From Alphaproteobacteria bacterium (GTDB lineage Bacteria; Pseudomonadota; Alphaproteobacteria; MPNO01; UBA830), in contig OZ251539.1 in the NCBI GenBank assembly GCA_965243135.1, forward strand, positions 4,480,001 through 4,544,000: a stretch of 64,000 nucleotides of DNA, written 5' to 3'. Shown here piece by piece: positions 1-64,000 of this stretch. Positions within the stretch are counted from its first letter, which is position 1. Every line of letters begins with the position of its first letter. The translations under genes were made by a program, and so were the position numbers. A model generated the notes under the pieces. That model made no database searches and had not been told where the DNA came from. It saw nothing but the letters and a program-made list of their open reading frames with translations.

Positions 1-810
1 CTCGGTCGGATCGATTTCGACTCTCCCGGATTCAAGAAGAGCCGCGGACAGCGTTACATGTCCGAAACTCCGGCGCCGCGAACGCTCGAAGACTGGAGTT
101 GGCCCGGCCCCGTGCTGCTGGACGCCCTGCGCTTCGCGCGTTCGCGCACCGGCAAGCCGATCAAGGTGACCCTGCCCGGCCCGATGACGGTTGCCGACAG
201 CGTGTTCGACGAGGCCGGCCAACGGGAGGACGCGGAATTCGCGGCCCACTACGCGGCCATTCTCAACAAGGAAGCGCGCGCGCTGTCGGAAGCCGGAGCC
301 GACGTGATCCAGATCGACGAGCCCTGCTTCAACATCTACACGGATGCGGTAAGGGATTGGGGCCTCGAATTGCTCGAACGCGCGTTCGAAGGGGTGACCG
401 CGACGCGCGCGGTGCACATCTGCTACGGATACGGCACGGAAGTCGTCCTGAAGTGGAAAAACTCCAACCGGGACTGGTCCCACTACGACGCCACGCTGCC
501 GCTGCTCGCGAACAGTTCGGTCGATCAGATTTCCGTGGAGTGCGCCGCCTCGGGAGTCGATCTCCGGACGCTCGAATGCCTCCAAGGCAAGGACGTCATG
601 GTCGGCGTGATCGACGTCGGCACCGAAGAAGTGGAGAGCGGGGCGCTGGTGGCGGAACGCATCCGGAAGGCGTTGGACCACGTGCCCGCGGAACATCTCA
701 TCGCCTGCACCGATTGCGGCATGGTGCCGCGCAGTCGCCGCGCGGCCGCTGGCAAGATCGCCGCCCTGGTTGCGGGCGCGGCGCTGGTAAATCGGGAGCA
801 GGGCGCCTGA
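1..810 (+). CDS. Cobalamin-independent methionine synthase-like protein (catalytic domain only), 5' partial
   Basis: Frame is open from base 1; motifs KVTLPGPMT, IQIDEP, HICYGY, CTDCG (Zn ligands). Confidence 0.85.
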   Translation, partial: LGRIDFDSPGFKKSRGQRYMSETPAPRTLEDWSWPGPVLLDALRFARSRTGKPIKVTLPGPMTVADSVFDEAGQREDAEFAAHYAAILNKEARALSEAGADVIQIDEPCFNIYTDAVRDWGLELLERAFEGVTATRAVHICYGYGTEVVLKWKNSNRDWSHYDATLPLLANSSVDQISVECAASGVDLRTLECLQGKDVMVGVIDVGTEEVESGALVAERIRKALDHVPAEHLIACTDCGMVPRSRRAAAGKIAALVAGAALVNREQGA

Positions 811-891
811 AAATCGCCCTTGAGGCCGCTCCAAGAAGGCCGCGCGCCGGTTTCGCTTTTCGAACTCGATAGAGCGCAGTCGCGCCATCCA

Positions 892-940
892 TCAGGTTCG
901 CAACCTGAAGGCCGCAGGTTCGAATCCCGCTCCCGCAACC
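892..940 (+). pseudogene. Decayed tRNA-fMet-like 3' half (possible att-site remnant)
   Basis: tcagg-ttcgcaa-cctga anticodon arm, aggcc variable loop, gcagg-ttcgaat-cccgc T arm (one mismatch) and cccgcaacc end resemble alphaproteobacterial tRNA-fMet; no complementary 5' acceptor strand. Confidence 0.7.
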
Positions 941-950
941 GTATTGCTAG

Positions 951-1323
951 TTAACCCATCTTCAGCACTTTCCGGTTGAATTAGAGCCTTTTCGGCCAAT
1001 TTGTCTGCCATAACCTAATGATATTATTGAATGTCGAGCCTGAAACCTTCTTTGTAGTGCCATAATTTCAGAGATTTCGACATTTTTTCTTGAACGAGTC
1101 GCGTGGCGCACTACAATCCTGGCATGGGGCCAAATCGTGATCCGCCAAGATGCCCGTCTGGATGCTCACGCCTGCGCTATCGTGCATGCCTTGGGCGTTC
1201 GGACCAGCCCGCACAGGCAGCGCAACAAAATGTAGTGCCATACAGCACCGATGAAAAATTTTGTTGATTTATTTTCAATGTGTTACGGGATGGCGTCAGT
1301 GAAAAGTGCTGAAGATGGGTTAA
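951..1323. mobile_element. MITE-like non-coding element
   Basis: Perfect 21-bp inverted repeat ttaacccatcttcagcacttt (951-971) / aaagtgctgaagatgggttaa (1303-1323); AT-rich interior with no credible ORF. Confidence 0.75.
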
Positions 1324-1778
1324 AACATTGACGCTTTCGGGAGATTCCGATTCCCGCTCCGTGGCCATCCGCGTGAAGCCGCAAGCATGCCGTATCGAGC
1401 CAATTCCGGCGTGTCCCGGCTCGCTTCCGACAGCGGCGCAAACTCCGCGCCAAGGCCCCGCAGCTGCGGCCCCTTCCCCGCGTCCTCGCCAGCCAGTCGG
1501 CCGGGCGACGAACATTCGGCGCCCGGCCAATCCGGATCGTCGACTTCGCCACATCGCCGCCGGCCGCAAGGGATCGACGGGAAGCATTCGCGGTTGACGG
1601 ACCAGACCAGCGCGACCCCGCGCCCGAAGCGCGCGGAACCCGGCCGTGCCGCCATCGTCCACTCGCATCGAGACAGCAGACCGTCCCGGCGCTTCGTTCA
1701 GCCGGCCGATCTCGCCGACGATACGCGTCGCCATCAAATCGCACGAGCGGGGGCTCTCCGTACCGAAGCCGGGAAAGG

Positions 1779-2198
1779 TTACGCCTCGTGGAGCGTCAGG
1801 CGTATCCTGATGCGATAATAACGCTCGGGGCTCACGTCGACGACCTCGGCCGTCACCGACCTGCCCGCATCCATCAACCGAGCGAACGGTTCGTTGTCCG
1901 CGCGCGGAACGTAGCCAAGCTTCGGTCCCGCGGCCGTGAACACCTCGATCGCCAGGTCGTCGTATGCGTTATCCGGCTCCCGGCGCAGGACCAGAGCGTC
2001 GCCCGGGCGCAAATCGCCGCAGACGCGGCAAGCCTCGTAATAGGCCGTGCCGGCCACATAGGTTTCCAGCAGAACCAGGGACCGTCCCTGCTTCGTCGGC
2101 GTCGGCTCCCGCGCCCGGACGCTCGTCGCCGCCAAGGCTCCGGACAGCGCCGCAAGCAGCGTCCGGCGGGTGAGCGCGAGCGGCGATCGGACCGCCAT
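1779..2198 (-). CDS. HIRAN-domain protein with twin-arginine-like signal peptide
   Basis: YVAGTAYY, LRREPDNAYDDLAIEV and KLGYVPR are HIRAN motifs; N-terminus TRRTLL-hydrophobic stretch-VRA. Confidence 0.85.
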   Translation of the reverse strand: MAVRSPLALTRRTLLAALSGALAATSVRAREPTPTKQGRSLVLLETYVAGTAYYEACRVCGDLRPGDALVLRREPDNAYDDLAIEVFTAAGPKLGYVPRADNEPFARLMDAGRSVTAEVVDVSPERYYRIRIRLTLHEA

Positions 2199-2554
2199 CC
2201 TTCCATCCTCCATGCCATCGCCGCCGGAAACGTCGCATTCCCCGCAGCCTCCCGGTTATCGTTTTTTCCAGGATAATCGTCAAGGCTCGATTCAGGGCGA
2301 ATCCGGGAACGGGCCGGTTGAGGGAGGCGTTCATTGCCGGGTGCCGCCCGCGAGGAGAAGGAGGCGGTGCAGGAAGCGAAGCCACCGACCGACCGCACGC
2401 AGCTGCCAAGTTTCCGCTTTCCAACCCGGCAACGCCGCTCATTCCCTGTTCGGGGCTACGGCGGCATGCCGCATCGCCGACCATGCCTCGGAACTCAAGG
2501 TAGACGATTTCGCCCGGCCGAACCTTTCGTCGGGCACGGCTCGGCTCCCTGCCG

Positions 2555-2960
2555 GCGTGCTCTGTAACGTCGCCAGCATCCAGGACGAGCGGTCATTCTT
2601 CCTTCGGGGAAGAATTGTTGATGCGGCCTCCAAGAGTCACTGTCCGCCAGTCTCCGCCCGCACTTCGTTGATTCTCATCCATCAACGCCACGCGTTCCGA
2701 TGCGCTCGCGGAAGTTTTCCGGAATCTCGTCCCAGACGAACAGGTCCACCCGGAAAGGCAGATCGCTTTCCTCGAACGCCTCCCGCAGGTCGCCGACCCG
2801 GCGGCATTGCTTGGGCGTGTACAACCAGACCCAGGTCGGACGTCGGGCGCGACTTCCGCTTGACGCGAGAACCGCAGGCTCAGGCCCTCGTTCCCGGCCG
2901 GCGCCGTTCGAGCAACGACAGGATCGTCTCGCGCTGCTCGGCCTTGACGTCGGGCGTCAT
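2555..2960 (-). pseudogene. Minimal nucleotidyltransferase (MNT) pseudogene, apparently once fused to an HsdS-like N-terminus
   Basis: Manual translation: MTPDVKAEQRETILSLLE..RA*ACGSRVK..SDLGLVV, frameshift, DLREAFEESDLPFRVDLFVWDEIPENF, frameshift, GDWRTVTLG..SPKEE*PLVLDAGDVTE. Start overlaps the HEPN stop (ATGA). Confidence 0.7.
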
Positions 2961-3376
2961 TCCCATGCCTCGCCGCTCATGGTTTGGTAAAGGCCTATGG
3001 CGTCTTCGATGAAGTCGGCCATGACATTGAGGCAAGCCTCGGCCTTCTCGCCATTGCAGTCATGCGAAACGGCGTTGCGCCTGTCGGCGTACAACAGCCA
3101 TCGCTCCACCGGCGCGCGCAACAGATGGTTCTGGTGCGCTATTCTCAAGACCGGCTTCGGACTGTTGGGCGGGTCCACGACGCCAAGGACCTCGAGGAGA
3201 TATCTCCTCAGCACCTTCCACAGGCAGTCGTAGCAGGTCTTGAAGCGCCGGATCGCCGATTCGGCAATGGCCTCCCGCGTTAGAACGGGAAGATCGGGGT
3301 GGGGTTTCCGGTAATTCTCGTGCTGTTCCTGGAGCCGTCCGAGCGACGTCCGGAACTTGTCGTAGTCGATCCGCAT
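2957..3376 (-). CDS. HEPN-family nucleotidyltransferase substrate-binding protein (HI0074-like)
   Basis: AIRRFKTCYDCLWK, NSPKPVLR and RNAVSH (RxxxxH); paired with the MNT remnant. Confidence 0.85.
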   Translation of the reverse strand: MRIDYDKFRTSLGRLQEQHENYRKPHPDLPVLTREAIAESAIRRFKTCYDCLWKVLRRYLLEVLGVVDPPNSPKPVLRIAHQNHLLRAPVERWLLYADRRNAVSHDCNGEKAEACLNVMADFIEDAIGLYQTMSGEAWE

Positions 3377-3789
3377 CCGGACCTCCTCGTCAATTGAGCG
3401 CTCGGCGGAAGGCCAGAGCCTTGGCGGTCTCGGCGCTCATCCATGGGTTGAAGGCGCCAAGCGCCGAACCGAGTCGTCGCGAAACAGCGTTCTGGCCCCG
3501 CCGCTCCGTTTCGCCGTGGCGTCTTCGGATGGAAGGGGAGTCCAGCCGACCTCCGCCGCGCGTGCCGCCACGGGGCACTGGACCGAGGCGGCTTCGCTGA
3601 CGCGGGGCATGCTCACCGCTCCGCCTCGCCGGACGGCGCGGCGTTGGCGTTTCTGGCCGCTGGCACCCCGCTCCGCGTCTTACCGTTCAGCGTTATTTTC
3701 ATCATTTGACACCGCCTCGTCAACGCTTGATATATGGAACGTCGGGTGCCCTTGATGGGCTCGATATGGTTCGCCCAGCCTGACATCAC

Positions 3790-4330
3790 TCGCCCTCCAC
3801 CAGGAGGGTTTTCCGTTTGTATGCGTTCCATGCGTCCCGTGCCGCTCCGACCAGCGGAGAAGGGTCCGGCCACACCTTCAACCCGTTGAGAGTTTCGCCA
3901 TCGATAGAAGTTCGGCAGCGCTTTCTCGAAATACGGGTAGCCGAAATCTTCGAGCTTGAAAGCGCGATAGACGTTGTAGGCCAGCAAATCGGCAAGCTGG
4001 ACGCCGTTCGACAATTCGCTACGGGTAAAGAACGGATATTCGACGATCGCCGGAAAGGTCATATTCCGGTTGCCCGTCCGCTGAAACGAGGCGTGCTTCA
4101 TCGCGACGACACGGTTGAGTTGCCTGCTCGTATCGTCCATCAGCGCACGATGCTTCGGGTGATATTCCCTCATGTAGTGCTGTATCCTTTCCAACAGAAA
4201 TTCGTATGCCTTCATGTAAAGAGTTTCGTGGGTAACGCGGAGAAACCGCTTGTCGATCACGTCGCACATGATGACCGTGTTACGCTCGGTAATCTGACGG
4301 AAATAAGCGTCGGCGAGATCACCTCTCTCG
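3790..4330 (-). pseudogene. DUF3800-family protein remnant
   Basis: AYEFLLERI and PFFTRSELSNGVQLADLLAYNVYRAF; N-terminus missing, C-terminus frameshifted; coordinates approximate. Confidence 0.65.
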
Positions 4331-4990
4331 CGAAACTGCCCAAACTACGGCCGATTTCCGCAAACTCCGCCTGCGAACCCCATGCCCGCCTCGCCGACAA
4401 AGCCCACATGGTAGAACCGCGCTCCGAACCGTCAGAATGGTGCGAGAGGCATGACTCGCACAGCGGACAAGGCGGGAAGCGTTTGGTCCGCGCGCCGATG
4501 CCGTGTAGACAGGTGGAGGGAAGCGCAAGCTCAGCGCAGGTCATGAGGACTGACTGAAGATGACGCCATCGAGTAACTGTTTCGCAATGACCGCAACCGA
4601 GCCGGCCGATTCCTCACGAGATCGAAGGCGAACGGGGCGGCCCGCCACCAAGAAGACCGTCGCTCGGCCATGGAACCGCCTGCGTAGCCCTCTTCGCCGG
4701 CCAAGGCCCTACGGCCGTTCCGGTTTAAACACGGCACGATCCGTTCGGGCCGTCCGGTTCCACGCCAGACGGCGCTTCAGGCTGGCTGACATGGTTCGCG
4801 CTCCCGATGATCGACGTTCTCCCTTGGTGGAGCGGGCGGACGAGGCGGGCCTGCACTTCGACGCGGTCGTGGACCGCGAGGAAGAGTTCTCGGTTACGAC
4901 AATGCCTGAAACCGCGTTCCGCCGGGAATGCGATCTCCGGGCGCCATGCCGGGCGGAGGGCGTCATCGGCGAATCGGAGGCGCTGGCTGC

Positions 4991-6811
4991 ATGACCCCTG
5001 CCGACCTCGCAATCCTCATCCAGCAGGGCGAGGGCACCACGCTGGAGTTCAAGGAGAGCCTGTCCTCGTCGTTCGCGCGGGAGCTCGTCGCCCTGGCCAA
5101 TACCATCGGCGGGAAGATCCTCCTCGGCGTGCGCGACGGCGGCAGCGTGGTCGGGATCAAAGACACCAACGGCCTGCGCGCCCACGTTCAGAACGTTGCC
5201 CGCAATTGCGATCCGGCGGTGAAGGTGCTGGTCGAGCCGGTGGACGGGGTGCTCGCGGTCCATGTCCGGGAAAGCAACGCCAAGCCGGTGCAGTGCAGCG
5301 AGGGCTTCTTCTGGCGTCAGGGCGCGGTGACCCAGAAGATGAACCGTGACGAGATCCACGACTTTTTCCGCGCCGAGGGCGCGATCCGGTTCGACCTCTC
5401 GCCCTGCTCCCGCTTCAGCTACCCGGAGGATTTCGACCGCGAGAAGTTCGACGGCTGGCTCGCCCTGTCCGGCATCACCGGAAATCCGCCGGTCGAGGAC
5501 GTGCTGGTCAACATCGAGGTCGCCGAGCGGGCCGGCGACAAGTTGCTCTTCCGCAACGCGGGAGTACTCTTCTTCGCCAAGAACGCGCGTCGTTTCTTCC
5601 CGGAGGCGTACATCACCTGCCTGTTGGCAAGGGGTACGGACAAGGTGCATATCCTGGACCGCAAGGATTTCGACGGCGGCATCGTGGCCGACGTCGAGGA
5701 CGCCATGCGCTTCATCGAGCGCAACACCCGCACCGCCTACCGCATCGAGGGCTTGAGGCGGCAGAACATCCCGGAGTACCCGATGGAGGCCGTGCGCGAA
5801 GCGATCACCAACGCGGTCATGCACCGGGACTGGTTCTTCGACGGCGCCAACGTTTTCGTCGAGGTCTACACGGACCGGATCGAGGTTATCAGCCCCGGCA
5901 GCCTGCCCAAGGGCCTGACCCTGTCCGATCTCGGGCACATGAGCATCCGCCGGAACCCGCTCGTCGCCGACCTGCTCCACCGCATCGACTTCATCGAGAA
6001 GGCGGGCACGGGGATCCGCCGCATCCGGGACGGCGCGAAAGCCGTGGATTGCCCGGAGCCGGAGTTCGAAGCCAACAATTTCGTCACTGTCACTTTTCGT
6101 CCGAACCCGGAAGTGCGGGAGGTGTCGGGGGGTGATCGGGTCGCCGATCAAGTCACCGGGGAAGTCACCGGGGAAGTCACCGGGGAAGTCACCGGGGAAG
6201 TTCGACTGCTACAGGCGATGTCGGGCGAAATGACCAGGCAAGACCTCCAAGAAGCCGTTGGCCTGAAACACGAGGACCATTTCCGCAAAGTCTATCTGAC
6301 ACCAGCTCTTGAGGCCGGCCTGATCGAAACGACCATCCCGGACAAGCCGCGCAGCAGCAAACAGCGATACCGCCTGACGCCCGAGGGAAGCGAGTACCTG
6401 AAACGAAACCCGGAAGTGCGGGAGGTGTCGGGGGGTGATCGGGTCGCCGATCAAGTTACCGATCAAATCACCGGGGAAGTCGCCGGGGAAGTCGCCGGGG
6501 AAGTCGCCGGGGAAGTCGCCGGGGAAGTCGCCGGGGAAGTCGCCGGGGAAGTCGCCGGGGAAGTCGCCGGGGAAGTCGCCGGGGAGGTTCGACTGCTACA
6601 GGCGATGTCGGGCGAAATGACCAGGCAAGACATCCAAGAAACCGTTGGCCTGAAACACGAGGACCATTTCCGCAAAGTCTATCTGACGCCAGCTCTTGAG
6701 GCCGGCCTGATCGAAATGACCATCCCGGACAAGCCGCGCAGCAGCAAACAGCGATACCGCCTGACGCCCGCGGGAAGCGAGTGCCTGAAACGAATCGGAG
6801 AAGCCCGGTAA
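4991..6811 (+). CDS. AlbA_2/Schlafen domain + RecG-C-like (HATPase_c_4) protein with duplicated C-terminal wHTH
   Basis: GEGTTLEFKES, VALANTIGGKILLGV, REAITNAVMHRD, RNPLVADLL..IEKAGTGI; C-terminal module ending PDKPRSSKQRYRLT occurs twice. Confidence 0.85.
   Translation: MTPADLAILIQQGEGTTLEFKESLSSSFARELVALANTIGGKILLGVRDGGSVVGIKDTNGLRAHVQNVARNCDPAVKVLVEPVDGVLAVHVRESNAKPVQCSEGFFWRQGAVTQKMNRDEIHDFFRAEGAIRFDLSPCSRFSYPEDFDREKFDGWLALSGITGNPPVEDVLVNIEVAERAGDKLLFRNAGVLFFAKNARRFFPEAYITCLLARGTDKVHILDRKDFDGGIVADVEDAMRFIERNTRTAYRIEGLRRQNIPEYPMEAVREAITNAVMHRDWFFDGANVFVEVYTDRIEVISPGSLPKGLTLSDLGHMSIRRNPLVADLLHRIDFIEKAGTGIRRIRDGAKAVDCPEPEFEANNFVTVTFRPNPEVREVSGGDRVADQVTGEVTGEVTGEVTGEVRLLQAMSGEMTRQDLQEAVGLKHEDHFRKVYLTPALEAGLIETTIPDKPRSSKQRYRLTPEGSEYLKRNPEVREVSGGDRVADQVTDQITGEVAGEVAGEVAGEVAGEVAGEVAGEVAGEVAGEVAGEVRLLQAMSGEMTRQDIQETVGLKHEDHFRKVYLTPALEAGLIEMTIPDKPRSSKQRYRLTPAGSECLKRIGEAR
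6104..6793 (+). repeat. In-frame tandem duplication containing 12-bp VNTRs
   Basis: Copy 1 at 6104-6406, copy 2 at 6407-6793; gtcaccggggaa x4 (6152-6199) and gtcgccggggaa x9 (6479-6586). Confidence 0.95.
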
Positions 6812-8613
6812 TGGCGAAGATCAACGTCACGAAGACCGAACTGGTCTGGCCCGGCAAATATAACGATGACGGGTCACTTAAGGAAGTTCCGCGGGTTAAT
6901 CTGCCGTTCCAGATCATCGAGACCGTCAACGAGAGCCGTGCCACCCGCGAGGCGAAGAGGGGCGGCGTGCAGACATCGCTGTTCGACGTCTACGAGGGTA
7001 ACGAGGGCGACACCTTCGAGGAAGGATGGAAGAACAAGCTCATCTGGGGCGACAACCTGCTGGTGATGGGATCGCTCTTGGAGAAGTTCGCAGGGAAAGT
7101 CGATCTGATCTACATTGATCCGCCATTCGCTACGGGGGCAGATTTTTCGTTTACTGCGGAGATTGGTGAATCTGGCCTCAATCTGGAAAAGGAACAGACG
7201 CTAATCGAGGAAAAAGTATATCGGGACACTTGGGGATCAGGTACAGCATCATATCTCAATATGGTGCAGATGAGACTTAATTTACTCAGAGATATATTGA
7301 GCCCTACAGGCAGTATTATCCTCCATTGTGATTTTCGACTCTCCCATCTGCTCGGTGTAGTCCTTGATGAAATATTCGGACTTGGGGATCGGGGGTCTCG
7401 CGCAGATGAACCAGGTTTCCGAAACGAGGTAGTGTGGTTATACGGTCTTGGCGGATCGAGTCCAAAGTGTTATCCAAAGAAACATGACTGCCTACTTTGG
7501 TATTCAAAATCCACTCAATGGTTTTTTGATCCTCCAAAGATTCCGGCAACATCTCAGCGAATGAAGGGGCAGGATAAGAAGTGTCCTGACTATTGGGATA
7601 TTCCCAATATTAATAATATGGCTGACGAGCGTACAGGTTATCCCACACAAAAACCAGAAGCATTGCTGGAGAGAGTTGTCTCTGCGCACTCACGCCCAGG
7701 AGAACTTGTTGCCGATTTTTTCTGCGGCTCCGGTACGACTCTTGCTGTCGCCGAGAAACTCGGACGCCGTTGGATCGGCTGCGACCTAGGACGATGGGGC
7801 ATCCACGTTACCCGAAAGCGGCTGCTCGGTATCCAGAACTGCAAGCCCTTCGATTTGCTGAATCTAGGCAAATACGAACGCCAATACTGGCAAGGCGTAA
7901 CCTTCGGAGAACAAAAAAGCAAGCCCGTTGCCGAGCGAGCACTTTTCGAATATCTTTCCTTTATCCTCAAGCTTTACGGTGCCCAGCCAGTGGCGGGCAA
8001 TGACCATCTGCATGGCAAGAAGTACAAGGCCATGGTCCATATCGGTGCTGTGGATGCGCCAGTAACCATCGGCGAAATCGCATTCACGGTAGAAGAATGC
8101 GTCAAGCTGAAGCAGAAGGAATTGCACGTTCTCGGTTGGGAATGGGAAATGGGCGTTCAGGATCTCGTGGTTCAAGAAGCGAGGCGCAAGGGCGTCAAAC
8201 TACTGCTGTTACAGATCCCTCGCGAGGTCATGGAACAACAGGCCGCCGACAAGGGTGACGTTCGCTTTTTCGAGTTGGCATACTTGGACGCTGTGATCAA
8301 GAAGCCGAAGAAACTCGTCGCGCAAGTGGCGCTCAAGGATTTTGTGATCCCCAACGCCGAGCTCGTCCCGGACGAGGTGCGGAGCAAGATCACGAAGTGG
8401 TCGGACTACATCGACTATTGGGCGGTGGATTGGGATTTCCGAAACGACACCTTCATACAGGGATGGGTGGCCTACCGCACCCGTAAGGACCGGACACTGT
8501 CCCTCGTGTCCGGCGCGCACGCCTATGAGAAGACGGGTCAGTATCAGGTGCTGGTCAAGGTCATCGACATCTTTGGCAACGATACGTCGCAAGCATACGA
8601 GGTCAATGTATAG
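6811..8613 (+). CDS. mod: Type III R-M methyltransferase (Mod)
   Basis: NKLIWGDNL, IYIDPPF, YPTQKPEALL, DFFCGSGTT (beta-class order), VKVIDIFGND; TAATG overlap with the upstream gene. Confidence 0.9.
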   Translation: MAKINVTKTELVWPGKYNDDGSLKEVPRVNLPFQIIETVNESRATREAKRGGVQTSLFDVYEGNEGDTFEEGWKNKLIWGDNLLVMGSLLEKFAGKVDLIYIDPPFATGADFSFTAEIGESGLNLEKEQTLIEEKVYRDTWGSGTASYLNMVQMRLNLLRDILSPTGSIILHCDFRLSHLLGVVLDEIFGLGDRGSRADEPGFRNEVVWLYGLGGSSPKCYPKKHDCLLWYSKSTQWFFDPPKIPATSQRMKGQDKKCPDYWDIPNINNMADERTGYPTQKPEALLERVVSAHSRPGELVADFFCGSGTTLAVAEKLGRRWIGCDLGRWGIHVTRKRLLGIQNCKPFDLLNLGKYERQYWQGVTFGEQKSKPVAERALFEYLSFILKLYGAQPVAGNDHLHGKKYKAMVHIGAVDAPVTIGEIAFTVEECVKLKQKELHVLGWEWEMGVQDLVVQEARRKGVKLLLLQIPREVMEQQAADKGDVRFFELAYLDAVIKKPKKLVAQVALKDFVIPNAELVPDEVRSKITKWSDYIDYWAVDWDFRNDTFIQGWVAYRTRKDRTLSLVSGAHAYEKTGQYQVLVKVIDIFGNDTSQAYEVNV

Positions 8614-8953
8614 CGCAATGCTGATGCTTCACCCCGAAGAACAAACTTGGCTGGACGAATATCGAAAGGCACTCGGCGAACGGTACCCAGGTGCGGTCTT
8701 GCGCATGGTCATATACGGATCAAAGGCGCGAGGCGATGCGCGAGAGAACAGCGACCTGGATGTACTCATCATTGTCAGAAACGAAGCGACCGCTCTCAAG
8801 ATCCCTCTCCGGTGTATCGGCTACGATCTGGCTACGGAGTCATACGCCGTACCCTCCATTATGGCGTATACGCAGGCCGAATGGGATCGCCTAGAGGCCT
8901 TACGCTCGGCTTACCGGGAATCGGTCGAACGCGACGGGATAACGGTGCTGTGA
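8606..8953 (+). CDS. Minimal nucleotidyltransferase (MNT antitoxin-like)
   Basis: YGSKARGDARENSDLDVLII motif; start at 8606 or 8618. Confidence 0.85.
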   Translation: MYSAMLMLHPEEQTWLDEYRKALGERYPGAVLRMVIYGSKARGDARENSDLDVLIIVRNEATALKIPLRCIGYDLATESYAVPSIMAYTQAEWDRLEALRSAYRESVERDGITVL

Positions 8954-9360
8954 ACCGGGAAATGACGGCGGCAGAGCGGCGCGCAGTGAAGTCTCTGGGC
9001 ACCGCCAAAATCCTGATGCGCTCCGGCTACCCGGAGGATGCAGTGTCCCGGTGCTACTATGCGGTTCTGCATGCCGCCAAATCGGCGCTGTTCGTGCACG
9101 ATGTCGACACTGCGAGTCATGCCGCGGTGCGCAGGATGTTCGGCCTCCATCTTGTGCGTTGGGGCGAAGTCGAACAGCAATGGGCGAGTGCGCTCGCTCG
9201 GACGATGGACGGCCGACTGATGGCCGACTACAGCGCAGATGCGCGCTTATGAGGAAACCCGAGGCTGCGCAGGTCGAACCAAGGCGTTCATCAAACGGTA
9301 GTATCTGTTGGCCAAGGACTTGACCGATCAGCAGCTAGAACTGGAGCATGGCAATGACTG
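8950..9360 (+). pseudogene. HEPN-domain protein (UPF0332-like), C-terminus disrupted
   Basis: DAVSRCYYAVLHAAKSAL, SHAAVRRMFG, RLMADY; stops at 9252, and a plausible C-terminus continues in another frame with an internal stop. Confidence 0.7.
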
Positions 9361-9391
9361 AAACTATCATCGCCGGGGAGGCGAAGTAGCC

Positions 9392-12250
9392 ATGGCAAAC
9401 GCCGTCATTCGCTACGACAGGGAGCTGCCGGAGATTCGAGGCCGCCGACCGTGGGAGCCGCCCGTTTCCCATCTGGTCAAGGACGACGACGGCTGGCACG
9501 AAGACGACTCCGGCCGCCGGCCGAGTAGGCTGTTGCTGGCGCCGAAGATTCGCGATGCGGTGAACGCTTGGCGCGACGGCGGGTATCAGGGCGCCTCCGA
9601 AGTCACCCGACGTCTGTTGGAATACTGGTTCGAGGAAGATCACGAGGTCGACGACTTCGACGTGCCGTTCCGATACCACTTCTGCCAGCGCGAGGCGATA
9701 GAGACGTTGATCTGGCTGGTGGAAATCAATGGCCAGCGCGACGCGAAAGCGTTGATCGAGGCCCACGGAACGATCGTTCAGAGGGATCTGGCTTCGAAGA
9801 ACCTCGAGTTCCAGACGACGATGGAAGGGAAGCGCCAGCTTCGCCGCTACATCCCGGAACGGGAAGCGGAAGGCGTGCAGGATCTGCCGCCCGAGAACCT
9901 GCGCCGGTTCGCCTTCAAGATGGCCACCGGCTCGGGCAAGACTTGGGCAATGGTGATGGCCATCGTCTGGTCCCGCCTCCACAAGCAGCACGTTTCCGGT
10001 TCGGACATGTCGACGAATTTCCTCGTCGTCGCGCCCAACGTCATCGTGTATCAACGGTTGGAGAAGGACTTCGCGAACAATCGGATATTCCGTCGGCTTC
10101 CGCTCGTTCCGCCGGAATGGCGGGGCGGTTTCTCACAGAAAGTGATTCTTCGAGGGGAGGCCACCGAACCAGATCCGTCAGGAAATCTTTTTCTTACCAA
10201 CATTCACCAACTCTACGAGTCGCGCGACCACGATTGGACACCGGGGAACGCCGTCGAGGCGCTTCTAGGCATGAAGCCGTCGCAAGACCTCGCGTCGTCC
10301 GCTCAGCGCTCAATGTTGGAACGGATTATGTCGCTCAAGGACCTCGTCGTGTTGAACGACGAAGCGCATCATGTCCACGACGATGCCCTTTGGAACAAAT
10401 CGCTTCTCGCCGTTCACGAAGCGCTGCCGCACGGCCTTGGTGCTTGGCTCGATTTCTCGGCCACGCCGAAGGACCAGAACGGCATGTATTTCCCCTGGAC
10501 GGTCGTGGATTACCCGCTAGCGCAAGCCGTAGAAGATCGAATCGTCAAAGCCCCCATCATCGTCACAAAGGAGGCCGACCAGAATCAGCCGACCGAAGAT
10601 CCCCACGTGAAGGACATTAACAGGCACAACGTGGCGGAGAAGTACGGCTACTGGCTACAGGCCGCGGTTCGGCGCTGGAAGGAGCACCAAAAGGCGTACA
10701 AGAAGCTGGGCATCAGGCCAGTGCTCTTCATCATGGCGGAGAAGAACGTCTACGCCGACGTCTTGGGCGAGCATCTATGGAACACCAAGGAGTTCGGCTT
10801 CAAACAGTCCGAGGTGCTCGTCATCCATACCAACAATGAAGGTGAGATCAACAACGAGCGTGATCTCGAAAAGGCCCGGCAAGCGGCCCGAGACATCGAC
10901 GACGCCGACAGCAGGATCAAGGCCATCGTCAGCGTGATGATGCTGCGCGAGGGATGGGACGTGCGCAACGTGACTGTCGTGCTGGGCCTGCGGCCGTTCA
11001 CCGCCACAGCCGAAATCCTCCCAGAGCAGGTGATCGGGCGCGGGTTGCGCCTGATGACGCAGGTAAGTCCGGACCGGACGCAGACCCTGGAAGTGCTCGG
11101 CACGCGCAATCTGCTCAACGTCCTCCGCGAGCAACTGGAGGCGGAAGGCGTCGGTGTGGCGAGCACGCCGACCAATCCGCCATCGCCGATCGTCATCGAA
11201 CCGGTGAAGGAACGACTGGAGTACGACATTGCCGTTCCCATCACCAAACCCAGCCTGAAGCACGACCACCGCAAGCTATCGAATCTGGACGTGCAGTCCC
11301 TCAAGCCGGTATTCGATCAGAAAGAGCTCGACGAGCGGTTCCGGATCACGCTGAAACTGGAATTCGCCACGACCGAAACCGAAGTGCATCACGAAGACAT
11401 CCCCGGCGGCGGGCGGCCCGTCGAGGAAATCCTGGCCGACGTGACCAACTTGGTGGCTGGCAAGGCAGGGCTGACCAATCGTTTCGCGGAGTTGTACCCT
11501 AAGATACGCGAGTACGTCGGGAGTCGGTGTTTCGGCCGGGAGGTCGACATGGACGACGACGCCCTCCGCTCCCATCTGGCCCGACTGGAAATAAGGGAAG
11601 GCATCGCCGATTACCTTGTCCGCAAGATCGCCGATCTCACCGTCGAACGCCGAGAGATCGAATTCGACAAGGAGGGCTTCCGCCTGTCCGAAACCAGACC
11701 CTTCAGCTGGCGGCGAAACCTTCCGCCTCTGGAAGCGCGGAAAACGGTGTTCAATTTCGTCGCCACCTACAACGATTTCGAGCGCGGCTTTGCGGAATTC
11801 ATGGACGGAGCGGAGGACATCCTGCGCTTCGCTGCGTTGGGCACGACGGAACAGGGGGCCTCCGGCACGTCGTTCCGCGTCGATTACCTGAAGCCGAGCG
11901 GCACCATCGGGTTCTACTACCCGGACTGGGTGGCCGTTCAGCGCGACGCAGAAGGCGGGATAGTCAACTGGATCGTCGAGACCAAGGGCCGCGTCTGGGA
12001 AGGCACCGACGAGAAAGATGCCGCTATGCAGGAATGGTGCCGACGCGTTACCGAGGCAACGGGCGATGCCTGGAAGTACATCCGCGTGAACCAGATCGAT
12101 TTCCGCCCGGACTTCGCCACTTTTCGAGCGCTCGTATTCGCCTTGGTCGGCAAGGTCATGACTCGAAAGCGCGACGCGAGCGGAGCCATCATGTCGCGCG
12201 AGGAGTTTCTTCAATGGCGGGATGAGGGTCGTCGCGAATGGCCATTGTGA
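9392..12250 (+). CDS. res: Type III R-M restriction subunit (Res) with antitoxin-like C-terminal extension
   Basis: FKMATGSGKT, NDEAHH, FSATP, MLREGWD, EQVIGRGLR, and YYPDW..IVETKG nuclease motif. Confidence 0.9.
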   Translation: MANAVIRYDRELPEIRGRRPWEPPVSHLVKDDDGWHEDDSGRRPSRLLLAPKIRDAVNAWRDGGYQGASEVTRRLLEYWFEEDHEVDDFDVPFRYHFCQREAIETLIWLVEINGQRDAKALIEAHGTIVQRDLASKNLEFQTTMEGKRQLRRYIPEREAEGVQDLPPENLRRFAFKMATGSGKTWAMVMAIVWSRLHKQHVSGSDMSTNFLVVAPNVIVYQRLEKDFANNRIFRRLPLVPPEWRGGFSQKVILRGEATEPDPSGNLFLTNIHQLYESRDHDWTPGNAVEALLGMKPSQDLASSAQRSMLERIMSLKDLVVLNDEAHHVHDDALWNKSLLAVHEALPHGLGAWLDFSATPKDQNGMYFPWTVVDYPLAQAVEDRIVKAPIIVTKEADQNQPTEDPHVKDINRHNVAEKYGYWLQAAVRRWKEHQKAYKKLGIRPVLFIMAEKNVYADVLGEHLWNTKEFGFKQSEVLVIHTNNEGEINNERDLEKARQAARDIDDADSRIKAIVSVMMLREGWDVRNVTVVLGLRPFTATAEILPEQVIGRGLRLMTQVSPDRTQTLEVLGTRNLLNVLREQLEAEGVGVASTPTNPPSPIVIEPVKERLEYDIAVPITKPSLKHDHRKLSNLDVQSLKPVFDQKELDERFRITLKLEFATTETEVHHEDIPGGGRPVEEILADVTNLVAGKAGLTNRFAELYPKIREYVGSRCFGREVDMDDDALRSHLARLEIREGIADYLVRKIADLTVERREIEFDKEGFRLSETRPFSWRRNLPPLEARKTVFNFVATYNDFERGFAEFMDGAEDILRFAALGTTEQGASGTSFRVDYLKPSGTIGFYYPDWVAVQRDAEGGIVNWIVETKGRVWEGTDEKDAAMQEWCRRVTEATGDAWKYIRVNQIDFRPDFATFRALVFALVGKVMTRKRDASGAIMSREEFLQWRDEGRREWPL

Positions 12251-12645
12251 TCGATGCTTCCATCGCCATCGCTTGGCGCCTGCGGGATCGTGAAGGAATG
12301 CCTTATGCCGATTCCGCGATCGAACGGGGTGGGCTGGAGAGCGTCGTCGTGCCGGATTTGTTCTGGCACGAAGTGCGCGACGTCCTGCTGGTCGCGGAGC
12401 GCAAAGGGCGCGTTGACGCCGACACTGCGGAAGATCATCTGAAAGACCTGCGCCAACTATCTTTCCAATCCGACGGCGATCAAAGTGACGATCTGATCGC
12501 CGAGCTGGTCCGTCGCCACGGCCTCAGCGGCTACGACGCAGCGTACCTGGAGACTGCGATACGCCGCGGGGCTAAACTCGCCACCCTCGACAAGAGCCTC
12601 GCGGATGCCGCTGCCAAAGAGGGCGTTTTCATGGAGGGCGACTGA
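12238..12645 (+). CDS. vapC: VapC/PIN-domain toxin
   Basis: VIDAS, VPDLFWHEV, LSGYDAAYLE and LATLD; acidic PIN residues present. Confidence 0.9.
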   Translation: MAIVIDASIAIAWRLRDREGMPYADSAIERGGLESVVVPDLFWHEVRDVLLVAERKGRVDADTAEDHLKDLRQLSFQSDGDQSDDLIAELVRRHGLSGYDAAYLETAIRRGAKLATLDKSLADAAAKEGVFMEGD

Positions 12646-13047
12646 TCTCGCATCAGGCGAATTGTTCTTGGAAGGGCTGTTCGCCCGCCTGCGAGTCCAC
12701 GTTTTCCCAAGGGTCTGATCCGCCGGGCGAGCGCGCCCGAGGCACACCGCATGTGAATGGAAATGACGGGAAACTTCGACGTTGCTGATCGCCATCGCGC
12801 AAATCGTCGTCAGCAAGTCGCCATCGTCGCCTACGGCATCCGGCGAACAATAGACGAGCGGCATACGCGCGAGCAAGACCGGAGACACATTGGAAGCCAT
12901 GCGCGCGCTGGAAACGCTGGCGCGCCGGAAGAGCTTCCTGAGCGCCCCGCACGGTGCCGCTTCCCTCCTTGAAAAATGGTCGGGCCCCCGAATGTCGGCG
13001 CCGCGGGCGCGCCGTTCGACGCCGGGCCGAAAACCGGCACTGGCATC

Positions 13048-13260
13048 TCAGGCTTCCCGAAGCATCTTGAGGGCATGGCGAAAAGGCTGGCGGCCGTGCG
13101 CTGGACGCATGCGCCATCGTGCAGGAGAATACCGTAGGTGAAGCGGTCGCTCGCAGCCTCCTTCAAGTGCGCCAGCCCGCGGAAGTCTTTCGGCTGCTCT
13201 GTCGCGCCCACCATGACCCTGACGGTCCCGTCCGGGGAGCGCTCCGGAACCAGATGCAAC
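13048..13260 (-). pseudogene. C-terminal fragment of a DUF4143-type ATPase
   Basis: GATEQPKDFRGLAHLKEAASDRFTYGILLHDG..LFAMP; the rest of the gene is absent. Confidence 0.55.
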
Positions 13261-13506
13261 CCGTCGACGAGGTCGGCACGTTCGGAAACGTCCAGACGGT
13301 TCCAAGCTGCGGCGCACCCGGCAGCCCCCACCCGCTCGCGGTGCCCGTAGAACTATTCGCTTGTCCGTCGCGAGAGCGCAAAGGGCTGGTCTGCGAATGT
13401 CCGCGGGGGAAGCCGAACTCGCGGCAACCTTCTGCGGCTGGCGCGCGAAAGGTGCGGCCCGGCGGACAACGGCCCGCTGCTGCGCCCAGACACGCTCGGG
13501 CTCTGC

Positions 13507-13535
13507 TTGACAAGATTCTGTCTATTCGTAGCGCT
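13507..13535 (+). promoter_or_regulatory. Possible sigma70 promoter of the glycosyltransferase cluster
   Basis: TTGACA at 13507-13512; only a weak -10 (TAGCGC). Confidence 0.35.
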
Positions 13536-13662
13536 TTAGCGAATGCGCGAATCGGTCGTCTCTGAGCGGATTTGCGCTCGCAGGGCAGCGCCAGCATCTT
13601 GATTCCCGCATCTTCTTGCGGGAGAGTTTCGGAAAAACGATCCTCCGAGTAGTTTCGAGACG

Positions 13663-15438
13663 ATGAGCCGCAAGAAACGACGAAGGCTGCCCGGCAAGCC
13701 GACAAAGCGGCCCGCCCCGCCGCCGGCGCACTTGCCGGCCTCGGCAGCGACGATCACTGGAGATTGGTTCGCGCAGCCGCTTGCCGCCCCGGTTCTCGCT
13801 CTTTTGGTGACCGTCAGCTACGGCCCTGCGTTCTTTGCCGGCTTCGTATGGGACGACGCGGTATTCACGGAAGCTGGAGCGATCCAGGATTGGTCCGGCT
13901 TGTTTCGCATCTGGCTCTCTCCCCGCGCCTTGGAGAACGAGGGACACTACTGGCCGCTGGTCTATACGACCTTCTGGCTTGAGCACAAGCTCTGGGGGTT
14001 CGCTCCGGCCGGCTACCACATCGTCAACGTTCTCCTGCACATCGCCAACACCCTGCTTCTCTGGCGCCTGGCCGAACGGCTGGCCGTACCCGGCGCGTGG
14101 GCGATCGCCGCCGTCTTCGCCGTCCATCCCCTGCACGTCGAGTCCGTCGCTTGGGTCATCGAACGCAAGGACCTGCTCTCGGGCCTGTTCTACCTCGCCG
14201 CCTTCCTGACCTGGATCCGCTTCGTCGAGCGGCCGCGGCCCGGGCGTTACCTCCTGGTGCTGGCGCTGTTCGCGCTGGGAATGCTCTGCAAATCCATCGT
14301 GGTGACGCTGCCCGCGGCGCTGGCGATCTGGCACTGGTGGAAGCAGGGCCGGATCTCGGGAACCGACCTTCTCCGGCTGGCGCCTCTCGCCGCCGCGGGC
14401 GCGGCGATCGCGGCGCTGGACGTGTCGTTCTACAACGAGAGGGAGCCGGTTTCCCTGGGCTACACGGCGGTCGAGCGGATGCTGATCGCGGCGCAGGCGC
14501 TGTGGTTCTACGTCGGCAAGCTGCTGTGGCCGGGCGGGCTGGCGGTGATCTATCCGCATTGGGAAGTGAGCGCCGGAAACCCGGCGGGGTGGGCCTGCCT
14601 CGCGGCGGCGGCAGCGGCTGTCGCGGTCCTGTGGCTCCTCCGTCATCGGCTCGGCCGGGGGGCCCTGGCGGGCGTTCTCTTCTTTGTGGTGACGCTGTCG
14701 CCGGTTCTGGGGTTCGTGGACTACGGCTACATGCAGTTCTCGTTCGTGGCCGACCGCCACCAGTATCTGGCGGGGATCGGGCTGATCGCGGTGCTCGTGG
14801 GCGCGGCGGCGCGCGGCGCGAGCCGCCTGCCGACGTGGCGCAAGGGCGCGGCCGGCGCCGCGGCCGTCGTGCTGGTCGTCCTCGGGGTGCTGACGTGGCG
14901 GCACGCGGAAATCTATCGCGACGAAGTGACCTTCTTCGCTCATGTCGTCGCGCACAACCCGACGGCGCGCGGCGCGCAACAAAATCTCGGCAAAGCCCTG
15001 CTGGCCGCGCAACGCCCGGAGGAAGCGCTGGCCGCTTCCCGCGCAGCGGTGGAACACGCGCCGGACGACGTCAAGGCCCACGCGAACGCAGGCGCCGCGC
15101 TCATACGGATGGGCCGGCTCGACGAGGCGGAAGAGCAACTGCGCCGCGCCCTGGAGATCGATCCGAGTCATCCGATCGTTCTCCAAAATCTGGCGGAGTC
15201 CTTGCGGAAACTGGGAAGATTCGAGGAAGCGCTCCAGTTCTACCGCGCCGCGATAAAGGCGAACGTCGGAAACGCCCTCCCGCACGCGGGCCTGGGCCAC
15301 GCGCTGGTTGGCCTCGAACGGTACGAGGAGGCCGTCAAAAGCCTCGATCGGGCGCTGGAGCTGGCGCCGGATCTCGATTCGGTCCGCGCCATGCGCGAAA
15401 CGGCGATGTCGCGTCTTCGGAAGGCGGGAGATCGTTGA
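13663..15438 (+). CDS. TMTC-like GT-C glycosyltransferase with C-terminal TPRs (copy 1)
   Basis: GFVWDD, YWPLVYTTFW, FAVHPLHVESVAWVIERKDLL, VADRHQY; multiple TM segments followed by TPRs. Confidence 0.85.
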   Translation: MSRKKRRRLPGKPTKRPAPPPAHLPASAATITGDWFAQPLAAPVLALLVTVSYGPAFFAGFVWDDAVFTEAGAIQDWSGLFRIWLSPRALENEGHYWPLVYTTFWLEHKLWGFAPAGYHIVNVLLHIANTLLLWRLAERLAVPGAWAIAAVFAVHPLHVESVAWVIERKDLLSGLFYLAAFLTWIRFVERPRPGRYLLVLALFALGMLCKSIVVTLPAALAIWHWWKQGRISGTDLLRLAPLAAAGAAIAALDVSFYNEREPVSLGYTAVERMLIAAQALWFYVGKLLWPGGLAVIYPHWEVSAGNPAGWACLAAAAAAVAVLWLLRHRLGRGALAGVLFFVVTLSPVLGFVDYGYMQFSFVADRHQYLAGIGLIAVLVGAAARGASRLPTWRKGAAGAAAVVLVVLGVLTWRHAEIYRDEVTFFAHVVAHNPTARGAQQNLGKALLAAQRPEEALAASRAAVEHAPDDVKAHANAGAALIRMGRLDEAEEQLRRALEIDPSHPIVLQNLAESLRKLGRFEEALQFYRAAIKANVGNALPHAGLGHALVGLERYEEAVKSLDRALELAPDLDSVRAMRETAMSRLRKAGDR

Positions 15439-17220
15439 AGGCAAGCCTGTCTCGAAACGAGCCGGCCGTTTTCGGGGCCGCGGTCGCGAAAAGCCCGGAA
15501 GCGCGACACGGAGATCCCCCCGGCTCGAACTTTCGGACGGAGACGTCTCGCCGCGCTTTTCGCACAAGCCGTCGACGGCGCCGTGCTCGGACGGGCCGTG
15601 TCGGCATTCTCCCGGCCGGATTTGGAATCCGGGCGAAAAACGCCCTGCCGACGGGACGTTCTTGGGGAAGGCCGCTCAACCCTGCTTGCGTTCAGGAAAC
15701 GGGCCGGCGGCGAGTTCCTCGGAAACGACATGCCCGCCGGGCGGGTCCTGGCGGCAAGCCGACTTGCCCCGGTTCCAGCCGCCGAGACGAAGGCAGGACG
15801 GCCGCGCCGCCGACGCGGCAGCGCGTCCATCAGCCGAAGCCGGCGGCATAGCCGGAATCCGCCGTCGGCATCCCTTCGGACGAGCGAAGCCCGCCGCCGG
15901 CATTTTGCAACCGAACGACGCCTGTGGCATGGTCCGGTCGGACGCTCAGCGAAGGGTGACGGCAATGAGCCGCAGGAAGCGAGGACGAAGGCCGCCCGGC
16001 AAGCCGGCGAAGCGGCCCGCCCCGCCGCCAGCCCGCTCGCCGGCTCCGGCTGCGCCGACCATTGGAGACTGGTTCGCTCAACCGCTTGCCGTCCCGGCCC
16101 TCGTCCTGCTGGTGGCCGTCAGCTACGGTCCAGCGTATTTCGCCGGCTTCGTATGGGACGATCGGGTCTTCGCCCAAGCCCTCGCCGTTCGGGACGTGGA
16201 CGGTCTCGGACGCCTCTGGTTCTCGCCTTCGGAGCTCAGGGACGAGGGGCATTACTGGCCGCTGGTCTATACGACCTTCTGGCTTGAGCACAAGCTCTGG
16301 GGGTTCGCTCCGGCCGGCTACCACATCGTCAACGTTCTCCTGCACATCGCCAACACCCTGCTTCTCTGGCGTCTGGCCGAACGGCTGGCCGTGCCCGGCG
16401 CGTGGGCAATCGCCGCCGTCTTCGCCGTCCATCCCCTGCACGTCGAGTCCGTCGCCTGGGTCATCGAACGCAAGGACCTGCTCTCGGGCCTGTTCTACCT
16501 CGCCGCCTTCCTGACCTGGATCCGCTTCGTCGAGCGGCCGCGGCCCGGAAGTTACCTCCTGGTGCTGGCGCTGTTCGCGCTGGGAATGCTCTGCAAGTCC
16601 ATCGTGGTGACGCTGCCCGCGGCGCTGGCGATCTGGCACTGGTGGAAGCAGGGCCGGATCTCGGGAACCGACCTCCTCCGGCTGGCGCCTCTCGCCGCCG
16701 CGGGCGCGGCGATCGCGGCGCTGGACGTGTCGTTCTACAACGAGAGGGAGCCGGTTTCCCTGGGCTACACGGCGGTCGAGCGGCTGCTGATCGCGGCGCA
16801 GGCGCTGTGGTTCTACGTCGGCAAGCTGCTGTGGCCGGGCGGGCTGGCGGTGATCTATCCGCATTGGGAAGTGAGCGCCGGAAACCCGGCGGGGTGGGCC
16901 TGCCTCGCGGCGGCGGCCGCGGCGGTCGCGGGCCTGTGGCTCCTCCGTCATCGGCTCGGCCGGGGACCCCTCGCGGGCGTTCTGTTCTTCGCGGTGACGC
17001 TGTCGCCGGTGCTGGGGTTCGTGGACTACGGCTACATGCAGTTCTCGTTCGTGGCCGACCGCCACCAGTATCTGGCGGGGATCGGGCTGATCGCGGTGCT
17101 CGTGGGCGCGGCGGCGCGCGGCGCGAGCCGCCTGCCGGCGTGGCGCAAGGGCGCGGCCGGCGCCGCGGCCGTCGTGCTGGTCGTCCTCGGGGCGCTGACG
17201 TGGCGGCACGCGGAAATCTA
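13948..17220 (+). repeat. ~970-bp near-identical direct repeat shared by the TMTC-like paralogs
   Basis: 13948-14915 matches 16253-17220 (offset 2305) with few substitutions. Confidence 0.9.
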
Positions 17221-17740
17221 CCGAGACGGAATCACTCTCTTCAACCACGTCATTGCGCACAATCCCACGGCGCGGTTCGCTCATCGCAATCTTGGCGAAG
17301 CCCTGACCAAGTTGGGAAAATGGGAGGAAGCTCTCGCCGCCTTTCGCGTCGCCGTGGCGCAGACCCCGGACGACGCCCGCGACCATTCCAACGTGGGAGC
17401 CGCGCTGATCATGCTGGATCGGCACGACGAGGCCGAGGAACCGTTTCGCCGCGCCTTGGCGCTGGATCCGAAATCCACCTACGCCCTGCAGAACTTCGCC
17501 TCGCTCAGGACCAGGCAGCAACGCTATCGCGAAGCTCTCGATCTCTTTCGCCGCCTCGTCCGGGTCGATCCCCGCAATCCGAGCGCCCACCATGGGATGG
17601 GCACCGTGCTTTATTTTCTCGAAAGACCCGAAGAGGCGCTCGCTTCCCTGGAGCGGGCGCTGGCCCTGGATCCCCTGCGCGACGACATACGCACCAATCG
17701 CGACCAGGTGCTGACGTTCCTGCGGCGGCGCGAGCGATGA
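15965..17740 (+). CDS. TMTC-like GT-C glycosyltransferase with C-terminal TPRs (copy 2)
   Basis: Same motifs as copy 1; real start MSRRKRG at 15965. Confidence 0.85.
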   Translation: MSRRKRGRRPPGKPAKRPAPPPARSPAPAAPTIGDWFAQPLAVPALVLLVAVSYGPAYFAGFVWDDRVFAQALAVRDVDGLGRLWFSPSELRDEGHYWPLVYTTFWLEHKLWGFAPAGYHIVNVLLHIANTLLLWRLAERLAVPGAWAIAAVFAVHPLHVESVAWVIERKDLLSGLFYLAAFLTWIRFVERPRPGSYLLVLALFALGMLCKSIVVTLPAALAIWHWWKQGRISGTDLLRLAPLAAAGAAIAALDVSFYNEREPVSLGYTAVERLLIAAQALWFYVGKLLWPGGLAVIYPHWEVSAGNPAGWACLAAAAAAVAGLWLLRHRLGRGPLAGVLFFAVTLSPVLGFVDYGYMQFSFVADRHQYLAGIGLIAVLVGAAARGASRLPAWRKGAAGAAAVVLVVLGALTWRHAEIYRDGITLFNHVIAHNPTARFAHRNLGEALTKLGKWEEALAAFRVAVAQTPDDARDHSNVGAALIMLDRHDEAEEPFRRALALDPKSTYALQNFASLRTRQQRYREALDLFRRLVRVDPRNPSAHHGMGTVLYFLERPEEALASLERALALDPLRDDIRTNRDQVLTFLRRRER

Positions 17741-19878
17741 CCCGACGCGGACGAAACGCGGAACGCGCGGGCCGGAAGAGGCGGCGGCCGATCGGCAAGC
17801 GGCGGCAGTCGGCCGACAGGCCGGCGCGGCGGAGGCCGGCCGGCAAGCTGGCGGCATGGCTGCAGTCTCTGCCGTCGCTCCCGGATCTTCACGATCTCAA
17901 GCCCCGGACGGACGCCGTCGGCCTCGCGCTGCTGTTCGCCGGCGCATTCGCGCTGTACGCCGTTTCCGCGCCGCGCGGCGTCGTTCTGGAGGACGACGGC
18001 CTCTTCATCACCACCGCAACGTTCGCCGGGGTCGCGCATCCGCCGGGATATCCCCTGTACATCCTTCTCGGCTGGCTCGCCACGCTGGTTCCGCTCGGCG
18101 AGGTCGCCTGGCGCGTCCACGCGCTCAGCGGCCTGATGGGCGCACTTGCCTGCGCCTGCGTCGCGTGGGTCGTGCTGCGCCGCACCGGCAATCGGCCCGC
18201 CGCCTTGCTGGCCGGCGCAGCTCTCGCGGTCTCCGAGCATTTTTGGTCCCAGGCGATCATCGCCGACGTCTACACGACCAATGCCGCCGCAGTGTTCCTG
18301 ACGATGGCCCTTGCGCAGGAGGCGGCGGCGGCGCGGAGCGCGCGCTTGTGGGTCGCGGCGGCCGCCGTCTGCGGGCTCGGCCTCGCCAACCACTACCCGC
18401 TTCTGATTCTGGCGAGTCCCCTGTTCCTCGCTTACGCCGTCGGGGCGGGGAGGGATTTCTGGCGCAGGCTCCCCTATCTGATCCCGGTCGCCGCGCTCGC
18501 CGTGGCCGCTCTCTACGGCTGGATGGTGTGGCGATCCCACCAGCCGCTTCCGGTCAATTTTCTGGGTCCGATCCAATCCTGGAGCGAGTTCCTCTCTTTC
18601 GTCGACCGCAGCATTTACTCGCACATCGACCAGAATCCCAACGCCGGCCTCGTCGACAAGTTCTATTTCGCCGGGCACTTCACGATGCAGGCGCTGCTGC
18701 AGTTCGGCGTGATCGGCACCCTCGCCGCGCTCTGGGGCGCGGTCGCTTCGTGGCGGCGCGGCTGGCGGCTCGGAATCTCCTGCGAGGCGCTCGCGTTCGC
18801 GGCCAGCAGCTTTCTGCTGGTCGCCATGCTCGGTTTCAACTACGAGCCCCTCAGGATTTCCACCTTCCGCCCGTATCCGCTGGTCGCCTACGGCGTTCTC
18901 GCGCTCTGGCTGGGCCTCGGCGCGCACGCGTTGACGCTATGGGCGCGAGGCCGGCGCAGGCCGTTGCTTCCGGCCGTCTATGCGGCGTGCGCGCTCCTCG
19001 TGGCGGCCCTCGGCGGCCGGAACTTCGAGATCAACGACAGATCCCGTGAACGGTTCGCCGAGGAGCAGGCGCGGGCGTTGCTCGACGTCCTCAAGAAAGA
19101 CAGCGCCTTCGTCCTGTACGCGGATCCGTTCGTCGGCCCGATATCCTATCTCCACTGGGTGAAAGGGCTGCGTCCGGATTTGCGGCTGCTGGAGTATCAC
19201 GGCGTGTACTTCGACGATCGGGTCGTGCGTCCGTTGTGGACCACGAAACGGAAGACCGCCGGCTGGGCCGAGTTTCTCCGGAACGCGGACCGGCCGGTGT
19301 ATTCCCTCTGGTACGGCCCGGCCTTTTCGAAAGCGGGTCTGGCGCACGTGGGCTTCTTCGTGCAAGTTCACAGGGAAGTCGGGCCGGGCCGGATCGAAAT
19401 CCGGCCCAACGACAAGGCGAAGGAATACTTCAGGAAACTGATGACGATGCCGACGCCCAGGGATCTGGCCAGCGCCGTCCACCGGAACGAAATGCTCAGG
19501 GCCTACGGCGAATACATGGGTCTGGCGCAGGTGAACGCAAAAACCGCGATGAACGAATACGTCGCGGACATCGTGCCTCTGGCGGCCGAAAACTACTGGT
19601 CGCTGATGGGGATGTCGAAGGCGCTCGTGAGTCAACCGGGCGACCGGCCGCTGCGGCTGGCGGAAACCTACCTGCGAAAGGCGAGGCGCGTCGCGGACGA
19701 CGACCTCGGCAAGGAAGCCAGGGCGACGGCGATCTTCGTGGAAGCTCAAATCGAGCGGCGAAAGGGCAATCTCGACAAGGCGAAGGCCTTGTTCCGCGAG
19801 TCCCTGCGGATCGACCGGGGTCCGGACAACCCGTCCCGCGAGGCGCTCGCGAGGATGGGACCCGCCGCGCGGAAGTGA
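17737..19878 (+). CDS. DUF2723/TMEM260-like GT-C protein with C-terminal TPR
   Basis: EDDGLFITTA..GVAHPPGYPLY, FWSQAIIADVY, GLANHYP; ATGA overlap with the upstream gene. Confidence 0.8.
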   Translation: MTRRGRNAERAGRKRRRPIGKRRQSADRPARRRPAGKLAAWLQSLPSLPDLHDLKPRTDAVGLALLFAGAFALYAVSAPRGVVLEDDGLFITTATFAGVAHPPGYPLYILLGWLATLVPLGEVAWRVHALSGLMGALACACVAWVVLRRTGNRPAALLAGAALAVSEHFWSQAIIADVYTTNAAAVFLTMALAQEAAAARSARLWVAAAAVCGLGLANHYPLLILASPLFLAYAVGAGRDFWRRLPYLIPVAALAVAALYGWMVWRSHQPLPVNFLGPIQSWSEFLSFVDRSIYSHIDQNPNAGLVDKFYFAGHFTMQALLQFGVIGTLAALWGAVASWRRGWRLGISCEALAFAASSFLLVAMLGFNYEPLRISTFRPYPLVAYGVLALWLGLGAHALTLWARGRRRPLLPAVYAACALLVAALGGRNFEINDRSRERFAEEQARALLDVLKKDSAFVLYADPFVGPISYLHWVKGLRPDLRLLEYHGVYFDDRVVRPLWTTKRKTAGWAEFLRNADRPVYSLWYGPAFSKAGLAHVGFFVQVHREVGPGRIEIRPNDKAKEYFRKLMTMPTPRDLASAVHRNEMLRAYGEYMGLAQVNAKTAMNEYVADIVPLAAENYWSLMGMSKALVSQPGDRPLRLAETYLRKARRVADDDLGKEARATAIFVEAQIERRKGNLDKAKALFRESLRIDRGPDNPSREALARMGPAARK

Positions 19879-19900
19879 TTGCCGAACGTCGGGCCGGGAC

Positions 19901-21601
19901 ATGCGAGCGAAGCGAAGGAAGGGTCAGGCGCGGCGACGCGCGACGACGCGCCGGGAAGAGCGGCGCTGGACGGCGCGCGCGACCCTCGCCGCCGCGCCGG
20001 AGGTTCTGCTGCATCCGCGCCAGCCCGGGGAACCAGCATGGAAATATTTCTGGCCCGTGCTCGCGCTGGCTTTCGCGGCGCGCGGCTTCGTCGCCCTTTC
20101 CGGCGACTTCGCCGCGCACCCGGACGAGATCATGCAGTACCTGGAACAGGCGCACCGCCTGGTCTTCGGCAACGGCATCCTCCATTGGGAGCAATTCTAC
20201 GGCGCGCGTTCTTGGCTGGTGCCCGGCCTGATCGCAGGGGTCCTGGCAGCGTTCGACTTCGTCGGCCTCGGCCGGCCTGCCTGGTACGTCGACGGGGTCA
20301 AGTTGGTTTTCTGCGCCATTTCCCTCGCGATTCCTGCGGGAATGTACTTCTTCGCGCGGCGGCACTTCAGCGAAAGCGCGGCGCGGGTCGCGCTGCTGGC
20401 CGGAGCGTTCTGGTACGAGTTGGTCGGCTTCGCGCACAAGCCGATGACCGAGTTCGTGGCCACCGCTCTCGTTGCGGCGCTGCTCGTCCTTTGCGCGCGC
20501 CCCGCCCCGCTCGGGGCCGGGACCGTCTGGTCGGCGGCCTTTCTCGCGGTGCTGGCCGCGGCGGTGCGGATGCAATACGCCCCGGTCGCGGTCGCGTTGC
20601 TCTTTCTGCTCTTTCTTCGCGCCGGCGGACCGGGAGCGGCGTGGTGGCGCGGCGGGCGGGCGCAAATCGCGTTCGCCGCCGTCCTGTTCCTTCTTGCCGT
20701 CGGCGCGTTCGACGCGGCGACGTGGGACGCCGAATTGTTCCGCTCCTATCTCGCCAACCTGCGGTTCAATCTGGCGCTGGAGGAAGCGCGCGCCGGCACG
20801 AGTCCGCCTTGGCAGTACCTGTGGTGGTCCCTGCTGACCGCGGCGGGATTGAGCGCCGTCTGTCTGGCGCTGGCGCTGCGCGACCTGCGCCGTTACGGAC
20901 TCCTCCTCGCGCTGATCGCTCTCGTCCTGATCATCCATTCCGCGGAGTCGCACAAGGAGTACCGCTTCGTCTTCGTCCTGATCCCGCTCTGGCTGCTGAT
21001 CGGCGCGGACGGCGCGGCGCGGCTCGCGGCGCGCAAGCCGGCGTGGGTCTACGGCGCCGCCGGCTCCCTGTTCGCGGCGATCTCGCTTGCGGGGATCCTG
21101 AACGCCCTGCCTCGCCAGGACGACGCCTACAGGCTGATCTTCGCGCCCGCGGAGACTCCCGTGCGGTTCGTCCGCGACCAGGATCCCTCGTTCGCCGCCT
21201 ATCGCTACCTCGCCAAGGCGCCCGGCGTCGAGGCCGTCTGGCACATCGGCCGCTACTACCACAGCCTTCCCGGCTACTATTATCTGCACCGCTCGATTCC
21301 GCTTTACGACTCCGTGACCGGCGTCCGCCTCATCGGCACGCAGATGCCGAAAATCCTGGCCTCGGTCACCCACATCCTGACCGCGGACCGCGGCTTGACA
21401 GCGCCCGGCTACGCCCTTGACAGGGAGTTCGGGGACATCCGAATTCTGCGCCGCCAGGAGAACGAGGTCCCCGTCCGCCAATGGCGGACGTTCACGCCTA
21501 CGGTGACCGAGAGCTCGGCCGACCGCATCATGACCCGGCTCTACCCCGACGGCCCGCGGCCGCCGGCGGATTTCGGAATCAGCTTCGCGGAGCCGGAATG
21601 A
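19901..21601 (+). CDS. PIG-B/ALG9-like (GT22) mannosyltransferase
   Basis: HPDEIMQYLEQAHRLVFG..WE..GARSW and HKEYRF motifs. Confidence 0.8.
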   Translation: MRAKRRKGQARRRATTRREERRWTARATLAAAPEVLLHPRQPGEPAWKYFWPVLALAFAARGFVALSGDFAAHPDEIMQYLEQAHRLVFGNGILHWEQFYGARSWLVPGLIAGVLAAFDFVGLGRPAWYVDGVKLVFCAISLAIPAGMYFFARRHFSESAARVALLAGAFWYELVGFAHKPMTEFVATALVAALLVLCARPAPLGAGTVWSAAFLAVLAAAVRMQYAPVAVALLFLLFLRAGGPGAAWWRGGRAQIAFAAVLFLLAVGAFDAATWDAELFRSYLANLRFNLALEEARAGTSPPWQYLWWSLLTAAGLSAVCLALALRDLRRYGLLLALIALVLIIHSAESHKEYRFVFVLIPLWLLIGADGAARLAARKPAWVYGAAGSLFAAISLAGILNALPRQDDAYRLIFAPAETPVRFVRDQDPSFAAYRYLAKAPGVEAVWHIGRYYHSLPGYYYLHRSIPLYDSVTGVRLIGTQMPKILASVTHILTADRGLTAPGYALDREFGDIRILRRQENEVPVRQWRTFTPTVTESSADRIMTRLYPDGPRPPADFGISFAEPE

Positions 21602-23040
21602 CGGCCGGCGCGCGGATGCCCGCGATTCTGCCGGTGGTTCTGGCGGGCGGCTCGGGCACGCGCCTGTGGCCGCTGTCCCGAGCGCTCCATCCGAAGCAGT
21701 TTCTCGCCCTGACCGGCGGCCGCACGATGATGCAGGAGACGCTGCTTCGTCTGGCCGAAGCGGAAGGCGCGCTGGATCCCTGCATCGTATGCAACGAGGA
21801 ACATCGGTTCCTGGCGGCCGAGCAGTGCCGCGAGATCGGGAGCTCGTGGAGCGTCATCATGCTGGAAGGGGCGCCCCGCGGCACGGCGCCCGCCGCCGCC
21901 CTCGCCGCCTGCCGAGCCCTCGCGGCCGGGGAAGATCCGGCGTTGCTCGTCGCGCCCTCCGACGGTTACGTCGAGAGCGCCGAGCGTTTCCGGCAGGCGG
22001 TCGCCGACGGCCTCCCCGCGGCCGCCGACGGGCATCTCGTGACGTTCGGCGTGCCCCCGGCGGCGGCGGAAACCGGCTACGGGTACATTCGCGCCGGGGA
22101 AGCGCTCGGGGGCGGCGCGCGGCGCGTCGACGAATTCGTCGAGAAACCCGACCGCGAGGCCGCCGAACGGTATGTCGAGTCGGGGGCTTTCCTCTGGAAC
22201 AGCGGCATCTTCCTTTTCAAGGCGAGCGCCTGGGCGGAGGCGCTTTCGCGGCACGCGCCGGAGATCCTCGCGAGCTGCCGGGCGGCGATCGAGAAGGGAA
22301 AGGCGGATCTGGATTTTTTCCGGCCGGGTCCGGAGTTCGCGAACGCGCCCGCGGCCTCGATCGATCGCGCCGTCATGGAACGGACGAACGACGCGGCCGT
22401 CGTGCCGCTGGAAACCGGCTGGAGCGATCTGGGCTCCTGGCCGGCGCTTCATTCGGCGAGCCCCGGAGACGGCGACGGGAACGCGATTTCCGGAGACGTG
22501 GTCGCGGTCGGGACCACCAACTCGCTGGTGCGAGCCGAAAGCCGGCTGGTGGCGACGGTGGGGATCGACCGGTTGATCGTCGTCGAAACCGCGGACGCGG
22601 TGCTGGTGTCGTCGTGGGAAGCGAGCCAGCGGGTGAGGGAAGCCGTCGCGCGCCTCGAAGCGCGCGAGGAACACCGCGCCCACCGGCGCGTCCATCGTCC
22701 GTGGGGGTCGTTCGAGACCGTGGAGGACGGACCCGGATACCGGGTGAAGCGGCTCGCGATCAAGCCCGGCGCGCGGATCTCCCTGCAATCGCACCGGCAC
22801 CGGTCGGAGCACTGGGTCGTCGTGCGCGGGACGGCGCAGGTGACGCGCGACGACGCCAAGCTGATCCTTTCCGAGAACCAGTCGACCTACATTCCGCGCG
22901 GCAGCCGCCACCGGCTGGGCAATGCCGGCGAAGAGCCGCTCGAAATAATCGAGGTGCAGGTCGGCACCCTGATCGACGAGGATGACATCGTAAGGTTCGA
23001 TGACGACTTCGGCAGAGATTCCGGCGAGCGCGGGGAATGA
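21598..23040 (+). CDS. manC: Mannose-1-phosphate guanylyltransferase/mannose-6-phosphate isomerase
   Basis: LAGGSGTRLWPLSR..PKQF, FVEKP, WSDLGSW, RPWG cupin domain. Confidence 0.95.
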   Translation: MTAGARMPAILPVVLAGGSGTRLWPLSRALHPKQFLALTGGRTMMQETLLRLAEAEGALDPCIVCNEEHRFLAAEQCREIGSSWSVIMLEGAPRGTAPAAALAACRALAAGEDPALLVAPSDGYVESAERFRQAVADGLPAAADGHLVTFGVPPAAAETGYGYIRAGEALGGGARRVDEFVEKPDREAAERYVESGAFLWNSGIFLFKASAWAEALSRHAPEILASCRAAIEKGKADLDFFRPGPEFANAPAASIDRAVMERTNDAAVVPLETGWSDLGSWPALHSASPGDGDGNAISGDVVAVGTTNSLVRAESRLVATVGIDRLIVVETADAVLVSSWEASQRVREAVARLEAREEHRAHRRVHRPWGSFETVEDGPGYRVKRLAIKPGARISLQSHRHRSEHWVVVRGTAQVTRDDAKLILSENQSTYIPRGSRHRLGNAGEEPLEIIEVQVGTLIDEDDIVRFDDDFGRDSGERGE

Positions 23041-23052
23041 CCGCGCGCCCGG

Positions 23053-24174
23053 CTACGGCGTCGGCTTCTCGCGAAACGTCCAGTAGGAATTGACGAAATA
23101 ATTGAGCGCCGCGGCCGGCAGGATGGCGCAAGCCTGGAGCCACACGGGCGGGACCTCGGGAAAGGGCATCGACAGGCCGACGAAGGTGGCGTAGCTCAGC
23201 GCCAGGGTCGCCAGCGCGACGACGTTGAATTTCAGACCCCGGATGCGCTTGCGGCCGATCATGACCCGTTCGGCGAAGGTCCAGTAGTTGTTCATCAGGA
23301 AATTCGAGACGATCGACAGCTCGATCGCGACGGGCGACGCCAGAAACTTGTGCAGGCCGAGTTCGAGAAGGATCTGGAACGCCCCGAGGTTGACCAGGGC
23401 GCCGACGAGCCCCGTAAGGCCGTATCTGACGAGAACGCGGTAGCTCACCAGACGCAGCCACCAGATGCTGTAGAAGAACTCAAGGATGCTCGCGGCACCG
23501 AGCTTGGTCACTCCAAGCTCTCGGTCGCGGAAATGGATCGGCTCCTCGACGACCCGGGCGCCGGAATGGAGAAGGCGGTGCAACAGCACCACCTGGAACG
23601 TATGGCCGCGCACGCCGATGTCCTCCACCCGCGCGGCCCTGAGCGCCGCGGTCCGGATCGCCTTGAAGCCCGCCGTGCAGTCGCGCACTCCCTTCAGACC
23701 GGCGATCGAGCGGGCGAAGCGGTTGCCCCAGCGGGACAGCAACCGCCGACGCATGTGCCACAGCGGGTCGATCGTGCCGCCGGCGACGTAGCGGCTGCCG
23801 ATCGCCACGTCCGCGCCGTCCGCAAGCCGGTCCAGAAGGCGTTGCGCATCCGCGGGATCGTGGGAGAAGTCGGCGTCGATCTGCACGACCGCGTCGGCGC
23901 CGAGGACATCCATGGCGTGTATCATGCCCTGCACATAGGCCTGTCCGAACCCCCGCCTCGGGCCTTCGAGAAGATGGACGCGGCCGTCCGACTCGGCGAA
24001 CTCCCGGACCAGGCGTCCGGTGCCGTCCGGACTCTCGTCGTCGACGACCAGAAACGCCGTATCGGCATCCCGGTGCAGCTCGGTCAGGCGCCGCAGCAAC
24101 GGCACGATGTTCGGCGCTTCGTTATAGGTGGGAACGACGAAGCATACGCCGACCCCGGGAGTTTCCCGCTCCAT
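23053..24174 (-). CDS. Polyprenol-phosphate-mannose synthase (GT2) fused to a GtrA domain
   Basis: PTYNEA, VDDESPDGT, DADFSHDP, IGSRYV, DCTAGF; 4-TM GtrA C-terminus (NNYWTF, NSYWTF). Confidence 0.9.
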   Translation of the reverse strand: MERETPGVGVCFVVPTYNEAPNIVPLLRRLTELHRDADTAFLVVDDESPDGTGRLVREFAESDGRVHLLEGPRRGFGQAYVQGMIHAMDVLGADAVVQIDADFSHDPADAQRLLDRLADGADVAIGSRYVAGGTIDPLWHMRRRLLSRWGNRFARSIAGLKGVRDCTAGFKAIRTAALRAARVEDIGVRGHTFQVVLLHRLLHSGARVVEEPIHFRDRELGVTKLGAASILEFFYSIWWLRLVSYRVLVRYGLTGLVGALVNLGAFQILLELGLHKFLASPVAIELSIVSNFLMNNYWTFAERVMIGRKRIRGLKFNVVALATLALSYATFVGLSMPFPEVPPVWLQACAILPAAALNYFVNSYWTFREKPTP

Positions 24175-24400
24175 GGCCCCCTTTTCTCTAAAAGAACGGC
24201 CTCGCGGCCCGACCGGAATTTAAACGAATTCCGGCGCTTCGCCACCGCCCGCGTTCGGGCGGCGGGGCCAACTCGCTCCGGGTCCGCGGCGGAGAGCCGC
24301 CGTTTTCGTTCGAACGATCCGGCGGCCGCGCCGCCGCTTGCGAACCTGTCGGCGGGCGGCAAAAAAATTTCGCGGAGCGAACGCGCGCCTAAAAAAGGTA

Positions 24401-24430
24401 TTGACATCTCTCTGAAGTTCGCTTTATGTA
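24401..24430 (+). promoter_or_regulatory. Likely sigma70 promoter for the Rpn gene
   Basis: TTGACA (24401), 18 nt, TATGTA; A-tract upstream; SD AGGAG before ATG 24478. Confidence 0.5.
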
Positions 24431-24477
24431 TGAGAAAAAGCTGCGACGACGCTCGCCGGAAACCGACAGGAGCCGAC

Positions 24478-25482
24478 ATGGTTCACGACATCTACGATGC
24501 CGCCATGAAAACGCTTTTCGACAATCCGCGGTCCGTCGAGGATTTGGCTTGCGGCTTCCTCCGGGTGGACCTTGGCGGAGAGTTGGACTTCCGCACCCTG
24601 GAACAGGCTCCGTCGCAGTTCGTCGACGGCGACCTGCAGCAGAGCCGCGCCGACATGGTCTGGCGCATCCGCCTGCGCATGGAAGACAGCGAGGTCGATG
24701 TGCTTCTGCTGCTGGAGTTCCAGTCGCGCGTCGACCGGGAGATGGTCTTGCGCATCAACTCTTACACGTCGGAGTTGTACAGGAAACTCATCCGCGGCGG
24801 CGCGAAGACGATGCCGGCGATGCTGCCGATCGTCGTTTACGACGGCGAGCCGCCCTGGTCGGCCGCGCTCGGAACGGAGGAGATCGTTCCGACGGTCAGG
24901 GCCGACATGCCGGACTTCCAGTTGCGGCAGTACTATTTTCTCGTTGACGTGCACCGGCTGAAGGTAGAGGATCTGCCCGAGGACAACGTGTTTTCCTTCC
25001 GGGTGCGGGTCGCCCGGGGCGCGTGGCCCGAGATCCGGGCGGATCTGCGGAGATGGAAGGACGACCCGGCGTTCGCGGCCGACCGCGGCCTCAGGAAGGC
25101 GGTGGCGGCGCTGGTGGCGCGCGAGTTCAACCGGAGCGAGCGAGCGCCACCCGACATGGAACCGGAGTTGGAACGGTTCGTGGAAAGAGGAGATCTCGGT
25201 GCGATGGAAGCTTTGTTTGACACGGTTTTCGCCGACGGCATAAAACGGGGCTTGGCCGACGGAATGGAACGGGGTCTGGCCGACGGAATGGAACGGCAAC
25301 GGACGATGCTTGTGCGCCAGGCAGCGCGGAAGTTCGGTCCGGGGGCCGCGAACCGCCTCGATGCGTTCCTGGCGGGCGTCGACGACCCGGAACGGCTTGT
25401 CGAGATCGGCGGCCTGCTGATCGACCGCGCCGACGGCGAGGAGTTCCTTTCCCGCGCGACGAGCTCTGCCCAACGGCGCTGA
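24478..25482 (+). CDS. Rpn-family (YhgA-like, PD-(D/E)XK) nuclease/putative transposase
   Basis: K.LF.NP..V.DL, LDF.TLE, RADMVWRI, LLLEFQS, LPIVVYDG..PW; C-terminal GMERG repeats and RQAARKFG. Confidence 0.9.
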   Translation: MVHDIYDAAMKTLFDNPRSVEDLACGFLRVDLGGELDFRTLEQAPSQFVDGDLQQSRADMVWRIRLRMEDSEVDVLLLLEFQSRVDREMVLRINSYTSELYRKLIRGGAKTMPAMLPIVVYDGEPPWSAALGTEEIVPTVRADMPDFQLRQYYFLVDVHRLKVEDLPEDNVFSFRVRVARGAWPEIRADLRRWKDDPAFAADRGLRKAVAALVAREFNRSERAPPDMEPELERFVERGDLGAMEALFDTVFADGIKRGLADGMERGLADGMERQRTMLVRQAARKFGPGAANRLDAFLAGVDDPERLVEIGGLLIDRADGEEFLSRATSSAQRR

Positions 25483-25604
25483 CGCGACAGGCGAAAGCGC
25501 CGCCGCCGACGTTCGCGCCGCCGCGCCCGAACCGCGCTGCGAATCGCTCGGCGGCAGGCCCGGACAAGGACGGCCTCCGCCGGAAAATGGCGCGAACGCC
25601 CCTT

Positions 25605-25931
25605 TCAAGAGCGTTCCTTCACGCGTTTGAGGATTTCGCAAGCCATGTCGACCGCTTGCGCCGCTTCCGATCCTGACATCGCGCCGCCGCGCCGTTCCAT
25701 CAGGCAGATCAGAAGGCGGCCTGCGAGATCGGACACGAACCGGGTGCGTTCGTCGATGCCTTCGCTCTCCATGGCCTCAAGCCGCGCCTCGGCTCGTTCG
25801 AGAAGATAGGCGAGGCCGTCGCCAAGGGAGGAAAGTTGGTCGCCGATATCCTTGCCGTTGCCGTGATCCTTGGCGGCGTCAGCAACTTGCCGCCGGAGGC
25901 GAACAATTTCGTTCAGAATGTCCTCGGCCAT
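25605..25931 (-). CDS. Hypothetical helical protein
   Basis: 108 aa, protein-like composition, GAGG SD upstream. Confidence 0.6.
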   Translation of the reverse strand: MAEDILNEIVRLRRQVADAAKDHGNGKDIGDQLSSLGDGLAYLLERAEARLEAMESEGIDERTRFVSDLAGRLLICLMERRGGAMSGSEAAQAVDMACEILKRVKERS

Positions 25932-26777
25932 TTCCGCTTCCTCTGCTGTCGGTCACGAGCGAGGGTCTATAGACCCTTGCGCTCTCCAGCGGAACCATTG
26001 GCAGTCGATCGGCCGTTTCTTCCGCGCTGTCGCTAGGCGAGGCCGCGCTTGTCACCCGGCACCCCTGAACGATGCCATAAGTCGGCTCCGTCCGCCAAGA
26101 ACCTACGTTCGCGTTCTTCGGCGACATGTGTTTATTGTGAACGGCGGAGGATCGCATGCCTTGGGAAGCGCCATCTTCCTCAAGGACCGGACTGAACTGC
26201 GCGCCCGATTGGCCGACAACGCGAACCTGTTCCCGTGCTTCGACCAACGACCTTGCAAGCTGCGTTCGCAGCGGCCGCGCGAACCCTGCAGCCGGTCGGC
26301 GCCTTCTCGAACGGGATCCGCCTCGCCCGGCCGACCGTCGCCATCGACGCAGAAACCCTCGTCGCGTTCTCAACCGCGAAGAGTATTGCTGGGTGCGGTC
26401 CCGGAAACTGCCGCCCGAGATTCGCGAAGCTGCGTTCCTGCCAACCTGAGGCGGTATGCGAGCGAAAAACGGGAGAAGGCGCTGCGGCCGGCGAACCGAA
26501 TAGAACCGGTTTCCCGAACGGTCAGCCCGTCGTCCGAAACCCCTCCGGGTCTGCAAGGGCGGGGAATTCGTCCCGGGAAACGGGAAGCGACGGATGGAAT
26601 TCGGCGCGAGGCTCGTACCGGCATCGAGTTGGGGAGCGCAGGAAAAACGCTGTCGCGAAAACGGGATGTCGACGGCGCGCAACCGCTCCCGAACCAACCG
26701 ATGGCGTCGCTCGCGCAGCGGCGAAGAGCGGAACATGATTCTCGGATCCGCTTGGCAATCCCCCAGTCTGCCGGATC

Positions 26778-27182
26778 CTAGGGAATTTTCTTTCTTCCCT
26801 TGTCCTCAAGCCAGTAATTTCCTTTTTCGTCTTTGTGCAATTTTCCACCGATGAGTAAATCTCTTCTGTTAAACTCACGGATACTTCTCGGTTTCGAGTT
26901 CACGTTGACCGGCTCGCATAAAATACCAAATGCAGCCGCACCCTGAGTTATCAATTTAACGTGTTCCAGCCTTTCGTTATATCCGGGCTTACCTTGAGTA
27001 TTTCCGTGATCCGTCAATCGCACGAACTGTTTTCCATCGAACTTCTCGACCTGATCCGTCCAGACCCTCAGATAGACGTCGCCATTTTTGGAAACCCCGC
27101 CCCAAGACCACCGCCAGTTCTTCAACTTCACACCGAGATATGAGAACGCTTTGGTAATCTTTACACGTTCCGGGATCGACAT
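26778..27182 (-). CDS. Hypothetical AT-rich protein (WSWG..VYLRVW motif)
   Basis: SD GGAGG before ATG at 27182; low GC relative to flanks. Confidence 0.7.
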   Translation of the reverse strand: MSIPERVKITKAFSYLGVKLKNWRWSWGGVSKNGDVYLRVWTDQVEKFDGKQFVRLTDHGNTQGKPGYNERLEHVKLITQGAAAFGILCEPVNVNSKPRSIREFNRRDLLIGGKLHKDEKGNYWLEDKGRKKIP

Positions 27183-27500
27183 GTTGCCCTCCTTCGTTGC
27201 GCCGGATTCCGGGAACCCATCGGTTTTGGAGAACCTCAAGGAGCGGTATTGTCGCAACCAGATTCATTCCATAGGTCGCGTTCATACTCCGATCGGCGCG
27301 CGGCCTGCGGGCTTGCCGGAAACCGTCGCCGACGGGCGCGTTCATGCGCGGTTAGACGACCGCGATGCAAGCCGCCATCATCGCCCCGCCTCCGCCGCGA
27401 GGGGGGCCGTCACCATGCTGCCGGTCGAGCGAACCGTTTCGGCCGGCGCGCGTTCGCTCCGCTGCAAGGTTTCATCGGACATCCGCGCCCCGAAGGCGCA

Positions 27501-27692
27501 TCAAAGAACCGTGACGTTGTCCGGTTCGCAGCCGAGCCAGCGACGGCAGGCGGCGCGCCCTCCGGTTTCGGCGCTTTCGAGCGAGTCGTACGGGCCGTCC
27601 ATGCGCTCGCGTTCGCCGTCCCGCCAGATCGACCACAACCATTCCTCCGGTCCGTCGCGCCGGGACCACCGTTCGATCATCATCTCGATCAT
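27501..27692 (-). CDS. Small Trp-rich hypothetical protein
   Basis: 63 aa; ATGA overlap with the cobB stop. Confidence 0.65.
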   Translation of the reverse strand: MIEMMIERWSRRDGPEEWLWSIWRDGERERMDGPYDSLESAETGGRAACRRWLGCEPDNVTVL

Positions 27693-29044
27693 TCTTCCCG
27701 CCTCCCGCGCCGCTTATGGGCAGCGTCCGCATCGATGTCAATCGGACGCGCGTCGATAAGGTGGACGAAGGACCCCATCACGTTGTCCCGGCGGAGGCCG
27801 CCGCGGCCGAGCGGCGCGCCGACTGCGTCGCGCACCCTGAACAAAGGATCCGCGCAGCCCTCCCGAATGACGCTCGCGTAGTGGAACTCATGCGCGCCGA
27901 ACGTTCCGCCTTCAGGGCCCAACGGTCCGGCAGCCGCCAGTTCCGCCTGGCGGTAACCCAGATGGAGGCTTCGTTCGGCCATGGAGGAATCGAGCGGCAA
28001 CAGGCCCGCCATGCGGTGCGCCGCGCCGTCGGCATCCGCCAAGATTTCTCCCAGCGCCATGTAGCCGCCGCATTCGCCGTAGACGATCGCGCCGCGGGTT
28101 CCGGCCCGGCGCAGGCCGTCGAGGAAAGCGCCGTTCGCCGCCAGCCGACCGGCGTGCAGTTCGGGGTAGCCGCCCGGCAGGTATACGGCGTCCGCCGCGG
28201 CGTCCGGCGGTTCGTCGGCGAGCGGCGAGAACGGGACGATTTCCGCGCCGGCGCGCCGCCATCCGTCCAGGACATGGGGATAGGAAAAGCGGAACGCGTC
28301 GTCCGACGCGACCGCGACGCGCTGTCCGAGCGGCGGCAACGGCGGCGCCGACGTTCCGCCGGGAAGAACGTCGACGGCGCGAAGCAGCGCGCGGAACGCC
28401 TCCAGGTCGAGACGGGCGGCGACCAGATCCGCGGCCGCTTCGATAAAGGTCTCGAGGGCCGGCGTTTCGCTCGCCTGCACGAGGCCCAGATGGCGGCTCG
28501 GAAGGGCGATGCCGGCGGCGCGAGGCAGGCAACCGACAACCGGCGCGTCGAGCGGCTCCATGGCCGCGCGCAACATCGCGGCATGACGGTCGCCGCCGAC
28601 GCGGTTGAAGACGACGCCGGCCACGCGAACGTCCGCGCGCCAGCTCGCGAACCCGTGAACGACCGCCGCCGCGGATTGCGCCTGCGCCGCCGCGTCGACG
28701 ACAAGCAAGACCGGAAGGCCGAGCGTCGCGGCGAGGTCGGCCGTCGACCCTCCCGGCGGACCGTCGAACAATCCCATCACGCCTTCGCCGATCACGACTC
28801 CGGCGTCCTCCGCAGCTTCGCTGAACAGCGCCGCCAGCGTTTCGGGGCGCATGGCCCAACCGTCGAGATTGAGACAGGCGCGCCCCGCGGCGGCCGCGTG
28901 AAAGGCGGGATCGATGTAATCCGGTCCCGCCTTGAAGGAGGACACGCGCGCGCCGCTTCGCCTCAGGCAGCGCAGCAAACCGAGGGTCACCGTGGTCTTG
29001 CCGCTGCCGGAGGAAGGCGCGGCGATCACGACCCCGTCCGGCAT
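27689..29044 (-). CDS. cobB: Cobyrinate a,c-diamide synthase
   Basis: SGSGKTT, GPDYIDP, EGVMGLFDG, LPSRHLGL, GGYPELH, YGECGG, HEFHY. Confidence 0.95.
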   Translation of the reverse strand: MPDGVVIAAPSSGSGKTTVTLGLLRCLRRSGARVSSFKAGPDYIDPAFHAAAAGRACLNLDGWAMRPETLAALFSEAAEDAGVVIGEGVMGLFDGPPGGSTADLAATLGLPVLLVVDAAAQAQSAAAVVHGFASWRADVRVAGVVFNRVGGDRHAAMLRAAMEPLDAPVVGCLPRAAGIALPSRHLGLVQASETPALETFIEAAADLVAARLDLEAFRALLRAVDVLPGGTSAPPLPPLGQRVAVASDDAFRFSYPHVLDGWRRAGAEIVPFSPLADEPPDAAADAVYLPGGYPELHAGRLAANGAFLDGLRRAGTRGAIVYGECGGYMALGEILADADGAAHRMAGLLPLDSSMAERSLHLGYRQAELAAAGPLGPEGGTFGAHEFHYASVIREGCADPLFRVRDAVGAPLGRGGLRRDNVMGSFVHLIDARPIDIDADAAHKRRGRREE

Positions 29045-29865
29045 CAGCGGCGCGTCGCGGCGAGCGGATCGGAGGAGAGCGCGCGGCCCTCGATGGCTCC
29101 GGCCCAGTCGAGTCCGGACCTCAGGCGCACGACTTCGCCGACGACCACGATGGCGGGCGGCTCCAGCGCCGCCGCGTCCTCGACGCAGGCGCCGAGAGTG
29201 GTCTCGACGATCTCCTCGTCCGGCCGCGTCGCCTTGGAGACGACCGCGGCCGGTTCCCGGGCCGACCGCCCCGCGGCCAGCAACCTGTCCCGGATGGCGG
29301 CGAGATGGCGAAGCGCCATGTAGAGCACCAGCACCGGCGACGAGGCCGCGACCGCGGGCCAATCGATTCCGTCCGGGACGTCGCCCGACGCTCCGTGCCC
29401 GGTAAGGAAAGTGACGATCGAGTTCGTGTCCCGATGGGTCAGCGGTATGCCTGCGCTGGCGAGTCCGCCGATCCCGGCCGATATGCCCGGAATCACGCGG
29501 AACGGAACCCCGGCGGCGACCAGCGCCAGCGCCTCTTCGGTCCCCCTGCCGAACACGAACGGATCGCCGCCCTTGAGGCGCAGCACCCGCTTGCCGGCGC
29601 GGGCCAGCGAAACCAGCCGCGCCGAGATGTCCGGCTGCCTCGGGGAAGGGCGGCCGCCCCGCTTCCCGGCATGGACGAACTCGCAGGACGGACTCGCGAG
29701 CGAGAGAACGTCTTCGCTGACCAGGGAATCGTGGACGATCACGCCCGCCTGACGGATGCCGTTGAGCGCGTGCAGGGTGAGGAGGCCGGGATCGCCCGGC
29801 CCGGCTCCGGCCAGCCAGACCCAGCCGGGATCGAGATCGGGCAGCGGGATGGTCAGCCGTTCCAT
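29044..29865 (-). CDS. cobA: Uroporphyrinogen-III C-methyltransferase
   Basis: GAGPGDPGLLT and RLKGGDPFVFGRG. Confidence 0.95.
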   Translation of the reverse strand: MERLTIPLPDLDPGWVWLAGAGPGDPGLLTLHALNGIRQAGVIVHDSLVSEDVLSLASPSCEFVHAGKRGGRPSPRQPDISARLVSLARAGKRVLRLKGGDPFVFGRGTEEALALVAAGVPFRVIPGISAGIGGLASAGIPLTHRDTNSIVTFLTGHGASGDVPDGIDWPAVAASSPVLVLYMALRHLAAIRDRLLAAGRSAREPAAVVSKATRPDEEIVETTLGACVEDAAALEPPAIVVVGEVVRLRSGLDWAGAIEGRALSSDPLAATRR

Positions 29866-29916
29866 GGGCAACGCTTAGCACATATAAGGTTCGCGCAGCA
29901 GGCAACGGATGGCGCG

Positions 29917-30987
29917 ATGTCGAGAAAACCGGCCGGCGAGCTGAGACGGGGCTGGACCACCGGCGCCTGCGCGACCGCGGCGACGAAAGCGGCCTACGCC
30001 GCCCTCCTGACCGGCGCGTTTCCCGATCCCGTCGGCATCGCCCTGCCTCGCGGACGCCGGCCCTTCTTCGCCTTGGCGGAAAGAAGCCTGGGCGAAGAAA
30101 GCGCGTCGGCCGCCGTAATCAAGGACGCGGGCGACGATCCGGACGTGACCCACGGCGCGCTGATCGCCGCCGAAGTCCGCGCCGGCGACCCCGGCTCCGG
30201 CGTCGTCTTCCGCGCGGGTCCCGGCGTGGGGACCGTCACCCGTCCGGGACTGCCGCTCGAGGTCGGCGAACCCGCGGTCAACCCGGCGCCGCGCGCCATG
30301 ATGCGCGCCGCCGTCGCGGAGGTCGCGGCGCTGCACGGCGCGCCCGGCGACGCGGAGGTGAGGCTTTCCGTGCCGGGAGGCGAAGCGCTCGCGGAGCGGA
30401 CCTGGAACCCGCGCCTCGGGATCGTCGGGGGGATTTCGATCCTCGGCACCACGGGCGTGGTCGTGCCCTATTCCTGTTCGGCCTGGATCGAGTCGATCCG
30501 GCGCGGCATCGACGTGGCGCGGGCGGCCGGCGAGCCCGTGGTCGCCGGCTGCGCCGGAGCCGTCTCCGAGGAGAGAACGCGGGAACTCCTGTCGCTGCCC
30601 GGGCACGCCATGATCGACATGGGGGATTTCGCGGGAGGCATGCTGAAATACCTTCGCGCCCGCCCGGTTCCGCTCGTCTACGTGGCCGGCGGCTTCGCCA
30701 AGATGGCCAAGCTCGCGCAGGGCGCGCTGGATCTCCATTCGTCCCGCAGCCAGGTGGATTTCGGGAGGCTTGCGGCGCTCGCGTCCGGCGCGGGCGCGAG
30801 CGCGGGGGTCTGCGAGCGGATTCGGCGCGCCGGCAGCGCCGCCGAGGCCCTCGCCCTGGCGCGCCCGCTGGGCCAGGAGGTCGCTCGGGAAGCGCGCAGG
30901 GTCGCCCGCGAGGCGGCGGAAAGCGACGGCGTAGGCGTTCTGGTCTTCGATCGCGCCGGGAACCTGGTGGGCCGCGCCGATGCCTGA
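29917..30987 (+). CDS. cbiD: Cobalt-precorrin-5B C1-methyltransferase
   Basis: LRRGWTTGACATAA, KDAGDDPDVTHG, NPRLGIVGGISILGTTG. Confidence 0.95.
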   Translation: MSRKPAGELRRGWTTGACATAATKAAYAALLTGAFPDPVGIALPRGRRPFFALAERSLGEESASAAVIKDAGDDPDVTHGALIAAEVRAGDPGSGVVFRAGPGVGTVTRPGLPLEVGEPAVNPAPRAMMRAAVAEVAALHGAPGDAEVRLSVPGGEALAERTWNPRLGIVGGISILGTTGVVVPYSCSAWIESIRRGIDVARAAGEPVVAGCAGAVSEERTRELLSLPGHAMIDMGDFAGGMLKYLRARPVPLVYVAGGFAKMAKLAQGALDLHSSRSQVDFGRLAALASGAGASAGVCERIRRAGSAAEALALARPLGQEVAREARRVAREAAESDGVGVLVFDRAGNLVGRADA

Positions 30988-31771
30988 CCGGCCGCGCGTC
31001 CTGATCCTCGGCGGCACCGCCGAGGCGCTGGAGCTGACGCGGGCGATCGCCGATCTCTATGCCGCGACCTACTCGCTTGCCGGGCGCACCCGGTCGCCGG
31101 CGCTGCCGGAAGGCGCGGCGCCGCGAAGCGGCGGTTTCGGCGGGGTCGACTCGCTGGCCGAATGGCTGCGGAGCAACGCGATCGACGCCCTGGTCGACGC
31201 CGCCCACCCGTTCGCGGCGCGGATCGCCGCGAACGCGGCGGAGGCCGCGGCGCGCGCCGGCGTGCCGCGGCTGAAACTGCTTCGCCCGGCGTGGACCGAA
31301 CGGCCGGGCGATCGGTGGCGGCATGCCGGGGATGCGGCGGCGGCCGCGGCGGCGTTGACGGGAGGGACCGCGTTTCTGTCGATAGGGCGTCAAGGGCTCA
31401 AGGCGTTCAGCGGATTGAACGGCGTCCGGTTCGTGGTTCGCACCGTCGAGCCGCTCGAGCGCTGCCCGTTTCCGAACGCGATCGCCGATCGCGGACCGTT
31501 CACCGTCGAGGGGGAGATCGAGCTGATGAAGCGATACGGCGTCGACACGCTGGTCAGCAAGAACGCGGGGGGGAACGCGACCTACGCCAAGATACTGGCG
31601 GCGCGAAAGCTGCGCCTGCCCGTCGTCATGATCGACCGTCCCGATTGTCCGCCGGGCGACGTCGTCGAAAGCGCCGCCGCCGCGGCCGGCTGGCTCCGGC
31701 GCCGCCTGAAAAAACGCTCCCCCGAAACCCGGCGGTCGACCGGCCCCCGCGCGTCCGGGCCTACGCCATGA
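30980..31771 (+). CDS. cobK: Precorrin-6A/cobalt-precorrin-6A reductase
   Basis: LILGGT.EA, SLAGRT, GGFGG, HPFA, RGPF, SKNAGG. Confidence 0.9.
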   Translation: MPDRPRVLILGGTAEALELTRAIADLYAATYSLAGRTRSPALPEGAAPRSGGFGGVDSLAEWLRSNAIDALVDAAHPFAARIAANAAEAAARAGVPRLKLLRPAWTERPGDRWRHAGDAAAAAAALTGGTAFLSIGRQGLKAFSGLNGVRFVVRTVEPLERCPFPNAIADRGPFTVEGEIELMKRYGVDTLVSKNAGGNATYAKILAARKLRLPVVMIDRPDCPPGDVVESAAAAAGWLRRRLKKRSPETRRSTGPRASGPTP

Positions 31772-32561
31772 GCCTCTCGGATATCGTCCCGTCGGCCTCG
31801 AGACGGACGGCGGCCAACGCGCCGCCCCGACCGCAACCGGCGTCGATGCTCACCGAATGCGGCGTTTCCACCACGCCCCGGCGCTCGGGATCGTAACCCC
31901 GCACCACGCGCTTCGCGTCGAAAAACGGCCCGTCGAGCCTGTCGAACGAAGCCGCGTCCCACCACAGCGTGTCGCCCTGGGCGTCGAGCGGCCGCCCCTT
32001 GTCGACGCCGGCGTGGACGAACACCATGCCCGCGTCGGCGGTGTACGCCGCGTGCTTCAGCGAACTCAGGAACTCCCGGTGGCCGGACGACCCGTCGACG
32101 GCCGCGCGCAGGCTCGACGTCCACTTGGCCAGCGCGAGAGGGCCCTCGTTGGCCGCGATCTCGCCGTCCGTGATCGCGCCGCCGTAGGCCGCGATGGTCG
32201 CCATCACTCCCTGTTTCGCCATCCAGCGCAAGACGTCGCCCGGGTTCGCCGCGAACTGGATCTCCTGCAGCTTGGTCCACATTTCTTCCTGGCTTCCGCG
32301 CAGAACGGCGTAATCGCAGGTGCAGTTGTTGGCGAACGCGAGAAAGGCGCGACGGAACCGCAAGAGTTCGTCGACCGTCTCCCGCACCGCGGCGCCCCAC
32401 CCGATGACGCTGCCGAGGTAGATCAGTTTGTCGCCCGGCTCGAGGCGCGGCCCGAGCTCGGCATGCAAGTCCGCGAGGCGCGCCGCTTCGCCGCGCACCG
32501 AACCGACCGCCCAGACCCTGCAGGGCGAGACGAACCGGGCGATGGGACAAGGCGTTTCCAT
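31761..32561 (-). CDS. Metallophosphoesterase-fold protein with degenerate metal ligands
   Basis: AVGSVRG, IYLGSVIG, LRGSQEEM, FVHAG and IDAGC align with PPP-type motifs. Confidence 0.7.
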   Translation of the reverse strand: METPCPIARFVSPCRVWAVGSVRGEAARLADLHAELGPRLEPGDKLIYLGSVIGWGAAVRETVDELLRFRRAFLAFANNCTCDYAVLRGSQEEMWTKLQEIQFAANPGDVLRWMAKQGVMATIAAYGGAITDGEIAANEGPLALAKWTSSLRAAVDGSSGHREFLSSLKHAAYTADAGMVFVHAGVDKGRPLDAQGDTLWWDAASFDRLDGPFFDAKRVVRGYDPERRGVVETPHSVSIDAGCGRGGALAAVRLEADGTISERLMA

Positions 32562-32623
32562 GACGCGAACATAATCCAAATCTCGCGAATCGACGTATCC
32601 GCAGAGCGGGCGCCCTCGGCCGC

Positions 32624-32652
32624 TTGACGCGCGCGCCGGAACGGCATAGGTT
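32624..32652 (+). promoter_or_regulatory. sigma70 promoter of the ffh operon
   Basis: TTGACG-N17-TAGGTT. Confidence 0.6.
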
Positions 32653-32761
32653 CCGCTTCGTTCACGGTCACTCGTTGCCTTCGGCGCCCGAGGGTGCCCG
32701 CCGGTCCGCGCGGATGCGCGCGCCGACGCGATAGGCGCTGGACCGACCGCAAGGAGCGCGC

Positions 32762-34141
32762 ATGTTCGATAACCTGACCGGACGCTTGGGCGACATCCTC
32801 GGCCGGCTGACCGGACGCGGCTCCCTGACGGAAGCCGACGTCGCGGCCGCGATGCGCGAAATCCGCGTGGCGCTGCTCGAAGCGGACGTCGCCCTGCCCG
32901 TGGTCAAGGACTTCGTCGACCGCGTCGGCCGGCTGGCCGTCGGCGAAGAGGTCGCGCGCTCGGTCGCGCCGGGCCAGCAGGTCGTCAAGATCGTTCACGA
33001 CGAACTGGTCGAGATGCTCGGCCCCGAAAGCGGCGATCTCGAGGTCCGCGCCGCGCCGCCCGCGGCCGTGATGTTGGTCGGCCTCCAGGGTTCCGGCAAA
33101 ACCACGACCTCCGCCAAGATCGGCATGCGCCTCCGGGATCGGCAGGGCAAGAAGGTGCTGCTCGCCTCGCTGGACGTGCGCCGCCCGGCCGCGCAGAAGC
33201 AACTCGCCGTCCTGGGCGAGCAGGCGGGGATCGACAGCCTTCCGGTCGTCCCGTTTCAGACGCCGCGCATGATCGCCGTCCGGGCCATGGATGCCGGGCG
33301 CAAGGGCGGATACGACATCGTCGTTCTCGACACTGCCGGCCGGCTGCACGTCGACGACGACCTGATGAACGAGGCGGTCCAGGTCCGGGACGCCGCCGGT
33401 CCGGCGGAAATCCTCCTGGCGGCCGACGCCATGACCGGCCAGGACGCGGTCGCCGTGGCCAAGGCGTTCAACGAAACGCTGAAGCTTACCGGCATCGTCC
33501 TGACGCGAACCGACGGCGACGCCCGGGGCGGCGCCGCGCTCTCCATGAGAGCGGCCGCCGGCGTCCCCATCCGCCTCCTCGGAACGGGCGAGAAGCTCGA
33601 CGCGCTGGAGGCGTTCCACCCCGACCGCGTCGCGTCCCGCATTCTCGGCATGGGCGACGTCGTCAGCCTCGTCGAAAGGGCTCAGGAGCAGGTCGAAGAG
33701 GAAGAGGCCGAAGCGCTCGCCCGCAAGATCGACGCTGGGAATTTCGACCTCGACGATCTCGCCAAGCAACTGCGCCAGTTGCGGAAGCTGGGCGGTCTGG
33801 ACGGGTTGATGGGCATGCTGCCCGGCGCGAGGAAGGCGCGGGCGCAGATGGAAAAAGCCAGCCTGGACGACCGGTCGATCGTCCGCCAGGAAGCGATGAT
33901 TTCCTCGATGACGCCTGCGGAACGCCGCAAGCCCGCGCTCATCAAGGCGTCGCGCAAGCGGCGCATCGCGGCGGGGTCCGGCGCTACGGTGCAGGACGTG
34001 AACCGGCTTCTCAAGAGCTACAAGGACATGACCCGCATGATGAAGACGATCAAGAAAATGGACAAGAGAGGGATGACGCCGGAAGCGCTGGCCGGCATGA
34101 CGCAGCCCGGCGCGCCGCCGTTCGACCCCCGCTTCCGCTGA
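32762..34141 (+). CDS. ffh: Signal recognition particle protein
   Basis: ALLEADV, GLQGSGKTT, DTAGR, RIAAGSG. Confidence 0.98.
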   Translation: MFDNLTGRLGDILGRLTGRGSLTEADVAAAMREIRVALLEADVALPVVKDFVDRVGRLAVGEEVARSVAPGQQVVKIVHDELVEMLGPESGDLEVRAAPPAAVMLVGLQGSGKTTTSAKIGMRLRDRQGKKVLLASLDVRRPAAQKQLAVLGEQAGIDSLPVVPFQTPRMIAVRAMDAGRKGGYDIVVLDTAGRLHVDDDLMNEAVQVRDAAGPAEILLAADAMTGQDAVAVAKAFNETLKLTGIVLTRTDGDARGGAALSMRAAAGVPIRLLGTGEKLDALEAFHPDRVASRILGMGDVVSLVERAQEQVEEEEAEALARKIDAGNFDLDDLAKQLRQLRKLGGLDGLMGMLPGARKARAQMEKASLDDRSIVRQEAMISSMTPAERRKPALIKASRKRRIAAGSGATVQDVNRLLKSYKDMTRMMKTIKKMDKRGMTPEALAGMTQPGAPPFDPRFR

Positions 34142-34163
34142 TCCGCCTGAACAGGAGAACCGC

Positions 34164-34505
34164 ATGTCGCTGAGAATGAGACTGTCCCGGAGCGGCGCGA
34201 AGAAGCGCCCCTATTACCGCATCGTCATCGCGGATTCGCGCATGCCGCGCGACGGCCGCTTCATCGAGCGCGTCGGCACGTACAATCCGATGTTGCCGCA
34301 GGACGATCCGAAACGCGTCACCTTCAAGGAAGACCGCGTCCGCCACTGGCTCGACTGCGGCGCCAAGCCTTCCGACCGGGTCGCGCGCTTTCTGGGACAG
34401 GCGGAAATAATCCCGATGCCGCAATGGCGGGAAACGCCGAAGAAAAGCGCGCCCGGAGCGAAGGCGCTCGAACGCTTGAACAAGGCGGAAGAGGCCGCCG
34501 GCTAG
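34164..34505 (+). CDS. rpsP: 30S ribosomal protein S16
   Basis: [22 protein letters not shown]. Confidence 0.98.
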
Positions 34506-34532
34506 GCGGCGAACCGAAAAGGAGATCGAGAC

Positions 34533-35060
34533 ACGAACAAGGAGTCCCGCGGCCCGTCCGGGCGGATCTGCGTCGGAGCCGTCGCCGGCCCTCACGGAGT
34601 GCGCGGCCTGGTGCGGATCAAGAGTTTCACGGAAGAACCCGCGAACGTCGCCGCCTACGGCCCGGTCGCGGACGAAACCGGACGGAAGCGCTTCGAACTC
34701 CGGATCCGCGAGACGCGCAAGAACGTGGTGATCGCGCGAATTCCCGGGATCGGAGGACGGGAAGAGGCGGCGGCGCTGAAGGGGATGCGGCTCTACGTTC
34801 CGCGGGAGGCCCTGCCGGCGCCGGAGGAGGGCGAGTTCTACCATGCGGATCTCCTGGGGCTCGCCGCCGAGCTGAGGGACGGGACCCCCGCCGGAACGGT
34901 CGAGGCGGTCCTGGAAGCGGGCGAAACGGCGGTTCTCGAAGTGGCCGCGGGCCGCGAAACGGTGCTGGTGCCGTTCACCAGCGAAGCGGTGCCGGTGGTG
35001 GATCTGGAGGCTGGGCGCCTCGTGATCGATCCGCCGGACGAAGAAGGGAGCGGAGCATGA
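34533..35060 (+). CDS. rimM: Ribosome maturation factor RimM (start uncertain, possibly ACG)
   Basis: [24 protein letters not shown]; located between rpsP and trmD. Confidence 0.9.
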
Positions 35061-35770
35061 GCCGCGCCTGGACGGCCAGGGTGCTGACGCTGTTCCCGGA
35101 CATGTTTCCGGGACCGCTCGCGCTGTCGCTTGCGGGCAAGGCCCTTCGCGACGGGCTTTGGGCGCTGGAGACGGCGGACATCCGCGATTACGCGGGCGAC
35201 AGGCACGGAACGGTGGACGACGCCCCCTTCGGGGGCGGGCCCGGCATGGTGCTGCGCGCCGACGTGGTCGACGCCGCGGTCGCGGCCTGCGCGCTGCCGG
35301 GCGCGCCTCTGGTTCACCTGACCCCCCGCGGCGCGCCGCTCGGCCAGGGCCGGGTGGAAGCGCTCGCCGGCGGGCCGGGCGTCACGCTGATCTGCGGACG
35401 CTACGAGGGAATCGACCAGCGCGTGTTCGAGGCGCGCGAGATCGAGGAAATCAGCATCGGCGACTTCGTGCTTTCGGGCGGCGAGCCCGCGGCGGTCGCG
35501 CTGATCGACGCCTGCGTCCGGCTGCTGCCCGGCGTGGCGGGCGACGTCGCGTCGCTGGAAGACGAAAGCTTCAGCCGGGGGCTGCTCGAGTATCCCCATT
35601 ACACGCGGCCCGCCGATTGGCGCGGCCGAAAGGTGCCGGACGTGCTGCTCTCCGGGCACCACGGACGCATCGAAGCCTGGCGCCTGGCGCAGGCGGAAAC
35701 CGCCACGCGGCAGCGCCGGCCCGACCTGTGGGACCGGTACCTGCAGGCAAAGGAAGGAACGACGCCATGA
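35057..35770 (+). CDS. trmD: tRNA (guanine-N1)-methyltransferase
   Basis: [40 protein letters not shown]. Confidence 0.98.
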
Positions 35771-36249
35771 ACCTGATCGACCAGATCGAAAAAGCGGAAA
35801 TCGAGCGCCTCACGGCCGACCGCTCGGTGCCCGAATTCTCCCCTGGCGACACCGTCCGGGTGCATTTCCGCGTGGTCGAAGGAACCCGCGAACGCATTCA
35901 GGTTTACGAAGGCGTGGTGATCGCCCGGTCGAGCCGCAACCTCAACTCGTCGTTCACCGTGCGCAAGATCTCGTACGGCGAGGGGGTGGAGCGCGTCTTC
36001 CCGCTCTACAGTCCGCGCATCGAGAAGATCGAGGTCGTGCGCCGCGGCGCCGTGCGCCGCGCCAAGCTGTATTACCTCCGCGGCCGCCGCGGCAAGAAGG
36101 CGCGGATCGCCGAGAAGATCGACCGGCGGCAGGCCCGCGCCGAAACCGCGGCGGCGGAGTCTGCGGAACCGCCGGAGAACACGGACGTTCCCGCCGCGGA
36201 GAACCCGGACGTTCCCGCCGCGGAGAGCGCCGAAAGCCCGGAGCGCTGA
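35767..36249 (+). CDS. rplS: 50S ribosomal protein L19 with acidic C-terminal extension
   Basis: [29 protein letters not shown]; the tail contains a 24-bp duplication. Confidence 0.98.
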
Positions 36250-36274
36250 GCGCCGCCTGACCGGAGAAAATCGA

Positions 36275-37690
<1,416 letters not shown>

Positions 37691-37705
37691 AAGGAAAGCG
37701 CAACC

Positions 37706-38326
37706 ATGGAAAAATTCGCGAGTTTCAGCGGCGTCGCCGCTCCCATGCCGGACCACAACGTCGATACCGACCGCATCATTCCCGCGCGCTTTCTGAAGAC
37801 CGTGAAGCGGACCGGTCTCGGCGTCAGCCTGTTCAACGACGTCCGCTATCGCGAGGACGGCTCCGAAGTCCCGGAATTCGTGCTCAACCGTCCGGCCTAC
37901 CGCGACGCGGAGATCCTGGTCGCGGGCGACAACTTCGGATGCGGCTCGTCCCGCGAACACGCGCCGTGGGCGCTGAAGGATTTCGGGATCCGCTGCGTCA
38001 TCTCGACCTCCTTCGCAGACATCTTCTTCAACAATTCGTTCAAGAACGGGCTTCTGCTGATCGCCGTCGCGCCCGAACAGCGGGACAAGCTGCTCGCCGA
38101 CGCCGACAAGGGCGGCAACGCGCGCGTCACGATCGATCTCGAAAACCAGAAGATCGTCCGGCCCGACGGAGAGGAAATCGGCTTCGAGGTCGATCCGTTC
38201 CGCAAGTACTGCCTGCTCGAGGGCCTCGACGACATCGGCATCACGCTCCAGTCCGAAGACCGGATCTCGGCCTTCGAGGAAAAGCGCAGGCAGCGCATGC
38301 CCTGGCTCAAGGGCGCCAGAGTCTAG
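37706..38326 (+). CDS. leuD: 3-isopropylmalate dehydratase small subunit
   Basis: NVDTD.IIP and [15 protein letters not shown]. Confidence 0.98.
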
Positions 38327-38352
38327 AACGGCGCGCGACGGAGAACGGCCGG

Positions 38353-39465
38353 ATGCCCGCCAACAAGAAGCTGCTGATGCTGCCCGGCGACGGGATCGGC
38401 CCCGAAGTGATGGGCGAAGTGCGGAGGCTGATCGACTGGATGGACGCGCGCCGCCACGTCTCGTTCGACGTGACCGAGGATCTGGTGGGCGGCGCGGCCT
38501 ACGAAGCCCGCGGCGTCGCGATCGCCGACGAAACCATGGAAACGGCTCTCTCCGCCGACGCCGTCCTGTTCGGCGCAGTCGGAGGCCCCGCCTGGGACAA
38601 CGTGGCCTACGACGTCCGGCCCGAAGCGGGGCTGTTGCGGCTGCGCAAGGATCTCGACCTGTTCGCCAACCTCAGGCCGGCCATCTGCTTCGATGCGCTT
38701 GCGGAGGCTTCGAGCCTGAAGCCGGACCTGGTTTCCGGGCTCGACATCCTGATCGTCCGCGAACTGACGGGCGGGGTGTATTTCGGAGAGCCGCGCGGAA
38801 TCGAGACCCTGCCCGACGGCCAGCGCCGCGGCGTCAACACCCAAGTCTACACCACCGGCGAGATACGCCGGGTCTGCCGGGTCGCTTTCGATCTGGCGGC
38901 CAAGCGGAGCAACCGGGTGTGCTCGACCGAAAAGAGCAACGTCATGGAATCCGGACTGCTCTGGCGCGAAGAAGCGCAATGGGTGCGCGACAACGAGTTT
39001 CCCGAGGCGGAACTGGTCCACTTGCTCGCCGACAACTGCGGCATGCAGCTCGTGCGCAATCCCAAGCAGTTCGACGTGATCGTCACCGACAACCTGTTCG
39101 GCGACATGCTCTCGGACGTCGCCTCGATGCTGACGGGGTCGCTCGGCATGCTGCCTTCGGCGTCGCTCGGCCCGGCCGACAACGCCGGCCGGCGGCGCGC
39201 GCTGTACGAGCCGGTTCACGGCTCCGCCCCGGATATCGCCGGGCAGGGCAAGGCCAATCCGCTGGCGATGATCCAGTCCTACGCCATGATGCTGCGCTAT
39301 TCCTTCGACATGGGCGAAGACGCCGACCTCGTGGAGCAGGCCGTCCGAAACGCCCTCGCCGCCGGCCTGCGCACCTCCGACATCATGCAGGCCGGCATGA
39401 CGGCCGTCTCCTGCGAGCGGATGGGCGAAGCGATAACGCTCGAACTCGACAAGTTAGCAACATGA
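38353..39465 (+). CDS. leuB: 3-isopropylmalate dehydrogenase
   Basis: [29 protein letters not shown]. Confidence 0.98.
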
Positions 39466-39578
39466 CTATCGCGCATTTCACTCTAATGTTTTTGTTATTG
39501 TTCGTCCTATACTCGCACCCATATACCTTGTCTTTACTATGGCACTGATCCCTCCCCCTATCACGCGGTTACCCAGAC

Positions 39579-42500
39579 ATGACCATCAAAGAAGCCGTTG
39601 ACTTTATTTCCAACGCCTTGAAGGACGAACGCCCTCTGGTTTTGTTTGCCGGTCAACAATTCGATCCTGCCAGCAATACAATACTTGAAGGTTTTTTCCG
39701 TCACCTGAATTACAAGAATCTTGGTCATGGATGGAACGATATTTTTCAGGAAGATTTAACAGCGGATGACTTAGCATGGTTGTCTGAACGTTTTGACAGG
39801 AACGTACCCTCCGACGCTCTCCAAACTATATTTGATATCCCTTGGAGTGCTGTTTTTACTTCTTCGATCGATCCTAGGTTTTCCCAGCGTTTTGAAACAC
39901 GGGGACGGCAACCTGAGCAGATTCTATCTGCTGATGTTTTTCCCAGAGTACCACGTAGCAGATCACGACCGCCTGTTCATTACCTTTTTGGAAAATCAAA
40001 CGAGACGGTCGACTATGCAAGAGCTCCTAGAAAACAGAGTGAGTTAACGATTCGCGTAAATTTGCATTCCACAGCACTCTTACGGCGAATTCCCGAAGCA
40101 GCCACTGCCCGTGGGTATGTGATTATGGATGGCTATTGCCCGTTGCAGGATTGGTTGCCGTTAGATTCGTTATTGTCACCACTGTATAATCAGGTCGGAA
40201 TTAAAATATTTTGTTTTGGGATCAAGAAGCGATGGAATTCTCCCCTTGCTGACGAACTGACACGAAGAAATACTCTCGTCTTTATTGAACCGAGTTTAGA
40301 AGAAATTATTGACCACATGAAAAATATACAAATTCCGGAAATATTGGGTTCCGCTGCTCCCGATGAACCCGGTATAGTAACCATCAGTAACAATACTATA
40401 CTGGACATTACTCCAGCCTTACGATTACGAGTCGAAGCCTCTGCCGCAATTGTCGACGATGAATGGACAAAAACACCTGAGGCTCTTCTGTCTTCGGAAG
40501 ATTTACGAGACGCTTTCTATCGCTTCCACGGGGCATTAGGAAATTTTCGATTGCTCGTAGAAGGTATAATTCAAGATTTTGCAATTGAACGAGAATTTGA
40601 ACAGACCCTTTGGAAAGTCGTAAATAGCCGACTGAAGCGTCTTGGACAGGCAAATTTCGACGATATCGTAATTTTGCATGGTCAGTCTGGAACCGGAAAA
40701 ACTGTTGCACTAGCGCGCCTGACATTTAAAATTCGTACTCTATTAGGTCTACCTGTAATTGTTGCAACGAATCGGTTTCCTAATCACGCTGATGTCGAGG
40801 CATTTTGTTTTGAGTCCGAACGACTAGGGGCTACCGCCACTGTCTTAATTTGCGATAATTTGCAAGCGCCCCGACGTTATGATGATCTCGCGTCTGCATT
40901 ACGAAGTTTAGGTCGCAGACTACTTATAGTTGGGGTATGTTACAGAATGGAAAATTACGACAAGAATTTGCCCAACCATAGATTTGTCGAGGCGTCTTCT
41001 GCTGTATCGAAATCAGAGCTAAATAATTTTAAGGACCTATTGGCAAAATTTGACCATGATCCTTCTTTAACCGACGCGGAGAACTCTCCTGAACGTGGTC
41101 CCATCTTCGCTATGTTATATAGGAGGTTACCAGCTTCTCGGGAACGACTAGCCGCCGGGGTAGCATTAGAAGCGAGGGCACAAGAAGGAACCTTGCGGAC
41201 CCGCGCCCGTCAGGTACCGCGTTCAAATAAAGGCCTATCTTCCATCGCCGAGCAATTGATCAACCTCGGCATTGCCAACCCAAATTTGGCTATATTTGAT
41301 GACGATGAAAAACTAGCTGCACTCGGCTTAGACGGGGCTGGAAGGTTAATTGATCAGGTCATGGTCGCAGGCAGATTGAATTGTCCGGTCCCAGTAAATT
41401 TGATCTTCCGCTCCTTATCCGAGACAAACAGTTTAGATTTAGATCAAATTATTCATTTGTTCTCGGATATTGATCTCTTTCGATGGAGAAAAAATGAGGA
41501 AGGCTCCGACTTATCTATTTCGCCAAGAATACGATTGGAAGCCGAACTGATTTGCGCTCGACGGCTTAGCCTTGATCAAGAAATCGAGCGGCTTATTGAA
41601 CTTATTGGTAGCGTGAGGTTTGAACTGGACAGTGGAGCGGAACGCACTTTCTTGTTGGATCTTTTAGCGAAAATTGGTCGTACAGGACTTCGTGGTCAGG
41701 CGTATTCAAGCGGCTATCTTCGATTTGCCGATGCTCTACAAAGATTGCGAGAAACACATAATATTTTTGAGCCTGCGCTCGTGCTTCGAGAGTGTGTATT
41801 TAGACGCCAAGCCGTCTTTCTTTTGCAAAAGAATTCTATAGAATATGACTCTAGCGATGAACGGCTCGTGATTCTCGATCAGGCTAGGCATACAGTAGAA
41901 GAAACCTTATACAAGATCGACAATGAGAGCATACGGGTACCAAGGAGAACTAAACAGAGTCTCGTAGCGGAACGCTCAGCAATCTATGGCTATCTTGCTG
42001 TGCAGCACGCCAAATCAGAAATTGGAGAAGAGTTCTGGTCAGATTATTTGGCGGCTCGAACCGCTAGCGAAAAAGCGATGGGTTTTGGAGGAAATTATCA
42101 TCCCGTAGAAATTGCCCTTTGGACAGCCCGTGATGTACTCGAAATAAAGAGGCATCAGTTGTCGAAAGAACAACAAGCTGAGTTGTTGGCTGATCTCTAT
42201 GCGACGGTTGATATAGCGGATGATATTTTCGGCGTTCAATTAGCGTTACGACGATTTGGCAAAAATTATAGTCGAGAAACGTCGTTCGATGATAAGGACC
42301 ACGACGAAGGGATGGCTACTATAGACCAAAAAGCAAGATATTTGGAGCGTCGCAGTCGTATCGCTATTGCCATCGGAAATTCCAAGATGGAGGATGAGAC
42401 GCTAGCAGAACTCGAATCCATATCCTCTAGTGCGGTAACGTTTTTGGTCGCGAAACGTAAAGCCGAACGGATTTACTTTGCCGAACCGCCGTTCAATAAC

Positions 42501-43094
42501 CAAAATCGTCAAATTGCCAAGGATGCCGCGGATTATATTACTAACCGGGCGGACAGCGGGGTAATTTTAGATGACAGATGCCAGAGACTTTTGCTTAAAT
42601 TGAGGTGGGCTCAAGTGACTGGCGAGCGGCTGATGTTCAGACAAAGAGGTCGAACACCTAGTGAATTGGATCAAATTCTCGAGCTTCGAATGATTGTGAA
42701 TACACTCAATGAGCAAGCCGGCGTCTATGCCGGCAACCGAGAACGATATCTTGAGGCGGTGTTGTGTTGGCTCGCTAATGATACCAATAGAGCTCTTGAG
42801 ATTTGGAGGTCATTATCTCGTGATACTGAATATGAGGACAAATCTCGCGTCGTGCGATGGCTTGTTACGACTAATTCCAACGGTTCGCCAATAGAATTTC
42901 GTGGTCGTGTTGAAAAGAAAAGAGATAACGATTGGCGGCTGCGGGTGGATAACATCGACAAACCGATAGCTATGCTGGTCAGGGACTTTTCTAACGAAGA
43001 TCTTTCTCATGGAAGAGAGCTAAGAGGATTCGGTATAGCTTTTAACTACATTGGACCAATTGCAGATCCGTTGTCTCGCTCGGTTCGCACATGA
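39579..43094 (+). CDS. SIR2-like / STAND NTPase / helical repeat / OB-fold protein (Avs5-like architecture)
   Basis: LVLFAGQ, PWSAVFTSSID and VHYLFG (SIR2-like); Walker A GQSGTGKT and Walker B VLICD; C-terminal FRGRV..IAFNYIGPIA; strongly AT-rich. Confidence 0.7.
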   Translation: MTIKEAVDFISNALKDERPLVLFAGQQFDPASNTILEGFFRHLNYKNLGHGWNDIFQEDLTADDLAWLSERFDRNVPSDALQTIFDIPWSAVFTSSIDPRFSQRFETRGRQPEQILSADVFPRVPRSRSRPPVHYLFGKSNETVDYARAPRKQSELTIRVNLHSTALLRRIPEAATARGYVIMDGYCPLQDWLPLDSLLSPLYNQVGIKIFCFGIKKRWNSPLADELTRRNTLVFIEPSLEEIIDHMKNIQIPEILGSAAPDEPGIVTISNNTILDITPALRLRVEASAAIVDDEWTKTPEALLSSEDLRDAFYRFHGALGNFRLLVEGIIQDFAIEREFEQTLWKVVNSRLKRLGQANFDDIVILHGQSGTGKTVALARLTFKIRTLLGLPVIVATNRFPNHADVEAFCFESERLGATATVLICDNLQAPRRYDDLASALRSLGRRLLIVGVCYRMENYDKNLPNHRFVEASSAVSKSELNNFKDLLAKFDHDPSLTDAENSPERGPIFAMLYRRLPASRERLAAGVALEARAQEGTLRTRARQVPRSNKGLSSIAEQLINLGIANPNLAIFDDDEKLAALGLDGAGRLIDQVMVAGRLNCPVPVNLIFRSLSETNSLDLDQIIHLFSDIDLFRWRKNEEGSDLSISPRIRLEAELICARRLSLDQEIERLIELIGSVRFELDSGAERTFLLDLLAKIGRTGLRGQAYSSGYLRFADALQRLRETHNIFEPALVLRECVFRRQAVFLLQKNSIEYDSSDERLVILDQARHTVEETLYKIDNESIRVPRRTKQSLVAERSAIYGYLAVQHAKSEIGEEFWSDYLAARTASEKAMGFGGNYHPVEIALWTARDVLEIKRHQLSKEQQAELLADLYATVDIADDIFGVQLALRRFGKNYSRETSFDDKDHDEGMATIDQKARYLERRSRIAIAIGNSKMEDETLAELESISSSAVTFLVAKRKAERIYFAEPPFNNQNRQIAKDAADYITNRADSGVILDDRCQRLLLKLRWAQVTGERLMFRQRGRTPSELDQILELRMIVNTLNEQAGVYAGNRERYLEAVLCWLANDTNRALEIWRSLSRDTEYEDKSRVVRWLVTTNSNGSPIEFRGRVEKKRDNDWRLRVDNIDKPIAMLVRDFSNEDLSHGRELRGFGIAFNYIGPIADPLSRSVRT

Positions 43095-43600
43095 TGAGCC
43101 CAATTGAGCTAAATAACTTGTATATGCAGTTCCGTGCTCGTATTACGATCTACCTTCCAGATGGATGCAAAGAAGTTTCCTTAGCGCTTCCGGTTAATTT
43201 TTGTGACGAGCTCGCATTCGTTAAGCTTACGCATTGGTCGTATGCGTTATTTATGGAGGCGGCGCCTCGATCGCTCAAATTTCTCGTAAATCTTCCACCT
43301 TTACGGGCTGATACAACAATCTGGAACGAAATTAATTGTTTGCGGACATATGCCGCACATAATTTGAACTTAAAACTTCCGAAAGATCGAAAAACTATTG
43401 CTTTTGTTCATCGATGGTTCAAAGAGGCGTGTGGACACGGAACCCCAACGAACTCTGGACATTATGGCACTTGTTGTGTGCAATTAGCCGTTAAAATTGA
43501 ATCAGTTCTCGATGGTGCAATTCAAGCCTGTGATCTGCTTGACGATCCAGTGGATGGTGAACGACTTCTCGCGAACTTGAAAGATCGGCTTGGACGCTGA
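43091..43600 (+). CDS. Small helical protein with RxxxxH motif (HEPN-like)
   Basis: INCLRTYAAHNL; ATGA overlap with the STAND gene; same low GC. Confidence 0.6.
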   Translation: MMSPIELNNLYMQFRARITIYLPDGCKEVSLALPVNFCDELAFVKLTHWSYALFMEAAPRSLKFLVNLPPLRADTTIWNEINCLRTYAAHNLNLKLPKDRKTIAFVHRWFKEACGHGTPTNSGHYGTCCVQLAVKIESVLDGAIQACDLLDDPVDGERLLANLKDRLGR

Positions 43601-44159
43601 AATTCGACCCTGGCGGACGGTAATTTCTTTTAAACTTGCTTCCCCTCCCTCCGATCATGCGACAACTGCAGCATCATCGGGAGGACTGCGATTCTGGATA
43701 CAGATTCGTTTTGTCGAATAGTCCATGCAGTTGGTTTACTACACTAACTCATTTTCTAAACAAACGCTCATGATCGGGGCCTGTCCCCGTAGCATGTAAC
43801 TTTGGGCTTTGGGAGTGGTTCTCCCGGCCTCGCGCCATGCGCCGACATAACCGTTCCGCGTTCGGGCGTCGCAGCGTGAAGACAGGGCGATACGGAGCGG
43901 CCCTCAGCGTCACGCTCCCGAATTCTCGAACGGCGAGCGCCGCCGCAAAAAATCTCCGATTCGCGCAACGGTTTCGTGTGGCCGGTAGATCGGGGGTAGT
44001 TACACAACAAACCATTGACATGGAAGGCTATACTTTTTGTCGAGTGTCTTGAGCTATAGAAAGGTACTCCCATGTATCTATCCCGAAACCAATCCGTCGG
44101 CTGAAAGGGAGCAGTGAGAGGGTTAGCCGCGCCCCGGCTGAAGACGGACACCGACGGGC

Positions 44160-44745
44160 CGATATAGACAGACCGGAAGATCGCGGAGGCGGTCTTGTGT
44201 CGGACGTAAACGGTCGAGAACGTTCGCCGTAATTTTGTCGAGGGCAGTTTCGAGCGAGCGCTGGAACGGAAGAAAGAAAAGACGCGGCCGGTACCGAAGA
44301 TTCTCGACGGCGAAGCGAAAGCCAAGGTCATCGCCTTGTATCAAGGATAGCCTCCAGAGGGTATACAACAACTGGTCGTTGCAGTTGTTGGCCAATACTG
44401 GGGATCGTGGACTCCATAAGCCACGAAACAGTGAGGATGACGTTTAAAAACGGCTTCTCCTGCAAGAGGAAAGTCCGGTACTGAGTGGCCCGAAGGCGAT
44501 GTGGAGTTTGCCCCACGCCAAGTGATCGAAATCTATGAAAACCTTGCGCCCCCAAGCGTCCGGTAGTTTGCATGGACGAGCAACCCGTGCAGATCATCAA
44601 GGAAACTTGGATACCGATTTCCGCTACCGAAAATTATCCGCGACGCGTCGACTACGAACTGGCGGGTACCGCCTTCATGTTCTACAAGGCCTTGTCCTCT
44701 TGGCACCGGACGACGGCACGCAAACGCAGGACCTCGCGACCTGAC
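44160..44745 (+). mobile_element. IS630-family transposase remnant
   Basis: TDRKIAEA..TVENVRRNFVE, ILDGEAKAKVIAL, WSLQLLA, CMDEQPVQ, RVDYE, with stops and frameshifts; ends approximate. Confidence 0.75.
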
Positions 44746-44752
44746 GCCGGCT

Positions 44753-45637
44753 TCAGGCCGGCGGGCTGGCGCACGCCCGTTCGTAGGCGTAGCGCTCCTT
44801 CACGGCGCCCGCGTGCTCGAAGACATCGAGGACGGTTTCGAACGCCTGCCGCGTGATTTCCACATGCGGCGTCCAGCAGCCGAGCCGCTGGTAGGTTCCG
44901 ACGCAATCGGCCAGCACGTCCTCGCCGATGCCGGGAAAATACGGCGTCAGGGTCTTCGCGATACCGGACGCCGGCGTCTCGTTCATGTAGACGCGGGTCT
45001 TGCGGTAGGCCCGCATGAACGCCGCCGCCATGTCGGTTTCGAGCCAGTCGCGGCGGGCGGCGAGGCTCGAAAAGCCGCAGGGACCGATCGGAACGCCCTC
45101 CTGCGCGACGATATGCCCGACTCCGTCGGCCTCGAGCTGCTGCGGAAAAGGCCCCTGCTGCTGGATGTACTGTCCGGTTCCGGCCCGAAAGGCGGCGTCC
45201 ATGTCGGCCGCGTTCCCGGGATGAATCAGCCGGATCTTCGCGACGTCGACTCCCGCCTTGTGGCAAGCGTACCTGAACATGATCAGCGGTTGCCCTCCCC
45301 CGAAGGCGACCACCTCGGCGCCTTCGAGCTTGCGCCACTCGAAGCCGGGATCGGGTTCGCGGCCGGAGATGAAAAAGCCGTCCATCTCGTTTATCTGCGC
45401 GAAATGCACGGCGACGGGCGTCTCGCCCCTCGCCAGCGGACCGAACGCCTGACTCAACGCCGACTGAACCACGTGGGCGGAGCCGTCCTCGACCGCCGCG
45501 ATCGCGGAAACGCCGGGCGGCGACAAGGACCAGTCGGCTTCCAGTCCTTCGTCCTTCAGGAATCCGGCCGCGAAGGTCGCGATCAGCGGCGAATAGAAGG
45601 CGGAAAAGAGAGTGAACTGTATGTTGATCCGGGTCAC
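44753..45637 (-). CDS. ABC transporter substrate-binding protein (NMT1/SsuA-like)
   Basis: SAFYSPL..GFLKDEGL, FEWRKLEG, AFMRAY. Confidence 0.75.
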   Translation of the reverse strand: MTRINIQFTLFSAFYSPLIATFAAGFLKDEGLEADWSLSPPGVSAIAAVEDGSAHVVQSALSQAFGPLARGETPVAVHFAQINEMDGFFISGREPDPGFEWRKLEGAEVVAFGGGQPLIMFRYACHKAGVDVAKIRLIHPGNAADMDAAFRAGTGQYIQQQGPFPQQLEADGVGHIVAQEGVPIGPCGFSSLAARRDWLETDMAAAFMRAYRKTRVYMNETPASGIAKTLTPYFPGIGEDVLADCVGTYQRLGCWTPHVEITRQAFETVLDVFEHAGAVKERYAYERACASPPA

Positions 45638-45693
45638 GGCGCGGCCTCTCGTTGATTTACCGCCATGGTAGGGGCATTCTTCCCGAAACGGAA

Positions 45694-46461
45694 ATGGAGC
45701 CGCCAGCAGTGAACCAGCGGAATTACGCCCGCGAACTCGTCGAACTCGCGACGCCGTTCTGGGAGACCGAAGCGGAGCTGACCCGGCGCTTTTTCGCGTC
45801 GCGGCCGTCGAAGGAGACATGGATCCGCTACCTGAAAGCCGCCGTCTACAAGGAACTCAATCCGGTGATCGGCTACGGCCCGACCGACGGCTACGCCTGC
45901 GGCCTGCACATGGAGTTCCGGAAGCTGGCGGACAAGTTCGGGGAAGACGGCCTCGACCGGCGCGCGTTCCACGCCCGCCTCGAACAGATGACCGAGGAGT
46001 TCATGCACTACATCGTTCTCGCCGAGGTTCTGGAGGACCTGCTGGAACGCCGGCTGGAAGCCGGAGACGCCGAACAGCTTCCCGAAGACGACCGGCTCAA
46101 CCGGATGCGCCGCGCCTACGTGAATTCCGACAATCCGGCCGCGCGCGCGGCGATGGAGCTCACGGAGGGCGGCGGAACCGCGACGTTCCGCGAAGGAGCG
46201 AAGCTTTCCGGCGGCGAATTCGAACGCAAGCTCGCCGCCGCCTTCAAAGTCATCGCCGACGACGAGGACGGCCATGTCGAACATGCGGCGAAGGATTTGG
46301 AGAGCGCCATCCGGTCGCAGGAGGATTTCGAAGCGGCGAAGCGGGCGCTTCTGGAGGTCTCCATGCAGCGGCTACACATGAGAAACGAAATGTTCTCGCA
46401 TCCGATGTCGCGCGCTCAGCTCGACGCCTATCTGGAATCGCGCGGCGGCGGGCCGCTCTGA
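45694..46461 (+). CDS. Ferritin-like diiron protein
   Basis: KE..EEFMH..EG..DEDGH pattern (two ExxH motifs). Confidence 0.7.
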   Translation: MEPPAVNQRNYARELVELATPFWETEAELTRRFFASRPSKETWIRYLKAAVYKELNPVIGYGPTDGYACGLHMEFRKLADKFGEDGLDRRAFHARLEQMTEEFMHYIVLAEVLEDLLERRLEAGDAEQLPEDDRLNRMRRAYVNSDNPAARAAMELTEGGGTATFREGAKLSGGEFERKLAAAFKVIADDEDGHVEHAAKDLESAIRSQEDFEAAKRALLEVSMQRLHMRNEMFSHPMSRAQLDAYLESRGGGPL

Positions 46462-47456
46462 TGCCCGCGCCCGCCAAACCCGTCTACCGACCGCCGGACG
46501 CGCAGCTCGCCCTCTTCCCGGAGGTTTCGGGAAACGAGATCAACGGTCACGGAGAAACCCGCCCGCGGCGTCCGTCGCCGGTCTACTGGCATTACCACGG
46601 CGACCTGCCTCACAAAGCGTTGCAGGATTACTATCTGCGCCAGTTCGACGACAAACCCGAACTGCAAGACTTCCACCTCAAATACGGCGGTCGAGGCGCG
46701 AAGGCGCCGCCGACGAAACCGGAGGCGCCGACGCAGGACAGCGCGGAGAACTGGACGCGCCGGGTCAAGGCGCATGCGCTCGAGAACGAGGCCGATCTGG
46801 TCGGCGTCGCCGCCATCGACCAGGAATGGGTGTTCGATGGTTACGAGGTGCGGGAGCCTTGGGTGATCGTCGTCGGCGTCGCCATGGATCACGCGGAACT
46901 CGCCAAAGCACCCGCGATCGAGTCTCCAACCGAGGTGATGCGGCAGTACAACCGGGGAACCCGGGCGGCGCGGTCGATCGCGAATTTCATTCAGGGACAC
47001 GGCCACGCGGCGCGGCCTCACGGCGGGCCGATGGCGGGGCCGATGCTGCTGATTCCGCCCGCCGTTCTGTGCGGAATGGGCGAACTCGGGAAGCACGGCT
47101 CGCTGATCAACCGGCGTTACGGATCGTCCTTCCGGCTCGCGGGCGTCCTGACGGATCTGCCGCTGATCGCCGACGCGCCGGACATTTTCGGCGCCGACGA
47201 TTTCTGCGCCAGTTGCCGGATCTGCGCGGACGCCTGCCCGCCGGACGCGATCCATCCCGAGAAGCAGATGGTGCGCGGAACGCGGAAATGGTACGTCGAC
47301 TTCGATAAATGCATCCCTTATTTCAACGACACGCAGGGATGCGGAATCTGCATCGCGGCGTGTCCATGGTCGACGCCCGGACGCGCGCCGCGTCTGGCGG
47401 AAAAGATGACGGCGCGGCGCGCCCGCAAGGCGCTTGACGAAGCGCGAAAGGAGTGA
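46461..47456 (+). CDS. Reductive dehalogenase/QueG-like cobalamin 2x[4Fe-4S] protein
   Basis: ADLVGVA, GMGELGKHG, VLTDLPL, FCASCRICADACP, CGICIAACPW; TGATG overlap with the upstream gene. Confidence 0.8.
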   Translation: MPAPAKPVYRPPDAQLALFPEVSGNEINGHGETRPRRPSPVYWHYHGDLPHKALQDYYLRQFDDKPELQDFHLKYGGRGAKAPPTKPEAPTQDSAENWTRRVKAHALENEADLVGVAAIDQEWVFDGYEVREPWVIVVGVAMDHAELAKAPAIESPTEVMRQYNRGTRAARSIANFIQGHGHAARPHGGPMAGPMLLIPPAVLCGMGELGKHGSLINRRYGSSFRLAGVLTDLPLIADAPDIFGADDFCASCRICADACPPDAIHPEKQMVRGTRKWYVDFDKCIPYFNDTQGCGICIAACPWSTPGRAPRLAEKMTARRARKALDEARKE

Positions 47457-47466
47457 GGGACTCGCC

Positions 47467-48414
47467 ATGGAGAGCATCATCTATCTGAACGGCGCGTTCC
47501 TGCCGGAAGCGCAAGCGGTCGTCCCGGTAACGTCGCGCGGATTCTTCGGCGGCGACGGAGTCTACGAGGTCACCCGCACGTTCCGCCGCAAGCTGTTCCG
47601 GGCCGACGAGCACATCGGGCGCCTTTACCGTTCCCTCGCCTATGCGCGGATCGATCCCGGGCTGTCGCCGGAAGAAATGAAGGCGGCAACGGAAGAGACT
47701 CTCGCCCGCAATCTGGCGCGGGACAAGGAGGATTTCGCGGTATGGCACGTCGTCGCTCGCGGCGACCGGGCGGACGATGTCGGGACGCAACCGCCGATCG
47801 TCGCCGTGTTCTGCGCCGACATGGATTTCGATCGCTACGCGGAGGCTTATCTCGAAGGCGTCCGGCTGGTGACGCCGGGCGTGCGCCGGACGCCGCCGCA
47901 GAGCATCGATCCCCGCGGCAAGGTCACGAGCCGCATGAACCAGATCCAGGCCGTGCTCGAAGTCGGGCGCGTCGATCCGGGAGCGACGCCGTTGCTGCTG
48001 GATATCGACGGCAACGTCGCCGAGACGAATACCGGAAATTTCTTCTTTTTTTCCGAAGGGCAGCTGTGCACGTCGAGAGGGCGCAACGTCCTGGCCGGAG
48101 TGACCCGAAGCGTGGTCTTCGAACTCGCCGCGAAGCTCGGCATGGAGGTCGTCGAGGGCGACTTCACCGCCTACGACGTCTACACGGCGGAAGAGGCCTT
48201 CGTCTCCGGCACCTCGCCCACCATCGTGCCGGTGCGCAGCCTCAACGGCGCCGCGATCGGCGGCGATTTGCCGGGGCCGAATACGTTGCGCCTCATTCGC
48301 GCCTTCTCCGATCTCGCTGGCGTCGACTATGTCGAACAGGCAATCCAAAGTCTGGGAGACAACCGGGCACCGGACTTGACGGAGAGATGGCGGGCGCGGA
48401 AAAGCGCCGCGTGA
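47467..48414 (+). CDS. Aminotransferase class IV
   Basis: GDGVYEV, HIGRLYRS, ETNTGNFF, LAGVTR, EAFVSGT. Confidence 0.9.
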   Translation: MESIIYLNGAFLPEAQAVVPVTSRGFFGGDGVYEVTRTFRRKLFRADEHIGRLYRSLAYARIDPGLSPEEMKAATEETLARNLARDKEDFAVWHVVARGDRADDVGTQPPIVAVFCADMDFDRYAEAYLEGVRLVTPGVRRTPPQSIDPRGKVTSRMNQIQAVLEVGRVDPGATPLLLDIDGNVAETNTGNFFFFSEGQLCTSRGRNVLAGVTRSVVFELAAKLGMEVVEGDFTAYDVYTAEEAFVSGTSPTIVPVRSLNGAAIGGDLPGPNTLRLIRAFSDLAGVDYVEQAIQSLGDNRAPDLTERWRARKSAA

Positions 48415-48653
48415 ATGATCCGCCATACAGGCAGACAATGCCCCTGCAGCTGGGCGCCTTCACCATTCTTGCCTGCGGTTCTTGGATCTCTCATGGAGCA
48501 TGGCGACCATCGCGATCCGGCGAGGCTTGCCGCAACGACGCAGCAAGCTGCTCGCTCGACAGACCATCGTTGATTATCCCGTATATCTCCGCTATGCTAT
48601 AAAGGTTATGTGCGTACGTTTGGACCTATTTGTCGATCAAAGGAATCGCGATC

Positions 48654-51471
48654 ATGCTCGATGAAGCGCCGAAAGACCGACTTCATCTTCCTGATTTGTC
48701 GATTACAGATTTTCGCGGTCTAAAGGATCTGATCATTCCGAAGCTTGGCCGCGTGACCTTGATTGCCGGGAAAAATGGCGTCGGCAAGACAACCGTGCTC
48801 GACGCGGTACGCGTCTATGCCGCCCGCGGCGATTATTCAGCCCTTCTGAAAGTGTTGCAAGACCGGGATGAAATTTCGCTCCGAGCGGACGCAGATGACG
48901 ACGACGTTTTCGAACCGGACTGGAACTCGCTTTTCTTCGGAAGGAACGGATCGGATAATGCTTGCATCTTGATCGGACCAAACGAGGAAGAAAGAAAACT
49001 GCGGATTAGAATCGGATCTGCCAGAGAGCAAACCCAAGAAAAATTATTCGGTATTTCGCAGGGCGAAAAAATTCGAACAATTAAGGTTAAGTTTGAAGGC
49101 GAAGAACAAGAATTTCCAATGATTTATTCGAAGAAAAATTTGTCTCTCTATAGAGACCTTCTTGGCCAGGTTAGTTTTGAGCAAAAAACCAATCGGTCGT
49201 CTGAAATGACATGTAATTCTTTAGGACTAGGACCTTCGAATAATAGAGATCTCGCACGATTTTGGGATAACGTTGCGCTTACGCCCAACGAAGATAGAGT
49301 AGTAAAATCATTGAAACTAATACTTAACGAAGATATAGAGCGAATTGCAATACGAGCCGGGTGCAGATCTATTTTTGCCAAACTCTTTGTTTTTATTTAC
49401 GGAATCGGGATTTCCGCCGTCAGGCCGCGATGACGTGCAACGCCTGATTGTCGTTCGCAGCCCCAGTCATCGCCCGCCACGCCGACTCGAAGCGACCCGA
49501 CCTTATCAGCGCTCTGAGGGTGAGGACGTTCTGACCGCCTTCGATGCTCCAGCGCATGCCGGCCCGCTTCATGCGCTGGTTGACCAGCACCTTGTTGGCG
49601 GCTTCCACGACGCCCGACCCAATTGCGTAGCCGCCGGCCCTGAGGCTCGCGTAGCGCATGCGGCGCCTGTGCTTGCGGAAAAACCTGAGCTCGCGCCCGA
49701 GAACCTTGATCGCCGTTTCCGTCGTCGCCTTGTCGCGGAGATAGCGGATCGCCGACCTTGTCGACGCCGTCGGCGTCGTCGCGCAGGACGGCGCGGTACT
49801 TTTCGTACCAGCTGCTTGCGACCGCATGGTCGGAGACTTCGTTGAGATGTTCGCACGCATGGAAAAAATCGACCGCCCGCTCGTCGGGCTGGAGCTCGTC
49901 GAGAAACGTCCAGTTGTCGGGCGCGGCGTCGGCAACGGCGACCACCTTCAGGTCGGGCCGCACCTTACGGATGTGGGCGACCTCTTCGGCGAGTTGCGCC
50001 TTCAGCGTCGCCTTGCCGGCCTCCGGCATTCGCCCAAAACTGAGCGTTTTCAAGCGATTGCCTTCCGCGTCCTGGAAACTGACCGTTCCGCAGGACGCCT
50101 CGCGCCAGCACGCTTCTTCGTCCCCGTCCGGGCGAAGCGAAACCATCACACCATCAAGCGAAACGGCGCAGGAAACCGCCTCCTCCGGCACCGTTTCCGC
50201 CTCGCGGATGCTTTCCATGGCTTCCCGCCCCTTTTCCTTCCAGAGACTGCCCGTCGTCTCCAACAGACGCGTGGCTCGACGACGGGTTCATGCCCCCCAA
50301 CTCCTCGAAGAGTTTGGCCGTTTCCTGCGGCGTGCAGTGGTCCAGGAGCAGAAGAGCGCGATAAGCGGCCGGGTTCGTGAGATAGCCGCAGGCCCAGGTC
50401 GTTGTCGACCGGCGAGAACGACCCATCTTCCGAGCGATATCGCGTCCGGAAATACCGGACCGGACCGAACAGCGTGTGGACGGTCTTCTGCGTCCGCGCA
50501 GCCCGATAGAAGACTTTGTCGTCCTTGTGAATCGGGCCTCCCCTCTCGTCCCGGTCCTCGATGTATTTGCAAATCACCGTCCGGCACAGCGCAGCGACCT
50601 GCTTACCTAACCCAAGCTCGAAATCGGCGAACGCCTCGGGACCCTCCCCCTCGGACCCCGCCTTGAGGAAGGCTCCCCGAATGCCTTGGCGGTCGCGGCT
50701 CCTTTCTCGACGATGGACGCGAAAGACCGCACCGCCTCGGCCGCCGCCGGGGAGAGCCTGGAAAGATCGATGGACAAACCGTTCGAAGACTGCGAGACTG
50801 ACATGGGAATGCTCCTGATGTTGTGGGGTCAAGCCAACATTCTGCCGCATTTAGCGGTCAGGAGCATTCTTTTTTTCCTCCTCCGGCCCCGCTGTCGTGA
50901 CAAAATCCGCGTCTGGAACGGTGATTTGTCACGAAATCGTTGATTTCGTCCTTGAAGCGTCGCAACTAGTACTCAAATAATTGTTGAAAATCAACATGTT
51001 GCGGATTTCCCGTTTGGCAATATCAGACCTGCACCCATACGAGCCGAAGAAAGAAGATCGAGGGAACGAACTGGCAATAGAATTATGGTGAAGGCGGCCG
51101 GCTACGATAGGCCTATACCCTTAAAAAGCTTGGGAGACGGAGTGGCTCGCGTGTTCGGCATTGCTCTGGCTTTGGTGTGCAGTCGCGATGGTTTCGTGCT
51201 TATCGATGAAGTGGAAAATGGCATCCATCATGCGGCGGAGTATGAATTCTGGCGTATGGTTCTGACTACGGCAAAGCAAAACAACGTGCAAGTTTTCGCC
51301 ACGACGCACGGATGGGATTGCGTGGTCAGATTCGCGCAAGCCGCCAAAGAGATCGACGATGTTGAAGGGTCATTGATTCGTTTAGATGAGAAAAATGGCG
51401 GTGTTCGAGCGGTCCACTATTCGACAACCGATCTTGAAACGGCGTCTAGTTTGGGTATAGAAGTGAGGTAA
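48654..51471 (+). pseudogene. AAA_21/ABC-type ATPase interrupted by an IS
   Basis: N half has FRGL and GKNGVGKT; C half has SLGDG, LIDEVENGIH and QVFATTH; removing the IS plus one TSD copy restores ..ERIAIRAEERRS..IMVK in frame. Confidence 0.9.
49359..51036 (-). mobile_element. ISKra4-family IS with frameshifted transposase
   Basis: 24-bp imperfect TIRs (gggtgcagatct../..agacctgcaccc); 9-bp TSD atacgagcc (49350-49358, 51037-51045); SLDG, DFFHA, IGSGVVEAA..RMKRAGMRW. Confidence 0.9.
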
Positions 51472-51758
51472 GCGTTCGCTCGTCAAGTGATGGTCTTTTT
51501 TTGAGGAGCCGCCTTCGGTCCCGGGTTCGGCCTGACTTCCTTGACCGGGTACGGCGGCGGCGCGCCACGTCCGGCAGGTAGCCCGGCAACAGGTTTTGGC
51601 GCAGCGTCTCGCGGGCGGCGTGGCCTGTCCAGCCGGACAATATTTTTTGCTGGAAACCGGACTTTAGTTCTTGTGCGCCATGGCGTTCGAATCTGCAGGC
51701 GCACTTCCCGGAACCGGGCTGTCGGGCGACGGTCAGACTCCACCTGCGTCGTTGCTCC

Positions 51759-51820
51759 GGGCGAACGCGGCTCTCGTCCGGGAGAACGCGGCTCTCGTCC
51801 GGGCGAACGCGGCTCTCCTT
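51759..51820 (+). repeat. 21-bp tandem repeat x3 (heptad RxNAALV) in the TnpC coiled coil
   Basis: ggg(c/a)gaacgcggctctcgtcc repeated. Confidence 0.85.
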
Positions 51821-53331
51821 CGGAAGATTGTAGAGCGCGACCGGGCACTGGAGAGAGCGATGCAGGAGGCGAGGGAATGGCGGGACCGTTTCCGCCGGAC
51901 GCAGGCCAGGGACCTGAGGAAGAGACGCAGGGCGTCGCCGGCAAAACCGGGAGCTGCCGTCGTAGAGAGCGTGAAGGCCCGCAACCGCAGGCTCGCTCGG
52001 GATCTGTACGGGCGCAGCAGCGAGCGGCCGCCCGCGGCCTCCGGCGGACGCCGGGGTCGCCGTTCGGGAACGCCGTCGCACGGCCGCACGCCGTTTCCGG
52101 ACCTGCCCGTCCGCGAGGAGGATTCGGTCCCGGACGATCGCAAGTGCAAGGACTGCGGCAAGTCCTGGGTCTCGAACGGCTACAACGAGACGTACGTCCT
52201 CGAGTACAAGATCGTCCCCTACGTTCGGCATGTTCGGCGACCTGCGCCCGGCCTGCGCCTGCAGGCGGGAAAAGGAGATCGTCGGTCCGGCCCCGGAGCG
52301 GGTGTTTCACCCGATACGGAGTGTCCGTCTGGGCGTTCATCCTGGCGGAGAGGTTCGGGCAGCATCGTCCGTTGCGTTCGGTCTGCCGCGCGTTGCGCCA
52401 GCACGGGCTTCCGATCGCGCCCGGCACGCTGGCGGATGCGCAGCGACGCCTGCTGCCGCTGTTCGAGCAGCTCGACGAAGAGAGCTCCCGGCATCTGTGG
52501 GAAGCTCCGGTCGTCAACGGCGATGAAACGGGGTGGCGGATACGAGAGCTGGGCGAGAAAGACGGCGGCAGCGCCCGCGCCTGGGTGTGGATCGCCCGGT
52601 CCCACGACGCGACGCGCACCGTCATTCTGCCGTCGCGCAGCGCGGAAGCCGCCCGCGAACTGTTCGGGGGCCTCGGCTCGCCCGAGCAGGCGGCCTACCT
52701 GGTCTGCGACCGTTACTCCGCCTACCGGAAACTGGCGCGCGACATGGATGGCGACATCGTCCTTTCCTGGGCCCATGCCAGACGAGACTTCGTCAACCTC
52801 GAGACCGGCTACCCGAACCTCGCGCCGTTCGCCCGGAAGTGGGTCGGTCACATCGCGAAGTTGTACCGGTTCAACTCCGAGCGTCTGGCGAACGACGCGA
52901 CCGCCCAGCGACGGCTTGCAAGGTTCGCCGAAGCGTTCTTCGCGGCAGCGAAAAAGGCGCGGGACGCGCTCCCGGAGAGCGCGGCGCAACGCGGCCCTCT
53001 GGACTCCCTGGTGCGCCACCGCGACGGTCTGACCGTGTTCGTGGACAACGCGTCCGTTCCCATGGACAACAACGCCGCCGAGCGCGGCATTGCGGTCGGC
53101 CGCAAGCTCTCGTTCGGGTCGCACAGCGTGGACGGAGCGCGGCTGGCCGGCATGCTGTATTCCATCTTCGGCACGCTCGAGATGAACGGCGTCTCGCCTT
53201 ACCCTTGGCTGTTCGCCTGCTGCCTGCGCCCGGCACGGCGGCCCGCCGCCGGAAGGTCCGGCCGCCTGGCTGCCGTGGGGCGCGGACGAAGAGCGCCTCC
53301 GTTCCTGGAGGACCGCTCTCCCCCAGGGACC

Positions 53332-54198
53332 GTGAACGTCGGCCCCCGCCGCTACTGCGGGCGCGACTTCTCCGAGGACGAGCTTGGCGCGATCCGCGCC
53401 TTGATCGAAAGGGGCGGTCTCACCCGCCGGGCGTTGTCGCGGGAGGTCTGCCGGCTTCTCGACTGGCGCAAGCCCGACGGCGGTCTCAAGGACATGAGCG
53501 CGCGCGTCGCCATGCTGCGCATGCACGGCCTGATCGTCTTGCCGCCGCCAAGGCAAGCGCCGTCCGTCCGCCGTCCGCCCGTGCCCGGTCCCGCGACCGA
53601 CCAGCCCCTGGTCCCGACCCCCGAACGTCTCGCCGACGTCCAACCCGTCGTTGTCGATCCCTGCCGGAACGCGAACGAAGGCCGCCTCTGGAACGAGTTC
53701 GTCGCTCGCTATCATTACCTCGGCCACTCGACGCTGCCCGGCGCGCAGATGCGCTACTTCGTCCGGGCCGCCGACGGCGAAGCCCTCGCCGTCCTCGGCT
53801 TCGGCGCCGCAGCCTGGAAGATCGCGCCGCGGGACAAGTGCGTGGGGTGGGACCCCGAAGCCCGCCGCCGCAACCTGCCGCTGGTGGTCAACAACGCCAG
53901 ATTCCTGATCCTGCCTTGGGTTCGAATCAAGAACCTCGCGTCCCATGTCCTCACCCTGGTCGAACGGCGGCTGCCCGACGACTGGGAGTCCCGCTATGCA
54001 TTGCGTCCGGTCCTGCTCGAGACCTTCTGCGAAACGCCGCGATTCGCAGGAACCTGCTACCGGGCCACCAACTGGATCAAGGTCGGCGCGACCCAGGGCC
54101 GCGGCAAACTCGATACCCGGCGCGAATGCGCTCTCCCGGTCAAGGACATCTGGCTGAAGCCCCTGCGGCGGGACTGGAGGCGGATCCTCAAAAAATAG
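53332..54198 (+). CDS. DUF4338 (DruA-like domain) protein inside the IS66 element
   Basis: RYHYLG, NNARFLILPWV..NLASHVL, LLETF..F.GTCYRATNW..G.TQGRG; GTGA overlap with the original TnpC stop. Confidence 0.85.
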   Translation: MNVGPRRYCGRDFSEDELGAIRALIERGGLTRRALSREVCRLLDWRKPDGGLKDMSARVAMLRMHGLIVLPPPRQAPSVRRPPVPGPATDQPLVPTPERLADVQPVVVDPCRNANEGRLWNEFVARYHYLGHSTLPGAQMRYFVRAADGEALAVLGFGAAAWKIAPRDKCVGWDPEARRRNLPLVVNNARFLILPWVRIKNLASHVLTLVERRLPDDWESRYALRPVLLETFCETPRFAGTCYRATNWIKVGATQGRGKLDTRRECALPVKDIWLKPLRRDWRRILKK

Positions 54199-54238
54199 AC
54201 CGTCACTTGACGAGCGAACGCTTACGAAGTGAGGTAAT

Positions 54239-54862
54239 ATGATTGCCAGTCCAAATAGAAGTGAAAAAATTCTTCTTGTCGAAGGAAAAGACGACGAACA
54301 CGTCATCAGACATGTGGTCTTCAAGCTCGGTTTGGAAACTTCGTTTGAGATAATAGACACGGAAGGGGAAGGGATATTTGATGCAATTAGCGTTGGATTA
54401 AGGAGACCCGATCTAGAGACTATTGGCATCGTGGCGGACGCCGATAACAATTTGCCCGGAAGATGGCAAGCCATAGTGAACAGAATACAGGAAACCAAAC
54501 GTAATCCCGAAATTCCGGAAGGACCTCGCGAGGAGGGCGTAATTGTCAACTCGGAACCGCGCATAGGGATCTGGTTGATGCCTGACAATAGTAGACCGGG
54601 AGAAATCGAAGATTTCGTTGCCAGCATGATCCCGGAAAACGATCCTGTATGGCCGAGAGCGGAGCGATATATTCGAGACATTCCGTCAAAGTACCTAAAA
54701 AGCAAAATCTCCAAGGCCAAGCTTTATGCGTGGTTAGCCACGCGAGAAACTCTAGGACGAATGGGGACCGCTATCGGGGCGGGAGCGCTTCGCACGGATG
54801 GAGAAAGGACTCAAATTTTCGGACAGTGGCTTCGAGAGCTGTTCAATCTATCGGATCTCTAA
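54239..54862 (+). CDS. DUF3226 TOPRIM-like protein
   Basis: LLVEGKDD, IVADAD, GIWLMPDN..GEIEDF, SKA..YAWLA. Confidence 0.85.
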   Translation: MIASPNRSEKILLVEGKDDEHVIRHVVFKLGLETSFEIIDTEGEGIFDAISVGLRRPDLETIGIVADADNNLPGRWQAIVNRIQETKRNPEIPEGPREEGVIVNSEPRIGIWLMPDNSRPGEIEDFVASMIPENDPVWPRAERYIRDIPSKYLKSKISKAKLYAWLATRETLGRMGTAIGAGALRTDGERTQIFGQWLRELFNLSDL

Positions 54863-55861
54863 TCCTCAGATTGATCCATACGTCGAATACAATAGACGTT
54901 TTGCTGAAAGACGTTGATATCACCGCGACTTGAAACGCGTCCCGCACCGAACCGCGTATTGGGCCGCTTTCGAAACAGCCGGCAATAGATGCAAGTCTAG
55001 ACACCTCGAAAGGGCCTATCACGTTGAGCCAACTGGCGACGGAATGTCCTTCCTAGAGGCGTTGAATACCGTGGTCGAGTGGACTGGTTTGGTCGTCGAA
55101 GACCGCACCAATCATTTGCATAACGAGCCCATGTAGATGTGATCTTTTGCGCAATGACGCGCTTCGCTAGTTGCATCTTGAGATAGTCGTGCCCGGCACG
55201 GAGTGCCTGTAACAGGATCGTCACTCGGCACGAAGCACACAAGCGCGTTCCTGAGCTTTGCAGATGTACTGTATGCCTGTGCCACCCTGCCACCGGCTTG
55301 CTTAGATATTCCTTTATACGATCATCCTTGCGCTCAAAAGGTATCGATTTCACGTTGCCGTGCGAACCGATCAAAATCCCTGACGAAGCAACGGGTCATC
55401 GGCACCATGAGCACGGATTACGGTACAGGGTTGTCGTGGCGGAAGAAGCATGATACCTTCGATCCAGCCTATAGTAGGGGAGCGTAAACGTTCCGGCAAA
55501 GGCGGTCGACGCACTCCAATATCGTATAACAAAACTTCGGAAATTACCGGCGCTATCTTTGAGATATGAACTCTAGAAATTTCCCACATGGCAAAGGCTA
55601 CTTACGCCTTCGTGCGACTATGAACGCGGCTTTAACCACAGAGCGGAACAGCGACTGGAGTCCTGTCTCGGGGCGTACATACCTCGTAGATCTAAGGCGA
55701 AGCCTCGCTAGAATCGAAAAAAAGCGCTTACCTTCAAAATCCACGGATCCGGCCACACATATCTGATAACTAATTGAGTTTCATTTGACCGCTAACCGGG
55801 CGGCAGTGATGCTGCACAAGTTTAACAAATACCGAGCGTTGGCGCTTCAGAAACTACGCGT

Positions 55862-56758
55862 TTATGCGAACCCGATCTCCTTCATGAAGGCGCAAACCAA
55901 TTCCACGCACGCTTCAGGCTGTTCGATCTGCAGGAAATGACCCGATCCCCGCACGCATTCGTACGTCCATCCGCACTCGTCCCGAAGCGCCAAGGCCGCC
56001 CGTCCCGGCGGGGAATCGCCCTCCGGATCGCTTGCGACGATCATCACTGGACCGGGAAAGGCGTCGGCCTGAGGCCACATGCGCAGCGCGGCGTTTTGCT
56101 TGTAGATGTCCGCCTCGAGCGAACCTGGACACGACAGCGTCCAGGCGCTTCCGTCCCGCCGGAGCACGGCACGCGCCATCAGGTCGTAGGCTCCGTCCAC
56201 CCAGCCCGACAACATGCGCGAGCCGGAGAAATGCTCTGCCAGTTCCGACGGATCGTCGAACCGTGAGGGTCGCTCTTCGGCCCAGAGCCACAGCAGACGT
56301 TCAAGCGCGATCATGTCGTCGTGCAGCGCATGGCCCTCCGGCGGCACCATGGGAGGGTCGAACACGACCAGCCCGTCGAGCCGCCAGTCCACCTCCAGCG
56401 CGTATCTGAGGTTCGTGCGCGCCGACATGGAATGGAACGCGCCAAGCTGGGGCTTCGGACCGAATTCCCGATCTATCGCGTCGTACACCGCCGTCATGTC
56501 CAGCAGAAACCGGTCGAAGTCGTGCGCGCCGTCATGCGGCGGGTTCCGGCCGTAATGGCGGAAGTCGAACGCGACGACCTCGAAATCCCGGAGCAGCGAA
56601 CGCCAGAACGGAAAATAGCCGTCAACGGCGCAGCCGTTGCCATGACTCAGAATCACGCGCGGCGCGTTCGCGTTTCCGTGCCTGCGGAGACGGATCACCG
56701 CCCCGTCGTCCATCGCGGCATCGTACGCTCCCGTCGGTTCCGGAACTATGAAGCGCAA
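55862..56758 (-). CDS. Alpha/beta hydrolase
   Basis: SHGNG, FDFRHYG, FHSMS nucleophile elbow, GHFLQIEQP. Confidence 0.85.
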   Translation of the reverse strand: MRFIVPEPTGAYDAAMDDGAVIRLRRHGNANAPRVILSHGNGCAVDGYFPFWRSLLRDFEVVAFDFRHYGRNPPHDGAHDFDRFLLDMTAVYDAIDREFGPKPQLGAFHSMSARTNLRYALEVDWRLDGLVVFDPPMVPPEGHALHDDMIALERLLWLWAEERPSRFDDPSELAEHFSGSRMLSGWVDGAYDLMARAVLRRDGSAWTLSCPGSLEADIYKQNAALRMWPQADAFPGPVMIVASDPEGDSPPGRAALALRDECGWTYECVRGSGHFLQIEQPEACVELVCAFMKEIGFA

Positions 56759-56923
56759 ACCGCCGCCCGCCGTTCAATTAGGTGAAGGCGCGAAACAGAC
56801 CAGATTGCCCGAAGGCTGTCAAAACGCCGACGCGGGCGACGGAACCGAAAGCCCGGAAAAGCCGTTCCGGCCGCATGTCGTTTGATTCTATGCGCCGCCC
56901 CCGGAAGCCGTTAGGGTTGACCG

Positions 56924-57355
56924 ATGGATATGCAGAGCTTCATCGTGCGCACCGGGATCCGGTTCTCGTACGAATTGGCGAAAGGAAACCCGGGCGTTCG
57001 CCACCGCAACGCAACGGAAAGTCACGACCACTTTCTGTGCTCGTTGCGCGGGCGAATGCACGAAATGACTTTCCACTTCTCGGTGCCGAGCGACAGCGGT
57101 CCGCCGCAAGCGGAGGATGCGCTGCGTTACCTCGGAGCGCTCGCGGCCGAATACGAAGACTGCGAGGATATCGAAGAGTGGGCCAAGGAGCACGATCTGC
57201 ACCCGAGCGACGCGGAGACCCGCGACGCTTACGAGGCCGTCGCCCGCCTCGCGCGAGATCTCTGGCAGCTGGTCGGCGCCGACCTTTACGCCGAACTCCT
57301 GAAGGAGATCGAGATCGAACAGGCCGTCGACATGACGCTGGCCGGAATCGTCTGA
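56924..57355 (+). CDS. Hypothetical acidic protein
   Basis: 143 aa, protein-like composition. Confidence 0.7.
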   Translation: MDMQSFIVRTGIRFSYELAKGNPGVRHRNATESHDHFLCSLRGRMHEMTFHFSVPSDSGPPQAEDALRYLGALAAEYEDCEDIEEWAKEHDLHPSDAETRDAYEAVARLARDLWQLVGADLYAELLKEIEIEQAVDMTLAGIV

Positions 57356-57776
57356 ACGCATTGTTGCAACCGCTGCGCCGCGTTCCGCAGCGAAACGCCT
57401 GTCCGGGAATGTCTGCCGCTTCCGGCATCCGCGGCCGGTCAACGGCTTGTCTCGCTTCCGCACAGCGGGGCCTGCGCGCGGCCGGAGCTTTCGGATTCCA
57501 CGCCGGACGCACGCAGAGCTCTCGCCGAAGCGCCTATCGGACGAAACCGTTACGGGAAAGTTTTTTCGCCGCGTCGCGAGCGCAGCGGCGAACCCGCCCG
57601 CAACGCGCTTGCGCGTTGCCGGGAGCCGGTGGACGCAAAATCCGATCCCCGCGCCGAGCGGACGCCCGGAAAGCGGCGTCGAACCCTCGTCGACGCGGCC
57701 AGCGTCCAACGCCTCGGGAAGCGGCGACGCCCGCGTCAGAGCGTCTTTCCCCGTTCCGGGGCGGATCGGCCGCCCT

Positions 57777-58481
57777 TCATGCGGAAGGCCGCGACGACTC
57801 GCCGGACAGAATTCGTTTGGCCATGCGCAGCATGGCGTCCATGTGAAACGCCTGTTGCTCCGGCGCATAGCGATATTTTCTGCCGACCGGACAGGCGCGG
57901 CGGGCCATGCAACCGCGATTCCGGCAGTTGCCGCCTTCCGGACCGGCCATGTGCGACACGCAGGCCGGCATGTCGAACCGATCGGGCAGAAACGCATCGA
58001 CGGGGCAAACGTCGAGGCAAGGTTTGCGCTCGCAGGCGTCGCAGGGATTGGCGAAACGCTGGCGGCGCGGCAGCGCCAGCCGGTCCTCGAACGTCAACGC
58101 CGCCCGATACACGTGCCAAAGGCCGAACTCCGGGTGAATCATGATGCCGGTCGGCGACCGGTAGACGGACTCGGCCCGCGCGGCCCAGTCCTGCACCGGG
58201 GGATAAGGAGGACCGTCCGCGGGAAATACGACTGCAGCGCCCGTCTCCGCCGCGACTCCTTCGATTATCGGTCGCAACCAGTTGTCGAGCGGATTCGGTC
58301 CCGAGGCGCCTGAAGCGATGAACGCATCCCACATGGCGGTTCCAGCGTTGCCGATCAGCACCACGGTCTCCGGGCGCTTTCCGTTCGGCAGGTCGGGAAC
58401 GCCATCCGCCCCGGCGGGGTGGAAACCGCCGCGCACGAAGAGACCTTTCGGGGCCAGCAATTCGTCCAGTCTATCGAACAT
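57777..58481 (-). CDS. 4Fe-4S ferredoxin-like protein
   Basis: LIGNAG, IHPEFGLWH.YRAAL, CDAC...C...CP, C...GC..R.ACP. Confidence 0.8.
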   Translation of the reverse strand: MFDRLDELLAPKGLFVRGGFHPAGADGVPDLPNGKRPETVVLIGNAGTAMWDAFIASGASGPNPLDNWLRPIIEGVAAETGAAVVFPADGPPYPPVQDWAARAESVYRSPTGIMIHPEFGLWHVYRAALTFEDRLALPRRQRFANPCDACERKPCLDVCPVDAFLPDRFDMPACVSHMAGPEGGNCRNRGCMARRACPVGRKYRYAPEQQAFHMDAMLRMAKRILSGESSRPSA

Positions 58482-58599
58482 TCCGTATCCGCTGGTGGGA
58501 GCGGCCCTGATCCTATAGGCAGACTGACGAAAATGTTACTGGATAAACTGGCGCCGAACGACCATCTTTCCGATGTCAATCGAATTGGAGGATCCGCCG

Positions 58600-59067
58600 A
58601 TGGCTCGCCCGTCAGTCGCTTCGTTCGTTCTTGCGCTCGGCCTGCTGGCGATGGCGGCTCTGCAGCCTGCCGCAGCCGGCAATATCTGGTTTACCGGCGG
58701 CGAGGCGGCGGTCCGCGGCTACGATACCGTCGCGTATTTCTCCGAGGGCCGGCCCGTCGAGGGAAAGCGGGAATTCACCCATCGCTGGATGGATACGGAG
58801 TGGCGCTTCGCCAGCGCCGTCAACCGCGATCTGTTCGCCGCCGAGCCGGAGAAATACGCTCCTCGATACGGAGGCTGGTGCGCGTGGGCGGTCGCCAACG
58901 GCTACACCGCGCCGACCGATCCGCGCGCCTGGAAGATTGTCGACGGCAGGCTCTATCTGAATTATTCGAAAAGCGTCCAGCGCCAGTGGGACGGCGACAT
59001 TCCCGGCCACATCGCCCGCGGGGACCGCAACTGGCCCGGAATCAGGAAGAACCTCGAGGCGAAGTGA
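58600..59067 (+). CDS. Exported YHS-domain protein
   Basis: Signal peptide; GYDTVAYF, PEKYAPRYGGWCAW, IVDGRLYLN. Confidence 0.9.
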   Translation: MARPSVASFVLALGLLAMAALQPAAAGNIWFTGGEAAVRGYDTVAYFSEGRPVEGKREFTHRWMDTEWRFASAVNRDLFAAEPEKYAPRYGGWCAWAVANGYTAPTDPRAWKIVDGRLYLNYSKSVQRQWDGDIPGHIARGDRNWPGIRKNLEAK

Positions 59068-59107
59068 CGGATGGCGCCGACGGCGCCGAAAAGCTAACTT
59101 CCGCCTC

Positions 59108-59920
59108 ATGTTGACGCGAACGATTCCTTCCTCGGGGGAGCGCGTCGCCGCGGTCGGCGTCGGCACGTGGCGGGGCTTCGACGTCGGGAGCGGAACGGCG
59201 GCGCGCGCACCGTTGCGCCGCGTCCTCGAAACGCTGACGGACCGCGGCGCCCAAGTCGTCGACTCGTCGCCGATGTACGGCGCGGCCGAAGGAGTCGCGG
59301 GCGACCTCTTGGCCGAACTCGATCGACCGGCCTTCGTCGCGACCAAGGTATGGACGCGGGGACGGCGCGCGGGGATTCGGCAGATGGAAACTTCCTTCTC
59401 TCTGTTCCGCCGGGAAACGATCGACCTGATGCAGATCCACAACCTGGTGGACTGGAAGACCCATCTCCGAACCATGCGCGAATGGCGGCGAGAGGGCCGT
59501 ATCCGCTATGTCGGCTACACGCATTACCGGCCGCATGCTTTTCCGGAACTCATGGATACGATGCGGAAGGAGCCGGTGGACTTCGCGCAGTTCTGTTATT
59601 CCATCGAAGAACGCGACGCCGAAACCGACATCCTGCCGTTCTGCGCGGCGAACGGCGTCGCAACCCTGATCAACCTTCCGTTCGGCGGCGGCGGGCTCCT
59701 CTCGCGCCTGCGTTCCAGGCCGCTGCCGGATCTCGCCGCCGAACTGGAATGCGCGACCTGGGCGCAGTTCTGCCTCAAATACGTCATCTCGCATCCGGCG
59801 GTGACGTGCGCCATTCCCGGTACCGGTAATCCGGACCATATGGCCGAACTCGTCGCCGCTGCGACCGGACCGATTCCCGACGAAAGAACCCGGCAGGCGA
59901 TGGCTGCGCTGATGTCCTGA
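59108..59920 (+). CDS. Aldo/keto reductase
   Basis: GVGTW, DSSPMYG, ATKVW, IDLMQIHN, IPGT. Confidence 0.92.
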   Translation: MLTRTIPSSGERVAAVGVGTWRGFDVGSGTAARAPLRRVLETLTDRGAQVVDSSPMYGAAEGVAGDLLAELDRPAFVATKVWTRGRRAGIRQMETSFSLFRRETIDLMQIHNLVDWKTHLRTMREWRREGRIRYVGYTHYRPHAFPELMDTMRKEPVDFAQFCYSIEERDAETDILPFCAANGVATLINLPFGGGGLLSRLRSRPLPDLAAELECATWAQFCLKYVISHPAVTCAIPGTGNPDHMAELVAAATGPIPDERTRQAMAALMS

Positions 59921-59988
59921 CGATAGCCCCTGAGTTCGACGGCGCCGGGAACCGACCGCTACGCCCTCTTGCGGATGCCGGGCCGGCG

Positions 59989-61242
59989 TCACGGCCCCAG
60001 CGCCGCGATCGGTATGACCGCCACCCCGTCGTCCCGTAGGTAACCATAACCGGACCCCACGATGACTCCGAGGATTCGTGGCGGCCCAGCCCCCTCGGGG
60101 TTCACGCGATCGCGAAACTTCAGCAGGGCCTTCGCGGCAGTGTCGATCTGCCTGCCGCCGAGCTTGACTTCGAAACCGCACCACTCGCCTTGCCGGTTTT
60201 CCACGATCGCGTCCACTTCGAGCCCCGTGTTGTCCCTGTAGTGATAGACGGCCGCGTCGCAAGCGCGGGCGTAAACCGAGAGATCGCGATGAACCAGGGA
60301 TTCGAACAGCGGTCCCGTGAATTCAAGATCCGCCAGAAGCCACGCCGGGGACGCGCCGAGGGCGGCGACCGCCAGGGACGGGTCGACGAAATGCCGTTTC
60401 GGAGCGCGGCGCGGAAAGGACCGCGACCGGAGCCGGGGCGACCACGCCGGCTGCTCCTCGCAGACCATCAACCGACGCAGAGAATCCAGATAGCTACGCA
60501 CCGCGTCGCCATCCAGAGGACCGTCGTCTCCTCCGGCATCCGCCGCGATCGCTCTGGCGCTGACCGGCGTCGCCACGCTCCGCGCCAGCGAACGAAGCAC
60601 CCTGCCGACGTTTTCCGGCGCGCGGCGAACGCTGTCCGGACGGGAAATGTCGACGCGGCGAATTTCCTCCAAGTAATCGACGCAAGCGGTCAGACAAGCT
60701 TCGTCGGACAGATCCAGATGGCCGGGCCAGCCTCCCCTGCAGATTTGCACGGCGAGATCCTGCAACGGCAAACCGGGATCAGGACAGCCGTCGAATCGGC
60801 TTTGCATCAGCTCCCGCAATGAAATTTCCCCGGTGGAAATCCGGGTCTCCGCCAAGGTCATGGTGCGCAACCGCAGACGGGAAATTCGGCCCGCCCCGGT
60901 ATGGCGCGCGATATCGTCGGCCGGCACCGCCGAGCCGGTCAGGATGAATCGCCCGCGGCGTCCGGACCGATCGACTGCGCGGCGGACATGATTCCACAGC
61001 GCCGGTTCGATCTGCCATTCGTCGATCAGTCGCGGCGTTTCCCCCGTCAATACCAATGCCGGGTCTACCTCCGCCGCCCGCCGCGCGTTCTCGTCGACAT
61101 CCAGCAGCACCTCGCTCGACGCCGCCTGTCGAGCCATCGCCGTTTTTCCGCAGGCTCGCGGTCCCTCTATGAGCACCGCGCCGGCTGATTGCAGCCTGCG
61201 GACGAGTTCGGCGTCGCCGATTCGCGAACGGTACGCGTCCAT
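59989..61242 (-). CDS. AAA_14 + DUF4143 ATP-binding protein
   Basis: GPRACGKT, LIDEWQ, ILTGS, PKRHFVDPS, YHYRD..EVDAI..EVK. Confidence 0.9.
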   Translation of the reverse strand: MDAYRSRIGDAELVRRLQSAGAVLIEGPRACGKTAMARQAASSEVLLDVDENARRAAEVDPALVLTGETPRLIDEWQIEPALWNHVRRAVDRSGRRGRFILTGSAVPADDIARHTGAGRISRLRLRTMTLAETRISTGEISLRELMQSRFDGCPDPGLPLQDLAVQICRGGWPGHLDLSDEACLTACVDYLEEIRRVDISRPDSVRRAPENVGRVLRSLARSVATPVSARAIAADAGGDDGPLDGDAVRSYLDSLRRLMVCEEQPAWSPRLRSRSFPRRAPKRHFVDPSLAVAALGASPAWLLADLEFTGPLFESLVHRDLSVYARACDAAVYHYRDNTGLEVDAIVENRQGEWCGFEVKLGGRQIDTAAKALLKFRDRVNPEGAGPPRILGVIVGSGYGYLRDDGVAVIPIAALGP

Positions 61243-61593
61243 ATCTCCCGAGCGTCAACGCGACAATCAATCGTTCAGGGCCGTTATCTGCAACGCCGTG
61301 AACCAGCCAAATATAACCAATCCAACCTGGCATTTGCAACGCAATTAACCGACCAAATGGAACGAATATAACCGGGCATTCGCAAAGCGCCGCCATTCGA
61401 GAAACCGCCGGGGAGACCGATTCCATCGCCGCCGCGCGTGCCCGCTTTCCAGCTGGCGGCCGAACGTGGAAGCCGGACGCAAAAAATGCGCCGACGATCC
61501 GACGCCGACACGTCCCGCCGCGCGCGCCGCTTTACCTACGGCCCCGAATTTGTGATTGTGCGCGGCCGCAACGATGCCGCTTGGGAGACCGAC

Positions 61594-62955
61594 ATGTCCG
61601 ACACCGTCAAATTCGTCCTCGAAGAAAAGGATCTCCCGCGCCACTGGTACAACGTCATGGCGGATCTTCCGCAGCCGCCGGCGCCGCCGCTCCATCCCGG
61701 GACGGGACAGCCCGTGGGCCCGGACGACCTCGCGCCCCTGTTCCCGATGGCGTTGATCATGCAGGAGGTCTCGGCCGAACGCGAAATCGAAATCCCCGAC
61801 GAGGTCCGCGACATCTACAAGCAATGGCGCCCGTCGCCGCTGTTCCGCGCCCGCCGGCTCGAAGCGGCGCTCGATACCCCGGCGAAGATCTACTACAAGT
61901 ACGAGGGAGTGAGCCCGGCCGGCAGCCACAAGCCCAACACCGCGGTCGCGCAAGCGTACTACAACAAGCAGGAAGGCGTCGCCCGGCTCGCGACCGAAAC
62001 CGGCGCGGGACAGTGGGGCTCGGCGCTCGCCTTCGCCGGCGCGCTTTTCGGCCTGGAAGTCGACGTCTACATGGTGAAGGTTTCGTTCCAGCAGAAGCCT
62101 TACCGCAAGGCGTTGATGGAATCATACGGCGCGCGCTGCGTCGCGAGCCCCTCGGACGAAACCGCGGCGGGGCGCGCGATCCTCGAGCGGAGTCCGGATT
62201 CGACCGGCAGCCTCGGCATCGCGATCTCGGAAGCCGTCGAGGTCGCGGCCACGCGGGACGACACGAAATATGCGCTCGGCAGCGTTCTCAATCACGTGCT
62301 GCTGCACCAGACCGTCGTCGGACAGGAAGCCCTCGCGCAGCTCGAAATGGCCGGAGACTACCCGGACGTGATCGTCGGCTGCACCGGCGGCGGGTCCAAC
62401 TTCAGCGGCATCTCCTTTCCGTTCATCGGCGAGAAGCTGCGCGGCGGAAAGGATGTCCGCGTCGTCGCGGTCGAGCCCGCGGCGTGCCCCTCGCTGACGC
62501 GCGGCAGGTTCGCCTACGACTTCGGCGACACCGGCCACCTGACGCCGCTCGTGAAGATGCACACCTTGGGCTCGACCTTCATCCCGCCCGGCTTCCACGC
62601 CGGCGGGCTGCGCTATCACGGCATGGCACCGCTGGTCAGCCACGTCCAGGAAATCGGCCTCATCTCGTCGAAAGCCTACCGGCAGACCGAGTGCTTCGCG
62701 GCCGGCGTGCAGTTCGCCCGGGCCGAAGGCGTCCTGCCGGCCCCCGAAGCCAATCACGCGGTCAAGGGAGCCATCGACGAAGCGCTGCGCTGCAAGGAGG
62801 AAGGCCGGCCGGAGACGATCCTGTTCAACCTGTGCGGCCACGGCCATTTCGACATGCAGGCCTATACCGACTATTTCTCGGGCAATCTCGTCGATCAAGA
62901 TTACGACGAAAACGAGCTGGCGATGGCGCTCGCCGGACTGCCGGCCGTCGCGTAA
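61594..62955 (+). CDS. trpB2: TrpB-like PLP enzyme (TrpB2)
   Basis: [37 protein letters not shown]. Confidence 0.95.
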
Positions 62956-62963
62956 GGACGGCC

Positions 62964-63431
62964 TCAGCCGCGGCGTTCCTCGAGCACGGCGAGAATCGCG
63001 TCGACGATCCCGACGTATCCGGTGCAGCGGCACAGATTGCCGGCAAGTTCCAGCCGCACCCGCGCCTCGTCGGCACCGGGCAACCGGAGAACGATGTCGC
63101 GCGCAGCGACCAGCATGCCGGGCGTGCAATAGCCGCATTGGAGCGCGTGATGTTCGTGGAACGCCTTCCTGAGCTGCGCCATGGACTCGTCGTCGTCGAA
63201 GCCTTCGATGGTGGTGATTTCGGCGCCGTCGGCGGCCACCGCGAAGGTTATGCAGGAGCGCATCGGCTCGCCGTTCATCAGCACCGTGCAGGCGCCGCAC
63301 ACGCCGTGCTCGCAGCCGAGATGAGTTCCCGTCAGCCGGCGGTGGTCGCGGATGAAATCCGCCAGCGAAAGGCGGGGCTCGACCTCGGCGGCAACGGGCT
63401 CGCCGTTGATGGTGAGCGACAGCGCGTTCAT
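62964..63431 (-). CDS. CoxS/CutS-like (2Fe-2S) subunit
   Basis: GCEHGVCGAC, QCGYCTPG, GNLCRCTGY. Confidence 0.92.
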   Translation of the reverse strand: MNALSLTINGEPVAAEVEPRLSLADFIRDHRRLTGTHLGCEHGVCGACTVLMNGEPMRSCITFAVAADGAEITTIEGFDDDESMAQLRKAFHEHHALQCGYCTPGMLVAARDIVLRLPGADEARVRLELAGNLCRCTGYVGIVDAILAVLEERRG

Positions 63432-64000
63432 GCGAAGGCCCTCCCGACGGCGCGGCTGAGCGCCACCGCGTGAATCTGGAGTTCGTAGTCGTCGAAGCCG
63501 GGGTCCAGCGCGTCGATCATGTCTCGCGCTTCGGCGATGGAGATTTCCGTCGCTCCGGCGGCAAGTTTTCCTTCGACCGCCGACACCCGGAACGGCGCGG
63601 AACCAGTCGCGCCGCAGATCGCGCGCGGCTCCGCGCCGACCGTCGCCGCGCCGATCGCGTCGGCAAACTCGCCGGGCTTGCGGCAAACCTTGTAGTAGCC
63701 CCAAGGGACGCCGCCGCCGAGCTGCGGCAGTTCGACCGCCGCGAGCACCTCGTCGTGACCGAGAGCCGTCGCGAAGGGGCCGATCTGGAACCCGTCAAGC
63801 GGAATCCGCCGCTCTCCGTCGGCGCCGACGGCCACGACCTCGCCGCCCAACGCCAGAAGCGCCGCCGGCCAGTCGGCGGCGGGGTCGGCATGCGCGAGCG
63901 AACCGCCGATCGTTCCCCGGTTGCGGACCGACCGGTAGGAAATGCCGGACGCGACCTGCTGCATGAAGGCTCCGCTGCGGCCGGGAACGGCGCCGTCCTC
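63428..64000 (-). CDS. CoxM/CutM-like FAD-binding subunit, 5' partial
   Basis: VRNRGTIGGSLAHADPAAD; ATGA overlap with the small subunit. Confidence 0.9.
   Translation of the reverse strand, partial: EDGAVPGRSGAFMQQVASGISYRSVRNRGTIGGSLAHADPAADWPAALLALGGEVVAVGADGERRIPLDGFQIGPFATALGHDEVLAAVELPQLGGGVPWGYYKVCRKPGEFADAIGAATVGAEPRAICGATGSAPFRVSAVEGKLAAGATEISIAEARDMIDALDPGFDDYELQIHAVALSRAVGRAFA

Follow-up and report, generated by a model that had tools for sequence, protein, structure and literature searches.

A type III restriction subunit with a VapB-like C-terminal tail as the candidate silencer of an overlapping vapC

How is a VapC toxin restrained when no antitoxin gene accompanies it? This question was raised by a type III restriction-modification (R-M) operon in a 64,000-nucleotide stretch of an alphaproteobacterial contig (the window, whose numbering is used throughout; all features described lie on its forward strand). 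The operon contains mod, which encodes a type III DNA methyltransferase (6781 to 8613; Pfam N6_N4_Mtase, 4.3e-39; PADLOC MTase_III, 5.3e-119), an open reading frame (ORF) for a 201-residue HEPN-domain protein (8647 to 9252; Pfam HEPN PF05168, 1.7e-10, residues 111 to 197), and res, which encodes the restriction subunit, an SF2 helicase with a predicted C-terminal nuclease domain and a fused tail (9392 to 12250; Pfam ResIII, 1.4e-16; PADLOC REase_III, 1.3e-18). The last gene, vapC, encodes a 135-residue PIN-domain protein that is predicted to be an RNase toxin (12238 to 12645; Pfam PIN, 3.4e-14). A mod homolog lies directly 5′ of res in all five related genomes checked, and in one related genome, Mod matched over its first ~150 residues only. 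At three loci (L005, L007, and L019), the coordinates of mod and res leave no space for the HEPN ORF, which is a variable accessory gene outside the conserved core. When 40 related genomes were searched for this region, just two short matches of ≤70 nt came back, with no synteny; this absence suggests that the region is a mobile island.

The res ORF encodes 952 residues ending in WKYIRVNQIDFRPDFATFRALVFALVGKVMTRKRDASGAIMSREEFLQWRDEGRREWPL, and its frame is open through a tail of about 30 residues with no stop in between. The vapC ATG at 12238 lies inside the tail, as originally predicted, and the res stop codon TGA occupies 12248 to 12250, which gives a 13-nt overlap. The codons for Glu and Gly in the tail's DEGR motif supply a Shine-Dalgarno-like GAGGG for vapC (12224 to 12228), and GAGG or GAAGG stands 9 to 12 nt 5′ of the vapC ATG in most of 24 loci compared. 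Since the DEGR codons double as the vapC ribosome-binding site, conservation of the tail may partly be at the DNA level. The junction was bridged with no differences by contigs from runs X1, X2, and X4, and a 528-nt contig of X5, which comes from another study, spanned it with 15 substitutions and no indel; the X5 changes within the tail (12184 and 12196) are both synonymous. A stop separating res from the tail was not seen in any of these contigs, and such independent bridging rules out an assembly error as the source of the junction. The view that vapC has no antitoxin gene of its own also held, since no separate antitoxin ORF was recognized among five neighboring or overlapping ORFs, which had no Pfam match at an E value of ≤1.

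Within Res, the SF2 helicase/ATPase ResIII domain covers residues 149 to 360, and the adjacent Mod methyltransferase is encoded in the same operon. The NCBIfam model for BPTD_3080-family restriction endonucleases matched Res with 274 bits, under its 800-bit cutoff. Matches to PF19778 (RE_endonuc) are precomputed for close Res homologs and reach 1.2e-6 in distant ones, and the Res of the window had no Pfam nuclease match. An AF2 model of residues 700 to 952 gave a confident α/β fold (pLDDT, 86.8) with the tail modeled as a helix-loop-helix of falling pLDDT. The original prediction had ended the Res domain at the motif NQIDF. This boundary needed correction: tail-less Res homologs run about 15 to 25 residues past the motif, so the piece added to Res is about 12155 to 12247 (VMTRKRDASGAIMSREEFLQWRDEGRREWPL), which hhalign comparison, dN/dS, and a predicted complex mark as a putative VapB-derived toxin-binding tail. 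Some Res relatives have long C-terminal extensions carrying an R-x4-H-like motif. Pfam searches of long extensions at the C terminus of other Res representatives, and of loci L025, L032, L034, and L038, gave nothing useful.

Comparison of sequence profiles supported homology between the Res tail and the C-terminal end of free VapB antitoxins. A profile of 103 Res tails aligned to a profile of 37 free antitoxins (hhalign, 94.7%; E value, 6e-8; 25 columns), and the match finished at the C terminus of the free antitoxins. A hidden Markov model (HMM) from free antitoxins alone recovered 7 of 23 other Res tails at an E value of <1e-3 for a database of 88,538, and an HMM of the 10 nearest free antitoxins ranked the Res of the window first of 88,538 ORFs, yet with an E value of 0.08 and 13 bits. 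An HMM built from the ends of all 37 free antitoxins did not find this Res in its own genome at an E value of ≤10. Pfam and NCBIfam scans of the last 50 and 30 residues had no match, and a PDB profile search with the tail alignment returned chance-level matches only (best E value, 0.064, to centrin). The proposed check against antitoxin families was therefore positive between profiles, weak with single HMMs, and negative with Pfam and NCBIfam models; because the window's copy is weak in single HMMs, the homology rests on profiles and intermediates rather than on this copy alone.

The likeness is confined to the tail. An N-terminal PhdYeFM_antitox domain was present in 6 of 10 free antitoxins tested, and Res has no Phd/YefM, AbrB, or RHH domain, its N-terminal part being Res itself. 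Without an N-terminal DNA-binding and dimerization domain, Res as a protein falls outside the VapB/Phd-YefM antitoxin family. What it has is an antitoxin-like C-terminal peptide directly 5′ of vapC and overlapping it, with junction offsets like those of free modules. In solved VapBC complexes, it is the C-terminal ends of the antitoxins that inhibit the toxin.

The fusion recurs in other genomes. A Res ORF of >800 residues that bears the same tail and ends at the vapC start is present in 23 of the 80 closest VapC loci, and one further locus (L077) retains a Res fragment. In at least 37 of the 80, with more distant VapCs, there is a free small antitoxin, mostly of the Phd/YefM type, whose ending, EEI..RDEGR(R), is shared with the Res tails; the rule given in the original prediction, with EE...RDEGRR as the ending of antitoxins that accompany such VapCs, was borne out in these loci. 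Free antitoxins are also found in L035, L054, and L066, outside this pattern-based tally, and 19 loci were left unclassified (contig ends, partial VapC matches, other endings, and longer ORFs in L025 and L032). The tail is found in 119 of the 120 closest Res homologs, down to 67% identity, with variant endings in P0052, P0061, and P0089 and a truncation in P0046. It occurs in only 2 of 74 full-length Res representatives clustered at 50% (those of ≥780 residues, out of 150), and it is absent from a 35%-identity Res of the same phylum. Judged by these homologs, the tail is a clade-specific addition to Res.

Presence of the tail coincided with presence of vapC. When Res served as the seed of a scan, the tail turned up in 4 of 80 loci (L104 and L183 among them), and all four had a downstream VapC match (E values of 1e-43 to 2e-55), whereas VapC was downstream in none of the 62 tail-less loci that have ≥420 nt of downstream sequence. 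The pattern named beforehand as speaking against a pairing, with the tail on Res homologs that lack vapC, was not seen in that scan. A scan of viral contigs returned one tail-less relative and nothing else. The dN/dS ratio was 0.184 over 26 tail codons and 0.178 over the 60 codons before them (of 153 pairs, 62 were usable), and by this measure the tail is under purifying selection equal in strength to that on the nuclease domain. Three Res-tail loci have a broken vapC (L029, L037, and L077), and these loci, together with the partial Mod match, indicate that the module can decay.

The toxin itself appears intact. The acidic residues D6, E45, D100, and D118, as anticipated for the copy in the window, are kept in 22 of 22 Res-linked VapC homologs and in 36 to 37 of 37 linked to free antitoxins. 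In a VapC tree, 21 of the 22 Res-linked proteins fell in one clade (support, 94/91), with hosts labeled Pseudomonadota, Acidobacteriota, and Actinomycetota. The nearest solved structures are the apo PIN proteins PAE0151 (6e-18) and PAE2754, and among the solved structures searched, we found no complex of this VapC subfamily.

We modeled VapC with the last 50 residues of Res, the complex-modeling check that had been proposed, and the outcome favored binding. The runs had ipSAE values of 0.80, 0.80, and 0.68, and the best of three controls had 0.01; this ipSAE mark is attained in 58 of 80 solved complexes and in 2 of 110 mismatched pairs, a calibration that holds only roughly here because we supplied our own alignments. 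The runs had ≥91% of contacts in common and a partner pLDDT of ≥76. Modeled contacts on VapC include residues 7 to 8, 44 to 45, 97, 99, and 117 to 119, which flank all four acidic residues, and those on the tail include E43, G44, and R45 of the invariant EGR. The model supports a placement of the tail over the VapC active site. Residues 7 to 20 of the modeled chain probably pack on the nuclease domain in whole Res, so some of the modeled contacts may not exist there.

These results bring us to the reading that we favor and hold to be fairly probable, namely, that mod-(HEPN)-res-vapC is a type III R-M system whose Res, through an antitoxin tail, restrains VapC, which would be freed when Res is lost. 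Res would be the antitoxin, with its last ~30 residues acting as the C-terminal, toxin-binding segment of a VapB of the Phd/YefM type and the restriction subunit standing in place of the VapB DNA-binding domain. Translational coupling of vapC to the end of res would probably bring each new VapC into contact with a Res tail, which would lie across the PIN active site and keep the RNase silent. Should a mutation or deletion remove Res, or should Res be degraded or stripped away by a phage factor, VapC would be freed to cut RNA, and growth would stop. The module may serve to addict its host to the restriction gene, to back up restriction with a second line of abortive infection, or to do both. 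We infer both the neutralization of VapC by Res and its consequence, guard or addiction, the latter by analogy with PrrC held by EcoprrI. The original prediction is partly supported in that its structural half was backed by every computational check proposed.

A different silencer could be made from the same DNA, since a free mini-antitoxin of 30 or 19 residues, started at an ATG at 12158 or 12191 or clipped off by a protease, might neutralize VapC instead of Res. Both ATGs exist, as first noted, with GGAG (12182 to 12185) 5 nt 5′ of the second, and the terminal peptide alone was enough for the complex model. Position 21 of the 50-residue chain is ATG in 20 of 24 loci, with L024 shifted by one residue, and position 32 is ATG in 16. 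In the other eight loci, however, position 32 is CTG, TTG, ATT, GTG, or GTT, and GGAG precedes this position in only 4 of the 24; the X5 variant contig turns GGAG into GGGG, and no consistent ribosome-binding site precedes position 21 across the 24 loci. The Met at position 21 is a modeled interface residue where aligned free antitoxins have M, I, or L, so that its conservation is explained without a start codon. Moreover, a sufficient free peptide would not predict an in-frame fusion kept in nearly all close homologs. The internal ATGs are thus present but did not hold up as the mark of a conserved mini-antitoxin, and we consider this explanation unlikely.

The tail might instead be a docking peptide that recruits VapC as an active nuclease subunit, for example, against phage transcripts or R-loops, which we regard as rather improbable. 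Homology of the tail to antitoxin ends, whose known role is inhibition, argues against recruitment of an active enzyme, as does the model, in which the tail is on the face with all four catalytic acids and the invariant EGR touches it. In favor of docking, the fusion tethers VapC to a DNA translocase-nuclease, and the R-x4-H-like motif in the long extensions of some Res relatives would also fit. HEPN RNase fusions to helicase/nuclease subunits of R-M systems are described as well (PMC3710099).

An accident of insertion, in which a vapBC pair arriving next to res lost the 5′ part of vapB and left a neutral remnant with a decaying or harmless vapC, would fit the disrupted vapC genes in three loci and the failure to find the region in 40 related genomes. 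It is largely refuted by the conservation seen in the sequences: the fusion is kept in the close homologs to 67% identity and in hosts of three labeled phyla, the dN/dS of 0.18 is low, all 22 Res-linked VapC homologs retain the catalytic residues, and co-occurrence with vapC is strict; we give it very little probability. Equally improbable is neutralization in trans by the free Phd-type VapB of a paralogous vapBC, with the Res tail irrelevant, since the one other member of this VapC subfamily in the genome, whose free antitoxin ends in DLRDAGRR, is distant (phmmer E value, 3.5e-16 versus 3.9e-84 for self) and this explanation leaves the conserved fusion in other genomes unexplained.

Restraint of VapC by the Res tail has a close parallel in PrrC, an RNase toxin within an R-M operon that is thought to be silenced by association with the type Ic enzyme EcoprrI and is set free when phage T4 Stp hits EcoprrI, as outlined in PMC1484252, PMC3710099, and PMC12707154. 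In both systems, an RNase toxin is encoded in an R-M operon with the restriction enzyme as its silencer, here a predicted one. PrrC consists of a HEPN nuclease and an ABC-ATPase regulatory domain, and its type I partner has no recognizable antitoxin peptide, whereas here the toxin is a PIN/VapC protein, the enzyme is type III, and the predicted silencer is an antitoxin peptide fused to Res. By analogy, the system may work like PrrC, but it is no member of the PrrC family, as its toxin is a 135-residue PIN protein.

Phd/YefM-type VapB-VapC modules share the VapC subfamily, the C-terminal antitoxin motif, and the stop/start overlap. They differ in that VapB has a DNA-binding and dimerizing domain of ~50 residues where here there is a 920-residue restriction subunit, a swap through which autoregulation, and probably lability, would be lost or changed. 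In the account of Anantharaman et al. 2013 (PMC3710099), a HEPN RNase is coupled to the restriction subunit and not to the methylase, and this was read by analogy with PrrC; in those proteins, the fusion partner is the toxin domain itself, whereas Res carries the antitoxin peptide and the toxin is separate and releasable. Matelska et al. 2017 (PMC5499597) described PIN-like toxin-antitoxin (TA) genes lying within type I R-M operons and stated that direct TA-RM interaction remained to be demonstrated. In those operons, whole TA pairs sit next to hsd genes, whereas the fusion here implies a direct interaction. We found no antitoxin peptide fused to a restriction subunit in the literature searched, and the supplements of PMC5499597 and PMC3710099 could contain such architectures.

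That immunity is coupled to suicide or dormancy modules is a long-standing proposal drawn from gene neighborhoods, with PrrC/EcoprrI as the classic worked example. In this operon, the coupling would be written into the protein, as a minimal antitoxin peptide of ~30 residues on the restriction subunit with a separate toxin after it. We regard as tentative the stronger view that VapC is a true guard, held as a dimer on two Res tails and released by an anti-restriction factor, by proteolysis, or by a conformational change linked to cleavage. If that view were true, failed restriction, or restriction itself, would set off an RNase burst that aborts infection, and this would be the first R-M guard whose link from sensor to effector, a grafted antitoxin peptide, is legible from the sequence. 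The interface is small and defined enough to mutate; the family offers >100 natural variants, and its tail-less sister enzymes provide ready-made controls. The evolutionary path from a free Phd-type VapB to a Res fusion is visible, and it suggests that the toxin-binding peptides of antitoxins may be transferable to large unrelated proteins, so that orphan toxins merit a check for such grafts on neighboring proteins.

The plus-strand operon comprises, in order, a Schlafen/AlbA_2-HATPase-wHTH gene (4928..6811; domains AlbA_2, HATPase_c_4, and two Fic-like_C winged-helix copies), mod (6781..8613; MTase_III match in PADLOC, 5.3e-119), a 201-aa HEPN-domain ORF (8647..9252; Pfam HEPN PF05168, 1.7e-10), res (9392..12250; ResIII helicase domain and matches to PADLOC type III REase models), and vapC, which encodes a 135-aa PIN protein (12238..12645; PIN E 3.4e-14). 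Res ends in ...WKYIRVNQIDFRPDFATFRALVFALVGKVMTRKRDASGAIMSREEFLQWRDEGRREWPL and a stop codon, the vapC ATG lies 13 nt ahead of that stop, and the VapC acidic residues D6, E45, D100, and D118 are present. The original prediction described the sequence correctly in all details. Its in-frame fusion of the tail to Res was borne out by contigs bridging res, the tail, and vapC: those of sequencing runs X1 and X2 (555 nt) and X4 (261 nt), possibly from the source sample itself, showed 0 differences, and one of 528 nt from another study (X5) covered 12016-12543, where it had 15 substitutions but not a single indel. The X5 changes within the tail (12184 A>G and 12196 G>T) are both synonymous by reading of the frame.

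We conducted a VapC-seeded scan of one genome per species and compared the 80 closest VapC loci. At 23 of them (L005-L024, L028, L029, and L037), a Res of 930 to 1,000 aa with the same tail ends at the vapC start, the arrangement for which the original prediction proposed a search; at L077, a Res fragment lies ahead of vapC. At 37 or more loci, the ORF ahead of vapC encodes a small free protein whose C terminus reads ...(V/T)(S/T)xEEIxxxR(D/E)EGR(R/A), the ending that the original prediction ascribed to antitoxins of such VapCs, and 19 loci were assigned to neither group. An N-terminal PhdYeFM_antitox domain in 6 of 10 free upstream proteins examined marks them as ordinary antitoxins. In both groups, the stop/start junctions are alike, mostly a 1-nt TGATG or TAATG overlap. 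Within a 5.8-billion-protein collection, the tail was present in 119 of the 120 best Res homologs (67 to 95% identity over the last 393 residues), the remaining one being truncated. Two ORFs of 247 and 271 residues (L025:2258-2998 and L032:2186-2998) close with the same antitoxin end; they have no Pfam domain and may be further grafts of the antitoxin peptide onto other proteins.

The predicted antitoxin likeness of the tail stood in part. The tail had no match in Pfam or NCBIfam. A general HMM built from the 38 C-terminal residues of each of the 37 free antitoxins, searched against 88,538 six-frame ORFs of the own genome, did not recover the window's Res; it recovered the genome's single free paralogous antitoxin (E 2e-4) and, among 23 other Res tails, matched 7 at E<1e-3. 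An HMM of 10 free antitoxins whose VapCs are ≥45% identical ranked the window's Res first, at E 0.08. Profile-profile comparison of Res tails (n=103) with free antitoxins gave 94.7% probability (E 6e-8), and the match is to the C-terminal end of the free-antitoxin profile (columns 65-89 of 90). Homology could not be proved from the window's copy by itself; because of the profile-profile match and the identical placement ahead of the same VapC subfamily, we accept, on sequence grounds, that the Res tail is homologous to free-antitoxin C-terminal ends. The same genome has a canonical paralogous vapBC module (1333186-1333856, reverse-strand coordinates), in which the antitoxin, a free VapB of Phd type with the C-terminal sequence ...DLRDAGRR, overlaps another VapC of this subfamily (phmmer E 3.5e-16).

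Among 74 full-length representatives of Res clusters at 50% identity, only 2 have the motif at the C terminus; the others, from 57% identity down, end 15 to 25 residues past the VNQxxF strand. Res proteins of the same phylum at 35% identity lack the tail, and ORF listing gave no vapC-sized ORF 3' of them. By sequence comparison, the tail is an add-on. Its occurrence without vapC was tested in a metagenome-contig scan seeded with the last 253 Res residues and not selecting for vapC (80 loci). Four loci (L104, L105, L133, and L183) have the tail, and just these same four show a VapC-profile match directly 3' (E 1e-43 to 2e-55), versus 0 of 62 tail-less loci having ≥420 nt downstream; some rows are duplicates, so this co-occurrence, which agrees with the predicted pairing, is a pattern and not a statistic. 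At L029, L037, and L077, the vapC frame is broken (49, 67, and 93 codons open), which looks like recent toxin decay; L029 and L037 retain an intact Res and tail despite the interruption. From 62 usable of 153 pairs, the rest having saturated synonymous sites, dN/dS was 0.184 over 26 tail codons versus 0.178 over the preceding 60. The VapC tree places 21 of the 22 Res-linked toxins in a single clade (94/91), and L028 adjoins two free-antitoxin Dehalococcoidia rows within a starred clade of 24. Hosts of Res-linked VapCs are labelled Pseudomonadota, Acidobacteriota, and Actinomycetota.

VapB C termini block the VapC active site. The proposed complex model, which pairs VapC with the 50 C-terminal Res residues and was built on our own alignments A2 and A1, scored 0.80, 0.80, and 0.68, whereas the best of the three controls scored 0.01. 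Of solved complexes, 58 of 80 attain that mark, as do 2 of 110 mismatched pairs. Between runs, ≥91% of contacts were shared, with partner pLDDT ≥76. On the VapC side, modelled contacts flank all four catalytic acids; on the tail side, they involve the invariant E43-G44-R45. Among solved structures, apo PIN proteins come closest to VapC, and none is related to the tail. As a class, however, VapBC complexes are known, so likeness to them may account for part of the pass. In an AF2 model of Res 700-952, pLDDT drops from 95 to 49 along the tail, and the last nuclease-domain helix carries on into the tail, with a second helix after it, so in full-length Res residues 7-20 of the peptide used for the complex model may be occupied.

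The tail might alternatively be translated as a mini-antitoxin from the in-frame ATG at 12158 or 12191. Of 24 loci, 20 have ATG at 12158, with no consistent upstream ribosome-binding site; at 12191, 16 have ATG and the others CTG, TTG, ATT, GTG, or GTT, with GGAG ahead of this codon in only 4. Moreover, Met21 is a modelled interface residue, where aligned free antitoxins carry M, I, or L. With starts and binding sites this inconsistent, and Met21 at the interface, a conserved mini-antitoxin is unlikely, though this particular copy might yield one. The Asp-Glu-Gly codons of the tail supply the GAGG ribosome-binding site of vapC, so this motif is doubly used.

mod lies directly 5' of Res in five of five related genomes checked. 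In the L012 genome (G443), only Mod residues 3-152 were matched there, and mod may be truncated while res::tail-vapC is intact. A search of 40 related genomes did not find the region, in keeping with a mobile island. With its HEPN and PIN proteins, the operon has two candidate RNase toxins; the first ~110 residues of the HEPN ORF had no match, and by coordinates this ORF is missing between mod and res in the L005, L007, and L019 genomes. The Schlafen gene has an internal duplication, its halves parted by GEVT/GEVA tandem repeats, matches PADLOC pAgo-associated models (7.8e-26), and resembles the Schlafen-kinase-wHTH backup effectors of BREX described in PMC12839542. A 1,158-aa protein with TMEM260-like/PMT_2 glycosyltransferase and TPR domains (16402..19878, plus strand) is ordinary and bears no relation to the Res-vapC finding.

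The likeliest reading, which we consider fairly probable, is that Res itself is the carrier of the antitoxin: coupled translation would pass every VapC to a Res tail, and Res that is lost, degraded, or inhibited would free the RNase. By analogy with PrrC/EcoprrI (PMC1484252, PMC3710099, and PMC12707154), we infer that the dominant role would be addiction for res or abortive infection. PMC3710099 describes fusions of HEPN domains with helicases and nucleases of R-M systems, PMC5499597 describes PIN TA pairs adjoining type I R-M genes, and a 2026 survey lists HEPN, PIN, and Schlafen RNases as BREX backup effectors. Supplementary material aside, we found no literature report of an antitoxin peptide grafted onto a restriction subunit. 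Six members of the Res family (P0170, P0181, P0188, P0200, P0201, and L091) have C-terminal extensions of ~250 residues that had no Pfam match and contain F-R-N-x3-(A/V)-H, which we take to be HEPN-like (R-x4-6-H). If that identity is correct, the Res family would have recruited C-terminal RNases at least twice.
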